64,000 bases of DNA from a bacterium. Its GTDB lineage: Bacteria; Patescibacteriota; Minisyncoccia; Phycocordibacterales; DATDWN01. Below are positions 1 to 64,000 of the stretch, one piece after another (the first letter of the stretch is position 1; every line of letters begins with the position of its first letter). Both the position numbers and the translations under genes were made by a program. The stretch lies in contig JBAXLH010000002.1 of NCBI GenBank assembly GCA_037134875.1, positions 27,719 through 91,718 on the forward strand. The letters are read 5' to 3'. The notes beneath the pieces are model-generated. The model searched no databases. It saw only the letters and a list, made by a program, of their open reading frames with translations, and was not told the origin of the DNA.

Positions 1-103
1 ATCGGCCCATTTGTTTTTTGTAATTTACCATTTGAAAGTGCAAACCAAATGACACCACCAACCACAATTACTGCAATTATTATATAAAGTATTTTTTTCA
101 TAT

Positions 104-1231
104 CTATTGCACTACTTGTTCAAACTGGTTATTGATAATTGTTTTCATTATAAATGTCACATCTTGAAGTTGGCCTTGTGGATTGAATGACAAATTTTTT
201 GATCCGACACCTGCCACATTGACTTTACTGAGTGCATCTCGAATTTCTGTTCCTGTTCTCGCGCCACCTTTCAAAACTTCAAAGAGCATCGTGGCAGCAT
301 TGTACGCATTTACAAACGACGGACCTTGCGATGCATCTGCACCATATTTCGTTTTGAGTCGAGTGACGAGATCACTGTACGATGGATCTTGTGCGTACGA
401 AGGAAAAGCGTAGAGAATACCATCAAACGCATTTGGAAATTTTGTTATATTATCTACATTTTCAGCATCAGGAGTTGCATACACTTTTATATTTACATTT
501 TGTTCTTTGAGTTGCTTCATAAACGGCCCCATAGTTGAGGTATCAGTAACTTGAATAAAAACAGCGTCTGGCTTGCTAGTTTTTATTTTTGCAATAACCG
601 TACGAAAATCTTTGGTTGCAATCGACACAGTATTTCTGCTTGTGACCGCAATTTTTCCGCTTGCATTTATAGAAGCTGACAAATTATCGACAAGTTGAAT
701 ATCAAAAGGGTCTTGGTCATTGACGAGAGCGATCCGAGTAACCCCCGATGTAGTCATATGTGTAATAAGAGTTTTTATTTCCGATGCTTCTGGCCACCAT
801 GTCGAAAAGAAATATGAGAATTTGTCTTTGTTTTGTATCGTCTCAATAGCAGCGCTCGGTGTAATCATCGTTACTTTTGCACTCTCGGCAATCGGCATAG
901 CTCCCTGGTAACTATCTGCCCATGTTGGACCAACAATAGCCTGCGCGTGATCTATTTCTATGAGTTTCTTTACAGCATCCACCGTGCCCACATCTGTTCC
1001 TTTTGTGTTTTCAATAATGAGCTCTACTGGCTGATTTATGTTGTTTTTGTATTCATCGAGTGCGAGTTGTGTCGCCTTGACTTCGCCCTCTCCCCAGTTT
1101 GCTGCATAACCACTCAAATCCACCGCTACACCGATTTTGATGGCATCCTTTGGTGTTTTATTTCTCGTAGCAAAAATCGCAATACCTAGTAACACCACTA
1201 TCACTACTATTATCCAAATTGTTTTTTTCAT
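104..1231 (-). CDS. Branched-chain amino acid ABC transporter substrate-binding protein (LivJ/LivK family), paralog 1
   Basis: 375 aa. N-terminal signal anchor MKKTIWIIVVIVVLLGIAIF. Periplasmic-binding-protein type I pattern (IKIGVAVDLSGYAANWGEGEVKATQLALDEYN). Adjacent to Liv permeases. Confidence 0.8.
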   Translation of the reverse strand: MKKTIWIIVVIVVLLGIAIFATRNKTPKDAIKIGVAVDLSGYAANWGEGEVKATQLALDEYKNNINQPVELIIENTKGTDVGTVDAVKKLIEIDHAQAIVGPTWADSYQGAMPIAESAKVTMITPSAAIETIQNKDKFSYFFSTWWPEASEIKTLITHMTTSGVTRIALVNDQDPFDIQLVDNLSASINASGKIAVTSRNTVSIATKDFRTVIAKIKTSKPDAVFIQVTDTSTMGPFMKQLKEQNVNIKVYATPDAENVDNITKFPNAFDGILYAFPSYAQDPSYSDLVTRLKTKYGADASQGPSFVNAYNAATMLFEVLKGGARTGTEIRDALSKVNVAGVGSKNLSFNPQGQLQDVTFIMKTIINNQFEQVVQ

Positions 1232-1242
1232 ATGTGTTTTAA

Positions 1243-2343
1243 TTAAATCTTAATCTTTACAAACTCCCCTTGTGTAAACATGAAATAAGTCGGGGTTAAT
1301 TTGAGTATTCTATCAGATCCAAAACCTGTTGCATCTAGAGCCGGATTGTGATGTGTCTCTTTGATAAGCTCTGCTGTAACACATTCAGGAGCATAACCTG
1401 GGCATCTAACTAACGCATTGTATAAATACATAACCTCATCATATCCGTAGGCAGATGATACGAGATCCTTTTCAGTAATATTTGGATATATATTTTTTAT
1501 TTTAGATATGAAATTTGGGTTTATATTTTGGTCATATGTTATAGTTCCTTCAAGTATTTCTGCGGGTAATTTTTTGTATATATTTTCATTAAAATTATCT
1601 GGTCTACCGCCCGCAGCAAATACTGGGACATTTAATTTCAATTCTGCTTTTTGTTTGAATAAAGCTATTGCATTATCTTCATACGCAACCGTAACTAAAG
1701 AATCTATTTTATCTTCTTTCATTTTGGCGATGATTGTACGAAAATCAACAACATCAACATTGAAGTCGTAATAGACCACTGTCGAATTTGTATTTTTTAG
1801 ATTTTCAGATATACCACGTTTGCACTCTGCCCCCATATCGAGATTGAGGATAAGCGCTCCTATTTTTTTATAACCTTTATCAACAAAATATTTTGTAGCA
1901 ACACCGCATTCTTTTTCTATATCAAAATACATTTTGAATGCATATGAATTACTTGAAAGTGGGTTTTTTATGAATGCATTGTACAATAATGGAATTTTAT
2001 TTTTTTCTGATATAGGAGAAACTGACGATGTTGGCGAAGTAAATTCAACACCCATAGCATTAACCTTATTCAGACTAATCAACTTTTGAGCAGCACTTGC
2101 GGATTGTTTTGCATCAGTCTGACCATCCTCAACAGTGACTTCGACTGCACCTCCTCCTATAGCAATCTCTTTTTTTGCAAGTTCAATACCTTTTAATTCT
2201 CCTTCGCCCCAATATGCTCCCCAACCAGTGAGAGGAGCTACTATGCCAATTTTTATTCCAGAATTTCCCTTTGACCTACTGAAAAAAACAATAGAAATTC
2301 CTATTATTATGACCACTATTACTATCCAAATTGTTTTTTTCAT
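1243..2343 (-). CDS. Branched-chain amino acid ABC transporter substrate-binding protein, paralog 2
   Basis: 366 aa. Same N-terminal MKKTIWI signal anchor. IKIGIVAPLTGWGAYWGEGELKGIELAKKEI motif. Confidence 0.8.
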   Translation of the reverse strand: MKKTIWIVIVVIIIGISIVFFSRSKGNSGIKIGIVAPLTGWGAYWGEGELKGIELAKKEIAIGGGAVEVTVEDGQTDAKQSASAAQKLISLNKVNAMGVEFTSPTSSVSPISEKNKIPLLYNAFIKNPLSSNSYAFKMYFDIEKECGVATKYFVDKGYKKIGALILNLDMGAECKRGISENLKNTNSTVVYYDFNVDVVDFRTIIAKMKEDKIDSLVTVAYEDNAIALFKQKAELKLNVPVFAAGGRPDNFNENIYKKLPAEILEGTITYDQNINPNFISKIKNIYPNITEKDLVSSAYGYDEVMYLYNALVRCPGYAPECVTAELIKETHHNPALDATGFGSDRILKLTPTYFMFTQGEFVKIKI

Positions 2344-2461
2344 ATGTGTTATTATAAAAATTTATCTGATTATTATACTTGACTTTATTTTGCTTACCTA
2401 ATATACTATATGAACAAGTGGCTTCGGCCTCGCCCTGCAAAGGGCAACCAGTGGAAAATCG

Positions 2462-2848
2462 TCAAAGCATATCTTTGGCGATTTTTCGTATATTTTCAAA
2501 TACTTTCTTGTCTAAATATCCCATTTTTCTAACCAATCTTTTCGTATCAATAACTCTTATTTGTGACAAAAGTGCACACGCTTGTTTACCTTCAACAAGA
2601 CCTACTGATGGTCGCAATGGATGAATATGGTCAGACGCAGTAAGAGGTATTATGAGAGACGTTTGTTTACTGAGACCTTTTAGAACAAGAACAGGCCGTC
2701 TATATTCTGTCTCGGAGCCATCCTGCTCAAAACCAACATTCATTCCGAGTGTACACCACCACAATTCTCGATCATGACAAAATGGACCAGATTTCTGATT
2801 GTGAATTTCTTTTTTCTTTTCGTTCCATTTATCAAAATCCTTTTTCAT
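2462..2848 (-). CDS. PemK/MazF-family endoribonuclease toxin, no cognate antitoxin ORF seen
   Basis: 128 aa. RRPVLVL and LSQIRVIDTKRL match the Kid/MazF/EndoA RPVLV(I) and LxQIRTIDKxRL motifs. LWWCTLGMNVGFEQDG resembles the MazF beta1-beta2 region. Confidence 0.75.
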   Translation of the reverse strand: MKKDFDKWNEKKKEIHNQKSGPFCHDRELWWCTLGMNVGFEQDGSETEYRRPVLVLKGLSKQTSLIIPLTASDHIHPLRPSVGLVEGKQACALLSQIRVIDTKRLVRKMGYLDKKVFENIRKIAKDML

Positions 2849-2861
2849 ATGTGTTTTTTGA

Positions 2862-3728
2862 TTATAATTTATATTCTCCCAGCAACCCCTGTGGCCTGTA
2901 CAGCATCAATACTATCAAAATAAGGCCGTATGTCACTTGGCGCATTTGGGCGGCAATGTCCGATGGAAAACCGACAAAACGAAGTGCCTCCGGCAAAATA
3001 ACCAAGCAAATTGCTCCGAGCACCGCGCCTTTGTTGTTTGCAAGTCCGCCGAGAATAATAATTGCCAAAATGAAGATTGATTCTGAAAGTGCAAAGCTGG
3101 TCGGATCAACGTATGTAATGTACGAGGCAAACAAAGAACCAGCAACGGAGGCAATCATCGCTCCAATAACAAAAATAGTTAATTTGAAAAACAGTGTGTT
3201 GTATCCAAAAACTTTGATTGCTTTTTCGTCTTCTCGTATCGCCTTGAGGACCCGACCAAAAGACGATCGAGTAATAAATTGTGAAATAAAGTACACACCA
3301 ACTGCAAGCACGATAACGAGAATGAGGAAAATCAGATTGTCGCTAAAGTCCAGTCCAAACAACACAGGTTTGGAAATTCCCGGGATACCCAGAGGTCCTC
3401 GTGTTAGAGATTGCCAGTTGAGAAAAATACTGTACACAATAATATTGAAACCAAACGAACCGAGCGCAAAATAATCTCCATCAAATTTTGACAACACATA
3501 GCCAATAGCCAGACTGAGAATGCCTGTAATAATCATTCCAACAACTATCGACAAGAAAAAATTCATACCAAATGCCGTGAGCAGTATGGCTGTGGTGTAC
3601 GCCCCGATACCATAAAAAGCGGCCTGTGTGATAGAAAGTAGTCCCGTGTATCCCACGATAAGGTTGAGCGACAGTGCCAGTATCGAGTATATTCCTATGA
3701 GTATTGCGATGTGTACAAAATAATCCAT
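2862..3728 (-). CDS. livM: Branched-chain amino acid ABC transporter permease (LivM-like)
   Basis: 288 aa polytopic membrane protein. LNLIVGYTGLLSITQAAFYGIGAYT motif typical of LivM. Confidence 0.85.
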   Translation of the reverse strand: MDYFVHIAILIGIYSILALSLNLIVGYTGLLSITQAAFYGIGAYTTAILLTAFGMNFFLSIVVGMIITGILSLAIGYVLSKFDGDYFALGSFGFNIIVYSIFLNWQSLTRGPLGIPGISKPVLFGLDFSDNLIFLILVIVLAVGVYFISQFITRSSFGRVLKAIREDEKAIKVFGYNTLFFKLTIFVIGAMIASVAGSLFASYITYVDPTSFALSESIFILAIIILGGLANNKGAVLGAICLVILPEALRFVGFPSDIAAQMRQVTYGLILIVLMLYRPQGLLGEYKL

Positions 3729-3737
3729 ATTTATTTT

Positions 3738-4643
3738 TTATAATTTCTTTCCCAAGATTCCGTTTGGACGAAACAAAAGGAAAAGAATGAGCACACTAAA
3801 TGAAATAGCATCTTTCCACTCGCCTGATATTTTCCAAATTCCAAAGTTTTCAATAAAGCCGAGAAGAAATGAACCAAGTACTCCACCATATATATTTCCC
3901 ACTCCACCAATAATAGACGCGATGACACCTTTGAGGAGCAGAGAAAATCCCATCGTTGGCTCGATGCCCGTATCAAACCCAACGAGAATTCCGGCAAGCC
4001 CAGCAATCGCCGAACCAATGAAAAAAACTTTGCTGATGATTGTGTCCGTATCTATTCCCACCATTTTTGACACCTCAGCATCATCCGAGACCGCTTTGAT
4101 CGCCTTGCCAAATTTTGTAAATCGCAACACAAGGACGAGAGAAAACATAATCAAGATACTTAGCACGAGCGCGATACACTGCACACCGGTAATCACTCCG
4201 CCGAAAATCTGAAATGTTTGTGTGCTGATTGTTGCCGGAAATACTTGAAACTGACTGGAAAAAAGTATTGCAATAATAGCTTGCAGTGTCGTCATCACAC
4301 CGAGCGCGGCTACCATAAAAACCATACTGGATGCTTTTCGTGCGCGTAGTTTTTTGTAGACTATTTTCTCTATCACAAATCCCACGAGTCCGGCGAGCAA
4401 GACGCCAAGCACAATGCTGACATAAATATCAAACCCGAGCGTTCGAGAAAAATAGAAAACAGCATATCCGCCGACAGCTGTCAGCACTCCATAGCCGAGA
4501 TCAAAAAATTTGGCTGTACCATAAATAAGGTTGAAACCCAAAGCGACAAGCGAGTAAATAGCCCCAGCAATAATACTATTTACGATGAGTTGCGGAATTA
4601 TGTCCATTGGTATAAATATAGCAAAACCAGCCTTTTTTCTCAA
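3738..4643 (-). CDS. livH: Branched-chain amino acid ABC transporter permease (LivH-like)
   Basis: 301 aa. IIAGAIYSLVALGFNLIYGTAKFFDLGYG motif typical of LivH. Confidence 0.85.
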   Translation of the reverse strand: MRKKAGFAIFIPMDIIPQLIVNSIIAGAIYSLVALGFNLIYGTAKFFDLGYGVLTAVGGYAVFYFSRTLGFDIYVSIVLGVLLAGLVGFVIEKIVYKKLRARKASSMVFMVAALGVMTTLQAIIAILFSSQFQVFPATISTQTFQIFGGVITGVQCIALVLSILIMFSLVLVLRFTKFGKAIKAVSDDAEVSKMVGIDTDTIISKVFFIGSAIAGLAGILVGFDTGIEPTMGFSLLLKGVIASIIGGVGNIYGGVLGSFLLGFIENFGIWKISGEWKDAISFSVLILFLLFRPNGILGKKL

Positions 4644-4691
4644 TACAAAAACCCGCTTGTGGCGGGGTTTTGTGTTTGAGCTATATATAGG

Positions 4692-5831
4692 CTATTTTAT
4701 GAAATCAACAACTTCGCCATTTTTGATTTGTCTAAATACAAGACCAAGTCCGACAACATCTGGTTTTTCTGGATCAAGTGAATATGTTCCAATACTTCCA
4801 CTATAGTTTTTCAAAGAATGCAGATAATTTGCAATCTTTGATGTATCTTGACCGACTTTTGTAATAGCGTCGACAAGAATATGTGTAGCATCATATGATG
4901 TTCCGACAAAGAATTTATAATTTGGCTCACTATTATATTTTGCCTTGTATTCTGTGAGTAATTGCTGTCCCTTTACATCCGTACTTAATCCTGGAACATC
5001 AATAATGATCGTACCTTCTACTTCTGGGTTAGCCTTTACGAATTCAGGACCAGTCAAATACGCTGTAAAAAATTGTGCATTTATTCCTTGCTCTCTCGCT
5101 TGTTTTGCAATTTGACTTGCATTTGAGCCAACTTGAGCATTAATGAATAACGCATCAACTCCAAGAGATTTGATTTTGGATACGATTGAACGAAAATCTT
5201 TTGTGTTTGAAACATAACTCTCGTCAAAAACAACCGATGATCCGTCAGCTTTCACAGCGTCAATAAATGTCGTTCGTATTCCCTGTGCATAATCTGTTTG
5301 TTCTGAAACAATTGCAATTTTTTTATATTTTGAAGATATGTACTTGGCCAACTCCTGTCCGGCAAGATTATCGCTCGGATGATTTCTAAAGACATAACCC
5401 CCGAGTGTACTAACTTTTGCCGCAGATGACACTGATGAGAAGAGAATGACTTTTGCTGGAGTGGTAACTGGAGCTGCACCAAATGTTTCTCCACTACACA
5501 TGCCACCAACAATCACTTTTACTTTATCAATGTCCACAAGTTTCTGTGCAGCAGATGCAGCATCTTTTCCATTACATTTTCCATCTTCGTAAATTGCTTC
5601 AACTGTTCTACCACCAACTCCTCCTGCACTATTTATCTCGTCTAAAGCAAGAGCTACTCCATTGCGAACCGCCTCGCCATACACAGAAGCATCTCCAGTG
5701 AGTGGAGCTATGACTCCAATCTTTATCGGACCAGTTTCTTTTGACCCGCCACGAAATGCAAATATAACTACGAGCACCACAACAATAATACCCACAACCC
5801 ACCATATTCCTTTATTATTTGTCTGTTCCAT
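4692..5831 (-). CDS. Branched-chain amino acid ABC transporter substrate-binding protein, paralog 3
   Basis: 379 aa. TM anchor then IKIGVIAPLTGDASVYGEAVRNGVALALDEIN. Confidence 0.8.
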   Translation of the reverse strand: MEQTNNKGIWWVVGIIVVVLVVIFAFRGGSKETGPIKIGVIAPLTGDASVYGEAVRNGVALALDEINSAGGVGGRTVEAIYEDGKCNGKDAASAAQKLVDIDKVKVIVGGMCSGETFGAAPVTTPAKVILFSSVSSAAKVSTLGGYVFRNHPSDNLAGQELAKYISSKYKKIAIVSEQTDYAQGIRTTFIDAVKADGSSVVFDESYVSNTKDFRSIVSKIKSLGVDALFINAQVGSNASQIAKQAREQGINAQFFTAYLTGPEFVKANPEVEGTIIIDVPGLSTDVKGQQLLTEYKAKYNSEPNYKFFVGTSYDATHILVDAITKVGQDTSKIANYLHSLKNYSGSIGTYSLDPEKPDVVGLGLVFRQIKNGEVVDFIK

Positions 5832-5859
5832 TTTTTTTAATAATAATTTTTAATAATTT

Positions 5860-6948
5860 TTAATACTCAGCTTTTACGTACTGCTGATTTTTTGCCATTT
5901 GGAGTTCGAGCTGGTAAACGACTGTGCGGTCTGACAAAAATTTGAAGTTTGTAATTGCTGGGTTTGGATATGCGTAGTCCAAAGTCGCTGTTGTCACATC
6001 CTTTGTTGGCTCGGCTTGTATTGCTTGCACGACATATTTTGTTATATCATATCCCATCGCCGACACAACATCAGGTGTCGTGTTAAACTTTGTTTTGTAA
6101 GCAGTTGTAAATGCTTCCGAAAACTGACTTGGAGCAATACCGGGAGCAATCGTTCCCTCTCCAAATGTTCCGAATTTCTGTAAATTTTTATTATCAACAT
6201 CAACAAATGTAATGGCAGTACCTTTGTATCCGAGCTGTCGAAGTTCCTTTACAATTTCGAGAGCATCGGTCGGATTGTCCATTGTTACAAACACCGAGTC
6301 TGCTTTGCTCGCGATTATCTTTGTGGCAAATGTTCGATAGTCCCCTTTGCCGTTTGGTGCGAGATCATTGTAAACCACTGTGTAGCCGACAGTTCCCGCC
6401 TTTGCAAGCATCACATCTCGAGACTGCATACCGAAGTCACTGTTGGCGTCGATGAGTGCCATTGTTTTGATACCTTTTTTCTGAATAAGTGGCACGACTG
6501 TGTCGAGCTGGATACTTGCGTTCGGATATCCACAGAAAACATTTGTGAGTGGCTTGAATGAATCGCTACAAAATGAGAATGAAAATACGTCTTTGTTTGC
6601 TTTGAGAGCGAGTGGAGCGACGGCGATCGTTTCGTCTGGCGAATACGTGCCGACAATCACATCAACTTTATCAATATTCAAAAGTTTTGACGCGGCAGAA
6701 ACTGCATCTGTTGGTTTCGAATGACTATCCTCCACAACAAACTTCACTCCATTTTTTTCGAGCTCTGCCTGTGCGAGCTGTACACCTTGAAATAATTTTT
6801 CTCCTGTTACCGAAAGTTCTCCAGTCAGTGGCAAAATGACACCTACTTTCAAACTCGCCACAGTGGTTGTTGCGGGTTTATTTTTTACCATCCAAACACC
6901 TGCGACTATTACCAAAATGACAATCAAAATACCGACAATTTTTTTCAT
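5860..6948 (-). CDS. Branched-chain amino acid ABC transporter substrate-binding protein, paralog 4
   Basis: 362 aa. Signal anchor MKKIVGILIVILVIVAG. LKVGVILPLTGELSVTGEKLFQGVQLAQAEL. Confidence 0.75.
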   Translation of the reverse strand: MKKIVGILIVILVIVAGVWMVKNKPATTTVASLKVGVILPLTGELSVTGEKLFQGVQLAQAELEKNGVKFVVEDSHSKPTDAVSAASKLLNIDKVDVIVGTYSPDETIAVAPLALKANKDVFSFSFCSDSFKPLTNVFCGYPNASIQLDTVVPLIQKKGIKTMALIDANSDFGMQSRDVMLAKAGTVGYTVVYNDLAPNGKGDYRTFATKIIASKADSVFVTMDNPTDALEIVKELRQLGYKGTAITFVDVDNKNLQKFGTFGEGTIAPGIAPSQFSEAFTTAYKTKFNTTPDVVSAMGYDITKYVVQAIQAEPTKDVTTATLDYAYPNPAITNFKFLSDRTVVYQLELQMAKNQQYVKAEY

Positions 6949-7089
6949 AATTATGTGTGATTAATAATATATAATTCTGCTAGATAGTATACCAAATATT
7001 AGTGGGACTTTTCAAATGACCCTATTTTGCATTTTTCACACAAAAAACCCAACATTTCTGCTGGGTTTTTCGCCAATATTCATTGTTTT

Positions 7090-7383
7090 TTACATTGATA
7101 CAACTTCCAAAACTTCTACACTGCCACCGTTCGCAAACACAGGGCATTCTTTTGTCATTTCCACTGCTTCCTCCAAACTTCCCGCTTTGACAATAGAATA
7201 TCCATTTGCCTGTGACATATATGATCCACCAACTGACTGACGAGATCCGAGTGGATTTCCAGGATCAACTATACTGTCCCCAAGTTTCTGAAAATACGCT
7301 CCCCACTGTGCATTTACTTTTTCCATTAACTCTTTGTTGTTAATATTTGCACCGCCAGTAAAAAGATATACAAATTTTTTCAT
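7090..7383 (-). CDS. YciI-like / DGPF-domain protein (dimeric alpha-beta barrel)
   Basis: 97 aa. C-terminal GYSIVKAGSLEEAVEMTKECPVFANGGSVEVLEV matches the YciI/DGPF C-terminal motif (GFYLIE..LDEA...CP....GSVEVRP). Confidence 0.6.
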   Translation of the reverse strand: MKKFVYLFTGGANINNKELMEKVNAQWGAYFQKLGDSIVDPGNPLGSRQSVGGSYMSQANGYSIVKAGSLEEAVEMTKECPVFANGGSVEVLEVVSM

Positions 7384-7474
7384 AATGTTTAATTATATTA
7401 AATAATAAAACTACACGACCAGATTTCTCTGGTCGTATAATGATACTGTATGATGGGATTAATGCAACTAGGCT

Positions 7475-8725
7475 TTAGTCAATAAATGTGAGGGCTTTGC
7501 CTACCTTGCCCGCACGGCCAGTTCGGCCGATGCGATGCACGTAGTCGTCGTGAGTTGCAGGCAAATCGTAGTTGATGACGTGACTCACATCAGCAATATC
7601 GAGGCCTCGCGCAGCTACGTCTGTCGCCACAAGAATTTGCACTCGGTTGTCTTTGAAAAGTCTGAGGGCTTGCTGGCGTCTGCTGTGATTTTTGTCGCCG
7701 TGAATTGACTCTGCCTTGAATCCTCTGGCGGTCAAATTTTGTGAAAGTTTTTCCACGCCGTGTTTTGTTCGTCCAAAAATCAAAACTTTTGAAAGTTCTT
7801 TTTGGCTCAGCAAATCGTGGAGCACGTCAATTTTTACTTTTCCGCCACTGACACGTACAATATCCTGATCAACATTTTTTGATGTGTCCTGAGTTTTGAC
7901 AGAAATCCGCACAGGCTGTCGCAAAAATTCTCCGATAAGCTTTTCAATATCCGGCGAAAGTGTTGCAGAAAAGAAAAGTGTCTGTCGGCTTGCTGGCATA
8001 CCAGACATTATCGCTCGCATATCATTTACAAATCCCATGTCGAGCATTCTGTCCGCTTCGTCCAAAACGATCGTGTTGAATTCCGCGAGTTTTATGAGTT
8101 TGCGATCGATGAGATCTTTGATTCTTCCCGGCGTACCGATGACAAAATTGTATTCATATCGCAAATCTCGGATTTGTTTGCCGATCGGAGCACCTCCGAC
8201 GCAACAGACAGAAAATATTTTCATACCCTGTACAAACATTTGCAACTCGCTTTCAATTTGAATCGCAAGCTCGCGTGTCGGCACAATGACCATCACCTGT
8301 TCGCGTCTGTTTTGTAAAATTTTGTGAATAAGTGGAATGAGAAATGCAGCGGTTTTGCCTGTACCAGTGTTTGCAATACCGACGATGTCACTGCCCGCAA
8401 GCACGACAGGTATCGCCTTGTCCTGAATCGGAGTTGGCAACAGATATCCTTTTGCTGTGATAGAATTTTTGATGCGCTCGTCAATAGCAAAATCTTGAAA
8501 TTTATTTACTGGAACAAACTGAGTTGTTGGTGTCAGAGCTATTGCTTTGTTTATAAAACGTGCAACGTCAATGCGCTCGCTCTTGCCACGTCGGACTGGA
8601 CGAGAAAATCTCGGACCAGAATGAAATGACTTTCGCGCAAAACTACCCGACCCTGTGCGGTTTTGTGTGCGATTATTGGACGGTCTCCGAGAGAGACCCG
8701 ATTGTGTTCGTGTGTTTGTATACAT
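7475..8725 (-). CDS. DEAD-box ATP-dependent RNA helicase with N-terminal Arg/Ser-rich extension
   Basis: 416 aa. Q-motif FQDF...TPIQ. Motif I NTGTGKTAAF. DEAD box VLDEADRMLDMGF. SAT. Motif VI HRIGRTGRAG. N-terminal ~60 aa rich in R/S/G/N. Ends 10 aa after motif VI. Confidence 0.9.
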   Translation of the reverse strand: MYTNTRTQSGLSRRPSNNRTQNRTGSGSFARKSFHSGPRFSRPVRRGKSERIDVARFINKAIALTPTTQFVPVNKFQDFAIDERIKNSITAKGYLLPTPIQDKAIPVVLAGSDIVGIANTGTGKTAAFLIPLIHKILQNRREQVMVIVPTRELAIQIESELQMFVQGMKIFSVCCVGGAPIGKQIRDLRYEYNFVIGTPGRIKDLIDRKLIKLAEFNTIVLDEADRMLDMGFVNDMRAIMSGMPASRQTLFFSATLSPDIEKLIGEFLRQPVRISVKTQDTSKNVDQDIVRVSGGKVKIDVLHDLLSQKELSKVLIFGRTKHGVEKLSQNLTARGFKAESIHGDKNHSRRQQALRLFKDNRVQILVATDVAARGLDIADVSHVINYDLPATHDDYVHRIGRTGRAGKVGKALTFID

Positions 8726-9070
8726 ACTATTTAAAAGGCCAGAAGCCTGTATAACTTCTGGTCTTTATAATAAAAGGCGACCAAAATGTCCCAAATAGTA
8801 AGTGCAAATCAGAAAAGATGCGAAAACTAGTGAGATTTAGTTACTGCATAAGTATATACCAAAATGACTATTTTGTCAACTATTTGTGTATATCACGCTT
8901 TTTATGCCCTGTTCTTTTTTGCAAGGAGTCTAGCTTTTTTTATTGCCAAACGCTTCTTTGTTTTGTGAGAACGTGACGTTCTATTTTTTGTATTTGTTGC
9001 AAGTCTTTTTGCCATATCATAAGTATATACTTTTGTGGAAAATAAAGATATAGGAAAAAGAAAAATCTGA

Positions 9071-9748
9071 CTATTGGGTCGCGGAGCAACGAGACTGTCC
9101 GGAATCTTTTTTTATTATGGTTGAGAGGTCGAGCGTCACAAACTGTTCTATCTCGGCGCCAAGTCCACCAGCAGAGTATTCGGAGAGTTTGGGACAATTT
9201 ACATTGTTTGGTTTTGTGACAGTAGGATTCCAATACCTCACCGTGCTACTACTGACCACTAGCGGTGCCGAATATTTGTCTGTGTACACTTTTTTGTGTG
9301 TATTCAAATCATACACGATCAAACCGCGCGGATACGGAGCGGTGCCTTTGTCCAAGATCAGAAAGTGACCAGTGACAGCCAGAAAATATTCAGCCTCAAC
9401 ATTTTTTATTTCGAAATCATTTTGTCCCACCGTGTACACACACGACATACTCTGACTTTGGCTGGTTTTGTTTTTGACTAGAATGTCACTACCGACAGAG
9501 TCGGTCAAACTCTTGCTGATAATAAAATAGTTTGGACTGTCTTTGCAGGACAGATTGCCGGAAAAGATTGTGCCGATTGAGCCATCAGGCATAACTTGCA
9601 CCGTGACTGGAGTAACTATCGGAGCGCCTTGCCACAAGAGAATTTGATTGACCAACATTGGTACCCAAAAATTTTGTGAGAGCAAAAGTCCAACGCCAAT
9701 AATGATCAGCACTAACAAAAATATTCTAATGAACTTTATATATTTCAT
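9071..9748 (-). CDS. Hypothetical membrane-anchored exported protein
   Basis: 225 aa. N-terminal TM helix IFLLVLIIIGVGLLL. No recognisable domain. Confidence 0.5.
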   Translation of the reverse strand: MKYIKFIRIFLLVLIIIGVGLLLSQNFWVPMLVNQILLWQGAPIVTPVTVQVMPDGSIGTIFSGNLSCKDSPNYFIISKSLTDSVGSDILVKNKTSQSQSMSCVYTVGQNDFEIKNVEAEYFLAVTGHFLILDKGTAPYPRGLIVYDLNTHKKVYTDKYSAPLVVSSSTVRYWNPTVTKPNNVNCPKLSEYSAGGLGAEIEQFVTLDLSTIIKKDSGQSRCSATQ

Positions 9749-9754
9749 ACCCTC

Positions 9755-10693
9755 TTATTTAAACGTCATTGTTCCGGTGTCCAATTTCAAATCAAACACC
9801 AGTTCCCCTTTTGAAGTGAACAAATAACTTTGTACCTGGCTCAGCATTTTTGAGTAGTCTTGCTCTTGCGAACTTTCACAATACATCTGAGTAGACATCA
9901 TTTTGGTAAATGTGATTTTGTTTCCACTGACCGTATACTCCCCGCCGACACCATTGCAGTCCGTCGTCGCAGAAAAAGTTTTGTCGGCTTTAAACGTCAG
10001 TGCAAATTTATTTGTTTTTGGTGTCACAGTCGTGTCGTTGTTGTATCTCGTGTTTACCCAATTCCACGTTTTCATTGTCAATGTCATTTTGGACGGATCT
10101 GCCTCTCCTTCAAAATGTTGCGCCACCTCGCCAAACTGCATTGTCTTTGGATCGAGTTTGAGCCAAATACTTTTTCCGATTGACGGCGATACGGCAAAAC
10201 TTTCTCCGGGCTTTCTGTCCGCGTAGTTCACTACAATCACATTGGGCGTAGTCGGATCTTGCGACATCTCGGTCGTTTGAGGAGCAATGCGATCTCCGAG
10301 GAGTAATCCGTGCGAGCCAACATATCCATTGACCGTATTGAGCGCCGCTACGACATAATAAAATGTACCAGTGCCACCAGTGTTTTGCGTGAGAAGGAAC
10401 ACAGTGTCAGGACTTCCATCGCCGTCGAGATCGTGCGTCACCTCATTTCCAAAATATCGAGTTGTTATTTGTGATGCCGAACCGGGAGCAGCTGGCACAC
10501 TGGACACACCGTTGGTTAGAGTTACGGACTGTCCATCGATAGTATATGTTGCGTTTTTTGGACTCGTCGCACCGTGCGTTGTAGAAATATTTTGATCATC
10601 CGGCGACTGTCTCATAGCATAAAACACAAATGCACCTGTTCCCAAAATCACAACAATACCGAGCCCCACCCACAATAATATTTTTGTATTCAT
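9755..10693 (-). CDS. Hypothetical exported protein with C-terminal META/HslJ-like domain
   Basis: 312 aa. N-terminal TM anchor. C-terminal TTDCNGVGGEYTVSGNKITFTKMMSTQMYCESSQEQDYSKMLSQVQSY resembles the META-domain pattern (C-N..G.Y...G..L.F....T.M.C). Confidence 0.55.
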   Translation of the reverse strand: MNTKILLWVGLGIVVILGTGAFVFYAMRQSPDDQNISTTHGATSPKNATYTIDGQSVTLTNGVSSVPAAPGSASQITTRYFGNEVTHDLDGDGSPDTVFLLTQNTGGTGTFYYVVAALNTVNGYVGSHGLLLGDRIAPQTTEMSQDPTTPNVIVVNYADRKPGESFAVSPSIGKSIWLKLDPKTMQFGEVAQHFEGEADPSKMTLTMKTWNWVNTRYNNDTTVTPKTNKFALTFKADKTFSATTDCNGVGGEYTVSGNKITFTKMMSTQMYCESSQEQDYSKMLSQVQSYLFTSKGELVFDLKLDTGTMTFK

Positions 10694-10730
10694 ATATAGT
10701 ATGCCGTTTTAAAGGCGAATATATTTCATT

Positions 10731-11048
10731 CTAATAAAACAAAAGTTGCACCACAAAAAGTAGTATTGCAAAAATCGCTACGAAACATGCAAAAAATCCA
10801 ACAACTTTACCAAAGAAAATAATCGCTTCTCTCTTTCGATTTTCAATGAGTAAATACACCGACTCCGATAAAAATAAATATCCCATAACCGCAGCTGACA
10901 ACACAAAGAGACTCAACATAATCATCGGAATAATAATTGTCCCGTTTTGATCCTTGAGAAGAGAAGCTACGGCCTGCACAACAAAGACAATAACAACAAT
11001 GTAGGCCATCGCCATAAGTGCATGTAAAAATGGTTTTTTCATACTCAT
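10731..11048 (-). CDS. Small hypothetical integral membrane protein
   Basis: 105 aa. Three predicted TM helices. Confidence 0.45.
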   Translation of the reverse strand: MSMKKPFLHALMAMAYIVVIVFVVQAVASLLKDQNGTIIIPMIMLSLFVLSAAVMGYLFLSESVYLLIENRKREAIIFFGKVVGFFACFVAIFAILLFVVQLLFY

Positions 11049-11135
11049 AGTATAGCAAAATTCGAAAGATTGGACAGATTTTACAAAGAAAAAGCCGGCG
11101 AGTGGGTACGCCGAGCATTACAAATAATTTTGTTA

Positions 11136-11375
11136 TTAAGTTTTTTCGTTCTGGTGCAACCGACGCAACAACTCACGCTTGATGCTGAGCTCTCTCTGGT
11201 AGAGAGAACTTCTTCCAGGATCCATTATTTTCCCTCTTATATTTTCTGCCCATGAAAATCTCACGGCTACCGTGTATTCTGACACGAGCTCCTCATGAGT
11301 CATATCGACAAGCTTGACCTTGGCTCGTTTTGGTCTTATCACGGGAATTTGCATCCCGTCACCGATTTGCCCCAT
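11136..11375 (-). CDS. Hypothetical small protein
   Basis: 79 aa ORF in an intergenic gap on the same strand as its neighbours. No recognisable motif. Confidence 0.25.
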   Translation of the reverse strand: MGQIGDGMQIPVIRPKRAKVKLVDMTHEELVSEYTVAVRFSWAENIRGKIMDPGRSSLYQRELSIKRELLRRLHQNEKT

Positions 11376-11443
11376 TTGTCAAAAACCTCCTCGCACATAA
11401 TAATATTATTTTCAAAAAAATCAAGCCCAAACCAATCTGCATA

Positions 11444-11926
11444 TTATTTCTCCACAATCTTTTTAAGTTCCACAATAACCGCTTTTTCCCAATATTTCAT
11501 CGAATACCAGCGTATGAGTGGCACAGCGACTATGCCTAACCATTTTTTATGAATAGTGACTTCGTATGTGTAGTCGATCAGCGTTCCTTCGGCATGCGGA
11601 GAGAGCAAGAGCTCTTCGTGTCCAGAAGTTCCAAAATCCAAACTCTCGTTGTCCGAAATAAAGCCCTTCCCCGGAAGAATCTGAATCTTCATTGTTACCC
11701 GAAACTTTTTTCCAAATGATTTTGCAACGGCAACAATTTCCAAGAAATTTCCTTCCCGTTTATTTATCTGTATTGATTCGGCAACCTTTGGAAAACGCTC
11801 CGGAAATTTTTCAAAGTCAGTCATTATTTGAAATACTTTATCTACTGGAGCTTTAACAACCCACTCTTTGTGCAGTGTTATTTGGTTCATGTATTGTATT
11901 GTACAGTAATTTGCTCTGGGTAACAA
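11444..11926 (-). CDS. SRPBCC-family protein (polyketide cyclase/START-like)
   Basis: 160 aa. The true start is probably the internal Met (MNQITLHKEWVVKAPVDKVFQIMTDFEKFPERFPKV). Bet v1-like ligand-binding signature. Confidence 0.6.
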   Translation of the reverse strand: MLPRANYCTIQYMNQITLHKEWVVKAPVDKVFQIMTDFEKFPERFPKVAESIQINKREGNFLEIVAVAKSFGKKFRVTMKIQILPGKGFISDNESLDFGTSGHEELLLSPHAEGTLIDYTYEVTIHKKWLGIVAVPLIRWYSMKYWEKAVIVELKKIVEK

Positions 11927-11933
11927 AAATTAG

Positions 11934-12515
11934 TTACCTCTTATCACTTCGTAATAAACTATATATTTTACTATCAAAAAATTTACCATTTAAAAATCTA
12001 TCCTGCCGTAATATTCCCTCGTAAGTAAATCCTAGCCTTTCGGGTATAGCAGAGCTTTTAACATTCTCCGGTATTACCCTTATCTCTATTCTATTTATAT
12101 CTAGTTCTTTAAATAAATAATCTGTAAAAGCTTTAACGCTTGAAGTCATTATTCCTTTTCCAGTATGTTCTTTGTCTAACCAATATCCAATATCTGCTTT
12201 TTTATGATAGTGATCAATCTTATTCATATTCACTGACCCAATCGGTTGATTTTTATAAAAAATTCCAAAATCAATACTGGTCTTACTTTCAAAAGATTCT
12301 ATACTTTCTCTGATGTATTTTTTTATATCTTCTATACTTTTTACACTATCAACCCAAGGAAGCCATTTTTTTATATGTTCTCTGTTCTTATCTATCAAAT
12401 TAAAATATGATTCAGCATCCTCTTGCTGTATTAATCTTAAATCTAAATCTTGAGTAATTGATACTTTCATATTATTACACAACTTAAGCGCACAAGTTTC
12501 ATTGACAAATAACAA
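11934..12515 (-). CDS. GNAT-family N-acetyltransferase (RimJ/RimL-like)
   Basis: 193 aa. EDAESYFNLIDKNREHIKKWLPW. GIMTSSVKAFTDYLFKEL. RIEIRVIPENVKSSAIPERLGFTYEGILR. Confidence 0.7.
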   Translation of the reverse strand: MLFVNETCALKLCNNMKVSITQDLDLRLIQQEDAESYFNLIDKNREHIKKWLPWVDSVKSIEDIKKYIRESIESFESKTSIDFGIFYKNQPIGSVNMNKIDHYHKKADIGYWLDKEHTGKGIMTSSVKAFTDYLFKELDINRIEIRVIPENVKSSAIPERLGFTYEGILRQDRFLNGKFFDSKIYSLLRSDKR

Positions 12516-12535
12516 AACTCGTGCTGTTATTTACT

Positions 12536-12609
12536 TGGCTGGGGGACAGGGACTCGAACCCCGATTCTTTGGACCAAAACCAAATGTCCTGCCATTAGAC
12601 GATCCCCCA
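12536..12609 (-). tRNA. tRNA-Gln (anticodon UUG)
   Basis: Hand-folded cloverleaf on the minus strand. Acceptor UGGGGGA/UCCCCCA. D-stem GUCU/GGAC. Anticodon stem UUUGG/CCAAA with loop UUUUGGU (anticodon UUG). T-arm CGGGG-UUCGAGU-CCCUG. Discriminator G then encoded CCA. Confidence 0.85.
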
Positions 12610-12673
12610 ATATTGAAATACTCAATCAGAATACCTAAAATTTGGCCATTTTACAAGAAAAATTATACAGGTG

Positions 12674-13705
12674 TTATTTCCCCTCTTTCTCCCCCACAAT
12701 ATTTACGAGGGCGAGTTCGAGTGGGAGAGATGGAATGTATGCACCGGTGGTATTTTCATACGCGGTCAAAAGTTCGACGAGCACAGCGGACGAAAATGTT
12801 TTGCCGAGTTTCGCTGTGTCGCTCACAAACGTAAATTCTTTTTCCGAGAGGTCGGCTCTGACGACGCCAGGCGCATCCAGCTTTGTGAGCATTACGGCGC
12901 GCGCAGTTTGCAAAATAAGTTTGAGAAAAATCGACATATCAATATTTTGACTCGTTGCGGTTTTGATAGCAGTCAGCCCGAGTGCGAGGTCCCCGCGTGC
13001 AATCGCCGAAATCACATCGTGCACGAGACCCACCGCTGGCGCACCGGTCACGAGACGTACTTCATCTTCGGACACTTTTTTATCTGTGCTATACGACAAA
13101 ATTTTCTGGAGCATTCCCTCTGTGTCGCGGAAAGATCCGTCGCCGAGGAGCGCGATGAGCTCGGCTGATGGCTCGTCGATGGTGTACCCCTCTTTCTTTG
13201 CAATAGTTATTACAACTTTTTTCAAAACTTCCTGTGTCGGCTTTTTGAATGTGTAGACTTCGCATCGCGACAAAACAGTTTCAGGAATTTTGCGAGTCTC
13301 GGTTGTGGCGAGAATAAAAATAACGTGTGCAGGTGGCTCCTCGAGTGTTTTGAGGAGCGCATTGCCAGCGGACTTTGAGAGCATATGTGCTTCGTCCAAA
13401 ATGTAAATTTTGTATTTTGATTCAAATGGCAGAGTATTGACCGACTCGTTGAGAGCGCGAATGTCGTCCACACCTGTGTTTGATGCGGCGTCGATTTCGT
13501 AAATGTCGTTTTTGCTCGTGCCGATGCTGGACGCAAAAATGCGCGCGACTGATGTCTTGCCCGTGCCTCGTGTACCAGCAAAGAGATATGCGTGGGAGAC
13601 ATCGCCGGATTTTATTTGTGACTCTAGCACTTTGACCACATGGTCCTGACCGATCACATCTGCAAATTTTTGTGGGCGATATTTTCTGTATAATACTTCT
13701 GACAT
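12674..13705 (-). CDS. dnaX: DNA polymerase III subunit gamma/tau (short form)
   Basis: 343 aa. YRPQKFADVIGQDHVVKVLESQI. Walker A GTRGTGKTSVARIFA. ILDEAHMLS. Confidence 0.9.
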   Translation of the reverse strand: MSEVLYRKYRPQKFADVIGQDHVVKVLESQIKSGDVSHAYLFAGTRGTGKTSVARIFASSIGTSKNDIYEIDAASNTGVDDIRALNESVNTLPFESKYKIYILDEAHMLSKSAGNALLKTLEEPPAHVIFILATTETRKIPETVLSRCEVYTFKKPTQEVLKKVVITIAKKEGYTIDEPSAELIALLGDGSFRDTEGMLQKILSYSTDKKVSEDEVRLVTGAPAVGLVHDVISAIARGDLALGLTAIKTATSQNIDMSIFLKLILQTARAVMLTKLDAPGVVRADLSEKEFTFVSDTAKLGKTFSSAVLVELLTAYENTTGAYIPSLPLELALVNIVGEKEGK

Positions 13706-13734
13706 ATGGACATCATACCAGATTTTTTGACAAA

Positions 13735-13775
13735 CAAAAAACCCTCACCACAAAGTGTGATGAGAGCGGTTGGGA
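13735..13775 (-). terminator. Rho-independent terminator for the ncRNA, immediately upstream of the dnaX start
   Basis: Minus RNA ...CUCAUCACACUUUGUGGUGAGGGUUUUUU. Confidence 0.55.
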
Positions 13776-14275
13776 CCGGCGCGTGCGCTGGCGTCGTGTG
13801 AGAGCCGATGGCCTCGCGCCGATCCCTGTTTTCCAGTCTTTTTTTTCGCGGTTTTTGCTCCGCGCCGGACTATATCAATCATCCGGAATTTTTAGTGGCT
13901 GGTACCAGCCCGACTACTTTGCCTCCAGTAGAGATCTTTCGTGTATAGGCCGTAGCCCGCGACACTACTAGATCAATACCTTCAACGGCGTTTCGTCAGG
14001 GTCTTGGTGTTTAACTCCTTTCTGGGGAGAACCCCACCGAACCATCCCTTTGCTTCGTTGCGCAACCTCCGCTGAAGGCGCTAGAGCGCGGGCCGCCGGG
14101 TCTGGGGAACATTGTCCATCACCATGCCAAGGGAAACTACCGGCTATGATTGCATAGCCACAGTGAACTCTTGATCCCCAGAGTTCGTAGGGGTTTCGGG
14201 CCCGCGCTCAACGGCGAGGATTTATGCCGGTCACGATTTCCGGCGCCCGTCTTGAAGTGTTGAAGAACATTACAT
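13735..14275 (-). ncRNA. Unclassified GC-rich structured non-coding transcript (candidate housekeeping RNA: RNase P RNA / SRP RNA / 6S or other)
   Basis: ~540 nt without a credible ORF between dus and dnaX. GC far above neighbouring DNA. Many perfect hairpins. Bounded by a consensus promoter (14281-14309) and a hairpin plus U6 terminator (13735-13775) on the minus strand. Confidence 0.5.
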
Positions 14276-14280
14276 GATAA

Positions 14281-14309
14281 TAATATCACACTATAAAAAT
14301 ATTGTCAAG
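14281..14309 (-). promoter_or_regulatory. Sigma70-type promoter (TTGACA, 17 nt, extended -10 TGaTATTAT) for the ncRNA unit
   Basis: Minus-strand sequence reads TTGACAaatatttttatagtgtgATATTAT. Confidence 0.6.
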
Positions 14310-14357
14310 CGAATTTTGACAATTTTCAATTATCTTTTTTAGGATTCAAAAATAGCC

Positions 14358-15407
14358 TTATTTTGAGCCACTTTTCAGATAGTCAAAAATAATTTCTTCG
14401 ACTTCACTTGCCTGTTCTGCTTCCATTAGTTTGATACGAAGTTCTTTTGCTCCATCAAAGCCGTTTACGTACGCTTTGAAGTGTTTTTTCATCACAGCAA
14501 ATGACTTGCCTTGTCCGCCGTAGCTTTCAGCGAAGGCGGAGCCTTGCCCATCAGCAGGTTTTGGCTGGACCAATTTCTCAAAAAGTTTTGTGTGCTCCAC
14601 GAGTACCCCTAGTTTCTCCTCGGTCGTCGGTATGTGTCCCGAAAAAAGCCACGGGTTTCCAAAAATCGCACGGCCAATCATCACGCCGTCACAGCCAGTC
14701 GCCAGCGCCTTCTCGCGAGCATCCTCCACACTTGTCACATCTCCATTTCCAAAAATAAGTGTCTCACTTCCCTTTCCACCACTCGCTCGTCTTTCGTTTC
14801 TGATTTCAACAGCTCGTGCGATATGTTCCCACCGCGCCGGCACGAGCGACATTTCTTTTCGTGTTCGTGTGTGGACAGTGATCACGGCCGGCTCGGTGTC
14901 GAGGAGGAGCGGAAGCCACGTTTCGAGTTCATTTTTGTTCCAGCCGATACGAGTTTTGACGGACACAGGAATCTTGCCTGCACCCTCTTTTGCAGACAAA
15001 ATTATTTTTTGTGCGAGCTGTGGATCTGTCATTAGTTTTGCGCCAGCACCTTGCTTTTCTACACTCTTGTCCGGACATCCCATATTGATATCGATACCGT
15101 CAAAGCCGAGCTCGACTGCGAGCTCTGCGGATTTGCGCATCATCTCTGGTTTGGATGTAAAAAACTGCGCCACAATAGGTCGCTCCTCCTCCGTAAAAGC
15201 TAGATCGTTTATGAGAGCATCTCTACCACCGAGAAAAAGTCCGTCGCCAGAGACAAACTCCGTCCATATCACATCCGGTTTGCCGTACTTTGCGATGATT
15301 GCGCGAAACGCTCGGTCGGTCACATCTGCCATCGGCGCAAGACATAGTATTGGCTCATATTTGCCGACTTTTGTTTTTTCCTTTTTTAATTTCTGCCAAA
15401 AATTCAT
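14358..15407 (-). CDS. tRNA-dihydrouridine synthase (Dus family)
   Basis: LCLAPMADVTDRAFR motif. TIM-barrel DINMGCP. Start chosen at MNFWQKL (ATG at 15407). The longer ORF running to 15614 is probably over-extended. Confidence 0.85.
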   Translation of the reverse strand: MNFWQKLKKEKTKVGKYEPILCLAPMADVTDRAFRAIIAKYGKPDVIWTEFVSGDGLFLGGRDALINDLAFTEEERPIVAQFFTSKPEMMRKSAELAVELGFDGIDINMGCPDKSVEKQGAGAKLMTDPQLAQKIILSAKEGAGKIPVSVKTRIGWNKNELETWLPLLLDTEPAVITVHTRTRKEMSLVPARWEHIARAVEIRNERRASGGKGSETLIFGNGDVTSVEDAREKALATGCDGVMIGRAIFGNPWLFSGHIPTTEEKLGVLVEHTKLFEKLVQPKPADGQGSAFAESYGGQGKSFAVMKKHFKAYVNGFDGAKELRIKLMEAEQASEVEEIIFDYLKSGSK

Positions 15408-15458
15408 ATCGTTGACTATAATATATTTTTCTGATATAAACAACCACGGAAAACGACG

Positions 15459-15872
15459 ATGAAGATCTCTGTCGATGTCACTCTTGATCAGGTCTGTAAG
15501 ACTGTTTCTAAAGAAGATTTTGAAAAAGATTCTCCTGAGGATGCAAGTCTGCTGAATCAGACTTTCTATTTGGTAGAAGCAACCTCTCTTGAGATTTGCC
15601 ACCTCTGGGAACACTACAAAGGCAAAGGATTTCCTTCATCATGCACAACATCATTTATGACTCAAATTGGCCAACTCGCCGAGTTCGAGGTTTGGATCAC
15701 TTTGTCTTATTATGAAATCAAAGGAAAAGTCATCTGTTTCTATGAGATGACTGGAAACTATGCTTTCGGAGCGATATGCGAATCATTTTTCAAAAATGTT
15801 GTTCCGCGTTGTCCAACAACAAACGCGGATAATTTTCATAACGTAATGCTCGCAATAGAGTCTGGCAAATAA
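15459..15872 (+). CDS. Hypothetical protein
   Basis: 137 aa ORF filling the gap between dus and the FtsQ-like gene. No recognisable domain. Confidence 0.4.
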   Translation: MKISVDVTLDQVCKTVSKEDFEKDSPEDASLLNQTFYLVEATSLEICHLWEHYKGKGFPSSCTTSFMTQIGQLAEFEVWITLSYYEIKGKVICFYEMTGNYAFGAICESFFKNVVPRCPTTNADNFHNVMLAIESGK

Positions 15873-15883
15873 GCCAGCTCTTT

Positions 15884-16750
15884 TCATTTGAGCCGATAAT
15901 ATAATTTGTTTCCGAAACGCAAATCGATGTAGTCGATGTTGGTCGTCGGATCGGTGTTTGTCGCTGTCACGAGTGTCCGCAAGAGTGCCCCGAGATTGCC
16001 CGATGCTTTGGAGAGTGGCTCTCGCATATCAAAAAATATTTTGGCACCGCTCGAGAGCACGAGAGTAAATTCATTCTCATTATTTGCCGAGAGATATGTG
16101 GGATCAACCGACATAGTTTTGAGCGACGCGATAAAGTCGGCAAGGTCGGTGAATTCTGTGGTCGATGAAATGTATTCGGAGCCGAGAAGTGGCGAGCTGG
16201 TAGAAACCGGTCCATAATATTTGAAATATGCATCACCCGAAAATGTCGGTGCATCGGCAAAGATAGTGCTGTTGTTGTCCATAAAATAGCAGTGCTCATC
16301 AGCCGGCACCTCTGGCGACGAGGACGCCAGTGCAAGAGCCGACTTGGAGGTTTTGGATTCCCCACACCAGAGCGCAAATGGTTTTCTTTCGTTTATTTCT
16401 ACCACAAGAGTCGTAAAACCTTTTCGCTTTATATTTATTTTATCAATACGTTTGAATTTATTTTTGAGAAATGTTTCGAGTGCGCCACGCGGATATATAA
16501 ACGAGTTTCCTCTCGGAAACAGCCAGAAAAAATACGAGCCGTACAAATACCGGAGTGTTTCTTTTTCAACATCCGGCTGTGTCACGAGCACACCTCCCAC
16601 AAGCTCGACTTTGGAAATACGGATCGATGGTCTGTAAGAAATATATGAAGCAGTTCCAATGAGTATCAAGAAAATAAGAAAAGCCAGTCCTATGTTTATA
16701 AGCTTTTTGTTTCTCTTTTTTCGATTGTACTCATCATGTTGCAGTGACAT
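15884..16750 (-). CDS. Cell division protein FtsQ/DivIB-like (POTRA domain)
   Basis: 288 aa. N-terminal TM anchor LINIGLAFLIFLILIG followed by a POTRA-like segment (ISKVELVGGVLVTQPDV...). Confidence 0.55.
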   Translation of the reverse strand: MSLQHDEYNRKKRNKKLINIGLAFLIFLILIGTASYISYRPSIRISKVELVGGVLVTQPDVEKETLRYLYGSYFFWLFPRGNSFIYPRGALETFLKNKFKRIDKINIKRKGFTTLVVEINERKPFALWCGESKTSKSALALASSSPEVPADEHCYFMDNNSTIFADAPTFSGDAYFKYYGPVSTSSPLLGSEYISSTTEFTDLADFIASLKTMSVDPTYLSANNENEFTLVLSSGAKIFFDMREPLSKASGNLGALLRTLVTATNTDPTTNIDYIDLRFGNKLYYRLK

Positions 16751-16759
16751 GACAAAAAA

Positions 16760-18031
16760 TTATTTTTTTGAAATCACGGTCTGACCGCCCATATATGGCT
16801 GGAGAACATCTGGAATTTTTATACTACCATCCTCTTGCTGATAGTTTTCGACAATCATAATGAGTGGTCTGCCAGAGAGAGCAGTGTTGTTGAGCGAATG
16901 TACAAATTGCATTTTGCCGGATTCATCACGATAGCGAATATTGAGTCTGCGTGTTTGGAAATCATGAAAATATGAACACGAACCGGTCTCGCGATATGTG
17001 TTTTCTGATGGAAGCCAAACTTCGATGTCATATTTTTTGACTTGGCCGAGTCCGAGGTCTCCACCACAGTTTGCGACGACGTGATATGGCAATCCGAGTT
17101 CCTCGGTAAGTTCCTCTGTGTTTCTCTCGAGCTCTTCGTGGAAAGCAACTGACTCGGTATGGCTCGCTTCGCACAAAATAACTTGCTCAAATTTGTAAAA
17201 TTCGTGTACGCGCAAAATACCTTTTGTATCTTTGCCATGTGCACCAGCCTCGCGACGAAATGCCGGAGAAAAAGATAACATTTTTATCGGCAAATCTTTT
17301 TTGTCGAGCACTTCATCCATATAAAATCCCATTGTCGCAACCTCGGCTGTACCAGAGAGATATTCGCCGTCTTGTGTTTTGTACAAATCCTCCTCGCCTT
17401 GTGGCAAATAGCCTGTACCCATAAGTAGCTCTCTGCGAAGAAGCGATGGAACAATCATTGGTCGATATCCTCCTTTCTTTTGGAAAAAATCTGTAACAAA
17501 TTGCCAGAGAGCAAACTGTAGTCGCGCACCATCTCCTGTCAAAAAATATCCACGAAAGCCAGCGACTTTTGAGCCACGGTCGAGGTCGAGCATTCCGAGA
17601 TTTGTCATAAGCTCGATGTGAGTTTTTGGTGTGAAAGAAAACTGTGTCGGCTCGCCCCATGTTTTGACTTCTTTGTTGTCTGCATCACTCTCCCCCTCTG
17701 GCACAGACATATCGGGAATATTTGGTACAGCGACCATAAGTATCTGCCATTCGTGCATCACGGCTTTGAGTTCTTCCTCTTCTTTTTGGAGTTCAGCTTT
17801 GAGAGATTGCATTTCGGAAATCATCTGAGACTTTTGTGCAGGATCATTTGTTCTGACAATTTTCTCGCTGACATCATTTTGCTCCGCGCGTTTTTTCTCG
17901 ATCATCGAGATGAGTTCGCGACGCTTGTCGTCCGCTTTAATCAGCGCTTCTACATCAAAATCAATGCGTTTTTTCTTGGCGCCCATAGCTACGAGCTCCT
18001 TGTTTTCTCGTATAAATTTTATATCCAACAT
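16760..18031 (-). CDS. serS: Seryl-tRNA synthetase
   Basis: 423 aa. MLDIKFIRENKELV N-terminal coiled coil. Class II motifs (FRRE...GLxRVHEFxKxE). Confidence 0.9.
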   Translation of the reverse strand: MLDIKFIRENKELVAMGAKKKRIDFDVEALIKADDKRRELISMIEKKRAEQNDVSEKIVRTNDPAQKSQMISEMQSLKAELQKEEEELKAVMHEWQILMVAVPNIPDMSVPEGESDADNKEVKTWGEPTQFSFTPKTHIELMTNLGMLDLDRGSKVAGFRGYFLTGDGARLQFALWQFVTDFFQKKGGYRPMIVPSLLRRELLMGTGYLPQGEEDLYKTQDGEYLSGTAEVATMGFYMDEVLDKKDLPIKMLSFSPAFRREAGAHGKDTKGILRVHEFYKFEQVILCEASHTESVAFHEELERNTEELTEELGLPYHVVANCGGDLGLGQVKKYDIEVWLPSENTYRETGSCSYFHDFQTRRLNIRYRDESGKMQFVHSLNNTALSGRPLIMIVENYQQEDGSIKIPDVLQPYMGGQTVISKK

Positions 18032-18094
18032 AGTATATATAGTGTATCAAATATGAGATAAATGAAAAGCGACCCACCTGGGTCGCATCAAAAA

Positions 18095-18343
18095 TTAGTT
18101 TACCACTATTGCGTCGGGCCGAATATGGCTCCCGTCGAATTCCCTCTTCAGAAAATAATATTCCTGTCCGTTGTATGTAAACCGAACAGCGCAACAATCA
18201 TCGTGATTGTACACCATCCGAAAAGAACCTTCGACTTCGACAGTATCGCCGGGAGAAAGATATGTATCCGTCCTCCGGAGTAACGAACTGCGAGGGTCAG
18301 TTTTTTCAAAGACTCTCAAATCTTTTGTGAGTTTGACCGTCAT
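18095..18343 (-). CDS. Hypothetical small protein
   Basis: 82 aa ORF between serS and a terminator. No motif. Confidence 0.35.
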   Translation of the reverse strand: MTVKLTKDLRVFEKTDPRSSLLRRTDTYLSPGDTVEVEGSFRMVYNHDDCCAVRFTYNGQEYYFLKREFDGSHIRPDAIVVN

Positions 18344-18385
18344 ATGAGTCCAAAGATCATACTATCCGACATTACATATTATTGC

Positions 18386-18414
18386 AACAAAAAACCACAC
18401 GACGTGTGGTTTTT
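18386..18414 (-). terminator. Rho-independent (bidirectional) terminator downstream of the SurA-like gene
   Basis: aaaaaaCCACACGacgtGTGTGGtttttt. Confidence 0.6.
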
Positions 18415-18432
18415 TGCAAACGAATGAATTTA

Positions 18433-19152
18433 TTAAATTGTTTTCTCTATTTTTGCCTTTGCCTTGAGTGTAGCGATGAAATCCATTACAAGTGTCTGCT
18501 CTTTGTTTGAAGTGAGCTGTTGCTTGATCTGAGCACTCACATCTTTGAGCGCTGGCAATGTTGTCGTACTACCTGACGCTTTTTGTGATTTTGCATAATC
18601 ATTGTAAAACTGTGATACTTCAGCATCAGTAACCGTGATTGACTTTATATCAATATTTTGGAGAAGGTATGTCTGAGCTGCGAGCTGTTTTGTAATATTA
18701 CTTCGAAACTCTGCATCAGTCAGATTGTTTTTTGCAAGCTCCGCTTTAAATTTGTCTGCTCCACCCACCTGAGTCACCACTGCCTGATACTGTTTCTCTA
18801 CTTCGGCAGGGTCGGCTTTGATACCAGCGGCAGCCACGGCCTGATTCAAGAGCTCATTGTTGATGAGACCATCCATAATCTGTGTTTTGACCGCAGAAAG
18901 TTTTGTCGCATCGGCGTTGAGATCTATACCTTGCGCTTTGTATGATGTGATCGCAGCGGCCATTTGCTTGTCATAATCTGACTTTGGAATTGCAATCCCA
19001 TTTACAGTTGCAACACTTGGCACTGTCGTTGTGAGACTTGGCATTTTGCCTTTTTTGAATGCAACAAACACAACCACCGCCAAGATAATCAAAATAATAA
19101 CTACTGGAATCACTTTACTTTTACCTTCCTTTTTTACTTCTTCATTTTCCAT
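18433..19152 (-). CDS. SurA N-terminal-domain chaperone-like protein
   Basis: 239 aa. TM anchor. Ala/Gln-rich. ATVNGIAIPKSDYDKQM...LINNELLNQAV pattern of SurA/PpiD N-domains. Confidence 0.55.
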   Translation of the reverse strand: MENEEVKKEGKSKVIPVVIILIILAVVVFVAFKKGKMPSLTTTVPSVATVNGIAIPKSDYDKQMAAAITSYKAQGIDLNADATKLSAVKTQIMDGLINNELLNQAVAAAGIKADPAEVEKQYQAVVTQVGGADKFKAELAKNNLTDAEFRSNITKQLAAQTYLLQNIDIKSITVTDAEVSQFYNDYAKSQKASGSTTTLPALKDVSAQIKQQLTSNKEQTLVMDFIATLKAKAKIEKTI

Positions 19153-19260
19153 ATAAAATGTGTATTAAAAACGAATAATTATTTCACTATGTATCTGAAT
19201 AATATATCATCTGGACGGCAAGCGCACAACCCACAAAAAACTCTGATATAATAAAACCAA

Positions 19261-20115
19261 ATGAAAATTGAGACTTTGCGAAAAAAAGATTTTCCGCCAC
19301 TCCTCAAGGAAATAAATGATCCGCCAGCAGAAATGCGGATTGTCGGCTCACTGCCCGAGACAGAAAAATATCTCTGTGTTGTCGGCTCGCGAAAATATAG
19401 CGAGTATGGAAAGTCTGTCTGTGAAAAACTCATCGCGGGTCTCGCTGGATATCCCATTACCATAGTCTCTGGCCTCGCACTCGGAATGGATGCGATTGCC
19501 CACCGGTCGGCGCTCTCTGCCGGACTACCGACTATTGCGGTGCCTGGCTCTGGACTTTCCGAAAAAGTTTTGTACCCGAGCACCAACCACGGACTCGCCA
19601 GAGAAATCGTGGAGGAAGGCGGAGCACTCCTCTCCGAGTTTGACGACAATTTCATTGCCACCCCGTGGAGTTTTCCTCAGCGCAACAGAATAATGGCCGG
19701 AATGTCCCACGCGACACTCGTCATCGAGGCCGAGCTCAAGTCCGGCACACTCATCACATCAAAATATGCAATCGAGTACAATCGCGATGTATTTACAATC
19801 CCCCACTCAATCTTTTCCAAAACCAGTGAAGGACCTCATATGCTCCTGCGACTCGGTGCGACACCTATCACAGACAGTGCCGATATTGTTGCAGGGCTCG
19901 GACTCAAGCCAATCGAAAATTTATTTGAAAAAAGAGACTATTCGGACTGTTCCAACGACGAGCTCGAGATTATTGATATGCTATCGGAACCTCTCTCGCG
20001 CGACGAAATAATTCGCCGACTGGAAAAGCCAATTTTTGTCACACAAACAATACTTGCGACCCTCGAGATCAAAGGTCTCATCGGCGAACATATGGGAGAA
20101 ATTCATCTCGCCTGA
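19261..20115 (+). CDS. dprA: DNA-processing protein DprA (Smf)
   Basis: 284 aa. VVGSRKYSEYG...SGLALGMDAIAHRSAL...TIAVPGSGL Rossmann-like DprA core. Confidence 0.85.
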   Translation: MKIETLRKKDFPPLLKEINDPPAEMRIVGSLPETEKYLCVVGSRKYSEYGKSVCEKLIAGLAGYPITIVSGLALGMDAIAHRSALSAGLPTIAVPGSGLSEKVLYPSTNHGLAREIVEEGGALLSEFDDNFIATPWSFPQRNRIMAGMSHATLVIEAELKSGTLITSKYAIEYNRDVFTIPHSIFSKTSEGPHMLLRLGATPITDSADIVAGLGLKPIENLFEKRDYSDCSNDELEIIDMLSEPLSRDEIIRRLEKPIFVTQTILATLEIKGLIGEHMGEIHLA

Positions 20116-20124
20116 TTATTGTAT

Positions 20125-20158
20125 AAAAAAACGCCAGACAGATTTCTCTGCTGGCGGA
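20125..20158 (-). terminator. Rho-independent terminator of the 20177-20809 gene
   Basis: Minus RNA CGCCAGCAGAGAAAUCUGUCUGGCGUUUUUUUAUAC. Confidence 0.55.
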
Positions 20159-20176
20159 TATTATACTGGTCTAAAA

Positions 20177-20809
20177 TTAATCCGGGCGAACGTACTCGAT
20201 GATGCCGGACAGGAGAACCTGCTCAGCCTCACCGAGGGTCTTCCCTTTGTACGTATCCCAACGAGGCACCCATCGTGCCTCAGTAAATGGTACGTACAGC
20301 CGATCGTCCATTTTGACAATCGTCCTCGAGAGAGATTGACTCATCCTCTCGACGAGGTCAAAAGAATACTTCCCACCAAGAAGGTTATACATGAGGCGGG
20401 TCAGAAGATCCTGCATCTCACCCACGGTCCCGGTGTGGACCCCCGACACAAACTCTTCCGAAGTGGTAAAAATGAAAGAATTGGAAGTCATAATAGCTCC
20501 CTTTTTCCACTCTTCGGTAGGGTTACTAGCTATGACATGATTACGACGACCCAGAGCCCATTGGAGGTGGGTCATGGTCGTCATAATAATCACCTTATTT
20601 TTTTCATTAGCAACGAGAAGTTTGCCAAACTTGCGAAGTTCGACACGCATCGCCTTATACAACTTGCGGTCACGACGAGCCTTGGCTCTATCGCACCACT
20701 TGAAAAAACGAGCAAGCGTGGAATACGCCCCCGCTATAATATTGATCATCGCCGAAATGATGACAATAACCAAAATACCGACAAAAAACGCTTCTTCCGT
20801 CTTTGACAT
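20177..20809 (-). CDS. Hypothetical membrane-anchored protein (GC-elevated, accessory)
   Basis: 210 aa with N-terminal TM helix. Ends directly at a terminator. The overlapping plus-strand ORF 20036-20806 is rejected. Confidence 0.5.
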   Translation of the reverse strand: MSKTEEAFFVGILVIVIISAMINIIAGAYSTLARFFKWCDRAKARRDRKLYKAMRVELRKFGKLLVANEKNKVIIMTTMTHLQWALGRRNHVIASNPTEEWKKGAIMTSNSFIFTTSEEFVSGVHTGTVGEMQDLLTRLMYNLLGGKYSFDLVERMSQSLSRTIVKMDDRLYVPFTEARWVPRWDTYKGKTLGEAEQVLLSGIIEYVRPD

Positions 20810-20919
20810 CTTGACTCCTCATCCTATCATCCTCATTCTCCGACCTCAGTTTGGGGCCGTGACGGGTGATGGATTCTGGCACAATTTATATATCAAAATA
20901 TAGATATTGTCAACCTATT

Positions 20920-21918
20920 TTAATTCCAGCAGATTTCAGCTTTTTCGCCGAGTTTGTTGGTAAGATATTTTTCTGCATCAGTCACATCCCCGATACCGTC
21001 GATAAGTCCGGCTTTTTGTGCCTGCACACCGAGCATTGATGATCCGTCGGCAAGCGAGCGAACTTTTGTCAGAGGCAAATGTCTGTTTGTAGAAACCGCC
21101 TGCACAAAATTGTCCAAAATAATATTGAGGTCTCGCATATACAAATCCTTTTCTTCTTGGGTCAGCACGCGATCTGGATTACCCATTTCTTTGTATTTGC
21201 CGACAAACAAATCTACATAAGTCAAACCTGCTTTTTTATTTTTTTCCACATCGCTCAGATATGATGCTGTCACACCAATACTACCAACATCAGAATTTTT
21301 TGAAGCAAAAATATATTTTGCACCAGTCGATGCCCAGTACGCAGCCGATGCACCCTGCTGACGGATCACTGCGACTGTTTCCTTTGGCGAATTTTTCAGC
21401 GCATTTGCGATCTCCTCGCCAGCGACCGATGAACCTCCTCCAGAATCAACTTCGAGCAAAATTGCTTTTATATTTTCTTTGTCATTTGCTTGTCTAATAT
21501 ACGAGAGAACTGTATCTGCCGAAGCAGTACTGTTATCACCAGAGAGTGCGTAGGTGTCGAGATATCCGTGCATATTTATTCCCACCACATTGCATTGCGA
21601 ATCATCCCACGATGAAGTAGTGCTGTCGGACGACGAATAATCGCTCGAGCCAGATGAACTGCCCGAAGAATCCGCACTCATACGTCCAGAAAATAATGAT
21701 TTGAGTTTAGAGCCATAGCTGTCGTACATTGCATAGCTGAATGCATTGAGCAACACAAAAATAATAATCAGAGCAAGCGCAGAAAACACACGCGAATAAT
21801 ATACTTTACAAAAATTTTTAAAACATTCTAAAAATTGAGACATATTCATAGGATAAGTATACACTATGTCAATCTTTGATAAAATGCACAATCGGCATAT
21901 ACTGAAATAAGAGGTCAA
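20920..21918 (-). CDS. sppA: Signal peptide peptidase SppA (S49 family, 36K type)
   Basis: 332 aa. AILLEVDSGGGSSVAGEEIANAL and ASAAYWASTGAKYIFASKNSDVGSIGV catalytic-Ser region. N-terminal Ser-rich linker. Confidence 0.8.
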   Translation of the reverse strand: MTSYFSICRLCILSKIDIVYTYPMNMSQFLECFKNFCKVYYSRVFSALALIIIFVLLNAFSYAMYDSYGSKLKSLFSGRMSADSSGSSSGSSDYSSSDSTTSSWDDSQCNVVGINMHGYLDTYALSGDNSTASADTVLSYIRQANDKENIKAILLEVDSGGGSSVAGEEIANALKNSPKETVAVIRQQGASAAYWASTGAKYIFASKNSDVGSIGVTASYLSDVEKNKKAGLTYVDLFVGKYKEMGNPDRVLTQEEKDLYMRDLNIILDNFVQAVSTNRHLPLTKVRSLADGSSMLGVQAQKAGLIDGIGDVTDAEKYLTNKLGEKAEICWN

Positions 21919-21922
21919 AACA

Positions 21923-22540
21923 ATGGACCAGATTGGAGAAAGGCGCTTTCAAAATATCCCGGGCGATCCGGACAAAATTTACGAGTTGCCACCACTCATT
22001 ATGGCCGGTGAAGTGACCGAACAAATGTCCGGCGAAAAAGTGATTGATATTGTCGAGAATGATGGTCTCATAGAATTACCAGAGTCCATCGTACCCGACG
22101 AAAATAGTATGCGCGCAGTCGAGATGGCACGCATCGACCTTGCGCACAACTTGACGGAACAATACAAAAAGCTCATTGCCGACTGGTACCTCGGAGAATT
22201 TATTCTCGAGTGGATTCGTCAGTGTGAGACTACATTTATGTATTCGACTGTATTGCGCACTCTCATTCCGCCAAACCTGTGGCCGAGAGCCGACCGAGTC
22301 AAAATCGCGACTCTGCTCACGGATAAAAGTATTTGCGAGGAAGAAGATCTCCGTCAGGCGATCGGGATGCGACTGTCATTTCGCAAACTTCCGCCCGTCG
22401 AAGTTTTCTCCGACCATTTTCTTTTTTACATCGCGCCGGTCGTGCTCGACACCGCGTACAACACATGGATCGAGCGCTCGCCATCACGCGCCGTCGCGCT
22501 ACCGCCGGAACGTTTTCATTTCGAAGTTCTTGTAATGTGA
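21923..22540 (+). CDS. Hypothetical protein
   Basis: 205 aa. Followed by a clean terminator. Confidence 0.5.
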   Translation: MDQIGERRFQNIPGDPDKIYELPPLIMAGEVTEQMSGEKVIDIVENDGLIELPESIVPDENSMRAVEMARIDLAHNLTEQYKKLIADWYLGEFILEWIRQCETTFMYSTVLRTLIPPNLWPRADRVKIATLLTDKSICEEEDLRQAIGMRLSFRKLPPVEVFSDHFLFYIAPVVLDTAYNTWIERSPSRAVALPPERFHFEVLVM

Positions 22541-22574
22541 CGGACATAGCGTCTGCCACGATGTATACCACAGC

Positions 22575-22612
22575 GACCCTTGCACAGGGTCGTTGTTTTT
22601 TTATTTTTGCGC
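22575..22612 (+). terminator. Rho-independent terminator
   Basis: GCGACCCUUGCACAGGGUCGUUGUUUUUUUAUUUUUG. Confidence 0.6.
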
Positions 22613-22640
22613 AGATGGGCACATGAGCCGACGGCGTATC

Positions 22641-23039
22641 TTATCTATTCAAATATGTGACAGTGAGTTGCAAGACTGTTGCAAAGCACACCCAGAGGAG
22701 GTACGGAATGTTGGCGAGAGCAATCCAGCGAGCACTCGGCCAGATAGCGAGCATTGCCCAGACGAGTGTCCCGAGCACGAGCAAAATATCCACCGCAGCA
22801 AGCATATTATTTTTCAAACCAAACTGAATCGTCGTAAACGAAAAATTGAATACGAGATTGAGCACAAACGGGAGTGCGACTGTCCACGGTATCTCTCCTT
22901 TTACAAGACGATAGAACACCGTGCCAAATGTGCCAGCAATAATAATATACAAAACCGTCCACACCGGACCAAACAGCCAGCTCGGCGGTGCCCATGATGG
23001 TTTTGTAAGTGTCGAATACCAATTGTATGAGTTGTTCAT
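22641..23039 (-). CDS. tspO: TspO/MBR family tryptophan-rich sensory protein
   Basis: 132 aa. WYSTLTKPSWAPPSWLFGPVWTVLY signature. Five TM helices. Confidence 0.8.
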   Translation of the reverse strand: MNNSYNWYSTLTKPSWAPPSWLFGPVWTVLYIIIAGTFGTVFYRLVKGEIPWTVALPFVLNLVFNFSFTTIQFGLKNNMLAAVDILLVLGTLVWAMLAIWPSARWIALANIPYLLWVCFATVLQLTVTYLNR

Positions 23040-23680
23040 ATATATAGTATAGCAGATTTATCCACCCAGAGCGCCTCGGTATCTGTGAGAGCTGTGACAG
23101 AATACGAAACTTTTTTTTGAAACTCGGCAACTTCGCCGGAAAGTTCTGCACGAAAATGCGGAAAAATAGAAATATCTGTGAGACTGAATCCAGAAAGATT
23201 TTGGAGATTTACATCATTTGGATCGCCCTCGCTCCCCCATCCGGCAATTTCAATACTTGGACCTGCAATAATACTGCCCGCGCTGACACCCACATAGAGC
23301 GCACCGTGCTCGCACACTGCAGACTCTATATATGTATCGATACCAGTTTTTTTCATTCGCTCCAATATTGCAAATGTGTTTCCTCCGCAGACATATACGA
23401 CATCGTATTTTTTATCACTCGAATCATCCGCCGACTCGGCAAAGGCAAATTTTTCTTCTGTCAGATTAAAAACTGTCACAGAGAGACCAAGGTCAGTGAG
23501 CTCCTGCACCGATTCGTCCACATATCCCTGCTCGTGTGCATTTTGTGCGTACGCTACAATGAGTGCTGTTGCATCGGAAAGCGATTTTCCCTGCCCCACC
23601 ATTTTCTCCACAACCTTCCGCACAAAAAATTCTTGAATTTCTTTGGTGGATAGTCCTGTTGATGTGAGAAGGAGGGTCAT
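23036..23680 (-). CDS. Peptidase E-like S51 family (type 1 glutamine amidotransferase-like)
   Basis: 214 aa. YVCGGNTFAILERMKKTGIDTYIESAV...YVGVSAGSIIAG S51 nucleophile region. Confidence 0.65.
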   Translation of the reverse strand: MTLLLTSTGLSTKEIQEFFVRKVVEKMVGQGKSLSDATALIVAYAQNAHEQGYVDESVQELTDLGLSVTVFNLTEEKFAFAESADDSSDKKYDVVYVCGGNTFAILERMKKTGIDTYIESAVCEHGALYVGVSAGSIIAGPSIEIAGWGSEGDPNDVNLQNLSGFSLTDISIFPHFRAELSGEVAEFQKKVSYSVTALTDTEALWVDKSAILYI

Positions 23681-24750
23681 TTTTTATCACAGATAACATA
23701 ATGTAAATATTCGACTGTTTTGTTTGCTGTATAGTTTCTATTTTCTGATTTATCAGCTTTGAAACGATTATATTCTTTTGTAAAAAATCCATACTTACCA
23801 CGTGAACTCATTATTTCCTTAATATCATTTAAATTCATCAAACCTTCATTGTTATAACTTAAAAAAATATACTTTGCATTTGCTTTAGAAATTAAATCCT
23901 TGAAAGCTTTTTTGACCTGCACTCGTGAACAATAAAGTGACTTCTGATTTTCATAATCACGAAGACCTGTTTTTCCATGAATCTTAGGTTTGTCATATTT
24001 GGCAATAGTTTCCAAAATATGATAATTGGTAGCATATTGACGTTGATTGTATGGTGGATCTAAATACAAAATATCCCCTTCAACCCTTTTTACAACTTCA
24101 TTTATATCCTCATTAAAAACTTCATGTTCATGATCATTAATAATTAAATTTGCAGGTTTTAAAATCAAATTATTTTGTGCAGATTTTTTTAATTTTTTTA
24201 GAAAAGCACCATAGACTGAGGCAGTATTTGCATATTTGTCTATAGACTCAACCAGACTAGTAACTAAAAAATAATATTCATCATCTGAAATTAAATTTTG
24301 ACTTTTCCATTTTTCAATCTCTTGACGAATGGCGTCACATCGCATACCATTTTCATCAGAAAAATACTGACGTGTTTCTTTTTCTCCCTCGGTCCCTCCA
24401 AGGCAATAGTTTTTATAAATAAAACCTTTTATACCCTTCAAATCTGATAAATAATTACAAACAAAGTTTTTCCTATTTTTTATTTCAATTTTACTTAAAT
24501 CTGGAATTTCTTTTGTTAGTTTCGAAAATATTAATTCTTTATGATTTCCTATATAGTGTCTATTTAAGACATAACTATAGTATTGAATGTCATTTGCAAT
24601 CACTTTGAAACCTTTTTTTTTAAAATAACTACCCACAGCACCAGTACCAGCAAATAAATCACAAAAAGTATTGCAATTTTTATCAACCACTTTATTTATA
24701 GAATTTTCCAAAAATTCTAGTAATGATAGTTTGCTACCGATATAATTCAT
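23677..24750 (-). CDS. Dam-like N6-adenine DNA methyltransferase (alpha class, D12 family)
   Basis: 357 aa. N-terminal NYIGSKLSLL and FAGTGAVG (motif I). DPPY (motif IV) at ILYLDPPYNQRQY. Confidence 0.8.
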   Translation of the reverse strand: MNYIGSKLSLLEFLENSINKVVDKNCNTFCDLFAGTGAVGSYFKKKGFKVIANDIQYYSYVLNRHYIGNHKELIFSKLTKEIPDLSKIEIKNRKNFVCNYLSDLKGIKGFIYKNYCLGGTEGEKETRQYFSDENGMRCDAIRQEIEKWKSQNLISDDEYYFLVTSLVESIDKYANTASVYGAFLKKLKKSAQNNLILKPANLIINDHEHEVFNEDINEVVKRVEGDILYLDPPYNQRQYATNYHILETIAKYDKPKIHGKTGLRDYENQKSLYCSRVQVKKAFKDLISKANAKYIFLSYNNEGLMNLNDIKEIMSSRGKYGFFTKEYNRFKADKSENRNYTANKTVEYLHYVICDKK

Positions 24751-24754
24751 GATT

Positions 24755-25654
24755 TTAGTTGTGTAATAATATTACAAAACAAGGCACTTTATAATTTTTT
24801 TCACCAAGATTTCTGTGTTTATAAGAAAAATTAATTTCAATCGGATTATTTAGATCTGTTTTATTTATAATCTCCCTAATTTTATCAATCGAGACATCTT
24901 CATCAATATATACAACCAATAATCGAGGGTCTGCACCAAATCTACCCTCATCTTGATATTTATAAAGGTATTCCGCAACAAGTTCTGGTTTCTTAATAGC
25001 TATTTCACGCCAGTTATCTTTGAAATGTCTCTTGAATTCATTTGTAGGACTTTTTGAAACTTTTTGATCAAACGAAATTCCGTTAATAAAAAAATCTACG
25101 CCACGTCTATGATTCAGAGTTGGTAAAATATTATCGTTTTTTTCAAAAATCAATGTCTCGATAAAGTCATTTCTTACAGTATTAATTTCTTTTATTCGTC
25201 TATATTTAACAGCTGCAATTTTGACTTTTTCATCCTTAATAAATCCATTTCCTTTCTCAGAATTCACTCTTTGGACAAACTCATCAAAAGCACCTTGGGA
25301 AAATGGCCACGCAATATCTCCTAATTTTAGAGATTTCCATTCCTTAATAAGCAAATCCATTGCATTATCAGCCTCTTTCCCACTTTTATATTTTTCAGTT
25401 CCTTTAAAAATATCTCTGATAATTTTCTTACTTTCATCATATGACCAACTGTCCACAATAATTTTCCAAAGTTCTTTTGTATTAATACTTAAGACCTTTT
25501 TACCTATGTTTTTTCCGCGAGTTATTGTTTTAAATTTCAAAGAAGAAATTGTTTTTATACTATTTAAACGCAACAAATATTCTGTGGCCTTTTCTTGATT
25601 ACCAATAATTTTCTGTGCCAAATCATCAGATAACTTTGATTTAATATATTCCAT
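24755..25654 (-). CDS. Putative type II restriction endonuclease (PD-(D/E)XK fold)
   Basis: 299 aa between two MTase genes. Candidate catalytic motif RGVDFFINGISFDQKVSK (D...DxK). Confidence 0.45.
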   Translation of the reverse strand: MEYIKSKLSDDLAQKIIGNQEKATEYLLRLNSIKTISSLKFKTITRGKNIGKKVLSINTKELWKIIVDSWSYDESKKIIRDIFKGTEKYKSGKEADNAMDLLIKEWKSLKLGDIAWPFSQGAFDEFVQRVNSEKGNGFIKDEKVKIAAVKYRRIKEINTVRNDFIETLIFEKNDNILPTLNHRRGVDFFINGISFDQKVSKSPTNEFKRHFKDNWREIAIKKPELVAEYLYKYQDEGRFGADPRLLVVYIDEDVSIDKIREIINKTDLNNPIEINFSYKHRNLGEKNYKVPCFVILLHN

Positions 25655-25656
25655 AA

Positions 25657-26439
25657 CTATTTTTTAAAAATTAATATATATTCATGCTTAAAAATATAAT
25701 AATCACTCGATAATGCTCTATATCTCCAAATTCCTTCTTTGTTTTGTTTAGCACGATTTCCCTCCATATTCTTTATAATTATACTCTTTAAAATCAATCC
25801 TTGCTTTTGAATCTCATTCATACAATAAAAACCAAGAGGAATCCACTGACCCTTGGAATATTTATCCCCAATAACTACTGCTAAATATCCTTCTTTTCCC
25901 AGAATTTCTACTGTATTTTTAACCACCGCTGAAAATTTTTCTAGAAAATCTTTCAGTGATTTTGTATTTGATAAATCTTCCTTTTTATCACTAAATTTAA
26001 TAATATCAGCGTATGGAGGATGTAAAATTGCAAGATTTATGTTATTTTTTTTTCTATCTTTTAAAATTTGTTTGATTTTTTCTAATGTCTTCTGACTACC
26101 ACTATCTGAAACCAAAAGCTCTGAGAAATATTTTTTATTGTCGACTTTATCTTTTACATGCTGAATAAGACTCGACTGTATATCAACACCTATAAAATGA
26201 CGTTCTAAACTTTCTGCTTCATAAGCAGTTGTTCCACTTCCAACAAATGGATCAAAAACAACATCGCCTTTTTTTGTATATCTCAAAATCAACTGATGTG
26301 GTATCTGAGGAACAAAATTACCATGATAGAATCCGTCATGTTTTCCACTCTTATCTCTTCCAGAAATAATCCATAGGCTATCTGTCCAAATCTCAGATTC
26401 TTTCCAATTATTTATATCTAAATCGTTAAAATTTGGCAT
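25657..26439 (-). CDS. DNA methyltransferase, circularly permuted N4/N6 family (second MTase of the R-M cassette)
   Basis: 260 aa. HGNFVPQIPHQLILRYTKKGDVVFDPFVGSGTT (normally the C-terminal motifs X/I of PF01555-type MTases) lies at the N-terminus. It is followed about 70 aa later by ILHPPYADI (motif IV). Confidence 0.7.
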   Translation of the reverse strand: MPNFNDLDINNWKESEIWTDSLWIISGRDKSGKHDGFYHGNFVPQIPHQLILRYTKKGDVVFDPFVGSGTTAYEAESLERHFIGVDIQSSLIQHVKDKVDNKKYFSELLVSDSGSQKTLEKIKQILKDRKKNNINLAILHPPYADIIKFSDKKEDLSNTKSLKDFLEKFSAVVKNTVEILGKEGYLAVVIGDKYSKGQWIPLGFYCMNEIQKQGLILKSIIIKNMEGNRAKQNKEGIWRYRALSSDYYIFKHEYILIFKK

Positions 26440-26492
26440 ATTATTTGGTCGCTATATTTTACCAAAAAATTAACACCCTTGATAGGGACTCT

Positions 26493-26521
26493 GAAAACAA
26501 AAGAAAAAGACTTCCCCCGGG
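26493..26521 (-). terminator. Rho-independent terminator of the HD-domain gene
   Basis: AAGACUUCCCCGGGGGAAGUCUUUUUCUUUUGUUUUC. Confidence 0.6.
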
Positions 26522-26527
26522 GAAGTC

Positions 26528-27700
26528 TTATTGAATCAGATGATTGGCCAGGCGGGTTAGTTCACTCACCCGGTCATCATTTACATAGTCGGGGTCCAAA
26601 TATATGTTGAAGCGGTACACCGGTTTCGGGTCGCTTTCGTCAAATGTAATATGGCCCGTCTCACTCACAAATGGGAGCTCGATCCTGCGCACATCCCGAC
26701 CCTTGCCGGCATAACAACAAACCACGCTGGTCGGAATCGCGAGTTGCTCGCTCATATAGTCGGCAACCAAACTCCGCGCGTCGTTTTGTCTCAAAAGACG
26801 AGTCAGTCCCGCCGGCGGTTCAGTCGTCTTGAGCGAGTACACCAATGGGTACCACTCGTTTGCCATCGCTCGCCTGACGAGATGAGCAGAAAGATAATTT
26901 GAGCGAAAAAGAAAATCGACTGCTTCTGTATCCGACAAGTGAAAGAAATCTTCGTTGATCTCTCCACGTTCCTGTGCCAGATACAGAGCGCGATATATCA
27001 TTGAGGCAGAATTGAGATCGTACTCGCCGTAGATCTTTTCATATACGTGAGCTCTCGCCGTCTGCCATTTTTGAGTCTCTTCTATGCACTCGGCACAGAG
27101 AAACCATTTATCATTTATTTGCGGATCTGAAAAAGTGATGAGTCCAAAGCGAGAAGCAATGGATTCCGCATCAAAGAGTATTTCTCCGTACGAGCGCGCA
27201 AACCAGTAGCGCCCGACGTTATCGAGATTGTCCACATCCATACTGCCGTTGAGAATATCGGAAAATGGTTTCCTATTTCCCGTCACGATTTTGACAACTT
27301 GCTCTGGGTCAATCCCTAGCCGGTCAAACATATGAGTAACAGCAAACCGCGAAATGGTTTCTTCCAAAAAAGATTCGCCATCTTTGCCGGTCTGCTTTTT
27401 CAAAAATGTTTCGCCCAAATGTGAAAGAGCTGGGTTGCCAGCGTCATGCAAAAGTGCCGAGACGAGTAGTAGTGTCTCGTATTGTTTCGATGTCTCGCGA
27501 TTGGTACGCAGGGCATAGTCCATAAGGTGACAGACGCCGACGCAATGTTGAAATCGCGACGGAATCGGCCACGGCACCATACTCTGTGGCAAAACGCCCT
27601 GAGAAATATCTCTCAGACGTTGCATAATAGGTGTCGCCATTATGTCGCCGATGTAATCCGGCAACTCAATGGGACCATATAATTTGTCGTCGTACTTCAC
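26528..27700 (-). CDS. HD-domain dNTP triphosphohydrolase-like protein (dGTPase/SAMHD1-like)
   Basis: 390 aa. RFQHCVGVCHLM and LLHDAGNPALSH match the SAMHD1/Dgt motifs RFEHSLGV.HLA and LLHD.GH.PFSH. GC-elevated relative to neighbours. Confidence 0.7.
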   Translation of the reverse strand: MKYDDKLYGPIELPDYIGDIMATPIMQRLRDISQGVLPQSMVPWPIPSRFQHCVGVCHLMDYALRTNRETSKQYETLLLVSALLHDAGNPALSHLGETFLKKQTGKDGESFLEETISRFAVTHMFDRLGIDPEQVVKIVTGNRKPFSDILNGSMDVDNLDNVGRYWFARSYGEILFDAESIASRFGLITFSDPQINDKWFLCAECIEETQKWQTARAHVYEKIYGEYDLNSASMIYRALYLAQERGEINEDFFHLSDTEAVDFLFRSNYLSAHLVRRAMANEWYPLVYSLKTTEPPAGLTRLLRQNDARSLVADYMSEQLAIPTSVVCCYAGKGRDVRRIELPFVSETGHITFDESDPKPVYRFNIYLDPDYVNDDRVSELTRLANHLIQ

Positions 27701-27764
27701 GTTTGGTTCCCTTTCCAGTCAGAATACTGCGATATTTCCGGCAAAAAAGCAATGCCGCGCAAAG

Positions 27765-28142
27765 TTATTTTGTCACACAGTCAGAAATAGTCGTTGTGCC
27801 GTTTTGCTCCACAAATGCTGTGTTGCCTTTGTTCCAAAATACAAATGACTCATCCGCGTTGGCATAGCGAGCACCGGACGCGGAGATAGTTTGAGTCAAA
27901 TAGATTTCTGATACGCCGGGCAATTGCAGTCTCACAGCTCGAGGATAAAAGTCTGCAGAAATAATCCGACTGACTCCCCCGCCGAGACCACAGACAAAGC
28001 GTGCTTCGGTTACCCTCTCGCCCAATATCATTTCTCTTTCAAGTTTTTTACCAACAGTTAGTCCGACAAAAAATACTGCAACAAAAAGAATAATTGCGAC
28101 CACTTGCGAAAACCACGTAACCTTGTTCCAAATTATTTTCAT
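27765..28142 (-). CDS. MliC-family (membrane-bound lysozyme inhibitor of C-type lysozyme) protein
   Basis: 125 aa. Signal anchor. ARFVCGLGG...ISASGARYANADESFVFWNKGNTAFVEQNG...DCV matches the MliC consensus (C...SASGA.Y......W.KG....C). Confidence 0.6.
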   Translation of the reverse strand: MKIIWNKVTWFSQVVAIILFVAVFFVGLTVGKKLEREMILGERVTEARFVCGLGGGVSRIISADFYPRAVRLQLPGVSEIYLTQTISASGARYANADESFVFWNKGNTAFVEQNGTTTISDCVTK

Positions 28143-28156
28143 AGATTTTTAATTTA

Positions 28157-29146
28157 TTACTTTAATAATTGTAAAATAAGTTTAATTATTTTTTCTTTGT
28201 CTTTTGGATTACTTTCAGCAACAAGAATAGTCAGTGCAGTCAAAGCAGGAGGAGTCATTTTGGTAGTATTCAATAATTTAGATTGTTTTAAAAACCATAC
28301 AAAAGCATATGCGCCACTACGTTTATTACCATCTACAAACGGGTGATTCTTTACCATAAAATACAAAAGATGTGCCGCTTTTTCTTCTACGGTTTCGTAT
28401 AGTTCTTTTCCCGCAAATGACTGCATCACGTTGCCAACAATACCAGCAATGGTTCCCTCATTTCGTTCCATACCAAATATGTCCGTAGCTTCATCTTTTT
28501 CAATCAGAACATTTTTGAGCTCAACCAAACTTTTTGAAAGTTTATCGGCTGTGAGACTAACACTTTTTCTGGTAGCTCCTTTTGTTACTAACACATCTCT
28601 ATCATATGCATCAAGTGATAGCCAAGTATCAGCAAACATATGTATAAGCTCGATAACACTCTCTGTATCAATGTGTGCTCCAGATGGCAGAAGCTTTTTG
28701 ATAGTACTTATTGCTTCCAAAAATTGCTCGTAATTCTGAGTAATTCGTTTTTTATTTATTGTATAACCATCAACAATATGCCCTCGAAGAGTTTTTGTTG
28801 CCCATTGACGAAACTGGGTAGCTTTTTTGCTATTTACTCGGTAGCCAACTGACAATATCATATCCAAATTATAGTGATTGATTTCACGTTCTATTTTTCT
28901 TTCACCTTCTTTTTGAACTATCCGGAATTTCCGGATAGTTGAACTCTCAAATAATTCCTTTGTTTTATATATATTTTTTATGTGTTCGTTAATTGTTCGA
29001 ACATCAACATCAAATGCAGAAGCTATTTGTGCTTGTGTAGCCCAAACTGTGTCTCGTGAAAAATCACCTCGGAGCTCGATCGCCCCGTTTTTTGCTTGAT
29101 ATATCACGACTGAATTTTTTGATATTTCCTTTTTCATTATATTCAA
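28157..29146 (-). CDS. RhuM-family / Fic-domain protein
   Basis: 329 aa. C-terminal Fic motif HPFVDGNKRSGAYAFVWFL (HPFx[DE]GN[GK]R). N-terminal RhuM-like DNA-binding region. Confidence 0.7.
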   Translation of the reverse strand: MNIMKKEISKNSVVIYQAKNGAIELRGDFSRDTVWATQAQIASAFDVDVRTINEHIKNIYKTKELFESSTIRKFRIVQKEGERKIEREINHYNLDMILSVGYRVNSKKATQFRQWATKTLRGHIVDGYTINKKRITQNYEQFLEAISTIKKLLPSGAHIDTESVIELIHMFADTWLSLDAYDRDVLVTKGATRKSVSLTADKLSKSLVELKNVLIEKDEATDIFGMERNEGTIAGIVGNVMQSFAGKELYETVEEKAAHLLYFMVKNHPFVDGNKRSGAYAFVWFLKQSKLLNTTKMTPPALTALTILVAESNPKDKEKIIKLILQLLK

Positions 29147-29164
29147 TCATATCACAAGACAAAT

Positions 29165-30319
29165 CTATTTCAGATATTTTTTCTTTTTCAACTTTTCGGG
29201 CAGATAACTTTCCTCGGTATACATTTCGTAGCCTTTGCTATAATCCAAATCTTTCATCAGCTTGGTGGGTGCGTTACGAATCTGGAGTGGCACGGGTAGG
29301 TTGCCGTACTTTTTGACGTCCGCCATTGCGAGGAGATATGCGTCGTATGCCGAACGATCTTTTTTGGCTTGCGAAAGGTATACGACTCCGTGCGCCAAAT
29401 TTTCCGCGCACTCTGGTAGGCCGATCGTCTCCACAGCACGGAACACGGCGTTTGCCACGACGAGTGCAGTCGGCTGAGCCAGACCAATGTCCTCGCTCGC
29501 AAACACCACCATTCTGCGAGCAATAAATTTTGGGTCTTCACCAGCCTCAATCATTCGACACATATAATACAGTGCGGCATCCGGCTGACTCGCACGCATA
29601 CTTTTTATAAACGCCGAAATGGTGTTGTAGTGCTCCTCGCCTGCTTTGTCGTATCGAATAAATTTTGATTGAATCGCCTGCTTCAGATTGTCTACAGAAA
29701 TTGTGCCGTACAGATTGAGCGTCGCTTCGATGACTGAGATCGCTTGCCGAGCATCACCATTTGCCATCGCCACCAGCCAGTCGCGCGACTCCTTGTCGAT
29801 TTTTATCTTTGCTTCTTTTTTCGTTCGGTCAATAATCGTCGCCATTTCCTCCGGAGAAAATTCGTTGAGCACAAAGACTCTGCATCGCGAGAGGAGTGGC
29901 GAGATGACTTCAAAGCTCGGATTCTCTGTCGTCGCACCAATGAGTGTCAGCTCGCCCGACTCGACATACGGCAAGAGAAAGTCTTGCTGAGATTTGTTAA
30001 AGCGATGAATTTCGTCGAGAAATAATATTTTTGGTTTTTTGTTTTCGGTCGGATTTTTTGCAGCCGAGTCAATTATTTTTCTGATATCATCCTTGCCCGC
30101 CGATACAGCCGAGAGTTCGTAAAAATCTGCGTCGAGCGAGTGCGCGTACATACGTGCGAGTGTAGTTTTGCCAACGCCCGGTGGCCCCCAGAAAATAAAC
30201 GAAAACAGGTGTCGCTTTTCAATAGCAACACGCAGAGGCTTTCCCTCGCCCACGAGATGGTTTTGGCCGACAAAATCATCGAGGGTCAATGGTCTGATTT
30301 TTGAAGCGAGCGGTTCCAT
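29165..30319 (-). CDS. rarA: Replication-associated recombination protein A (RarA/MgsA AAA+ ATPase)
   Basis: 384 aa. IRPLTLDDFVGQNHLVGEGKPLRVAI. Walker A GPPGVGKTTLARM. ILFLDEIHRFNKSQQD. Confidence 0.9.
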   Translation of the reverse strand: MEPLASKIRPLTLDDFVGQNHLVGEGKPLRVAIEKRHLFSFIFWGPPGVGKTTLARMYAHSLDADFYELSAVSAGKDDIRKIIDSAAKNPTENKKPKILFLDEIHRFNKSQQDFLLPYVESGELTLIGATTENPSFEVISPLLSRCRVFVLNEFSPEEMATIIDRTKKEAKIKIDKESRDWLVAMANGDARQAISVIEATLNLYGTISVDNLKQAIQSKFIRYDKAGEEHYNTISAFIKSMRASQPDAALYYMCRMIEAGEDPKFIARRMVVFASEDIGLAQPTALVVANAVFRAVETIGLPECAENLAHGVVYLSQAKKDRSAYDAYLLAMADVKKYGNLPVPLQIRNAPTKLMKDLDYSKGYEMYTEESYLPEKLKKKKYLK

Positions 30320-30364
30320 ACCGGTATTGTACTCCTTTTATACCAGAGTGCCATTATGGGTTGA

Positions 30365-30910
30365 TTATATATTTCGAGCGTCGTATGCCCAGTGCAAGAG
30401 AGCCTGACGTTGTCGCGGTCGACAGTATGTGTCTCCGACCCGACAATGTTTTGCGATTTGAGCAATGTGCCGACGCATTTTAGACCAGCGATTGATTTGC
30501 CTTTCATCCTCATCTGGAATTCTCCTGCCTGCATAATACCGACAATACCACTGAAACCATCCTCGTGGATCATCGGCATATATCCAGCCATTGCGTCTCC
30601 AAACAGAAAGAGATTGACTCGCGTTCACCTTAAAAAAATTTAGATTTTTGTCGCGCTTGTTGGGCGCAAATTTTACTTTGACAAACCACTGTTTCGGAAA
30701 CTCGTTTGTACAATCACGCATATACACTCCACCAAATACACCGAGCTGGAGCATTTGTTTTGGAGTGAGATCTGGTTTAAATCGCGCATCAAAATTTTTA
30801 CCTTCTGGTTCGGAAAGTTTGTATCTATAATTTTTCTGCATTTTGTCATGTACGATGACAATGTTCTCTTTCATATACTTATTTTGAATCTGAATTTTTG
30901 AACATACCAA
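30365..30910 (-). CDS. Conserved hypothetical protein with Trp/Tyr/Cys-rich C-terminal motif
   Basis: 181 aa. GWIYADDPRGWFQWYCRYYAGRR...HWAYDARN. Family not recognised. Confidence 0.45.
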   Translation of the reverse strand: MVCSKIQIQNKYMKENIVIVHDKMQKNYRYKLSEPEGKNFDARFKPDLTPKQMLQLGVFGGVYMRDCTNEFPKQWFVKVKFAPNKRDKNLNFFKVNASQSLSVWRRNGWIYADDPRGWFQWYCRYYAGRRIPDEDERQINRWSKMRRHIAQIAKHCRVGDTYCRPRQRQALLHWAYDARNI

Positions 30911-31223
30911 AAAATGCAGTGATGAGCGAGAGAGCTATCGCAAACCAAAACGCCGACCAAAAACCAGAAATATAAAATCCGGGAACGATCCGCGCAGCAA
31001 TCACAACAAACAGCGCGTTGACAAACAGAGACGAAATACCAAGTGTGAGAACCGTAATCGGGAGTGTAATAAATTTGACGATGGGTTTAATAAACAAGTT
31101 GATAATTCCGAGCACGACCGCGAGCAGGAACGCTCCGGCAAGCGTGACGGTCGTCCCAGCGACAAGATATGATGCAATAAAAATCGCAAGCATTGATACA
31201 AGAAGATGTGATATGAGTTTCAT
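30879..31223 (-). CDS. Phage-holin-family (4-TMS) small membrane protein
   Basis: Start taken at MKLISHLLVSMLAIF. Four TM helices and a ...GFYISGFWSAFWFAIALSL pattern of the holin 4-2/YqeB-type family. The track's longer ORF (to 31292) overlaps its neighbour. Confidence 0.5.
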   Translation of the reverse strand: MKLISHLLVSMLAIFIASYLVAGTTVTLAGAFLLAVVLGIINLFIKPIVKFITLPITVLTLGISSLFVNALFVVIAARIVPGFYISGFWSAFWFAIALSLITAFFGMFKNSDSK

Positions 31224-31301
31224 ATCTTCAATTATGATACAAAAGAGCAAAATTTTCAAATAAAAAACCCGGCCAGTTGGCCGAGCATACAAATAAACTT
31301 T

Positions 31302-32093
31302 TTATCTTGTTTTATTAAACTTTACAAACGCGTTCGCGAGATAGCGTCGTGCTTTCTCGACAACGAATTTGTCATTATTGTCGCGGAGTTTGCTCTCCAC
31401 ATCAATACTCATCATTGGATAACTCGAAATAAGTGGGCCAAGACTGAGAAGATCAAATTTGTCCGGACCGAGACCACCAGCAACTCCGAGAGAGAAACTG
31501 GGATGCGCCCATTTGATCGCTTGGAAAGTTTTCAAAACCAGATATGGATCAAAATCTCTTGCAAGACCACAGCTCGGATCAATAAGAACGTAGTCGACAA
31601 GCGACTTGTAATGACCGACCCACGAGGCAATCATCCCTGGCTCATTCATTACTTCTGCCATAGCGGGACTCCCCACTTGCAGAACAATTTTGAGCCCAGG
31701 ATAACGCACACGAATTGTTTCAAGAGCCAAAACCGATGGCCACGCAACATTGAATTGAATACCATGGAGATTTTTTCCTCCAATTTCCACCACCCGATTG
31801 ACCTGTTCGACAAACGAATTGGTCGTCGGATCAGTTGTGGAATAATGAATGAAATTTAAGACCTTTGAATCTTTGATGAAAATATCCTTGATCTTTTGGA
31901 CCTTTGGATATCTTTCCGGAAGTTTTTCCAGTCTACCATTCAGTGTCTCCAAACTTGCTAGCACACCCACCATCACCGAATGAGTATGACCTTCCGGGAT
32001 ATTGTCTTCAATACTGCCGATCACCTGACCTTGGTCAGTAAAACCTGTCATCCCAATATAGGGAGGATTTTGAACGAGAGGTTCTGGTACCAT
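31302..32093 (-). CDS. Hypothetical protein (possible TIM-barrel enzyme)
   Basis: 263 aa. IDPSCGLA...LGVAGGLGPD weakly reminiscent of (beta/alpha)8 phosphate-binding enzymes. Not assigned. Confidence 0.35.
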   Translation of the reverse strand: MVPEPLVQNPPYIGMTGFTDQGQVIGSIEDNIPEGHTHSVMVGVLASLETLNGRLEKLPERYPKVQKIKDIFIKDSKVLNFIHYSTTDPTTNSFVEQVNRVVEIGGKNLHGIQFNVAWPSVLALETIRVRYPGLKIVLQVGSPAMAEVMNEPGMIASWVGHYKSLVDYVLIDPSCGLARDFDPYLVLKTFQAIKWAHPSFSLGVAGGLGPDKFDLLSLGPLISSYPMMSIDVESKLRDNNDKFVVEKARRYLANAFVKFNKTR

Positions 32094-32145
32094 ATTCCGC
32101 CTGTAATAGTGCTACATCCAAAAGAAAAAAGCAATTTTGAAAAAA

Positions 32146-33807
32146 TTATTCCAAGAAAAGTCGTGCGAGGCGGATTTTGAGATAGGTTGGTTTCTTTTTT
32201 TGTCTCTGCAAAATGTTGTAGACAGGTGCAAGCGTAATCGTGCCAGCTTTTTTGAATGCAGACAAAATATCATCGAGTTCACTGCGTTTGAATTCACGAC
32301 GCAAATATGAAAAGTCCGGGCACTTGTCCTCCTCCAAAAGTTTTTCGATATGTGAGACGATTGTTTCCGACTTGAGTCCCCTACTATCCGCAATTTTTTC
32401 GAGAGGCATTTCTTCACGGAGCATATCGGCAGTAATTTCCTCTGTACTTTTTTTCAACAGTTTTTCTTTCTTTTTGATTCTGACTTTTTCTTCCGGCTCG
32501 ATTGATTTCAAAAATTCGTTTTGCTTTTTTGTGATTTCATCTCGTGACATTTTTTCTAATTTTTCTCGGGCCTCATCCGACATTTCTTGAAACTCTCTGT
32601 CGTATTCCAACACCTCTGGATCTACTTCGAGTGCTGTCGTGTTCCAACCGATGAGTTTTATTCCACCGAGAGATCGCACACGCGAGAGTGCCACATATCC
32701 CATTCCGCGAACAAATGATTTTGAGAGATCGACTTCCATAGCGTCGAGGGACATTCCTTGACTTTTGTGCACCGTAATAGCCCAAGCCAGCCGGAGTGGA
32801 AACTGGGTGATTTCTGCTTTGACCGATCCCTCCTCCTCGATTTTCCACGACATTGGCGTGGCTGTGACTGTCCGACCATTTGCCAGACGTACGACCGGAC
32901 CATCATAGCTAAATTCCTGTATCACACCGAGTGAGCCATTTACAAACTGCCCTTCCGGATGATTTTTGGTAAACATTACTTTTGCTCCAACTTTCAAAAT
33001 GAGTTCTTCTGGCGAGAGACAACTTTTTTTGAGAGATTCCAAAATAAATTTGGAGCCTTTTGATTTCATTTGAAAAAATTTTGCATCACCGCTCACGAGG
33101 TCTAGGTGTCGCAAGTTAATAAAATCAACATCAATATTGTGTGTGTGAACTTTGGTCGGCTCTACCCCGGTGTCAGGATCTTGTCCGACACGACTGCGCA
33201 AAAGTTCCAGCGTTTTTTTGCTGACACTGTTTTGGCGGATCTCGTTTAAAATGGAAAGGTACGTGTTGTCTTTTTGTCTGTGCTGTTCCGAGAGATAGCA
33301 GACGGTGAGCTTGGCCTCTTGCCACGCTGTGGACTTGAACGCGTACTCAGACTCGGAAATTTCTCCGCGTGTGACCGGAGGTAATTGGAAAAAATCTCCA
33401 CAGAAAATAACTTGCAATCCGCCAAATGATTTTTCGTTGTGTTTAAATTGCCGACAAATCCACTCGATGAGGTCAAGCCGAAAATGATGGAGCATTGAGA
33501 CCTCGTCGATAATGAGCACTTTTGTTTTTTCAAAACGTTTGTAGAGATACGGTCTCTGCATCATATCGTCAATATCTCTGTCATCGATCATATCTCGCAC
33601 GCCGAGACCAGACCACGAGTGTATGGTCATTCCACCGATATGCGTCGCCGCAATACCTGTCGATGCTGTCACAGCCACATCAATTGCATTTGATTTCAAA
33701 TATTTTATATATTCATTTAACACATATGTCTTGCCACTTCCCGCTGGGCCAGTCAAAAAAACATTTTTGCCAAGTTTCAAAATATCAAGAGCTTCCTTTT
33801 GAGTCAT
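32146..33807 (-). CDS. PIF1/RecD-like superfamily 1 DNA helicase
   Basis: 553 aa. Walker A LTGPAGSGKTYVL. ATTGIAA. LIIDEVSML. Helicase motifs through VHKSQGM. C-terminal HTH-like tail. Confidence 0.8.
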   Translation of the reverse strand: MTQKEALDILKLGKNVFLTGPAGSGKTYVLNEYIKYLKSNAIDVAVTASTGIAATHIGGMTIHSWSGLGVRDMIDDRDIDDMMQRPYLYKRFEKTKVLIIDEVSMLHHFRLDLIEWICRQFKHNEKSFGGLQVIFCGDFFQLPPVTRGEISESEYAFKSTAWQEAKLTVCYLSEQHRQKDNTYLSILNEIRQNSVSKKTLELLRSRVGQDPDTGVEPTKVHTHNIDVDFINLRHLDLVSGDAKFFQMKSKGSKFILESLKKSCLSPEELILKVGAKVMFTKNHPEGQFVNGSLGVIQEFSYDGPVVRLANGRTVTATPMSWKIEEEGSVKAEITQFPLRLAWAITVHKSQGMSLDAMEVDLSKSFVRGMGYVALSRVRSLGGIKLIGWNTTALEVDPEVLEYDREFQEMSDEAREKLEKMSRDEITKKQNEFLKSIEPEEKVRIKKKEKLLKKSTEEITADMLREEMPLEKIADSRGLKSETIVSHIEKLLEEDKCPDFSYLRREFKRSELDDILSAFKKAGTITLAPVYNILQRQKKKPTYLKIRLARLFLE

Positions 33808-33882
33808 TGATACATTGTATCAGTAACAGACACTTGTGGACAAATATTTTATACGTGGTAGAATAAAAATTGGAGGTTCACC

Positions 33883-34221
33883 ATGTTCAGCGAAGTCAAA
33901 AAGGAAAGCTCTGTGATAACCAGAGCACGTGTGTACATCGCTAATATTGTGATGAGCGTCGCAATTTTGGACGCACTCATTCATACAATAAAAGAAGAGA
34001 GATTTTTTGGATCTTCCCTCTTTGTTATCGCGGGAAGTCTGCTATATATGGCATGGCTCGTCAAAACTTTTGACGCCATCTATGAAGCATTTGTGAATAT
34101 GAATCCGCTCGCTCGACGACGCGAACTCTGTGCCATCTGTGCACTCGGACTCATTATTATTATGATTTTTATTTTCAAGCACCAGCCAATCGTCGGCGAG
34201 GTGTTTTTCTTTTGTTTGTAA
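33883..34221 (+). CDS. Hypothetical small membrane protein
   Basis: 112 aa, three TM helices. Confidence 0.4.
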   Translation: MFSEVKKESSVITRARVYIANIVMSVAILDALIHTIKEERFFGSSLFVIAGSLLYMAWLVKTFDAIYEAFVNMNPLARRRELCAICALGLIIIMIFIFKHQPIVGEVFFFCL

Positions 34222-34241
34222 ATATTGACAAATATAAATAA

Positions 34242-34550
34242 TTGAGTATATTTTATTTCGGAATGATCTCGAAAGAAGAAGCCTTGAAAATCAGAGACGG
34301 GAGACGTAGATTTCTCGTCAATGAATATGTTGATAAACTGGAAGAAGTCGTGGATGTAATTATTAGGAATCGTTTTGGCCTTGTAGCCAATCAAAGGGAG
34401 ATTGATATGGTTCCTGATGCAGGACTCAATTTTCCGGATGAGGATATGATAGCTGAATTCCAGAGCAGATATCCTGAGTGGAAAATTATTTTTGAGCCTT
34501 TTCCTGGCAATAATGGGAAAGATATGAAAATCACGATGATCCTGAAATAA
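34242..34550 (+). CDS. Hypothetical small protein
   Basis: 102 aa (possibly starting at MISKEEAL). Followed directly by a hairpin plus U7 terminator. Confidence 0.45.
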   Translation: MSIFYFGMISKEEALKIRDGRRRFLVNEYVDKLEEVVDVIIRNRFGLVANQREIDMVPDAGLNFPDEDMIAEFQSRYPEWKIIFEPFPGNNGKDMKITMILK

Positions 34551-34551
34551 T

Positions 34552-34600
34552 AGACCGGCCTGACAACTGTGGTTGTCTGGGTCGGATTTTTTTATGCCTG
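34552..34600 (+). terminator. Rho-independent terminator
   Basis: GACCGGCCUGACAACUGUGGUUGUCUGGGUCGGAUUUUUUU. Confidence 0.55.
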
Positions 34601-35335
34601 AATTCGTTTGAAAAATTCGGCGCCAATATAAAGACAGACAAATGCAATGAAGGCTAGGATGAGCGCGTCGAGACCAAACGAGAAAATATGTTGACCAATG
34701 AGTGCTCCGCGAATACCGTCGATAGCATACGTCAGCGGATTTGCATGAACAATAATATTAAATAGACTTGGCAGACCGACTATTGGGAACAGCGCACCAG
34801 AGAGAAAGAAAAGTGGCATTACAAGAAAGTTTATAATGAGCGGAAAGCTTTGCATATCATCGAGCTTGGAGGCAATCATTGTACCAAACGCCGTAAAGAA
34901 AAGTGCAAGAAGAAACATAAAAACAATAGCAAGTGGAATTCCAGCGAGCAAAGGTTTGAATCCTGCTAGTAATGTAATGAGGAGGACAATAATTCCCTGA
35001 ATAAATGCAACCGTCGTACCACCAAGTGTACGTCCGAGCATAATATTGAAACGCGAAACAGGCGCGACAAGAGTCTCTTTCAAAAAACCAAACTGTTTGT
35101 CCCAAATAATTTCAATACCAGAAAAAACTGCCGTGAACATAACAGTCATTGCAATAATTCCGGGAGCCAAAAATTGGATGTAACTTCCCTCACCCGCTTT
35201 TGCAAATGTAGAACCAAATCCAAATCCGAACGCAAAGAGAAACAAAAGTGGCTGCGCCAAAGAAGCAAACATACGTTGTTTTGATCTTGAATATCTTTTG
35301 AGTTGTCTAAGCCACAAAATGTAAATTGTTTTCAT
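34592..35335 (-). CDS. ABC-2-type transporter permease
   Basis: Six TM helices. Start chosen at MKTIYILWLRQLKRY (ABC-2 N-terminal signature). Confidence 0.75.
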   Translation of the reverse strand: MKTIYILWLRQLKRYSRSKQRMFASLAQPLLFLFAFGFGFGSTFAKAGEGSYIQFLAPGIIAMTVMFTAVFSGIEIIWDKQFGFLKETLVAPVSRFNIMLGRTLGGTTVAFIQGIIVLLITLLAGFKPLLAGIPLAIVFMFLLALFFTAFGTMIASKLDDMQSFPLIINFLVMPLFFLSGALFPIVGLPSLFNIIVHANPLTYAIDGIRGALIGQHIFSFGLDALILAFIAFVCLYIGAEFFKRIQA

Positions 35336-35350
35336 ATAATTTGAATTATG

Positions 35351-35522
35351 AGAGGTAAAGATGAAAGAAATGTTTTTCTGGAGCATCCACAGGCCGTGAG
35401 CATGGTCTTGTCAACGACCCGAGCACAGCGAGGGCTCTTGACAAGTCACGGCCGAGGACCGAATGAGCTTTTCGCCGGAAAAGCGAATGTCTCCTGAAAA
35501 ATATTTCTTTCATCTTTACCTC
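35351..35522. mobile_element. 172-bp palindromic MITE-like element with 32-bp imperfect terminal inverted repeats
   Basis: TIR gaggtaaagatgaaagaaatgtttttctggag (35351-35382) matches the RC of 35491-35522 at 30/32. The ~108-bp GC-rich core has nested palindromes (GGCCGTGA...TCACGGCC; TTGTCAA...TTGACAA). It encodes a 55-aa ORF with a GGGAGG Shine-Dalgarno on the minus strand. Confidence 0.5.
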
Positions 35523-36304
35523 CCCCACATTCTATTTGTTAATCTCTTATTATCCAACCCGACTGATTCCTCTCTGATCTGTTTACCAGTGAGTGTCAAA
35601 AACGCGTCCTCGAGTGTTGCTGATTTTGTTTGTTCTTTGAGCTCGGCTGATGTACCAGATGCAATAATAACACCTTGGTCGATGATTGATACTCTATCAG
35701 CATTTTTGTCCGCCTCCTCCATATAATGCGTCGTAAAGAAAACAGTCAGACCTTCTTTCTGATTTAATTTTTTCACATAGTCCCACATATGATTTCGCGT
35801 CTGAGGATCGAGACCGAGTGTTGGCTCGTCGAGAAACAACACTTTTGGATGATGCAAAAGTCCACGCGCAATTTCAAGACGACGCTTCATTCCGCCGGAA
35901 AAATTTTTGGTCAAATCATCTTTCCTATCCCACAAATCAACAAGTTCCAAAAGTTCTTGGATACGAGGTTTGTACACTGATCTCGGAACATCATACATCA
36001 CGGCGTGGAGTTCCATATTTTCGTATGCAGTCATTTCTGTGTCTATGGACGGGTCTTGAAACACAATACCAAAAGATCGACGAGTTTCGTCAGGTTGTTT
36101 TGTCACATCAAAGCTGTTGAGATGAATTGAACCCGATGTCGGATCAAGAAGTGTTGTCAGCATTTTTATGCTTGTTGTTTTTCCGGCACCGTTTGGCCCA
36201 AGAAAAGCAAAAATTTCGCCTGGAGCAACAGAAAAACTAATATCTTTCACGGCGACAAAATCTCCAAACTTTTTTGTGACATTTTTTACTTCAATAATAT
36301 TCAT
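35516..36304 (-). CDS. ABC transporter ATP-binding protein
   Basis: Start at MNIIEVKNVTKKFGDF. Walker A GPNGAGKTT. LSGGMKRRLEIARGLL. Walker B LFLDEPT. The stop codon lies inside the right TIR of the palindromic element. Confidence 0.9.
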   Translation of the reverse strand: MNIIEVKNVTKKFGDFVAVKDISFSVAPGEIFAFLGPNGAGKTTSIKMLTTLLDPTSGSIHLNSFDVTKQPDETRRSFGIVFQDPSIDTEMTAYENMELHAVMYDVPRSVYKPRIQELLELVDLWDRKDDLTKNFSGGMKRRLEIARGLLHHPKVLFLDEPTLGLDPQTRNHMWDYVKKLNQKEGLTVFFTTHYMEEADKNADRVSIIDQGVIIASGTSAELKEQTKSATLEDAFLTLTGKQIREESVGLDNKRLTNRMWGR

Positions 36305-36342
36305 AGTCTGTAGTATACTATGACGCTGGACAAAATGGTATA

Positions 36343-37008
36343 TTACTTCAACTTTGTTTTTTGTTTTTCCTTCCACTCTTCTATTTTTTTGCGATCGCCA
36401 GAGAGTAGTACCTTTGGTACGCGATATTTTTTGCCTTTGTATTCCAAAATTTCTGGACGAGTGTACACATCTGGACTAGCTGTGCGAGATTCCTCGAGTG
36501 AATCAAAATTACCGAGCACACCCTCAACTTGGCGAGAAACACAATCAATCAAAATTTCTGCTGGAAGCTCCCCGCCTGTCAGTACAAAAGGACCAACAGA
36601 AATTTCTTCCATTTTAAATATTTTTTTGACTCGTGCATCAATCCCCTCATATCTTCCAGAAACCAAAATAATGTCAGTGTATTTTTTTGCCATCTTTTTT
36701 GCATAGTCAGTATCAAACTGTTTTCCGCTTGGTGAAAAGAAAATTATTTTGAGCTTTGCATTCTTTTTCTTTTTTATATTTGAAAGTGCTTTGTCTATTG
36801 CTCGTGCCACAGGCTCCGCCTGAATGACCATTCCCGGACCGCCAGAGTACGGCTTTTGGTCAATATGTTTGAATTTATTGTCAGAAAAATCTCGTGGATT
36901 GTAAAACTTCACTTTAATTTTCTTGTCCTCTATCGCCCGCGCCAAAATAGACTCGCTGAGATAGGAGTCAAACGACGGTGGAAACAAGGTTATAATATGA
37001 AAATTCAT
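36343..37008 (-). CDS. trmD: tRNA (guanine37-N1)-methyltransferase
   Basis: MNFHIITLFPPSFDSYL...YSGGPGMV...GRYEGID TrmD signature. Confidence 0.9.
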   Translation of the reverse strand: MNFHIITLFPPSFDSYLSESILARAIEDKKIKVKFYNPRDFSDNKFKHIDQKPYSGGPGMVIQAEPVARAIDKALSNIKKKKNAKLKIIFFSPSGKQFDTDYAKKMAKKYTDIILVSGRYEGIDARVKKIFKMEEISVGPFVLTGGELPAEILIDCVSRQVEGVLGNFDSLEESRTASPDVYTRPEILEYKGKKYRVPKVLLSGDRKKIEEWKEKQKTKLK

Positions 37009-37117
37009 AATAATATAATACAATACTTTCTGTATTTAATCAAATACCCACTAAACCCCTAAAACTTTCATAATTTGGATGAGATCCGACGTTGAGAAAT
37101 AAAAAATACTCGGAGAC

Positions 37118-37160
37118 GTACAATGGTACGTTGACGAGTATTTTTTGTTTCGAAACTAGG
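37118..37160 (-). terminator. Hairpin plus U-tract (bidirectional) between the KH gene and trmD
   Basis: aaaaaaUACUCGGAGACGUACAAUGGUACGUUGACGAGUAUUUUUUG. Confidence 0.45.
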
Positions 37161-37179
37161 AGATCGCCAAATTTGAAAG

Positions 37180-37503
37180 TTATAGTTTGAGATCCGCCAT
37201 TGCCTCGTCAACTGTTTTCGATGCAGAGGATGCAGCTGGCATTCTCTCCTTCATTCCCCCTGCTGGCTCGTTGATCTTTAGGTTTACACGAGCATTGTTT
37301 TTCATTCCAACAACTCGGAGGAGTGTTCGGATAGCCTTTGCGGTGTTACCCTCGCGACCTATGATTTTTCCCATATCGTTTTGGTTCACATCGAGAGTCA
37401 TAAGCACTCCCATCTCATCTACAGTTCGAGTTATTTTTACGTCCTGTGGATTTTCTACTAATGCCTTAATTACGAAATCCAAAAATTGTTCGTCTTGATT
37501 CAT
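37180..37503 (-). CDS. KH-domain RNA-binding protein (YlqC/UPF0109-like)
   Basis: 107 aa. GKIIGREGNTAKAIRTLL KH GxxG loop. Classical position between rpsP and trmD. Confidence 0.8.
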   Translation of the reverse strand: MNQDEQFLDFVIKALVENPQDVKITRTVDEMGVLMTLDVNQNDMGKIIGREGNTAKAIRTLLRVVGMKNNARVNLKINEPAGGMKERMPAASSASKTVDEAMADLKL

Positions 37504-37559
37504 GAATTCTATCTTAATGATAATTGCCTAACCCTATAATTATAATTGGAGAAGTGGTT

Positions 37560-37940
37560 TTATGCAACCGGAGTTTCTTCTGCTGGAGCAGGTGCTGGCT
37601 CTACTGCAGGAGCGGGAGCTTTTGCCTCTATTTTTGCCTCTTCGGCTGGTTTTTCTGCAACAATAGCTTTTTTGAGAGGAAGAACGTTTATTTTCTTGCC
37701 TTCAATAATTTTCTTGGAAATTAAAAGGTTGTGGACTGTGCCAGAAGCCTGTGCTCCTTGAGACATCCAATAATTTATTCTGTCCGCCTTCAAAACAGCC
37801 TTGTCTCCACGTCTAGAATCATAGTTGCCCAAAATCTCAAGAGACTTTCCACTCTTTGTTGAGTTTTTTGAGTCAGTAACAACCAGTCTAAAAGACGGCT
37901 CGTGCTTTCTTCCTACTCTCTGTAATCGTATTTTTAACAT
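37560..37940 (-). CDS. rpsP: 30S ribosomal protein S16 with Ala/Pro/Glu-rich C-terminal extension
   Basis: Start at MLKIRLQRVGRKHEPSFRLVV (bS16 N-terminus). Confidence 0.85.
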   Translation of the reverse strand: MLKIRLQRVGRKHEPSFRLVVTDSKNSTKSGKSLEILGNYDSRRGDKAVLKADRINYWMSQGAQASGTVHNLLISKKIIEGKKINVLPLKKAIVAEKPAEEAKIEAKAPAPAVEPAPAPAEETPVA

Positions 37941-37987
37941 AGCCCGTATCATAACAAAATTAGTAAAAATGGTCAAATAATGATAAA

Positions 37988-40096
37988 ATGCCAGAAATGA
38001 AGAATACACAAAAGCCCACCAAGGGCAAAAACGCAGACAAAAAGAAGCAAGAAGTCCTTACGGGACATATCAGTATAAACAGCAAAGGTGTTGGCTTTTT
38101 CGATATAGAAAAAACAGACAAAACTCCCGAAAAAAGTCTTGAAATTCAGCCAGAAAATCTCTCTCGAGCATTTCATGATGATATTGTGGAAGTCATCGCC
38201 CTCGGTAACAAAATCAAAGACAGAGAACAAGCCAAAGTCGTGCGTGTCGTATCTCGTGCAAAATCCGAATTCGTCGGAGTTGTCCAAAAAAACGGAAGTG
38301 TCTCTTTTCTCATTCCCGATGACAAACGAATGTATGTTGATATTTTCCTCGATCCTGCGGGAGTCAAAAACATTCCAGACGGAGTAAAAGTTTTGGTAAA
38401 AATAAAAGACTGGAAAGAGAACGAAAAAAATCCTATGGGTGAAGTGGTTAAAGTTGTCGGCAAAGTTGGTGACAATAACACCGAGATGGAATCTATTGTT
38501 TTGGAAAAAGGATTTCGGGTTGAATTTCCTGAAGCAGTTTTGGACGAAGCAGAAAAACTGAAAAAATTCACCGACGTACATTTCAATAACGAAATAAAAA
38601 ACCGCCGAGATATGCGGGACACACTGACAATGACTATCGACCCAGCAGATGCAAAAGATTTTGACGATGCGATTTCTTTCAAGGATTTTGGAGACGGCAC
38701 ATATGAAATAGGAGTACACATTGCAGATGTGTCACATTTTGTAACCCCTGGCACAGCACTCGATCGTGAAGCAGAAAAACGCGGACTTTCGGTGTACCTC
38801 GTTGACCGCACAATACCAATGCTCCCTGAAATACTTTCAAATGACCTCTGCAGTTTAAATCCACACGAAGATAAATACACATTTTCAACAGTTTTCAAAA
38901 TGACAAGTGACGGGAAAATATTGGACAAGTGGTTTGGTAAGACAGTCATTCATAGTGACAAGCGATTTTCATACGAAGAAGCAAATGATGTAATACACGG
39001 AACGACTAAAAACGCAGGCGAAAGCACTTCTGTTTTGGAGGCTTCGCAGGCGGGTAGCCGAGACTTGAGAAATTTGCCAGCAGGCAAATATTCGTACTCT
39101 AAATCAGAAACACTTTCGCCTGCGTTTTTCACAGCACTTACAAAACTAAATCAACTGGCAAAAATACTAGAAAAAGAAAAATTTCAAAATGGTGCAATCA
39201 ATTTTGAAAGTGATGAAGTGAAATTTGAACTCGACAAAGATGGCAAGCCGATCCGTGTGTACAGAAAAACTAGACTCGACACACATAAACTTGTCGAAGA
39301 ATATATGCTCCTCGCAAACCGCGAAGTGGCAAAATTTATTTTTCATTCACAAAATGAACACGCTGGGCCCGGATCAATCAAACAATCGGTATATCGAATT
39401 CACGGCAAGCCAGACAGAGAACGTATCGAAGACCTTGCAACATTTCTCAAGGCACTCGGTTTTGACTTGCGAAACAAAGACGGCGAGGTAACGTCTCGTG
39501 ACATAAACAAACTACTCAAAGAAGTAGAAGGTACTCCAAACGAAGAACTCATCAAAACAGCCACAATCCGCTCGATGCAAAAAGCAGTGTACTCCACAAA
39601 AAATATTGGGCACTTTGGATTGGCTTTCAGATTTTATACACATTTTACATCCCCTATTCGCCGATATCCAGACTTGCTCGTCCACAGATTTTTGGAACGC
39701 GAACTCAAAGGTGGCAAAATTGAGCAGAACGAATATGAAAAGTTTGAGCGAATCTGTATGAATGCATCAGACACCGAAAAGAAAGCAGCAGATGCCGAGC
39801 GAGCAAGTATCAAATACAAACAAGTGGAATATATGCAAAACCATATTGGAGAAATTTTCGATGGAACTATTACCGGTGTGACCGACTGGGGTATTTATGT
39901 CGAGGACAAAGAAACAAAATGTGAAGGTATGGTAAAACTTCGCGACCTAAGTGATGACTACTACGAGCTAGATGAAAAAAATTATACTCTAAAAGGTCAG
40001 CGAACGGGCAAAAAATATACACTCGGTGATACAGTAAAATACAAAGTTGTTTCCGCAGATATGGAAAAGCGTGTACTCGACTATACGTTTGCTTAA
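37988..40096 (+). CDS. rnr: Ribonuclease R (RNB-family 3'-5' exoribonuclease)
   Basis: 702 aa. RNB motifs TIDPADAKDFDDAIS. C-terminal S1 domain. Confidence 0.85.
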   Translation: MPEMKNTQKPTKGKNADKKKQEVLTGHISINSKGVGFFDIEKTDKTPEKSLEIQPENLSRAFHDDIVEVIALGNKIKDREQAKVVRVVSRAKSEFVGVVQKNGSVSFLIPDDKRMYVDIFLDPAGVKNIPDGVKVLVKIKDWKENEKNPMGEVVKVVGKVGDNNTEMESIVLEKGFRVEFPEAVLDEAEKLKKFTDVHFNNEIKNRRDMRDTLTMTIDPADAKDFDDAISFKDFGDGTYEIGVHIADVSHFVTPGTALDREAEKRGLSVYLVDRTIPMLPEILSNDLCSLNPHEDKYTFSTVFKMTSDGKILDKWFGKTVIHSDKRFSYEEANDVIHGTTKNAGESTSVLEASQAGSRDLRNLPAGKYSYSKSETLSPAFFTALTKLNQLAKILEKEKFQNGAINFESDEVKFELDKDGKPIRVYRKTRLDTHKLVEEYMLLANREVAKFIFHSQNEHAGPGSIKQSVYRIHGKPDRERIEDLATFLKALGFDLRNKDGEVTSRDINKLLKEVEGTPNEELIKTATIRSMQKAVYSTKNIGHFGLAFRFYTHFTSPIRRYPDLLVHRFLERELKGGKIEQNEYEKFERICMNASDTEKKAADAERASIKYKQVEYMQNHIGEIFDGTITGVTDWGIYVEDKETKCEGMVKLRDLSDDYYELDEKNYTLKGQRTGKKYTLGDTVKYKVVSADMEKRVLDYTFA

Positions 40097-40099
40097 AAT

Positions 40100-42355
40100 C
40101 TATTTTGCGACGGAGATTGCCTCATCAAAAGCAACCGAAAGGAGTTTGGAGCTACCGAGAGAACTCATTGTGACACCGTACAAAATGCCGGCACGGGACA
40201 TTGTCTCGCGGTTGTGAGTAATAACAATAAGCTGAGAATATTTTGAAAGATTTTCGATCATATCTGCATACTTTTTTGAGTTTGCTTCATCGAGCGCTGC
40301 GTCGGTTTCGTCCAAAATAATAAATGGTGGAGGATTGACTTGTGTGATTGCAAAAATAAGAGCAATCGAGGTCAGTGCCCTCTCGCCACCGGAGAGCATC
40401 ATCAGTCCTTTAACTTTTTTCTTTGGCAGATTAACTTCGATCTCAATCCCCTGCTCACCTTCTGCTTCTTCTTTGATTTCATCACCATTTTCACCGTCGA
40501 AAAGCTCCTCGAGATCTGTGTCTTTTTTCTTGCGTTTCTGTTCCACAATCACAGAGAGTTTCGCCTCACCACCTCCGAACATAAGAGAAAAATATTCTTT
40601 GAATTGCGTATTGATTTTCTCCACACCATTTTTAAATTCCGTGGAAAGCTTTTCATCCAGCTCTTTTATGAGCTCACCGAGAGATGTTGCAGAGTTTTGC
40701 AGATCAACAAGTTCTTTTTCTAGAAATGCATCACGCTCACTCGCATCAGTGTATTCTTTCATTACATCCGCGCCACCAATCCCACCAGCGTCCTCGAGGC
40801 GGATTTTTATTTTTTCTATCGTACGACGACGTTCCTCCTGAGCACTCCTCGGCTCATTGTAGTCAAAAGTGGCAGTTTCAAATTGCAAAATCGCTGTACC
40901 GAGCATCATTCCGAGTTCTGTGAGCTCACGTTTGAAATCCTCTCGCACAAGTCGCAGAGTTTCCTCCTCCGCAGAAACAGTGTGGAGTTTTGAGCGAGCC
41001 TCTTGCTCCTCCGCCATAATCCGAAATACTGCTTTCTCTGCATCACGGTTGGTATCTTTCTCTCGATCAATAGTATGTTTGAGTGTTGCATACTTTTCAG
41101 ACAAATCTGTCTCCCGTGATTTTATATGTGCCAAATCCTGTTCTATTTTTTCTTTTGACTGCTTGAGATTTTCTATATCTTTTTGTGTATCCGAAAGGAG
41201 TGACATATCCACCTTGTCTTTGTTATCCTCTATGAAATTTTTGAATAGAGAATCTATCTCATCAATAACCTGTATGAGTGATCCAATGTCTTGCAAGCTC
41301 CGCGCATGCTGAATTTTTTCCTCCACATTTTTATATACAGATTCCACCGAGACAAGCGTGACTGTTTTATGCAGAAAAGACGTAGCAATTTCTTCCTGTT
41401 TTTTGACCAGACGAATGAGTGATGAGAGCTCACCGTCAATCCTACCAAATTGTCTGAGTAGTTCGTCTTTTTCCTCACCCACTACTCGCAAGTTTTTCTC
41501 GAGAGACAAAAGTTCTTCACTTCGCGCATCACTGTGTGAGACATTTGCCAGAACTCCACGCGCCTCAGCAAGCTCCTCTTGTAATTTTTTTAGCGTCTCT
41601 TCGAGTGGTTGTCTTTCTTCTGCTAGTCGCTTGCTTTCTTTTTGAATATAGTGATTTTCTCTATTGCAATACTCGAGCGCTCGAATACGGAGCTCGTCTT
41701 TCATTTCAATTGTCTTCTGGACTTTTTCAACTTGTTTCTTTAGGAATTTTATATGAGGCAAAATTTCCCGCCTGAGCGACTCGACTTGAGCAATATTCTC
41801 GCGAGTTTTCACAAGTTTTCTCTCGCTCTCCTGTTTTTTATATTGATACATTTTGAGACCGAGTGCATCCTCGATCATTTCTTTTCTCTCTTTTGGATTG
41901 GAGTTGAGAATTCTGTCCGCTTCACCTTGGGAAATAATATGGTGTCCTGACGAACCGATATTTGCATTTGCCAAAAGCTCGACAACATCTCGCAGGCGTA
42001 CCTGTGAACCGTTGATGAGATATTCGTTGACCGAGTCGCGGTGTACAACACGTTCTATTGTGACCGTGTCAAAATCAATCGGCAAAAATTTTGTTGTGTT
42101 GTCAAAAACCACTTTGACACTTGCCCTGTTTGCTCTCGGCTCGCCACCGGCACCATTGAAAATGAGATCTTCGCCTTTTTTACCACGCAGAGATTTGATG
42201 GACTGCTCGCCGAGCACAAAACGAAATGACTCCGCCACGTTTGATTTGCCCGAGCCGTTTGGTCCGACGATAGCCGATATGGCGGATGAAAATGTCAGTT
42301 CACTTTTCTTGGCGAAACTTTTGAATCCAGTAAGTTCGATTGATTTGAGATACAT
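40100..42355 (-). CDS. smc: Chromosome segregation protein SMC, shortened (~750 aa)
   Basis: Start at MYLKSIELTGFKSF. Walker A GPNGSGKSN. Long coiled coil. C-terminal LSGGERALTSIALIFAI and ILDETDAALD. rnc-smc synteny. Confidence 0.8.
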   Translation of the reverse strand: MYLKSIELTGFKSFAKKSELTFSSAISAIVGPNGSGKSNVAESFRFVLGEQSIKSLRGKKGEDLIFNGAGGEPRANRASVKVVFDNTTKFLPIDFDTVTIERVVHRDSVNEYLINGSQVRLRDVVELLANANIGSSGHHIISQGEADRILNSNPKERKEMIEDALGLKMYQYKKQESERKLVKTRENIAQVESLRREILPHIKFLKKQVEKVQKTIEMKDELRIRALEYCNRENHYIQKESKRLAEERQPLEETLKKLQEELAEARGVLANVSHSDARSEELLSLEKNLRVVGEEKDELLRQFGRIDGELSSLIRLVKKQEEIATSFLHKTVTLVSVESVYKNVEEKIQHARSLQDIGSLIQVIDEIDSLFKNFIEDNKDKVDMSLLSDTQKDIENLKQSKEKIEQDLAHIKSRETDLSEKYATLKHTIDREKDTNRDAEKAVFRIMAEEQEARSKLHTVSAEEETLRLVREDFKRELTELGMMLGTAILQFETATFDYNEPRSAQEERRRTIEKIKIRLEDAGGIGGADVMKEYTDASERDAFLEKELVDLQNSATSLGELIKELDEKLSTEFKNGVEKINTQFKEYFSLMFGGGEAKLSVIVEQKRKKKDTDLEELFDGENGDEIKEEAEGEQGIEIEVNLPKKKVKGLMMLSGGERALTSIALIFAITQVNPPPFIILDETDAALDEANSKKYADMIENLSKYSQLIVITHNRETMSRAGILYGVTMSSLGSSKLLSVAFDEAISVAK

Positions 42356-42394
42356 TATGTTTATTATAATGAAAAACTTGCCTAAAATCAAAAA

Positions 42395-42679
42395 ATGAGT
42401 AGTATAAAAAACGGAAAAATGGCACAAGCAGCAAGAATCTATTATGAAAGAATTCAATTTCATCTATTCGTTCCAGAAGGAACTGAATGGGATTTCATGA
42501 GAGAATTTGCAAATGCTTTTAGGCACACAATAACGGGAGCCAAAAGAAGTGTGGATAACTACAGCCAAGCAACTGATGGTTGGCACATCACACTTACTGT
42601 TAAATCTGATGAGAAAGAAAAATTTTATGATTTTTGTAAGAATTTCTTTCTTGCTCGGAAAATAGGGATCCAAAAATAA
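42395..42679 (+). CDS. Hypothetical small protein
   Basis: 94 aa. Followed by a hairpin plus U7 terminator at ~42700-42740. Confidence 0.4.
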   Translation: MSSIKNGKMAQAARIYYERIQFHLFVPEGTEWDFMREFANAFRHTITGAKRSVDNYSQATDGWHITLTVKSDEKEKFYDFCKNFFLARKIGIQK

Positions 42680-42745
42680 TTCTACTACCAATGAAAGACC
42701 TGTTCACACAGGCCTTATTTTTTTATAAAAAGAAAAAGATGGGCA

Positions 42746-43102
42746 TTACTCCATCTCTATTCCAGATAACTCCGCATTTAGGGAAATAGCTTCCCAAATA
42801 TCATGCTCCAAGTTGCGAAGGTTTACCTCGCACCGATCCCCACCTTTGTTCCAGATTTCTTGGTGGAGTCTCTGGGCTTTATTCAAATTTGCTACAAATT
42901 TTGCATGTCGCATTTGGAAGGCTTTTCTTTCTTCCGCGACTTTGTAGTCTTCATAAAAAAAATATCCTCCCAGCAGTTCCGGACCAATCGGAAGCTCTTG
43001 CGAAGGGTCAAAAGTGTCGCCGGCTTCTTCTTGCCAGCTATCAAAATCTAAACCCTCTTCATCGTGAGGCATTTTCTTTTTCTTCCAAAAATAGAGTACC
43101 AC
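42746..43102 (-). CDS. Hypothetical acidic protein
   Basis: 118 aa (probably starting at MPHDEEG). Sits between rnc and smc. Confidence 0.4.
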   Translation of the reverse strand: MVLYFWKKKKMPHDEEGLDFDSWQEEAGDTFDPSQELPIGPELLGGYFFYEDYKVAEERKAFQMRHAKFVANLNKAQRLHQEIWNKGGDRCEVNLRNLEHDIWEAISLNAELSGIEME

Positions 43103-43156
43103 AAAAAAGGAAAGAGTGAAATCTGGCTGATGGGATAAGTAAAAACACTAGAGCCA

Positions 43157-43849
43157 CTAGTTCCAGCCCCGAGTTTCAAGAGCCTTGCGAGCTGCAGACT
43201 GCTCCGCATCCTGCTTGGAGTCACCAACACCTTCTGCCACTAAATCTCGTCCAACATATACACCGACAGTAAATTTCTTGTCGTGATCTGGACCAGTTTC
43301 TTTGAGTGTTTTGTACGATGGAGTAACACCATCAAACTCTTGTGCTTTTTCTTGGAATAAACTTTTTGCGTCAATCCACAATTTTGCAGAAATTATTGGT
43401 TCAATGAGTGGAGTGAAATTTTTCTCAATAAAATCCTTTGCTGTGTCATACCCGAGGTCGAGATAAATAGCACCAATGAGCGCCTCAAGTGTATTCGCCA
43501 AAATATACTGTCTCGCACGACCAGTGTCTTTACTCTCGCCTTTTGACAGCAAGAGATAATCATTTACAGAAAGTCGTGTAGCTATTTCAGAACACGTTGT
43601 AGCATTCACCAGAGCAGATCGATACGCAGTCAAATCCCCTTCGGCTTTATCAGGATAGTTGGCATACAGAAAATCGGTGATAACAAGCTCGAGCACAGCA
43701 TCACCCAAAAATTCCAAACGCTCATTATGTTCCAAACCAGACTGTCTATTTTCGTTGATGTAGGAACGATGAACAAAAGCCTGTTTCAAAACATCTTTGT
43801 TGTTAAAATCTAATCCTATTCTCTCTTCAAATTCTTTAAAATCGGGCAT
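43157..43849 (-). CDS. rnc: Ribonuclease III
   Basis: RNase III signature ERLEFLGDAVLELVITDFLY. C-terminal dsRBD. Start chosen at MPDFKEFEERIGL. Confidence 0.9.
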   Translation of the reverse strand: MPDFKEFEERIGLDFNNKDVLKQAFVHRSYINENRQSGLEHNERLEFLGDAVLELVITDFLYANYPDKAEGDLTAYRSALVNATTCSEIATRLSVNDYLLLSKGESKDTGRARQYILANTLEALIGAIYLDLGYDTAKDFIEKNFTPLIEPIISAKLWIDAKSLFQEKAQEFDGVTPSYKTLKETGPDHDKKFTVGVYVGRDLVAEGVGDSKQDAEQSAARKALETRGWN

Positions 43850-44007
43850 AAGTTTGGAGTGACAGATTTTCAAAATTTCGCTCCAGTATATTATTTTTTG
43901 AGGCTTCGGACCGCGACGGCGGGAGATTGAGGCAAACCCTAGCAAGGGTTATGCCGTACTCAAAAAATGATATGCTGGTAAAGAAATTTTGGAAATCAAC
44001 CACAAAA

Positions 44008-44901
44008 TTACTTCTTTAATAATATATTTATCGCCTTGGTTACTAAAGGTAAAATATCATTATAAAAATTTAAGTCAAGTATGTCCCCCATTTTAAACCA
44101 CCGTGCATCATCGAGCCCACCAGTCTCTTTGAGCTTGAGTTCTACATATGGTGCCTCTGCGAGATAGTAGGTAACATTCTTTTTTATCTTGCCTTTTTCA
44201 GGATGATACGAAACATACTCATTTGTGCCGAGAGATTCCTTGACTGTGACATCGAGTGAAATTTCATCTTTGATAACCTGTGCGATTTCCTTTTCTGGCT
44301 CCTTGCCGGTGATATGACCCTTTGACAACGTCCATCTACCGAACACATCGTGGACAAGCGCGAGATACACATCATCACCTTCACGAGCATACACAACCGC
44401 GCCAGCCAAATATTCTACGGGCACATGCGCTGGAATCGCGTCTTTGTGTTTTTTGTCTTTTGTTGTTTCTTCTTTTCCCGGCTCGCCGAGCTCTTTGTAG
44501 ACAGCACCAAGCACGCCATTTACAAATTTGCTGGATGTCTCACCCCCGAATGTTTTTGAGAGTTCAATCGCCTCGTTGATTGCAACCTTTGGAGGAACTT
44601 GTCCTCTGTCAGAAAAAAGAAGTTCGTACAAACCAATACGGAGGATATTTCTATCCATTACATTTATTTTATCTATTGGCCAATCTGGAGCGGCTTTTTC
44701 AATAATGAGATCGAGATCTTTTTGTTTATCAATAATACCTTTGATGAGTCCTTCCATAAAAGAAAAATCATTCATACCGGAACCAAACTCTTTTATGTTG
44801 CGGTTAAAAATACTCATCGCATCGGATGAATTTTTTTTACCAAAATCCCATTCGAAAAGGGATTGTAAAACTATTGATCTGGAAAGGTGCCTGTTTGCCA
44901 T
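44008..44901 (-). CDS. nusB: NusB antitermination factor fused to a C-terminal Nudix hydrolase domain
   Basis: 297 aa. Residues 1-150 are NusB (RSIVLQSLFEWDF; DRNILRIGLYELLF; PPKVAINEAIELSKTFGG...FVNGVLGAV). Residues ~165-297 are Nudix-like (AGAVVYAREGDDVYLALV...RWTLSKGHITGKEPEKEIAQVIKDEISL). Confidence 0.75.
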   Translation of the reverse strand: MANRHLSRSIVLQSLFEWDFGKKNSSDAMSIFNRNIKEFGSGMNDFSFMEGLIKGIIDKQKDLDLIIEKAAPDWPIDKINVMDRNILRIGLYELLFSDRGQVPPKVAINEAIELSKTFGGETSSKFVNGVLGAVYKELGEPGKEETTKDKKHKDAIPAHVPVEYLAGAVVYAREGDDVYLALVHDVFGRWTLSKGHITGKEPEKEIAQVIKDEISLDVTVKESLGTNEYVSYHPEKGKIKKNVTYYLAEAPYVELKLKETGGLDDARWFKMGDILDLNFYNDILPLVTKAINILLKK

Positions 44902-44968
44902 TGTTATATGTACAGTATATCAAACGCAGAGAAACAAAGTAAAGTGAGTAGCAACAAAAAAGAGCAGA

Positions 44969-45193
44969 TTATCTGCCCTCTTTGTTTGCTCCTGCTTTTT
45001 TTGCACGTTTAGCTATTTTCGCCTGTACATCAATAACAGTCCGGCCTCTGTATTGGCCTGTCTGAAGAGATGCTCTGTGACGCAAATGTTTTACATTTGT
45101 GTTCTTGTCCATAGTGACAGCAGGATTATCCAATCTGTGATGAGATCGTGTGTTTCCTCGCTGGCTTCTGTTGTGTCGCATTCGTACTACCAT
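44969..45193 (-). CDS. rpmF: 50S ribosomal protein L32
   Basis: 74 aa. RSHHRLDNPAVTMDKNTNVKHLRHRASLQTGQYRGRTVI matches the bL32 consensus (R.H..L..P.L..D..TG..HLRH.....G.YRGR.V). Confidence 0.8.
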   Translation of the reverse strand: MVVRMRHNRSQRGNTRSHHRLDNPAVTMDKNTNVKHLRHRASLQTGQYRGRTVIDVQAKIAKRAKKAGANKEGR

Positions 45194-45286
45194 AATAGAA
45201 AACAGTGTACATTATTGGTCAAAAAAAATCAACCCTGAGCACAAAATATTTGCCAAAAGAAAAAAATAAGGTAATAATCACTACAT

Positions 45287-47467
45287 ATGACAAAACTTTT
45301 GATTGTTGAGTCCCCCGCAAAAGCCAAGACGATTTCAAAATATTTAGAAGGAGAATATAAGGTAGTAGCATCCGTCGGACACATCCGCGACCTACCAAAA
45401 TCGAACAAAAAAGCAATCGACATTCCTGCCGGTTTTGTTCCGCATTATGAAATCTCAAAAGGCAAAGAAAAAGTTGTTGCCGAAATAAAAGATCTCGCAA
45501 AAAAATCGAGTGAAGTACTTCTCGCAACCGACCCCGACCGCGAAGGAGAAGCTATTGCGTGGCATATTGCCGAGGCTACTGGACTCAAGAAACCACGTCG
45601 AGTTACTTTCCACGAAATCACAAAGGAAGCGGTCTCCGAGGCGATTAAACATCCTCGAGATATTGATATGAATTTGAAAGAGGCGCAGGAGGCGCGCAGA
45701 GTGCTGGACCGACTCGTCGGATATGACTTGTCTGGACTCATTTGGAAAAAAGTTCGCTATGGACTCTCCGCTGGACGCGTCCAGTCACCCGCACTCCGTA
45801 TCATAATGGAACGTGAAAGAGAAATTCGTGCATTCAAGTCACATCCCTACTGGATTATCACGTCCGACTTGGAAAACAAAAAGAAAGAAAAAATAAGCGC
45901 GATCTGCGAAAAGGAAATTACTGACAAAAAAGAAATGGAAGATATTGTCAGTAGTGGAAAAAAAGGAAACTGGTTTGTAAAAGATGTTAAAGAGACAAAC
46001 GTAAAGCGAGCACCTCGTCCACCATTTATTACATCTACACTTCAACAAGCAGCAAGCACTCGGTTTGGTTTTTCTCCATCACGAACAATGGGCATTGCGC
46101 AAAAACTCTACGAAGCTGGTCTCATTACATATATGCGAACCGACTCTCTCAACATAAGTACTGTTGCTCTCGCTCAAGCCGGAAAGGTTATCACCGCAAA
46201 ATACGGTGCCGATATGCTCCAGATTCGGACATACAAAACAAAATCAAAAAATGCACAGGAGGCACACGAAGCAATCCGTCCATCACATCTTGATGTTCAA
46301 AAAGCTGGAAACAACGACGAACAGAAAAAGTTGTACAGCCTCATTTGGCAAAGAACGATCGCATCACAAATGAAAGATGCGGAAACTATTCGTACAAAAA
46401 TCACAGCTAACATAAAAAACGGAACAATCCCAGACTTTAGCGCAAATGGTACGCGAACTGTTTTCAAGGGGTGGCTCGTTGCCGACCCTGAGTCATTTGG
46501 TGATGATGTTGAATTACCAAAAATGAAAATCGGTGATGATTTGGATTTGCTCAATATCGACTCCGAAGAAAAACAGACAGAACCACCAAACCGATACTCG
46601 GAGGCAGGGCTCGTCAAAGAACTCGAAAAACGAGGCATCGGCAGACCAAGTACGTATGCATCGATTATGAAAACAATTGAAGATCGTGGATATGTTGAAA
46701 AAGTAAACAAAGCACTTGTCCCAACCGACACAGGTGATGTGGTTTCTACATTTTTGGAAAACAATTTTGCGGATTATATAAGTGATGATTTTACTGCACA
46801 AATGGAAGACAAGCTCGATCTTATAGCCGAAGGCAAAGAAGACTACGTAAAAATGCTCAGCACATTTTACAAACCATTTTTGAAAGATGTAAAAGCAAAA
46901 GACAAAATGGATAAGGTAACAAATCTCGGCGATGCTGACCCGGCATTCAAATGTCCAGTTTGTGGAAGCAATATGATTATCAAGCTTTCAAAAAATGGAA
47001 AGTTTTTGTCCTGCTCACGATATCCAGACTGTGACGGCGCCCTGACGATGGACGGAAAAGAAATTAAAAAGGAAGAACCGATCGGCGTACATCCAGACAC
47101 CGGTGAACCAATATATATAATGAATGGACGCTTTGGTCCGTATGTCCAACTTGGAAATGGAAACGGATTGAAAGGTAAAAAGAAAATAAAACCCCGAATG
47201 TCGAGTATTCCAAAAGAAAAAGATCCAGAAACAGTGACTCTCGGTGACGCGCTCACCTACCTGTCATTACCGCGAGAGCTCGGTGTACATCCGGTGACTG
47301 GCAAAATGATTTCAGCAAATGTTGGACGGTTTGGTCCGTACATTGTCCACGATGGAGATTTCAGATCACTCAAAGAAGATGACGTGTACACAGTGGAACT
47401 TCCTCGAGCCTTGGAAATTTTGTCTCAAGAAAAAAAGAAACGTGGATTTTTTAAAAAGAGAAAATAA
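45287..47467 (+). CDS. topA: DNA topoisomerase I
   Basis: 726 aa. TOPRIM (LLIVESPAKAKTI...ATDPDREGEAIAWHI). Active-site region. C-terminal zinc ribbons (CPVCGSNMIIK...CSRYPDCDG). Confidence 0.9.
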   Translation: MTKLLIVESPAKAKTISKYLEGEYKVVASVGHIRDLPKSNKKAIDIPAGFVPHYEISKGKEKVVAEIKDLAKKSSEVLLATDPDREGEAIAWHIAEATGLKKPRRVTFHEITKEAVSEAIKHPRDIDMNLKEAQEARRVLDRLVGYDLSGLIWKKVRYGLSAGRVQSPALRIIMEREREIRAFKSHPYWIITSDLENKKKEKISAICEKEITDKKEMEDIVSSGKKGNWFVKDVKETNVKRAPRPPFITSTLQQAASTRFGFSPSRTMGIAQKLYEAGLITYMRTDSLNISTVALAQAGKVITAKYGADMLQIRTYKTKSKNAQEAHEAIRPSHLDVQKAGNNDEQKKLYSLIWQRTIASQMKDAETIRTKITANIKNGTIPDFSANGTRTVFKGWLVADPESFGDDVELPKMKIGDDLDLLNIDSEEKQTEPPNRYSEAGLVKELEKRGIGRPSTYASIMKTIEDRGYVEKVNKALVPTDTGDVVSTFLENNFADYISDDFTAQMEDKLDLIAEGKEDYVKMLSTFYKPFLKDVKAKDKMDKVTNLGDADPAFKCPVCGSNMIIKLSKNGKFLSCSRYPDCDGALTMDGKEIKKEEPIGVHPDTGEPIYIMNGRFGPYVQLGNGNGLKGKKKIKPRMSSIPKEKDPETVTLGDALTYLSLPRELGVHPVTGKMISANVGRFGPYIVHDGDFRSLKEDDVYTVELPRALEILSQEKKKRGFFKKRK

Positions 47468-47484
47468 AAAATTAAGCTTTTCAT

Positions 47485-49020
47485 TTGCCAAAATTTGACT
47501 ACAATGAATATATGGCAGATATAAAGGATCTACTTTCCCTACTCCAAAATCCAACAGATAAAGAAAAAGAGCTTGTTCAAAAAGCCTATGATTTTGCCTA
47601 TGAGGCACACAAAAACCAAAAAAGACTCTCTGGAGAGCCATATTTCAGCCATGTTTTCGCCACAGCCACATATATTGCCGAACTCGGAATGGGAGCAACG
47701 ACTGTTTCCGCCGGACTTTTGCACGACACCTTGGAGGATACACCTACTACACCAGAAGAAATTGAGAAAGAATTCGGAAAAGAAATTCGCTTTTTGGTAG
47801 AAGGTGTGACAAAACTCGGCACGATCAAATACCAAAATACGAGTCGTCACAATGAATCACTACGAAAACTTTTTGTGGCAATGTCACAAGATATTCGCGT
47901 ACTCATTATCAAACTCTGTGACAGACTACATAATATGCAGACTTTGCGATATATACCAAAAGAAAAACAACTTCGTATTGCAAAAGAAACCCTCGAAATC
48001 TACGCACCGCTCGCATATAGACTTGGTATCAAAAAACTCCAACGAGATTTGGAAGATTTGGCATTTCAATATATATATCCAGAAGAAAGTGAAAAAATAA
48101 AAAAACTGTTCAACATAAAAAAGAATGAGCAGGAAGAGCATTTGGACAAGTTCCAAAAATCACTCAAAAAAGAGCTCGCAAAAAATGAAATTACAAATTT
48201 CAAAATGGATCATCGCGTCAAAAGTATTTATTCTCTCTACAAAAAACTGAAAAGGTATGAAATGAATATCGAAACTATTTACGATATTTCAGCTCTTCGT
48301 ATTATTGTCCCCGAAGTCTCTGATTGTTACAGAATTCTAGGTATCATTCATGGAGAATGGCGACCACTACCCGGTAAAATCAAAGACTATATCGCAACAC
48401 CAAAACTTTCCGGCTATCAGTCTCTGCACACAACCATCTTTAGCGGTGATGGTGGAATTATCGAAATTCAAATCAGAACAGAAGATATGCACAAAGAAGC
48501 CGAGTATGGTATCGCATCACATATGTCATACAAAGATGGCTTGAAAAAGAAAAAAACAAATCCGAATCTGCTGTGGGTCAAAAAAATCCTGCCTATAAAA
48601 AATATTGATGAAATAGATACGAGTAAAAATCTGGATGTAAAAGACATTCCGACGTGGATTAAAGAACTTGTTGAATACCAAAAAGCAAGTGGGGATGAAT
48701 CTATGGAAGAAATCAAGTCAGACTTTTTCGAGGAGAGAATTTTTGTGTTTACCCCAAAGGGAGACGTGATTGATTTACCTGTAAACTCATCTGTGATTGA
48801 TTTTGCGTACAGTGTGCATTCTGATATTGGAAACCATCTCTCTGGCGCAAAGGTCAATGGAAAATTTACTGCCATTTATACAGTCTTGCAAAACGGTGAT
48901 AGAGTTGAAATTGAGACCAAAAAAACGGCTAAACCAAGCCATAAATGGCTGGAATTCTGCAAAACGACCATGGCAAAAAGGCATATTAGAAACACTCTCG
49001 GTATTACAAACAAAAACTAG
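47485..49020 (+). CDS. RelA/SpoT-homologue (p)ppGpp synthetase/hydrolase, short form
   Basis: 511 aa. HD hydrolase (HVFATATYI...LHDTLEDT). Synthetase (RVKSIYSLYKKLKR...). TGS (ERIFVFTPKGDVIDLP...IDFAYSVHSDIGNH). Ends before any ACT domain. Confidence 0.8.
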   Translation: MPKFDYNEYMADIKDLLSLLQNPTDKEKELVQKAYDFAYEAHKNQKRLSGEPYFSHVFATATYIAELGMGATTVSAGLLHDTLEDTPTTPEEIEKEFGKEIRFLVEGVTKLGTIKYQNTSRHNESLRKLFVAMSQDIRVLIIKLCDRLHNMQTLRYIPKEKQLRIAKETLEIYAPLAYRLGIKKLQRDLEDLAFQYIYPEESEKIKKLFNIKKNEQEEHLDKFQKSLKKELAKNEITNFKMDHRVKSIYSLYKKLKRYEMNIETIYDISALRIIVPEVSDCYRILGIIHGEWRPLPGKIKDYIATPKLSGYQSLHTTIFSGDGGIIEIQIRTEDMHKEAEYGIASHMSYKDGLKKKKTNPNLLWVKKILPIKNIDEIDTSKNLDVKDIPTWIKELVEYQKASGDESMEEIKSDFFEERIFVFTPKGDVIDLPVNSSVIDFAYSVHSDIGNHLSGAKVNGKFTAIYTVLQNGDRVEIETKKTAKPSHKWLEFCKTTMAKRHIRNTLGITNKN

Positions 49021-50114
49021 ATTGAGAAATTTTTGATGGAATACATCTCGCCATCATCTATATCTGTGTTTTCTTCTTTTTTGATTTCCTCTGGACTCCT
49101 GTCATCCAAACTTTCTGGCTCTGACTCGGTCTGATCTGTATTTTCGGATTTTTCTGGAGATGTTGCGGTATCATTTTTTGCCAAAGCATTTTTGTAGCGA
49201 GGCAATTTCATAATGGATTCGTTGACCGGTGGTTCAGGATTTTTTTCTATAAACTTGTCCAGCATTTCTGTTGGTGATTTTGGTTTGTTTGATTTTATTA
49301 ACTCCAAAATACTGTTGAGATCGTCTTGAGAAAAGAAATCTATCATAATTTTTCCTCCGTGTTCTTTCTTTTCAATTGACACCCGTGTTCCCAAAGTCTC
49401 GGTCAATTTTTCCTCCATTTCCTGAGTTTCAATATCGAGTGTAAAACCTTTTTTGTGTGTTTTATCATATGCAATTCTCCGAGCGATTGATTCTGCTTCT
49501 CGCACGGTCAATTTTTTAAACATTATTTCCTTGAACAACGTCATTTGCTCCTCTGGTCTGTCAGCGAGAGTCATAAGAGGTCTCGTGTGTCCCTCGGAAA
49601 TCTTACCGGTAGACAATGCGTCCAAAATTTCCGGGGAGAGAGCAAGAATACGCAACGTGTTGGTAACATACACGCGACTCTTGCCAACTTTCTCAGCAAT
49701 GGTGCTATGTTTGAAACCAAATTCATTTACCAGACGCTCAAATGCTCTAGCCCTGTCTACAGGATTGAGATCTTCGCGTTGAACATTTTCAATAATAGCA
49801 AGCTCGAGCTTCATCAGGTCATTTTCCTCGTCACCCACTTTGATAAGACATGGTACCTGCTGAAGACCGGCAATTCTCGATGCACGCAAACGACGCTCCC
49901 CCGCGATGAGCTCGTACTCCACAGCCAAACCTCCATCCTCTTTTGGAACTTCTTTACGAGTCACGACGAGTGCCTGCAAAACGCCATACTGCCGAATAGA
50001 GTCGGCAAGCGACTGAAGTTGCATCTCGTCAAACTCACGCCGAGGCTGAAATGGATTCGGGTGAATCTTGTCAACGTCAATCCAAAAAACTGAATCATTA
50101 TAAAATTGCGACAT
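49017..50114 (-). CDS. parB: ParB/Spo0J-family partition protein with acidic C-terminal tail
   Basis: 365 aa. ParB box LIAGERRLRASRIAGL. HTH. C-terminal Glu/Asp/Ser-rich region. Confidence 0.8.
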   Translation of the reverse strand: MSQFYNDSVFWIDVDKIHPNPFQPRREFDEMQLQSLADSIRQYGVLQALVVTRKEVPKEDGGLAVEYELIAGERRLRASRIAGLQQVPCLIKVGDEENDLMKLELAIIENVQREDLNPVDRARAFERLVNEFGFKHSTIAEKVGKSRVYVTNTLRILALSPEILDALSTGKISEGHTRPLMTLADRPEEQMTLFKEIMFKKLTVREAESIARRIAYDKTHKKGFTLDIETQEMEEKLTETLGTRVSIEKKEHGGKIMIDFFSQDDLNSILELIKSNKPKSPTEMLDKFIEKNPEPPVNESIMKLPRYKNALAKNDTATSPEKSENTDQTESEPESLDDRSPEEIKKEENTDIDDGEMYSIKNFSI

Positions 50115-50126
50115 ACCTATATTTTA

Positions 50127-51164
50127 TCACGTTACTATCTCGGGCTCAACTTCCAGATGAATGTCAAACACTTTTAAAACTTTTGTCTGTATTTTTTTAA
50201 TTAAAGCTCGTAAATCTGTTGGTTTGGCAGGTTTTTTTAATATAATAACCAAAGCATTCTTGTGATATATTCCAGCACTCCCAAGCCAGATACCTTTAAA
50301 ATCACATCTGTCAATAAGAAACCCTGCCGGAATTTTTATTTTACTATCAGATTCAAAATGAGGAACATCCGGAAATTTTTTCTGTATTTTTTTTAATTTA
50401 TTTTTTGAGACAAACGGATTTTTGAAGAAAGATCCACAGTTTGGAATTTTTTTTGGATCGGGAAGTTTTGATTTTCGTATGTCAATGATTGTCTTGTAAA
50501 TTGCAATCAGCTTGTTATCGCCTTTTCTTACATATTTATCTACAAGCTCCGATACACCTGTATATGTTGGAACTTTTGGTTCTTTTTTTGATAATTCAAA
50601 TAGTACCGAAACAATAATGGCTTTATTTTTGAGTGATTTTTTAAAAATACTATCTCGATACGAAAAATCACACTCCGTGTTTTTAAGTGATTTTATTTGA
50701 AAATCTTTTGTATCAAAATAAGAAACATTTTTAATTGTATCTTTTACTTCACATCCATATGCACCAACATTTTGGACAGGAGTAGCACCGACAGTCCCAG
50801 GAATAAGAGAGAGTGACTCGATACCGGAATAACCAGACTCGACAGCCCACGTAACAAATGTGTGCCACATAAAACCTGCACCGACTTCTACAAGGACGGT
50901 ATCCGAATTTTCTTTAATTATCTGCAAAAAATTAATTCTATTCAAAATCACAATACCGTCCCAATTTTTTGTTAAAACTATATTTGATCCTCCTCCAAGA
51001 ATTAGAGTCTTTAATTTTTCTTTTTTTGCAAAATGAATTGCTTTCTTTAGATCTATATTATTTTGTACCACACAAAAATATTTTGAAAACACATCAAACC
51101 CTAGAGTTGTATATTTTTTAAGTGATCTATTTTTATATATATTCATAGTATTTCTGTTATCCAC
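50127..51164 (-). CDS. murB: UDP-N-acetylenolpyruvoylglucosamine reductase
   Basis: 345 aa. FAD-binding LILGGGSNIV. MurB C-terminal domain. Confidence 0.8.
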   Translation of the reverse strand: MDNRNTMNIYKNRSLKKYTTLGFDVFSKYFCVVQNNIDLKKAIHFAKKEKLKTLILGGGSNIVLTKNWDGIVILNRINFLQIIKENSDTVLVEVGAGFMWHTFVTWAVESGYSGIESLSLIPGTVGATPVQNVGAYGCEVKDTIKNVSYFDTKDFQIKSLKNTECDFSYRDSIFKKSLKNKAIIVSVLFELSKKEPKVPTYTGVSELVDKYVRKGDNKLIAIYKTIIDIRKSKLPDPKKIPNCGSFFKNPFVSKNKLKKIQKKFPDVPHFESDSKIKIPAGFLIDRCDFKGIWLGSAGIYHKNALVIILKKPAKPTDLRALIKKIQTKVLKVFDIHLEVEPEIVT

Positions 51165-51205
51165 AGCCTCATCTTATATTATATCATATATGATATAATC
51201 AAAAT

Positions 51206-52714
51206 ATGACAACAATAAAAATCGGAGAAATTATAAAACAAGCTCGGGAATACAAAAACCTTACCCAAGGAGAATTGGCAAAGAAATTACATACATCTCA
51301 ATCAGCGGTTGCAAGAATGGAAAAAGGAGAACAAAATCTAACAGCGGAACAGATTTCAAAAATCAGTAATATTTTAGGAAAATCTCTTGTAAAGATAGAA
51401 GGTGAAATGGATGATTTCAAAATAGAAGGAGGGAGAAAACTCTCTGGCTTCATACAAACAAACACCTCAAAAAATGGTGCTCTCGGACTCTTTTGTGCTT
51501 CCCTGCTCAACAAACAACCGACATTATTACACGGAATTCCTCACATTGAAGAAATCTCTCGCATTATAGAAATTTTTGAAAGTATCGGTGTAAAAATAGA
51601 ATGGGTAGCACACAATTCTGTTCGAATAATTCCTCCAAAAAAATTCTTCTTGAAAAATTTAAACGCAGAAAGTGCCGGAAAGATTCGATCTGTTCTTATG
51701 GTTATTGGTTCACTTATTCATTATGAAAAAAAATTTAGCATTCCACATGCCGGTGGTTGTAATATGGGACAGAGAACAATCGCTGCACACAGATATGGCT
51801 TTGAATCCCTTGGTGTCGATATCCAAACAAAAAATGACTGTTATGAAGTAACTCACAAAAAACTAAAACCTGCCGATATTGTCTTGTATGAGGCATCAGA
51901 TACTGCCACAGAAAATCTCCTCATTGCCTCAGCGCTAATTCCGGGAATAACAACTCTCAGATTTACTCCTCCAAATTATCAAGTCCAAGAAGTTTGTTTT
52001 TTCCTACAAAAATGTGGCGTAAAAATAGATGGAATCGGTACCAGTACACTCATTATACACGGCATAAAAGAGATAAATATTCCAATAGAATATTGGAATA
52101 GTGAAGATCCAACAGAATCAATGATGTTCATTGCGTCGGCAATAGTAACAAACTCCACACTGACAATTACCCGTTGTCCAATTGATTTTCTTTCTCTCGA
52201 ACTTTTGAAATTGGAAAAAATGGGTCTCATATATAGAACATCAAAAATATATATGGCAAAAAACGAACATACACGACTGTGTGATATTGTCATTTATCCT
52301 TCCAAACTAAAAGCTTCTCGTGACAAAATACACGCCTCGGCCTATCCAGGTATAAATACAGACAATCTTCCCTTCTTTGTGCCCATAGTAACTCAGGCAG
52401 AAGGCACGACGCTCATTCACGACTGGATGTGGGAAAATAGAGCAATATATTTCACAGAACTTAATCGACTTGGTGCCGATATCATCCTAGCAGATCCTCA
52501 TAGGGTTTTTGTTACTGGCCCAAGAATACTCAAAGCAAATCAAATCGTTTGCCCGCCCGCGCTCAGACCGTCAACAATTATTCTTGTTGCAATGCTTGGT
52601 GCAAAAGGAACTTCCATTTTACGCAATGTATATGCCATCAATCGCGGATACGAAAATATTGCCGAGCGACTAAACTCGATCGGTGCAAATATAAAACTAT
52701 TAAATGAATTCTAA
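51206..52714 (+). CDS. murA: XRE-family HTH domain fused to UDP-N-acetylglucosamine 1-carboxyvinyltransferase (MurA)
   Basis: 502 aa. Residues 1-65 are a Cro/C1 HTH (IIKQAREYKNLTQGELAKKLHTSQSAVARMEKGEQNLTAEQISKISNILG). The rest is EPT-fold MurA including a candidate catalytic Cys loop (PHAGGCNMGQRTIAAH). Confidence 0.8.
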   Translation: MTTIKIGEIIKQAREYKNLTQGELAKKLHTSQSAVARMEKGEQNLTAEQISKISNILGKSLVKIEGEMDDFKIEGGRKLSGFIQTNTSKNGALGLFCASLLNKQPTLLHGIPHIEEISRIIEIFESIGVKIEWVAHNSVRIIPPKKFFLKNLNAESAGKIRSVLMVIGSLIHYEKKFSIPHAGGCNMGQRTIAAHRYGFESLGVDIQTKNDCYEVTHKKLKPADIVLYEASDTATENLLIASALIPGITTLRFTPPNYQVQEVCFFLQKCGVKIDGIGTSTLIIHGIKEINIPIEYWNSEDPTESMMFIASAIVTNSTLTITRCPIDFLSLELLKLEKMGLIYRTSKIYMAKNEHTRLCDIVIYPSKLKASRDKIHASAYPGINTDNLPFFVPIVTQAEGTTLIHDWMWENRAIYFTELNRLGADIILADPHRVFVTGPRILKANQIVCPPALRPSTIILVAMLGAKGTSILRNVYAINRGYENIAERLNSIGANIKLLNEF

Positions 52715-52760
52715 AAATTAAAATCTTAAGTTGATTGAAGTATTGATTTGTTGACTATGT

Positions 52761-53165
52761 TTGTGTTATGGTGGCACCGGAATCAAACCTATGGACACTT
52801 CCAGTATTGATATGGAAATTATATTTGAAGGAATAGACAACCATACTCTCAGCGGACGGAAAATATTACAGATCCCTAAGCAAAATAATTTGAACATCCT
52901 AAGTCAGCAAGAAGTCCTTGAACTTTTCGAGACCAATAGTCCGGTTTTGGAGCGATTCAAGGTGTACAACCTTCTTCGCCGACCAGTTTTTATTTTTTGT
53001 AATGAAATGTTTCCTACTCCACATTCTGATGTAGCAAGTGGAGACAAAAGTGTATGGTATTTCTGTTGGATAGAAACATTTAACTCTTGGTACAAGTGCC
53101 ATTGGAGGGTTGAAGACACATGGAACGTAACAGTGGCAATATTAGTCAATCGCACCAGTAGATAG
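52761..53165 (+). CDS. Hypothetical protein (ends 11 nt before the island's left att repeat)
   Basis: 134 aa ORF. No motif. Confidence 0.3.
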   Translation: MCYGGTGIKPMDTSSIDMEIIFEGIDNHTLSGRKILQIPKQNNLNILSQQEVLELFETNSPVLERFKVYNLLRRPVFIFCNEMFPTPHSDVASGDKSVWYFCWIETFNSWYKCHWRVEDTWNVTVAILVNRTSR

Positions 53166-53322
53166 GTGCGTTTTTTGTGCCGGAGGGGAGAAGACTTGGT
53201 CAGGAATATTTTATTCGCCGTCGCTCATAAAATTTCCCGACCCGGCCTTCGCGACCAAGTCTGCTGACTTGGTACCCGCTCCGGCTTTCAAGTCTCCCAC
53301 GCAAAGCTTCGCTTTGCTTCCT

Positions 53323-53614
53323 GTGCGTTTATTTTACCAAATCCGAACCTGTTTTCAAAATAGCAATGTTGGCAATGACAACATCGGCAAGTAATGTGCC
53401 ACGCTCCACGCCTGTGGTGATGTGAAGCTAATCGTACGCAAAAGAATTCCGTCACGCCGTAGCGTCCACTACAGCGAACCTCACCGAGCACCTACAGGTG
53501 CTCGTCTCGTCTCGCTTCCGTTCCCGCTCCGTCGTTCCGCCCTCGCCTTTCCCCGCATCCATGCTTTTTTGTTTGCGGCGGTTTTTGAATTTTTTTTGGA
53601 ATGGCGCGGGGAAA
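53323..53614. repeat. Left copy of ~290-bp near-identical inverted repeat (IR-L)
   Basis: Reverse complement of 56306-56598 with about 3 mismatches and 1 indel. Confidence 0.85.
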
Positions 53615-53817
53615 GCTCGGGCGGGTTTCCTCTAAGGAGGAAACTGACGGAATTCACTGCTACGTTATCTGCACTTCAGTGACAACTCTAACATAATCAT
53701 TCGCCTCGGACATTCCTTTGGGCTAGTGGTGATATAAACATTGTGGTTATGTAACGACGCCCAAAACGGAATATGTCCGAAGCTACAAAACAAAAACACA
53801 AGACATTGAAATTGTTA

Positions 53818-54096
53818 CTACTTATGTTTTTTGTTTAAAATTTCATCTCTTTCACCGAACCTAAATAATTGTTGATCTTCAACAATACGATAATCATGTT
53901 TTACCACAGCGGCATAGACAGTAGCCTCATCAACATCCTGGCAGGTGTTTAAATCGTTATCTACCCATAAAAATGATCCATTCTCGGTCTGTAAAAAATA
54001 CTTAGACCCCCCTAAGTCTTTTAGCACAGCAAAGACCTTGACCTTCTGATTATCTCGATCAATACCTTTTTTCATTTCAAAATTTCCTTCATTCAT
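53818..54096 (-). CDS. Hypothetical small cargo protein (candidate partner or immunity protein)
   Basis: 92 aa. Lies 6 nt downstream of the large cargo gene on the same strand. Confidence 0.5.
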   Translation of the reverse strand: MNEGNFEMKKGIDRDNQKVKVFAVLKDLGGSKYFLQTENGSFLWVDNDLNTCQDVDEATVYAAVVKHDYRIVEDQQLFRFGERDEILNKKHK

Positions 54097-54101
54097 AATT
54101 A

Positions 54102-56319
54102 TTATTCTATAATATTAATTTTATCACGCCAAACGGGATTATTTCTTAGTTCATCCAAAAAACTAGTATCTTCTTCACTTGCATTTGTCAGTGCTGATCG
54201 AGGAATATTTATACTTTCTATATTTTCAAATTTAGGATTTCTGATCTGTGCTTCAAGATACCCATTAAGTGCGGGGCCAACATGAGATTGATTCTTGGCT
54301 TCAGCTTGACGTTTAAGGTCAACAGCTATTAGGGCTTTTGCAAGTGGGGCGTGATCAGCTGATATTTGTCTGCTTCTTGGATTTTCCACATTTTCATATT
54401 CATCTTCTAAAGCCCTATTTCCCTTAAAGCCAGAACCCTTGCTTTTAATTGTTTTGTTAGTCTTACCCGTAACGAAATTTATACCTTGTGCTTCCATTGA
54501 ATCTCCTTCTGTATATGAAGTTTCTGTGTCGGCCTTAAACTTGATGAATATGTCTCCATATTGTTTAGCCCCTCCGTACATATTTTCGTTATTAAAATCA
54601 TGAGCGTATGCACCATATAGCACAACTTCATTGCCATCCCGCCTGACACCCAATGCTTCTTCAACTGCTTTTCTCTTATTATAATATCTAGGACTTAACG
54701 ACCTAAACATTTTCTTCTTTTCGCTAGCACTCAATCCAAATACATCCTTGAATTCTCCAGAGTCAATAACTTTGCGAATTGAACCCATGCTGGTATTGAC
54801 GCTAATAAAACCTGTAGATTGACTGCGTTCAAATTCACTATTAAGCATTTCCGTGAGTTGTTCACGGCTGATTGTTTTTCGAAAATCCTGTCTAGAAACT
54901 GTAGCTTGCTCGTTTGCCTCTCTCGCTAATTGATAAGCTTGCTCGTCTACTCGCCCATCGACGGTCTCTAGTTCATACATATCAGCCAGTGAATCACGAA
55001 TATTTTGGAAAGATCTTTGAAGAGCCTCTCGTTTATCTTCCGGAGCTTCTGCAAGGGCACTATCTTGGTTTTTGGATGATACACCAAAATTTTTATAAAC
55101 ATTATTTTCTAGATATGTAGACATGTCTTCTTCTGGCGATAGGATAGTATCAAATTTTTGGGCAATTGGTGCTTCTGTCACATGAGTAGCAATTTCTTGA
55201 AGAGGAGTTTTTGGTTCGGCCCGAACATCTGGTTTGTGATCAAAACCTTCCGTATTGTTTATCACATCCCCATGACTCTGTGTCATATCTTCTGGCACGT
55301 GTCTCTCAAGGCCTTCTTTTGTTTCAGTCGCTTCAACTGGAATTGTCTTTTCCGTAATGACTGAAGTTTCTGGGGTTTCTGTTGGCTCAAACTGTTTTAT
55401 TTTTTCATATACAACTTTATTATCTTCTAAGCTACCTTCAGAAATTGGTAGAGATTTAACTACAGATTCAGTAACTTGTACTTCTGGAACTGGTATTGCT
55501 TCTTTCTGAAGATCTTTTAATTCAGTCTGTTGCTCTACTTTTTCAACAACAGATTGTTTTTCTGGTAACCCTTCGATATTTACTAGTTTTTCTTCTCTCT
55601 GCTGATCTGGTTTATACTCATCAACAGCGTGTGGAATTTTTAGTGTATAGATATTTTTACTTTCGTTTAATGTCGTATTCCTAAGATCAAGTAGGTTACT
55701 AATTCTTGGAGCATTTTCTGTTTTTAGGAGTTCTTTTTGTTCAGGACTTCTTGCTAAATTAAATCTTGGTGATTGTAAAGGCACTCGTCCTCTACCTGTC
55801 TCATTCGGTAAAGAATTTTGCTTGTTTCCCGAAATTAATTGAGGTTTTTGTTTATTACCGCCAATCGTATTCCCGGCTGAATTTCCACCTGGAATTTTTG
55901 CTAAAACTTTTTTAGCTTTTGAATCAAAATATAATTTAACGATAGTCAATGTACATTCTGGTAGCATATTAACAATTGGGATAAATCCAATAACAGCTCC
56001 AGCGATCATGGTTTTTTTAGAATATGTTTCCCCATTCATTTTGAAAACGAGCCAAAACGTAGCAAAAGCGAAACCATCTATAAACATGGCTAATATTTCA
56101 CCTGCTATCGGTATTAGACTTATAAGAGCTTCGAGCGTATCAAAAAATAGTGCGGTTCCAATTAAAACCATCCATGTCCCTTTTCCAATATTAGATTTAT
56201 TCTCTTCCACAATATGTCTATTATATAACAGACTAAAATCAATCTCAATAAAATTTATGAGGTAATTACTTATCTGCTTATCAATATGATATTGATCCTT
56301 AAAATTTCCCCGCGCCATT
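54102..56319 (-). CDS. Large hypothetical membrane protein with low-complexity linker and uncharacterised C-terminal domain
   Basis: ~740 aa from MARGNFKD (ATG inside the IR edge). The track's GTG-extended start at 56498 only reads through the repeat. N-terminal 4-5 TM helices. Long Q/E/T/P-rich region. C-terminal ~300-aa globular domain. Confidence 0.55.
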
Positions 56320-56598
56320 CCAAAAAAAAATTCAAAAACCGCCGCAAACAAAAAAGCATGGATGCGGGGAAATGCGAGGGCGGAACGACGGAGCGGGAAC
56401 GGAAGCGAGCCGAGACGAGCACCTGTAGGTGCTCGGTGAGGTTCGCTGTAGTGGACGCTACGGCGTGACGGAATTCTTTTGCGTACGATTAGCTTCACAT
56501 CACCACAGGCGTGGAGCGTGGCACATTACTTGCCGATGTTGTCATTGCCAACATTGCTATTTTGAAAACAGGTTCGGATTTGGTAAAATAAACGCACC
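56306..56598. repeat. Right copy of ~290-bp inverted repeat (IR-R)
   Basis: See IR-L. Contains a TTGGCA-17-TAATGT promoter-like sequence pointing into the cargo. Confidence 0.85.
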
Positions 56599-56710
56599 TT
56601 AAACGAACTAAAGGGTTCTGAACCCGAACCCAAGCGGAACGCGCAAAGCGCGTGCCAAGGATTTTTTGGCGGGATTGCAAGGGAATTTCCCGAATCCAGC
56701 GCGCTCACCG
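56598..56710. repeat. ~113-bp inverted repeat, copy C (partner at 58336-58450)
   Basis: cgaactaaagggttctgaacccgaacccaagcggaacgcgcaaagcgcgtgccaagg... is the exact reverse complement of 58340-58445. Confidence 0.8.
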
Positions 56711-56810
56711 CTACTTTTTTTTCGCCGAGGAGGAGGTTCGAAATCAGAAGCAATTTTGACTAATTTATTTTGCTTGCAAGACAAAAAGAATTTTTGCTAT
56801 ACTATGTTTG

Positions 56811-56885
56811 CAACCAACTGATCGAAAGGCTTTTTTAATGGCCGTCTTGGACAATTCGAAGCTTTTCGAGTTGGTTGCACCAGGA
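56811..56885 (+). promoter_or_regulatory. Nested inverted repeats (candidate operator/recombinase-binding site) between a TGn-TATACT promoter and the integrase start
   Basis: gcaaccaact...agttggttgc and aatggccgtc...gacggccatt. Confidence 0.35.
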
Positions 56886-56911
56886 CGGCCATTTAAGTTT
56901 TCAAAATATAT

Positions 56912-58564
56912 ATGAATAATATATCTCCGCAAAAATTCTTTTTGTATGCACGCAAGTCAACCGATGTCGAGGACAAGCAAGTTTTGAGTATTGATGCACA
57001 AATTGCAGAATTGCGCGCTTTCGCCAAAAATGAAAAGTTAGAAATCATGGAGGAATTTGTAGAAAAACGCACTGCGAAAATTCCAGGTCGTCCCATTTTT
57101 GGCGAAATGATGAGACGAATTGAGAAAGGTGAAGTAAATGGTATTTTAGCGTGGCATCCAGATCGTCTCGCGCGCAATTCTGTTGACGGCGGACAAATTA
57201 TTTACTTTGTTGATATCGGAAAACTTACCATGTTGAAATTTCCCTCGCACTGGTTTGAAAATACTCCGCAAGGAAAGTTTTCACTTTCCATGGCGTTCGT
57301 TCAGTCAAAATATTATGTTGATTCTCTTTCCGAAAATACCAAACGTGGACTTCGCCAAAAAGTACGCATGGGTATTTTCCCAAGCCAAGCTCCTCTCGGT
57401 TATATAAACGACAGTAGAACAAAAACGATTGTGGTAGAAAAGAAAAAATCTCGCATTATTCGCTTGGCTTTTGAAAAATATGTTAAAGGTGGTGAGCGAC
57501 TGGAGGATATCGCCACCTTTTTGGCCAAGTCCGGCATATTAACATGGAATGGAAAGAGAATCTCAAAAACTCGCACTTCTTTTATTTTATCAAACCCGTT
57601 CTATGTTGGTTTTTTCAACTACTCGGGAGAATTACACGAAGGCAAACACGAGCCAATCATTTCAAAAAAACTTTTTGATGAAGCACAGGAAATGTTGAGG
57701 TCTCGCGGTCAGCCAGAGCGTAAACCGAAAAACGAACCTCAACCTTTTTGCGGACTCATTTCCTGTGCTTCATGCGGAATGATGATAACTGGCGAACACA
57801 AATTCAAACGGCAGAAAAATGGAAATGTTCACGAGTATACATATTATCGTTGTACCAAAAAACGAAAAGATTTTCATTGTCCCGAATCTGCCGTTAGAGA
57901 AAAAGAATTGGATCGCCAGTTATCATCTCTAATACAAAAAGTTTCTTTGCCCAAAGACTGGGCGGAAGAATTATTGAAAATGGCAGAAAAAGATTTTCAA
58001 AATTCCGCCCCGTCTTTGGTTGCTTGTGTGAAAGAGAAAGAGATCAAAATTTCTGCTATATCACAAAAGTTGGAGCGACTTCTCAATGGCTATTTAGACC
58101 AAGATATTGAAAAGGAAATTTATCGTTCTGAAAAAGCAAAATTATTACTTTCCAAGAAGTCGCTCGAGGAAGAAATGACATCTCTTTCACACAAGCAAAA
58201 TGATTGGCTCGAACCGATGCAGAAGTGGTTAATATCCGCGCAGAATGTGGACAAAATCGCTTCTGATTCAGACCTTTTTGCTAAAAAGGTCTGTGCCAAA
58301 GAAATCTTTGGCTCGAACCTCCTCCTCGACGAAAAAACAGTGCGCGCAAGCGCGCTGGATTCGGGAAATTCCCTTGCAATCCCGCCAAAAAATCCTTGGC
58401 ACGCGCTTTGCGCGTTCCGCTTGGGTTCGGGTTCAGAACCCTTTAGTTCGTTTAAGGTGCCGGAGGGGAGACTTGAACTCCCATCCCTTTCGAGACACGA
58501 TTTTGAGTCGTGCGTGTATACCAATTCCACCACTCCGGCAATACATACAGAATACCCGAAATAG
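56912..58564 (+). CDS. Large serine recombinase (serine integrase)
   Basis: 550 aa. Resolvase catalytic domain (FLYARKSTDVEDKQVLSIDAQ; ILAWHPDRLARN). Recombinase domain. Zinc ribbon (CGLISCASCGMMITG...YYRCTKKRKDFHCP). Coiled coil. The 3' end reads through repeat C' and tRNA-Leu, so the true C-terminus is uncertain. Confidence 0.8.
   Translation: MNNISPQKFFLYARKSTDVEDKQVLSIDAQIAELRAFAKNEKLEIMEEFVEKRTAKIPGRPIFGEMMRRIEKGEVNGILAWHPDRLARNSVDGGQIIYFVDIGKLTMLKFPSHWFENTPQGKFSLSMAFVQSKYYVDSLSENTKRGLRQKVRMGIFPSQAPLGYINDSRTKTIVVEKKKSRIIRLAFEKYVKGGERLEDIATFLAKSGILTWNGKRISKTRTSFILSNPFYVGFFNYSGELHEGKHEPIISKKLFDEAQEMLRSRGQPERKPKNEPQPFCGLISCASCGMMITGEHKFKRQKNGNVHEYTYYRCTKKRKDFHCPESAVREKELDRQLSSLIQKVSLPKDWAEELLKMAEKDFQNSAPSLVACVKEKEIKISAISQKLERLLNGYLDQDIEKEIYRSEKAKLLLSKKSLEEEMTSLSHKQNDWLEPMQKWLISAQNVDKIASDSDLFAKKVCAKEIFGSNLLLDEKTVRASALDSGNSLAIPPKNPWHALCAFRLGSGSEPFSSFKVPEGRLELPSLSRHDFESCVYTNSTTPAIHTEYPK
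58336..58450. repeat. Inverted repeat copy C'
   Basis: Reverse complement of 56598-56710. Confidence 0.8.
58456..58539 (-). tRNA. tRNA-Leu (anticodon CAA), type II with long variable arm
   Basis: Minus strand. Acceptor GCCGGAG/CUCCGGC. D-arm GUG-GAAUUGGUAUA-CAC. Anticodon stem CACGA/UCGUG with loop CUCAAAA. Variable arm UCUCGAAAGGGAU. T-arm GGGAG-UUCAAGU-CUCCC. Discriminator A. CCA not encoded. Confidence 0.85.
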
Positions 58565-58603
58565 CCAAAAAATCAAATTGTGGTACTGTATATTCGTACT
58601 AAT

Positions 58604-59497
58604 ATGAAGCCAAGAGTTATAGTCATTTTGGGGCCAACAGCCACAGGCAAGTCCAATCTAGCCGTACAGATAGCCAAAAAATATAATGGTGAGATTATTT
58701 CTGCTGATTCAAGACAGGTATACACAGGACTCAATATCGGCACAGGCAAAATCACAAAAAAGGAAATGCAAGGTGTCCCCCACCATATGCTCGACGTGGC
58801 AAATCCAAAAAAAAGATATGATATTTCAACATGGCAAAAAGAAACAAAGAAAATAATTTCTAATATTTATTCTCGAAATAAATTACCGATCATTTGTGGT
58901 GGTACTGGTTTTTACATTCAATCAATCGTTGAAAATTTTATTCTGCCAAAAGTTCCACCAAATAAAAAACTGCGAGAAAAACTGGAGAAAAAATCAGCGA
59001 CAGAACTTTTTGAAATTTTAAAAAAACTTGATTTACAGAGAGCAAAAACAATTGAAAAAGAAAATCCTGTGCGTCTCGTGCGAGCGATTGAAATCGCAAC
59101 CGCTCTTGGTGGAGTCCCCTCTCTCGATCGAGTAAAGAGTCAATCATACGAGTGTCTGCAAATCGGACTTACTCTTCCCGACGAGAAACTCAAAGAAAGA
59201 ATAAAAATTCGTCTCGAGAAAAGACTCGAAACTGGAATGCTCGCTGAGGCAAAAAAACTTCACCAGCAAGGTCTCTCATGGAAGCGAATGTTTGAGCTCG
59301 GACTCGAATACAGATACGAAGCACTCCTCCTGCAAAACAAAATCTCGAAAACAGATTTCGTCGAGAAACTGAACACAGAAATCTGGCACTATGCCAAACG
59401 CCAAATCACATGGTTTAAACGCGACAAACAGATTCATTGGTTCTCCCCGACACAAGTTAGAGAAATTGAAAAAGTAGTCAAAAACTTTTTAGATTGA
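58604..59497 (+). CDS. miaA: tRNA dimethylallyltransferase
   Basis: P-loop VIVILGPTATGKSNLAVQIA...ISADSRQVYTGLNIGTGKIT. Start taken at MKPRV. Confidence 0.85.
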   Translation: MKPRVIVILGPTATGKSNLAVQIAKKYNGEIISADSRQVYTGLNIGTGKITKKEMQGVPHHMLDVANPKKRYDISTWQKETKKIISNIYSRNKLPIICGGTGFYIQSIVENFILPKVPPNKKLREKLEKKSATELFEILKKLDLQRAKTIEKENPVRLVRAIEIATALGGVPSLDRVKSQSYECLQIGLTLPDEKLKERIKIRLEKRLETGMLAEAKKLHQQGLSWKRMFELGLEYRYEALLLQNKISKTDFVEKLNTEIWHYAKRQITWFKRDKQIHWFSPTQVREIEKVVKNFLD

Positions 59498-60961
59498 TTC
59501 TGCGAATTTTTGCGAAATGAGACCAAAATCACTGTTGCTCATAAAAACAATTACGTCACCTTTTTTCTTTATAGATTCGAGTTTGTTTAGCGCATCCTCA
59601 GGGCTTGATAGCGAAAAAGATATTTTGCCCAGTTTTTCAACGCTTTCTTTTATCACTGAAACATCAATAAAATTATTTTTGTTGTCATTATCTTTAAATG
59701 GCGGGCACGAAACAATAGATACATCCGCAAATGAAAGAGCTCTGGCGTATTCGGGCTCAAACATTTTTTGTCTACTGGTTATGGATCTTGGCTCAAAGAC
59801 ACAAACAATCCTGCGCTTTGGATAGTGTTGTCGGAGTCCCTGCAGAGTCACATTTACTGCCGTCGGGTGATGAGCAAAATCTCTGATAACAGTATAGTCT
59901 TGATTTTCTGCAATAATCTCCTGCCTTTCTTTAACGCCAGAATAATTTTTAACCCCAGAAATTATTTCAGAAATTTTTAATCCTTCTAGAAGAGACAGAA
60001 CTATCACAGACAGTGTATTTTCGATATTGTAGTCTCCAAATAATGGTACAAAAATATTTGAATACATCTTTCCTTTAAAACTAAAAGAGAACAGGGTGCC
60101 GTCTGACGTAACTTTATTTACCGCGTACCAAGCATCATTATTTTTTCCTTTTCCATAGATAACTATTTTTCCTTCGCATTGTTTCAAATCAACAAATTTT
60201 TTAGCCGACTCATTCAAAATCAAAAAACCTTTTTTTGGAATTTCTTCCACTAAAAATTGAAATGCTTGTACATAATCTGTAAATGTTGGATACAGATCAA
60301 TATGATCATGTTCGATGGACGTAATAATTGCTGACGTGACATTGTACCGCAAAAATTTTGGTGCCTTATCAAAAAACGCACAATCATATTCATCTCCCTC
60401 AAAAATTACAAATTTTGTTTTCTTTGATCCAAGGGAATAACTTTCTCCAGAACCTTGAAAAGAACCGCCGATCATATACGAAGGTTTCCTACCAGCTTCT
60501 TTGAATATATACGTCAAGAGTGAACTGGTAGTTGTTTTACCATGAGTTCCTGCAACAACAAGAGATCTTTTATTTTTGGTTAAAATTTCTCCCAAAATTT
60601 CTGCACCCGACATCATGGGTATGGACCTTCTTTTTGCTTCGACAATTTCCAGTGAATTTGGAGGGAGCATATTTCCGGGAACAAATACATCAATACCCTT
60701 CAAATTTTTTATTGACATTTTTTTGCACACAATTCCATTCTCTTCTAGCACGGTGCTCATCGGAGGATAACAATGTTCATCACTTGCCGAAATTTTGTAA
60801 CCCATTTGTGATAAAAGACAAGTAACAGAAGCCATGGCTTTACCACACGCAGCTGAAATATGTATACTAGATTTTTTGTTTAATTTTCCTACAATTCTGC
60901 CTCTTTCTGAAGCGTTTGGCAGTAAGTTACGTTTTGCTTCATAGTAATAATCATATGATTT
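59489..60961 (-). CDS. Mur ligase family protein (Mpl/MurC-like)
   Basis: YPPMSTVLEENGI, AGTHGKTTTSSLL and FVIFEGDEYDCAFFDKAPKFLRY closely parallel Mpl. Start taken at MKSYDYYY. Confidence 0.75.
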   Translation of the reverse strand, partial: KSYDYYYEAKRNLLPNASERGRIVGKLNKKSSIHISAACGKAMASVTCLLSQMGYKISASDEHCYPPMSTVLEENGIVCKKMSIKNLKGIDVFVPGNMLPPNSLEIVEAKRRSIPMMSGAEILGEILTKNKRSLVVAGTHGKTTTSSLLTYIFKEAGRKPSYMIGGSFQGSGESYSLGSKKTKFVIFEGDEYDCAFFDKAPKFLRYNVTSAIITSIEHDHIDLYPTFTDYVQAFQFLVEEIPKKGFLILNESAKKFVDLKQCEGKIVIYGKGKNNDAWYAVNKVTSDGTLFSFSFKGKMYSNIFVPLFGDYNIENTLSVIVLSLLEGLKISEIISGVKNYSGVKERQEIIAENQDYTVIRDFAHHPTAVNVTLQGLRQHYPKRRIVCVFEPRSITSRQKMFEPEYARALSFADVSIVSCPPFKDNDNKNNFIDVSVIKESVEKLGKISFSLSSPEDALNKLESIKKKGDVIVFMSNSDFGLISQKFAESI

Positions 60962-61004
60962 CATAAATTGAGCATAACAAAAGGGTGGAATAAATTCCAC
61001 CCCA

Positions 61005-62021
61005 TTAACATTGCACGGCTTCACTCAACGTCTGACGAATAACACTCCACGAAAATTGAGTGAAATCCTGACGCGAGACTGACGTGTCTTTACAAAAAAC
61101 TCTATTAGTCAAAAAACAAATGGTGATCCTCGGTTTACGAGAAAAAAATATCCGGCAACCAGTCCAGCCGGCAAAAACTAGTGGTTTTTCTACTGAAAAC
61201 CCTTCCAGACTTTTCGGATACGGTATATCAAAACCTAAGGCATATGACCTATCCGAAATACCCATTTTGACGAGCTGGTTGTTTGACACGTCTTCATAAA
61301 ACTTGGAGCCAATCATAGTCTCTAATGTTCTGTGAAAAATATCGCAAAGCATACTGGCATCTGTAAAGAGACCGGCAACTGCAATATTTTCTGACTTATG
61401 AGCTAAAGAAAGTGGATCATGTACAATTCCACGAAGCGACAAATCCATACATGTCGGAATTGTTGCCTGTGCAGATACAAGACCTCTATCAACTGGATGG
61501 AACATAAATCTGTCCCTTTGATACATCGGGTTTTGAATAAATTCATTCAGAAATATTTCTTCAATTCCCATTCCATAGATTTTTTCCAAAACGAAAGCCA
61601 GATAAGCACTCGAAACATTGTCGTACTGAAATCTTTTCCCCCAGTGAGAAAAACCTGAGTTGAGAAGTGTGTCGCGAAATGATCCGGATGTACCATCACG
61701 CAGGGCTTCATAACTAAAGTTATAGTCTTTAACAACGTAGCACAGAAAATGCCACAGCCGTCTCCCGTTTCCTTCGGGAACAGGAATAAAATCCCTAAAT
61801 CTCATTTCCGGATTCAAACTTCCAGAATTGAAAAGTTTCCAAAACAGCAAATGATTTAACGCTTTGGTCAAACTTGCAATATCAAACAAGTGAGAACCGT
61901 CGCGGGAAATAAAATCACCATCTGAAAAACAAGTATTCACATCGCCACTGACACTGAAATCGAAATCAGTGAACATACCTTTTTGCCTACCATTTTCAAA
62001 CAACTGTCTGATTCGTTGCAC
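61005..62021 (-). CDS. Serine hydrolase, beta-lactamase/transpeptidase-like family
   Basis: 338 aa. SxxK motif FDIASLTKAL. Confidence 0.55.
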   Translation of the reverse strand: MQRIRQLFENGRQKGMFTDFDFSVSGDVNTCFSDGDFISRDGSHLFDIASLTKALNHLLFWKLFNSGSLNPEMRFRDFIPVPEGNGRRLWHFLCYVVKDYNFSYEALRDGTSGSFRDTLLNSGFSHWGKRFQYDNVSSAYLAFVLEKIYGMGIEEIFLNEFIQNPMYQRDRFMFHPVDRGLVSAQATIPTCMDLSLRGIVHDPLSLAHKSENIAVAGLFTDASMLCDIFHRTLETMIGSKFYEDVSNNQLVKMGISDRSYALGFDIPYPKSLEGFSVEKPLVFAGWTGCRIFFSRKPRITICFLTNRVFCKDTSVSRQDFTQFSWSVIRQTLSEAVQC

Positions 62022-62116
62022 ACATCACCTCTTGTCCCAGTATATAGACCGTGAGTGATTTGGCAAAATTGACTCAAATAATATTTAGATGTATAAATAA
62101 ACAAGGAGAGTAGAAG

Positions 62117-62254
62117 ATGAAAGAAGCCACCGATCATCCCATCGGCGCATGGGATGATTTTACAATAAAAACGATGGGTGTAATCTTTCTGATTCTTTTT
62201 GTAGGTTTTCCTATTTTTATTTTCGTTGCGAAGCTGAATAAGTGGATCGATTAG
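62117..62254 (+). CDS. Small hypothetical membrane protein (45 aa)
   Basis: AAGGAG Shine-Dalgarno 8 nt before ATG. One TM helix (MGVIFLILFVGFPIFIFVA). Followed by a terminator. Confidence 0.4.
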   Translation: MKEATDHPIGAWDDFTIKTMGVIFLILFVGFPIFIFVAKLNKWID

Positions 62255-62281
62255 TTTCGGTCAACTCAGCTATGTTTTAAT

Positions 62282-62310
62282 ACCCCGTATAGACGGGGTT
62301 GTTTTTTATA
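62282..62310 (+). terminator. Rho-independent terminator
   Basis: CCCCGUAUAGACGGGGUUGUUUUUUAUAUUUUUUG. Confidence 0.6.
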
Positions 62311-62317
62311 TTTTTTG

Positions 62318-62389
62318 CGGGCCCACCCCGACTCGAACGGGGAACAACGGTTTTGGAGACCGACGTTTTACCATTGAAACTATAGGCCC
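62318..62389 (-). tRNA. tRNA-Trp (anticodon CCA)
   Basis: Minus strand. Acceptor GGGCCUA/UGGGCCC. D-arm GUUU-CAAUGGUA-AAAC. Anticodon stem CGGU/ACCG (with 27-43 U.U) and loop CUCCAAA. T-arm CCCCG-UUCGAGU-CGGGG. Discriminator G. Confidence 0.8.
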
Positions 62390-62448
62390 AACACAGACAA
62401 ATATAACAAAAAATCGCCATTTTGGCGAATTTTTTTGTTTTTTTGTTT

Positions 62449-62625
62449 TTACTTCTTTACTCGTTTGAGTGGAAGTTTGACTTCACCAAAGACAACTCGC
62501 TGGCGGAGCTTTTTGTCATACTTTTTGAGGCCGAGTTTTCGCTCGACTTTTTTCTTGTTTTTTGAAGTGATATATACCTCTCCAGTTTTCTTGTTTTGTA
62601 TCGCGATAAGTCTATCTTGTGACAT
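62449..62625 (-). CDS. rpmG: 50S ribosomal protein L33 (missed by the ORF track, <60 aa)
   Basis: Hand translation MSQDRLIAIQNKKTGEVYITSKNKKKVERKLGLKKYDKKLRQRVVFGEVKLPLKRVKK aligns with bL33 (..[48 protein letters not shown]). Confidence 0.8.
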   Translation of the reverse strand: MSQDRLIAIQNKKTGEVYITSKNKKKVERKLGLKKYDKKLRQRVVFGEVKLPLKRVKK

Positions 62626-62667
62626 ATAATTGTATTTAAATTAGTACTGGCATCATACATAAAAATC

Positions 62668-62966
62668 GGAAAAAAAGCAAATGAAAAGCGCAGGGTGGAC
62701 ACCCCGCGCTCGTTGAGGGACGAAGCCCTCGGACTAGGCCGTCGCGACGGCCTTCTTCTTTTTCCGGTCGGAGGAAGCCGACGGCTTCCCCGTTCCGGAA
62801 ACCGGCGCCCCGCGCCGGATGGCCTCGAGAGCGACCATCGGGCGCTGCTTGCGCCCGTGGTCGCCGTGGCGCGGGACATTCTGTCCCGGCCGGAACTCCG
62901 TATTCTGATTGTACATATAAAAACTCCTTCAACTATAATATTAGCATACTATATAAAATCTGTCAA
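62668..62966 (-). other. GC-rich (~70%) autonomous unit: consensus promoter, AAGGAG SD, 60-aa Arg/Gly/Pro-rich ORF (62734-62916), hairpin plus U terminator. Small basic protein or structured sRNA.
   Basis: Minus strand: TTGACA-17-TAATAT (62966-62938). SD AAGGAG 7 nt before ATG at 62916. ORF MYNQNTEFRPGQNVPRHGDHGRKQRPMVALEAIRRGAPVSGTGKPSASSDRKKKKAVATA. Terminator GCGCGGGGUG-UC-CACCCUGCGC+UUUUCAUUUGCUUUUUUU (62668-62710). RNA forms a series of perfect 7-10 bp hairpins. Confidence 0.45.
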
Positions 62967-62972
62967 GTACTT

Positions 62973-63350
62973 TTATGGTACCTCCTGCCATGAGGAAATA
63001 GTGATTGGATTAAAAGATTGGGTGGTTATTTGGAGCTTGCGGGTTAGTCCTTGGATCGTAGTTGTCACAGAAACAGCTCTGGTGTTCCCTCCTGTGTTGG
63101 TTACGGTGTAATTGCACGTATTTGTACCCAATATCTGACTGCCCGAACCTGTGTAAGACGTGTTCTCTCTCATTAGCTCTAGTGCCACCTCGGCACAAGC
63201 GTCAGAGAGCACACGAGCTTGACTTGAGTTTTTGCTGTCCAGACTACCCCGCACTGACCAGAGACTACTTGTGGCAATAGAAAGGGCAAGACCGAGCGCA
63301 ATACTGCCTAGAATAATAACTATGTAGAGTGTAGAAAATCCTTTTTGCAT
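62973..63350 (-). CDS. Type IV pilin/pseudopilin-like protein
   Basis: Start at MQKGFSTLYIVIILGSIALGLALSIA (prepilin-like G-F-S-T-L leader with Tyr in place of Glu5). Confidence 0.55.
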   Translation of the reverse strand: MQKGFSTLYIVIILGSIALGLALSIATSSLWSVRGSLDSKNSSQARVLSDACAEVALELMRENTSYTGSGSQILGTNTCNYTVTNTGGNTRAVSVTTTIQGLTRKLQITTQSFNPITISSWQEVP

Positions 63351-63354
63351 ATAT

Positions 63355-63870
63355 TTATCGTATTGTCGCTGTTCCATAAAAATTGACTGAGTATTGCTCT
63401 TCTGCTCGGGTGGTAGATGCTGTGTTGCTGAGTGTAAATCTGACAAGCACAGTGCCGTGAGTTGCCGGGCGTGAAGTATTTGAGAACACAAGATTTGAAA
63501 CTTTGACTTTGTTGTTGGTCAAGGCGACTGCGCTGGATGTTCCTTCTACCATATACAAAACTTCCCCACTTGCAGAAAAGGTTGTCGGATTTGTAGATGA
63601 TGAGGCTGTTGCAATACTCAAAACCCCTGCACTATTTCCAACGACTGGGGAGTTTATAGCAGTCCCGTTTCTGACACTTTGAGTAATCGTGCGCACGAGA
63701 CTTGCGCCTTGGTCACTTACCTCAAGCATTACCTGAGTACGCATTCGATATGAGTTGAGACTCAGTGCAAACTCGGCGAGACCGACGATAACCATACCGA
63801 AAATCGCAACGTAAATAATTGTTTCAATGAGAGTAAATCCAGAATTTTTTTGTATGCTGTTTTTTTTCAT
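63355..63870 (-). CDS. Type IV pilin (prepilin with GFTLIE N-terminus)
   Basis: Start at MKKNSIQKNSGFTLIETIIYVAIFGMVIVGLA, a canonical class III signal peptide plus hydrophobic helix. Confidence 0.7.
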   Translation of the reverse strand: MKKNSIQKNSGFTLIETIIYVAIFGMVIVGLAEFALSLNSYRMRTQVMLEVSDQGASLVRTITQSVRNGTAINSPVVGNSAGVLSIATASSSTNPTTFSASGEVLYMVEGTSSAVALTNNKVKVSNLVFSNTSRPATHGTVLVRFTLSNTASTTRAEEQYSVNFYGTATIR

Positions 63871-64000
63871 TTTAATTCCATGTGAAATCATACCAATACT
63901 CTGCCGTTGCCGAGCCGTTTGTGCCATGAGTGGTGAGTGCCTTGCCAACCGGTGTACTATACATCACGTTGTTTGTGCCATCCCAGACAATACTGTAAAC

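Follow-up and report, generated by a model that had tools for sequence, protein, structure and literature searches.

A GC-rich island in an AT-rich Parcubacteria genome as the gene of an undescribed small basic protein

The island described here raises two linked questions: whether its 60-aa ORF is a protein gene or a by-product of structured RNA, and how sequence of such high GC content comes to lie in an AT-rich genome. By the window we mean the whole stretch of DNA that was analysed, 64 kb in length. Positions 62690–62895 have a GC content of 70.9 %, compared with 40.6 % for the window as a whole; the most GC-rich 200 nt of the window, at 62693, reach 0.715, and besides the island only 14017–14259 exceeds 60 % GC. 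A sequence-only reading of the window had described about 230 bp of roughly 70 % GC with a consensus promoter (TTGACA, 17 nt, TAATAT), an AAGGAG Shine–Dalgarno (SD) sequence where SDs are otherwise rare, a 60-aa basic ORF of no recognised family, at least six consecutive hairpins, considered unusual for coding sequence, and a GC hairpin with a U-tract after the stop codon. It offered three explanations: a horizontally acquired small protein, a dual-function sRNA and a structural RNA.

The descriptive part of that reading was borne out (Table 1), and the ORF sequence is exactly as quoted there. The promoter scored 10/12, with a TTGACA–TAATAT spacer of 17 nt that ends in TGC, and is one of only seven TTGACA-N16-18-TAnnnT sites in the window. 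The statement on SD rarity was roughly right, a match of at least 6 nt standing in front of only two or three of the 48 long genes of the window. The stop codon of the ORF is TAG (62736–62734, minus strand). Judged by its signals, the island is a monocistronic cassette: a sigma-70-type promoter close to consensus, with an extended -10, precedes an SD of unusual strength and a 60-codon ORF, and an intrinsic terminator closes the unit. It is followed on the same strand by rpmG (L33, Pfam E = 1.4e-10) and tRNA-Trp, and genes with a prepilin N-methylation motif lie upstream. In the second GC island of the window, at 13.75–14.27 kb, no ORF is longer than 50 aa, and neither Rfam nor a tmRNA search recognised anything. 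It looks non-coding and different in kind from the 60-aa gene, such that the kinship proposed between the island and an ncRNA at 13.7–14.3 kb held for style only.

Table 1. Coordinates of features of the GC-rich island, numbered from the first nucleotide of the window
Feature	Position	Strand	Remarks
-35 hexamer TTGACA	62961..62966	-	Kept in short-form homologues L096 and L008
Extended -10, TGC-TAATAT	62938..62946	-	TAATAT = 62943-62938; block ATATAGTATGCTA common to L096; diverged form ATATATCGTGCTA in L008
Shine-Dalgarno AAGGAG	62924..62929	-	7 nt 5' of ATG at 62916
60-aa ORF (including stop), assigned to the short form of the small basic protein family	62734..62916	-	Motifs NVPRHGDHGRK and RGAPVSGTGKPSASSDRK; profile E = 3.2e-13; synonymous variation under invariant residues
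Hairpin 1: CGGGACA-GAA-TGTCCCG	62872..62888	-	Codons 10-15 (PGQNVP)
Hairpin 2: ~15-bp bulged stem, GGCGACCACGGGCGC/GCGCCCGATGGTCGC (GDHGRKQRPMVA)	62831..62864	-	Perfect stem 62839-62857 nested within
Hairpin 3: CCGGCGC-GGG-GCGCCGG	62802..62818	-	Codes for IRRGAPV
Hairpin 4: long bulged stem TTTCCGG..GGAAGCCG-T-CGGCTTCC..CCGGAAA	62761..62801	-	Overlies conserved VSGTGKPSASSDRK motif; 8-bp perfect core, 20-nt arms
Hairpin 5: perfect palindrome AGGCCGTCG/CGACGGCCT	62736..62753	-	Spans C-terminal AVATA and first base of stop codon
Intrinsic terminator: stem-loop 62711..62686, T-rich tail to ~62668	62668..62711	-	11 pairs, 7 G-C; starts 22 nt after stop

The bare existence of the ORF is weak evidence of coding, because three further frames besides its own (four in all) stay open across the stop-poor GC stretch. 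Its GC content at codon positions 1, 2 and 3 is 0.65, 0.53 and 0.85, a third-position periodicity of the coding type, and it is written in codons that are rare in the host: its CAI-like index is 0.514, which is 6.9 SD below the 0.728 ± 0.031 of host genes.

A word-indexed protein search with the single peptide matched only the peptide itself. An exhaustive HMMER scan of 1.84 billion representatives recovered two homologues of 57 and 62 aa at 46–52 % identity. The family was widened by a degenerate DNA pattern for [VI][AS]GTGKP[SA]ASS, of whose 85 matches about 70 were chance occurrences in GC-rich contigs and were discarded, plus a profile search. The latter yielded 79 cluster representatives of 40–94 aa, all of them hypothetical or unnamed; organism names, given for a few representatives only, were Candidatus Yanofskybacteria or an unclassified 'bacterium' MAG. 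The sequence-only reading had recognised no family, and no known family was matched: searches of Pfam, NCBIfam, PHROGs, PADLOC, PDB sequences, PDB folds and BFVD returned nothing, a phage-type member had no tblastn match among the INPHARED phages, and no description of the family was found in the literature. On the basis of these searches, the ORF belongs to a small basic protein family undescribed in databases, which occurs in Parcubacteria (Yanofsky-/Zambryskibacteria-like CPR) and, in a CCHC form, in contigs from phages or prophages whose hosts are high in GC.

The C-terminal motif of the family, R-G-x-x-[VI]-x-G-T-G-K-P-[SA]-A-S-S with a basic tail, is present in the window protein as RGAPVSGTGKPSASSDRKKKK; residues R35, G41, T42, G43, K44, P45, A47, S48 and S49 were invariant in alignment A2. 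The segment P-x-(H/Y)-G-x-H with its Arg/Lys-rich continuation is also present, NVPRHGDHGRKQR aligning with PLPGEHGEHRRNKR of the long forms. Three architectures have in common P-x-(H/Y)-G-x-H, a basic stretch, RG..V.GTGKP.ASS and a Lys-rich tail. Architecture A, the CHHC form, displays M-L-V-P-C-P-F-R-G-D-H ... H-G-P-S-Q-C-P-P; architecture B, the CCHC form, displays C-x2-C ... G-D-R-H ... C-P-P; and architecture C comprises the Cys-less short forms, namely the window protein and cluster representatives P0002, P0003, P0075 and P0077. The N-terminal CHHC/CCHC knuckle, in which C5, H19 and C24 are nearly invariant in alignment A3, is absent from the window protein, which has no Cys. The short forms share Y-(D/N)-x(4)-(Y/F)-x-x-G-(E/Q)-(N/D)-(V/I)-P-x-H-G. 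By sequence, the window protein is a member of the short-form subfamily and not a canonical long form, since it lacks Cys and groups with the four other Cys-less forms. AlphaFold modelled a long form as a beta-hairpin knuckle (pLDDT ~88) and a helix at 33–51, with the motif region at low confidence. The window protein alone was predicted to be disordered, without secondary structure (pLDDT 63, pTM 0.18).

A codon comparison of 15 DNA copies of the 16-codon motif block RG..V.GTGKP.ASS revealed synonymous turnover beneath the conserved residues. The invariant Arg was spelled CGC, CGT, CGA or AGA, the invariant Gly and Thr made use of all four codons, and the nearly invariant Ser switched between TCN and AGY. 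Close, unsaturated pairs of family members gave dN/dS values of 0.09–0.21. The window gene is itself saturated relative to its nearest homologues (pS 0.56–0.8, pN/pS ~0.5–0.6); the island was found at 100 % identity in three metagenome contigs (two by alignment, one by identical ORF and flanks), and the collections hold only identical copies of the window gene, with no close variant found. Judged by codon turnover and by dN/dS in close homologue pairs, the ORF is shown to be a real protein gene, with protein-level purifying selection at the level of the family. The conservation and Ka/Ks comparison that the sequence-only reading had proposed as a means of separating protein from RNA constraint thus came out in favour of coding.

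The hairpins nonetheless call for explanation, as they exceed what the codons of the ORF would produce by chance. The island had a minimum free energy (MFE) of -139.6 kcal/mol (z = -6.15 against dinucleotide shuffles), and the 250-nt transcript folded at -135 kcal/mol, where random stretches of 250 nt from the same strand gave -57 ± 13. The fold of the ORF alone had z = -3.75 relative to shuffles keeping protein and codon set, none of 100 folding as well, and its four perfect hairpins compared with a mean of 0.61 in synonymous shuffles, none of 300 reaching four. Five hairpins lie inside the ORF, four of them with perfect 7–9 bp stems, and the terminator forms one more. The 3' arm of hairpin 2 codes for RPMVA, a segment atypical of the family. 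The series of perfect hairpins is a peculiarity of the window copy that its homologues have not conserved: most family members contain no perfect hairpin of at least 7 bp, and L073 presents a second, independent case of such a series. When the 59 MFE pairs of the window copy were projected on the codon alignment, 37–46 % were canonical in L008, L096 and L097, versus 26–47 % with slid partners. Conservation lies in the protein and not in any specific RNA structure, because synonymous codons turn over under invariant residues and pairs are kept no better than in slid controls.

These results bear most directly on the possibility of a dual-function transcript, in which the peptide would be encoded by an RNA that also acts through its hairpins in a regulatory or structural role, either as a base-pairing sRNA or as a protein sponge. 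The transcript is exceptionally stable in prediction, and several residues of the window protein deviate from the family consensus in ways that lengthen stems (E to Q, Q to R, A to S, RPMVA and AVATA, all at weakly constrained positions). Structure in strong excess over synonymous shuffles was seen in four of 11 members (the window copy, L073, L091 and L068) and was absent in L081. The alifold energy of seven long forms lay below that of codon-column shuffles (z = -3.85, relative to a column-shuffle control that is liberal), whilst the failure of homologues to retain the pairs of the window copy, and of most members to form any perfect hairpin, argues against this reading. No conserved unpaired seed or target is known, and Rfam yielded no usable match for the island: none at the gathering threshold, and only chance-level ones at E <= 10 (RsmW, 18 bits versus a threshold of 52; sX6, 13 versus 40). 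We therefore regard dual function as unlikely, and the structural RNA suggested by the sequence-only reading was not supported by either Rfam or pair conservation.

Several more specific candidates were rejected. A CsrA-type sponge was dropped as the island lacks GGA loops and its RsmW match is at chance level; SRP or 6S RNA gave no model match, and the fold is multi-hairpin rather than rod-shaped; and an rpmG leader or attenuator is at odds with homologues that do not adjoin rpmG. Amongst protein candidates, a type I toxin was dismissed as the 60-aa protein is hydrophilic and not membrane-like, and a RiPP precursor as no modifying enzyme is encoded nearby.

The second question, that of composition, was approached through the homologues as well. 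All Parcubacteria members examined are GC islands, with ORF GC3 of 0.69–0.93 versus ~0.2–0.6 in neighbouring genes, and their characteristic features (consensus promoter, AGGAG(G) SD, own terminator and GC3-rich ORF) are all found in the window gene. The AGGAG(G) SD precedes every Parcubacteria homologue at optimal spacing, and a hairpin with T-run also ends homologues L008, L073, L091 and L096. Four genomes share the order Wzy_C – family gene – UDG – DedA, and in these the flanking genes displayed pS of 0.69–0.96 and GC3 of 0.28–0.59; the family gene displayed pS of 0.53–0.71 yet GC3 of 0.73–0.82. UDG has shrunk to a fragment in one genome with this order (L101). The content of G, R, P and A residues accounts for GC1 and GC2 but not for GC3. 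Long-form units often carry a second ORF that is non-homologous and just as GC-rich, which suggests that the constraint concerns the transcription unit and not the protein. Across the family, these comparisons show the whole transcription unit to be kept GC-rich inside AT-rich genomes, especially at third codon positions.

A recently acquired foreign gene, from a high-GC donor such as a phage of a high-GC host and not yet ameliorated, would offer a simpler account, under which the hairpins would simply follow from the use of GC-rich G/A/P/R codons. The composition and codon usage of the island are far from those of the host, three related MAGs have no island upstream of rpmG, the neighbourhood of the window copy is unlike that of other short forms, and the family does occur in phage-like contigs of 66–72 % GC, where the GC3 of members matches that of their neighbours. 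Against this stands the occurrence of GC islands in all Parcubacteria members, including the four syntenic genomes with saturated flanks: a neutral import would ameliorate over saturated divergence, yet GC3 there stays at 0.73–0.82. The nearest homologues of the window protein are Cys-less short forms on contigs of 32–39 % GC and not the CCHC phage forms. The AT-rich promoter of the window gene (TTGACA..ATATAGTATGCTA) is homologous to those of two such short forms, L096 and L008, which places the descent of the whole cassette within AT-rich hosts. Protein, DNA-pattern and profile searches found no near-identical GC-rich donor sequence, and the hairpin excess remains after shuffling of the same codons. 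A recent foreign origin of the island is thus not supported by its homologues, and we consider it quite improbable. Of the horizontally acquired small protein put forward by the sequence-only reading, the small protein stands, given its homologues and purifying selection, whereas recent acquisition does not. An ancient link of the family with high-GC phages is possible, because its composition is native in the high-GC phage-like contigs. GC3 may also be maintained through GC-biased gene conversion, or because the gene is passed repeatedly between Parcubacteria.

The weakest alternative, that the island is a non-coding structured RNA or hairpin-repeat cluster with an ORF that is an accident of stop-poor GC-rich sequence, might be argued from the four open frames, the strong structure and the initial protein search that matched the peptide alone, but is very hard to reconcile with homologous ORFs of 55–94 aa in 79 clusters, synonymous turnover under invariant residues (the TCN/AGY Ser switches making an alignment artefact very unlikely), dN/dS far below 1, third-position GC periodicity, an optimally spaced SD in every Parcubacteria member and the lack of pair conservation.

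Genomic neighbourhoods differed between the forms. In several genomes the long forms have a Wzy_C-type membrane protein on one side and UDG-DedA on the other, and a translationally coupled second small basic ORF often comes after them. A 5'-UTR stem-loop was also observed right before the SD in several long forms. The short forms P0002, P0003 and P0077 sit upstream of DUF4446, which in the longer contig of P0003 is followed by infB and rbfA. The CCHC forms were found in phage-like contigs of 66–72 % GC; one adjoins a P-loop (GxxGxGK) protein of no assigned family, ThyX, dCMP deaminase and a family-A DNA polymerase, and another lies among Cro/CI-like and excisionase-like regulators. The rpmG genes of GTDB genomes closest to that of the window belong to Candidatus Zambryskibacteria/Minisyncoccia MAGs, which assigns the window to a Parcubacteria (CPR/Patescibacteria) bacterium; its genome is present in groundwater samples (SRR7053533, ERZ27299977). 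No GC island was present upstream of rpmG in three Zambryskibacteria MAGs (L003–L005; 8-kb loci), and in the Zambryskibacteria/Minisyncoccia relatives with the closest rpmG, tRNA-Tyr lies upstream of that gene. The window copy has moved relative to other short forms, perhaps by intragenomic relocation or by transfer between Parcubacteria, because its neighbourhood differs from theirs and the three MAGs have no island upstream of rpmG.

In sum, we favour, with moderate confidence, a real small-protein gene combined with RNA-level maintenance of G+C content, its mRNA being in prediction very stable and, from its signals, probably expressed at a high level. The high GC content points to a force acting on RNA or DNA and not on the protein. 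The likeliest such force would be selection for a compact, nuclease-resistant and long-lived mRNA built from host-rare codons, its stability being a predicted one, possibly combined with slow decoding through those rare codons. Selection may be aimed at G+C content as such and not at particular pairs, given that only four members have strong excess structure and L081 has none.

The hairpins of the window copy may be seen as a heightened form of this family-wide trait. As GGC/GCC, CCG/CGG and GCG/CGC are reverse complements, G/A/P/R codons would give quasi-palindromes free of cost, and in the window lineage these may then have been lengthened by synonymous and a few non-synonymous changes. Besides the amino acid deviations given above, stem-lengthening synonymous choices in the window copy comprise GTT, GGA and ACG within the conserved motif. 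Either selection on mRNA structure or quasi-palindrome template-switch mutation could have driven stem growth, and the pattern fits both. Template switching is described as creating or perfecting hairpins in PMC8794818, PMC7202029 and PMC3820800, and coding palindromes are documented in PMC6649704.

With regard to function, the protein most likely binds nucleic acid or a nucleic-acid machine. We infer this because the protein is basic and disordered, its relatives carry a zinc knuckle and basic helix, its neighbourhoods include phage replication or early genes and UDG or translation genes, and its expression signals are very strong. The GTGKP sequence may bear some resemblance to the 'AT-hook-like' Q/RGR motif of H-NS/Lsr2. 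Any specific binding partner would be proposed with far less confidence than the overall picture.

A broader and rather speculative proposal is that Parcubacteria hold 'armoured' transcription units, represented by the window gene and the two-gene long form, in which RNA- or DNA-level selection favours G+C content, joined in some lineages by serial hairpins, over AT pressure and codon preferences. Such armour might serve one of three purposes: keeping in store, during dormancy, a long-lived mRNA that encodes a mini-protein binding the nucleoid or ribosome, gating translation through host-rare codons, or preventing an AT-preferring DNA-binding product from occupying its own gene. If true, this would place RNA-level selection above translational selection on the synonymous sites of a protein gene in an ultra-small bacterium.

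Irrespective of that proposal, an anonymous GC spike has become a defined small-protein family with 79 cluster representatives from CPR bacteria and high-GC phage-like contigs. The family provides a natural experiment, whereby a gene remains at 65–70 % GC, with GC3 of up to 0.93, in genomes of 32–45 % GC across saturated divergence; unless selection or biased conversion acts on synonymous sites, such persistence of GC3 would be difficult to account for. For annotators, it follows that GC islands of AT-rich CPR genomes need not be ncRNA or foreign DNA. For RNA biology, the gene is a candidate for mRNA-stability selection and possibly for live hairpin growth inside coding sequence.

Among known systems, the family may be compared with small basic or zinc-knuckle proteins of bacteria and phages without assigned function, which it resembles in size (55–94 aa) and basic composition. 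The longer relatives of the window protein carry a CHHC/CCHC mini-knuckle followed by a basic helix, and some are found in phage early or replication modules. The family differs from this class in having no sequence or fold match to a curated family or solved structure, the RG..V.GTGKP.ASS motif having no counterpart amongst those searched, and in that its window member has lost the knuckle. SgrS/SgrT, RNAIII/hld and SR1/SR1P are dual-function sRNAs that encode peptides, and the island may be likened to them as an RNA of small size and extensive structure that is transcribed independently, from a promoter and to a terminator of its own, and contains a small ORF. In the island family, in contrast, conservation applies to the protein and does not extend to RNA pairs, and no seed or target is known. 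The rmf gene of E. coli has an exceptionally stable mRNA and encodes a small stress or hibernation protein; the window gene would be analogous as a monocistronic unit with a structured transcript and a small basic protein, its stability being that of prediction, but the two share no sequence similarity.

The lgr ('large G+C-rich') genes of Protochlamydia are GC-rich protein genes in an AT-rich genome and resemble the island in that the G+C content of a coding gene lies far above that of its genome. They are multi-kilobase genes for repeat proteins (PMC2216083), whereas the unit considered here is 180–260 nt and is GC-rich in many genomes despite saturation. Coding palindromes and template-switch hairpins (PMC6649704, PMC8794818 and PMC7202029) have in common with the window copy perfect inverted repeats in coding sequence, and the same sources describe quasi-palindrome correction as a known mutational route by which imperfect stems are lengthened. 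Relative to the coding palindromes of Nematomorpha, the stems of the window copy are short, at 7–15 bp, and template switching is a candidate for their origin.

Two GC-raised regions of the window differ in kind: the 62.7-kb island, which carries the 60-aa short-form member of the small basic protein family, is coding, and the stretch upstream of dnaX is unrelated to it. The latter has its own promoter (TTGACA-17-TATTAT, from 14308, minus strand) and ends in a hairpin and T-run that directly precede dnaX. No ORF longer than 50 aa was found within it. An Rfam search extended to E <= 1 gave no match, and tmRNA prediction made no call there. It looks like a large ncRNA of no recognised kind.

Coordinates of the features discussed (window or locus positions)
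Feature	Locus	Position	Strand	Remarks
GC-raised stretch	window	13750-14270	-	~520 nt, 52-57% GC
rpmG upstream region	window	62625-62660	-	TACAAT hexamer only ~5 nt upstream of rpmG ATG
217-aa ORF	L003	3263-3916		one Zambryskibacteria MAG; GC moderately raised, ~0.45-0.54
UDG remnant	L101	4671-4868		downstream of family ORF; 65-aa C-terminal fragment
Second small basic ORF	L081	6942-7190	-	
Second small basic ORF	L102	4249-4422	+	
CCHC-type homologue	L103	4001-4201		phage-like contig
CCHC-type homologue	L100	657-860		phage-like contig

No SD precedes rpmG in the window. The gene may be leaderless, or it may depend on transcription that reads through the terminator of the island. In the Zambryskibacteria locus the 217-aa ORF takes up the interval from tRNA-Tyr to rpmG, a position occupied in the window by the pilin operon and the island. 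The truncated UDG, seen in one of the syntenic genomes, is probably a pseudogene.

Downstream of the long-form family genes comes another small basic ORF (MNINRREFRRKLGTR...), also present in five further loci (L016, L020, L022, L068 and L078), which a TGATG overlap couples translationally to the long-form gene. It is as GC-rich as that gene, with a GC3 of 0.79 versus ~0.4 in the host, and matched nothing in Pfam, NCBIfam or PADLOC. The CCHC-type homologues lie in phage-like contigs of 66-72% GC, and in both contigs their GC3 agrees with that of their neighbours. One has as neighbours ThyX, dCMP deaminase, DNA polymerase A and a P-loop (GxxGxGK) protein that belongs to no known family. Around the second are Cro/CI-like and excisionase-like genes.

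A conserved stem-loop (GACCGC-GUAA-GCGGUC in one case, GACCGC-AUAGA-GCGGUC in the other) lies in the 5'-UTR of the family ORF in L091/L098 and L068, right before the SD and ~20-40 nt upstream of the ORF, and resembles a 5' mRNA-stabilising hairpin.
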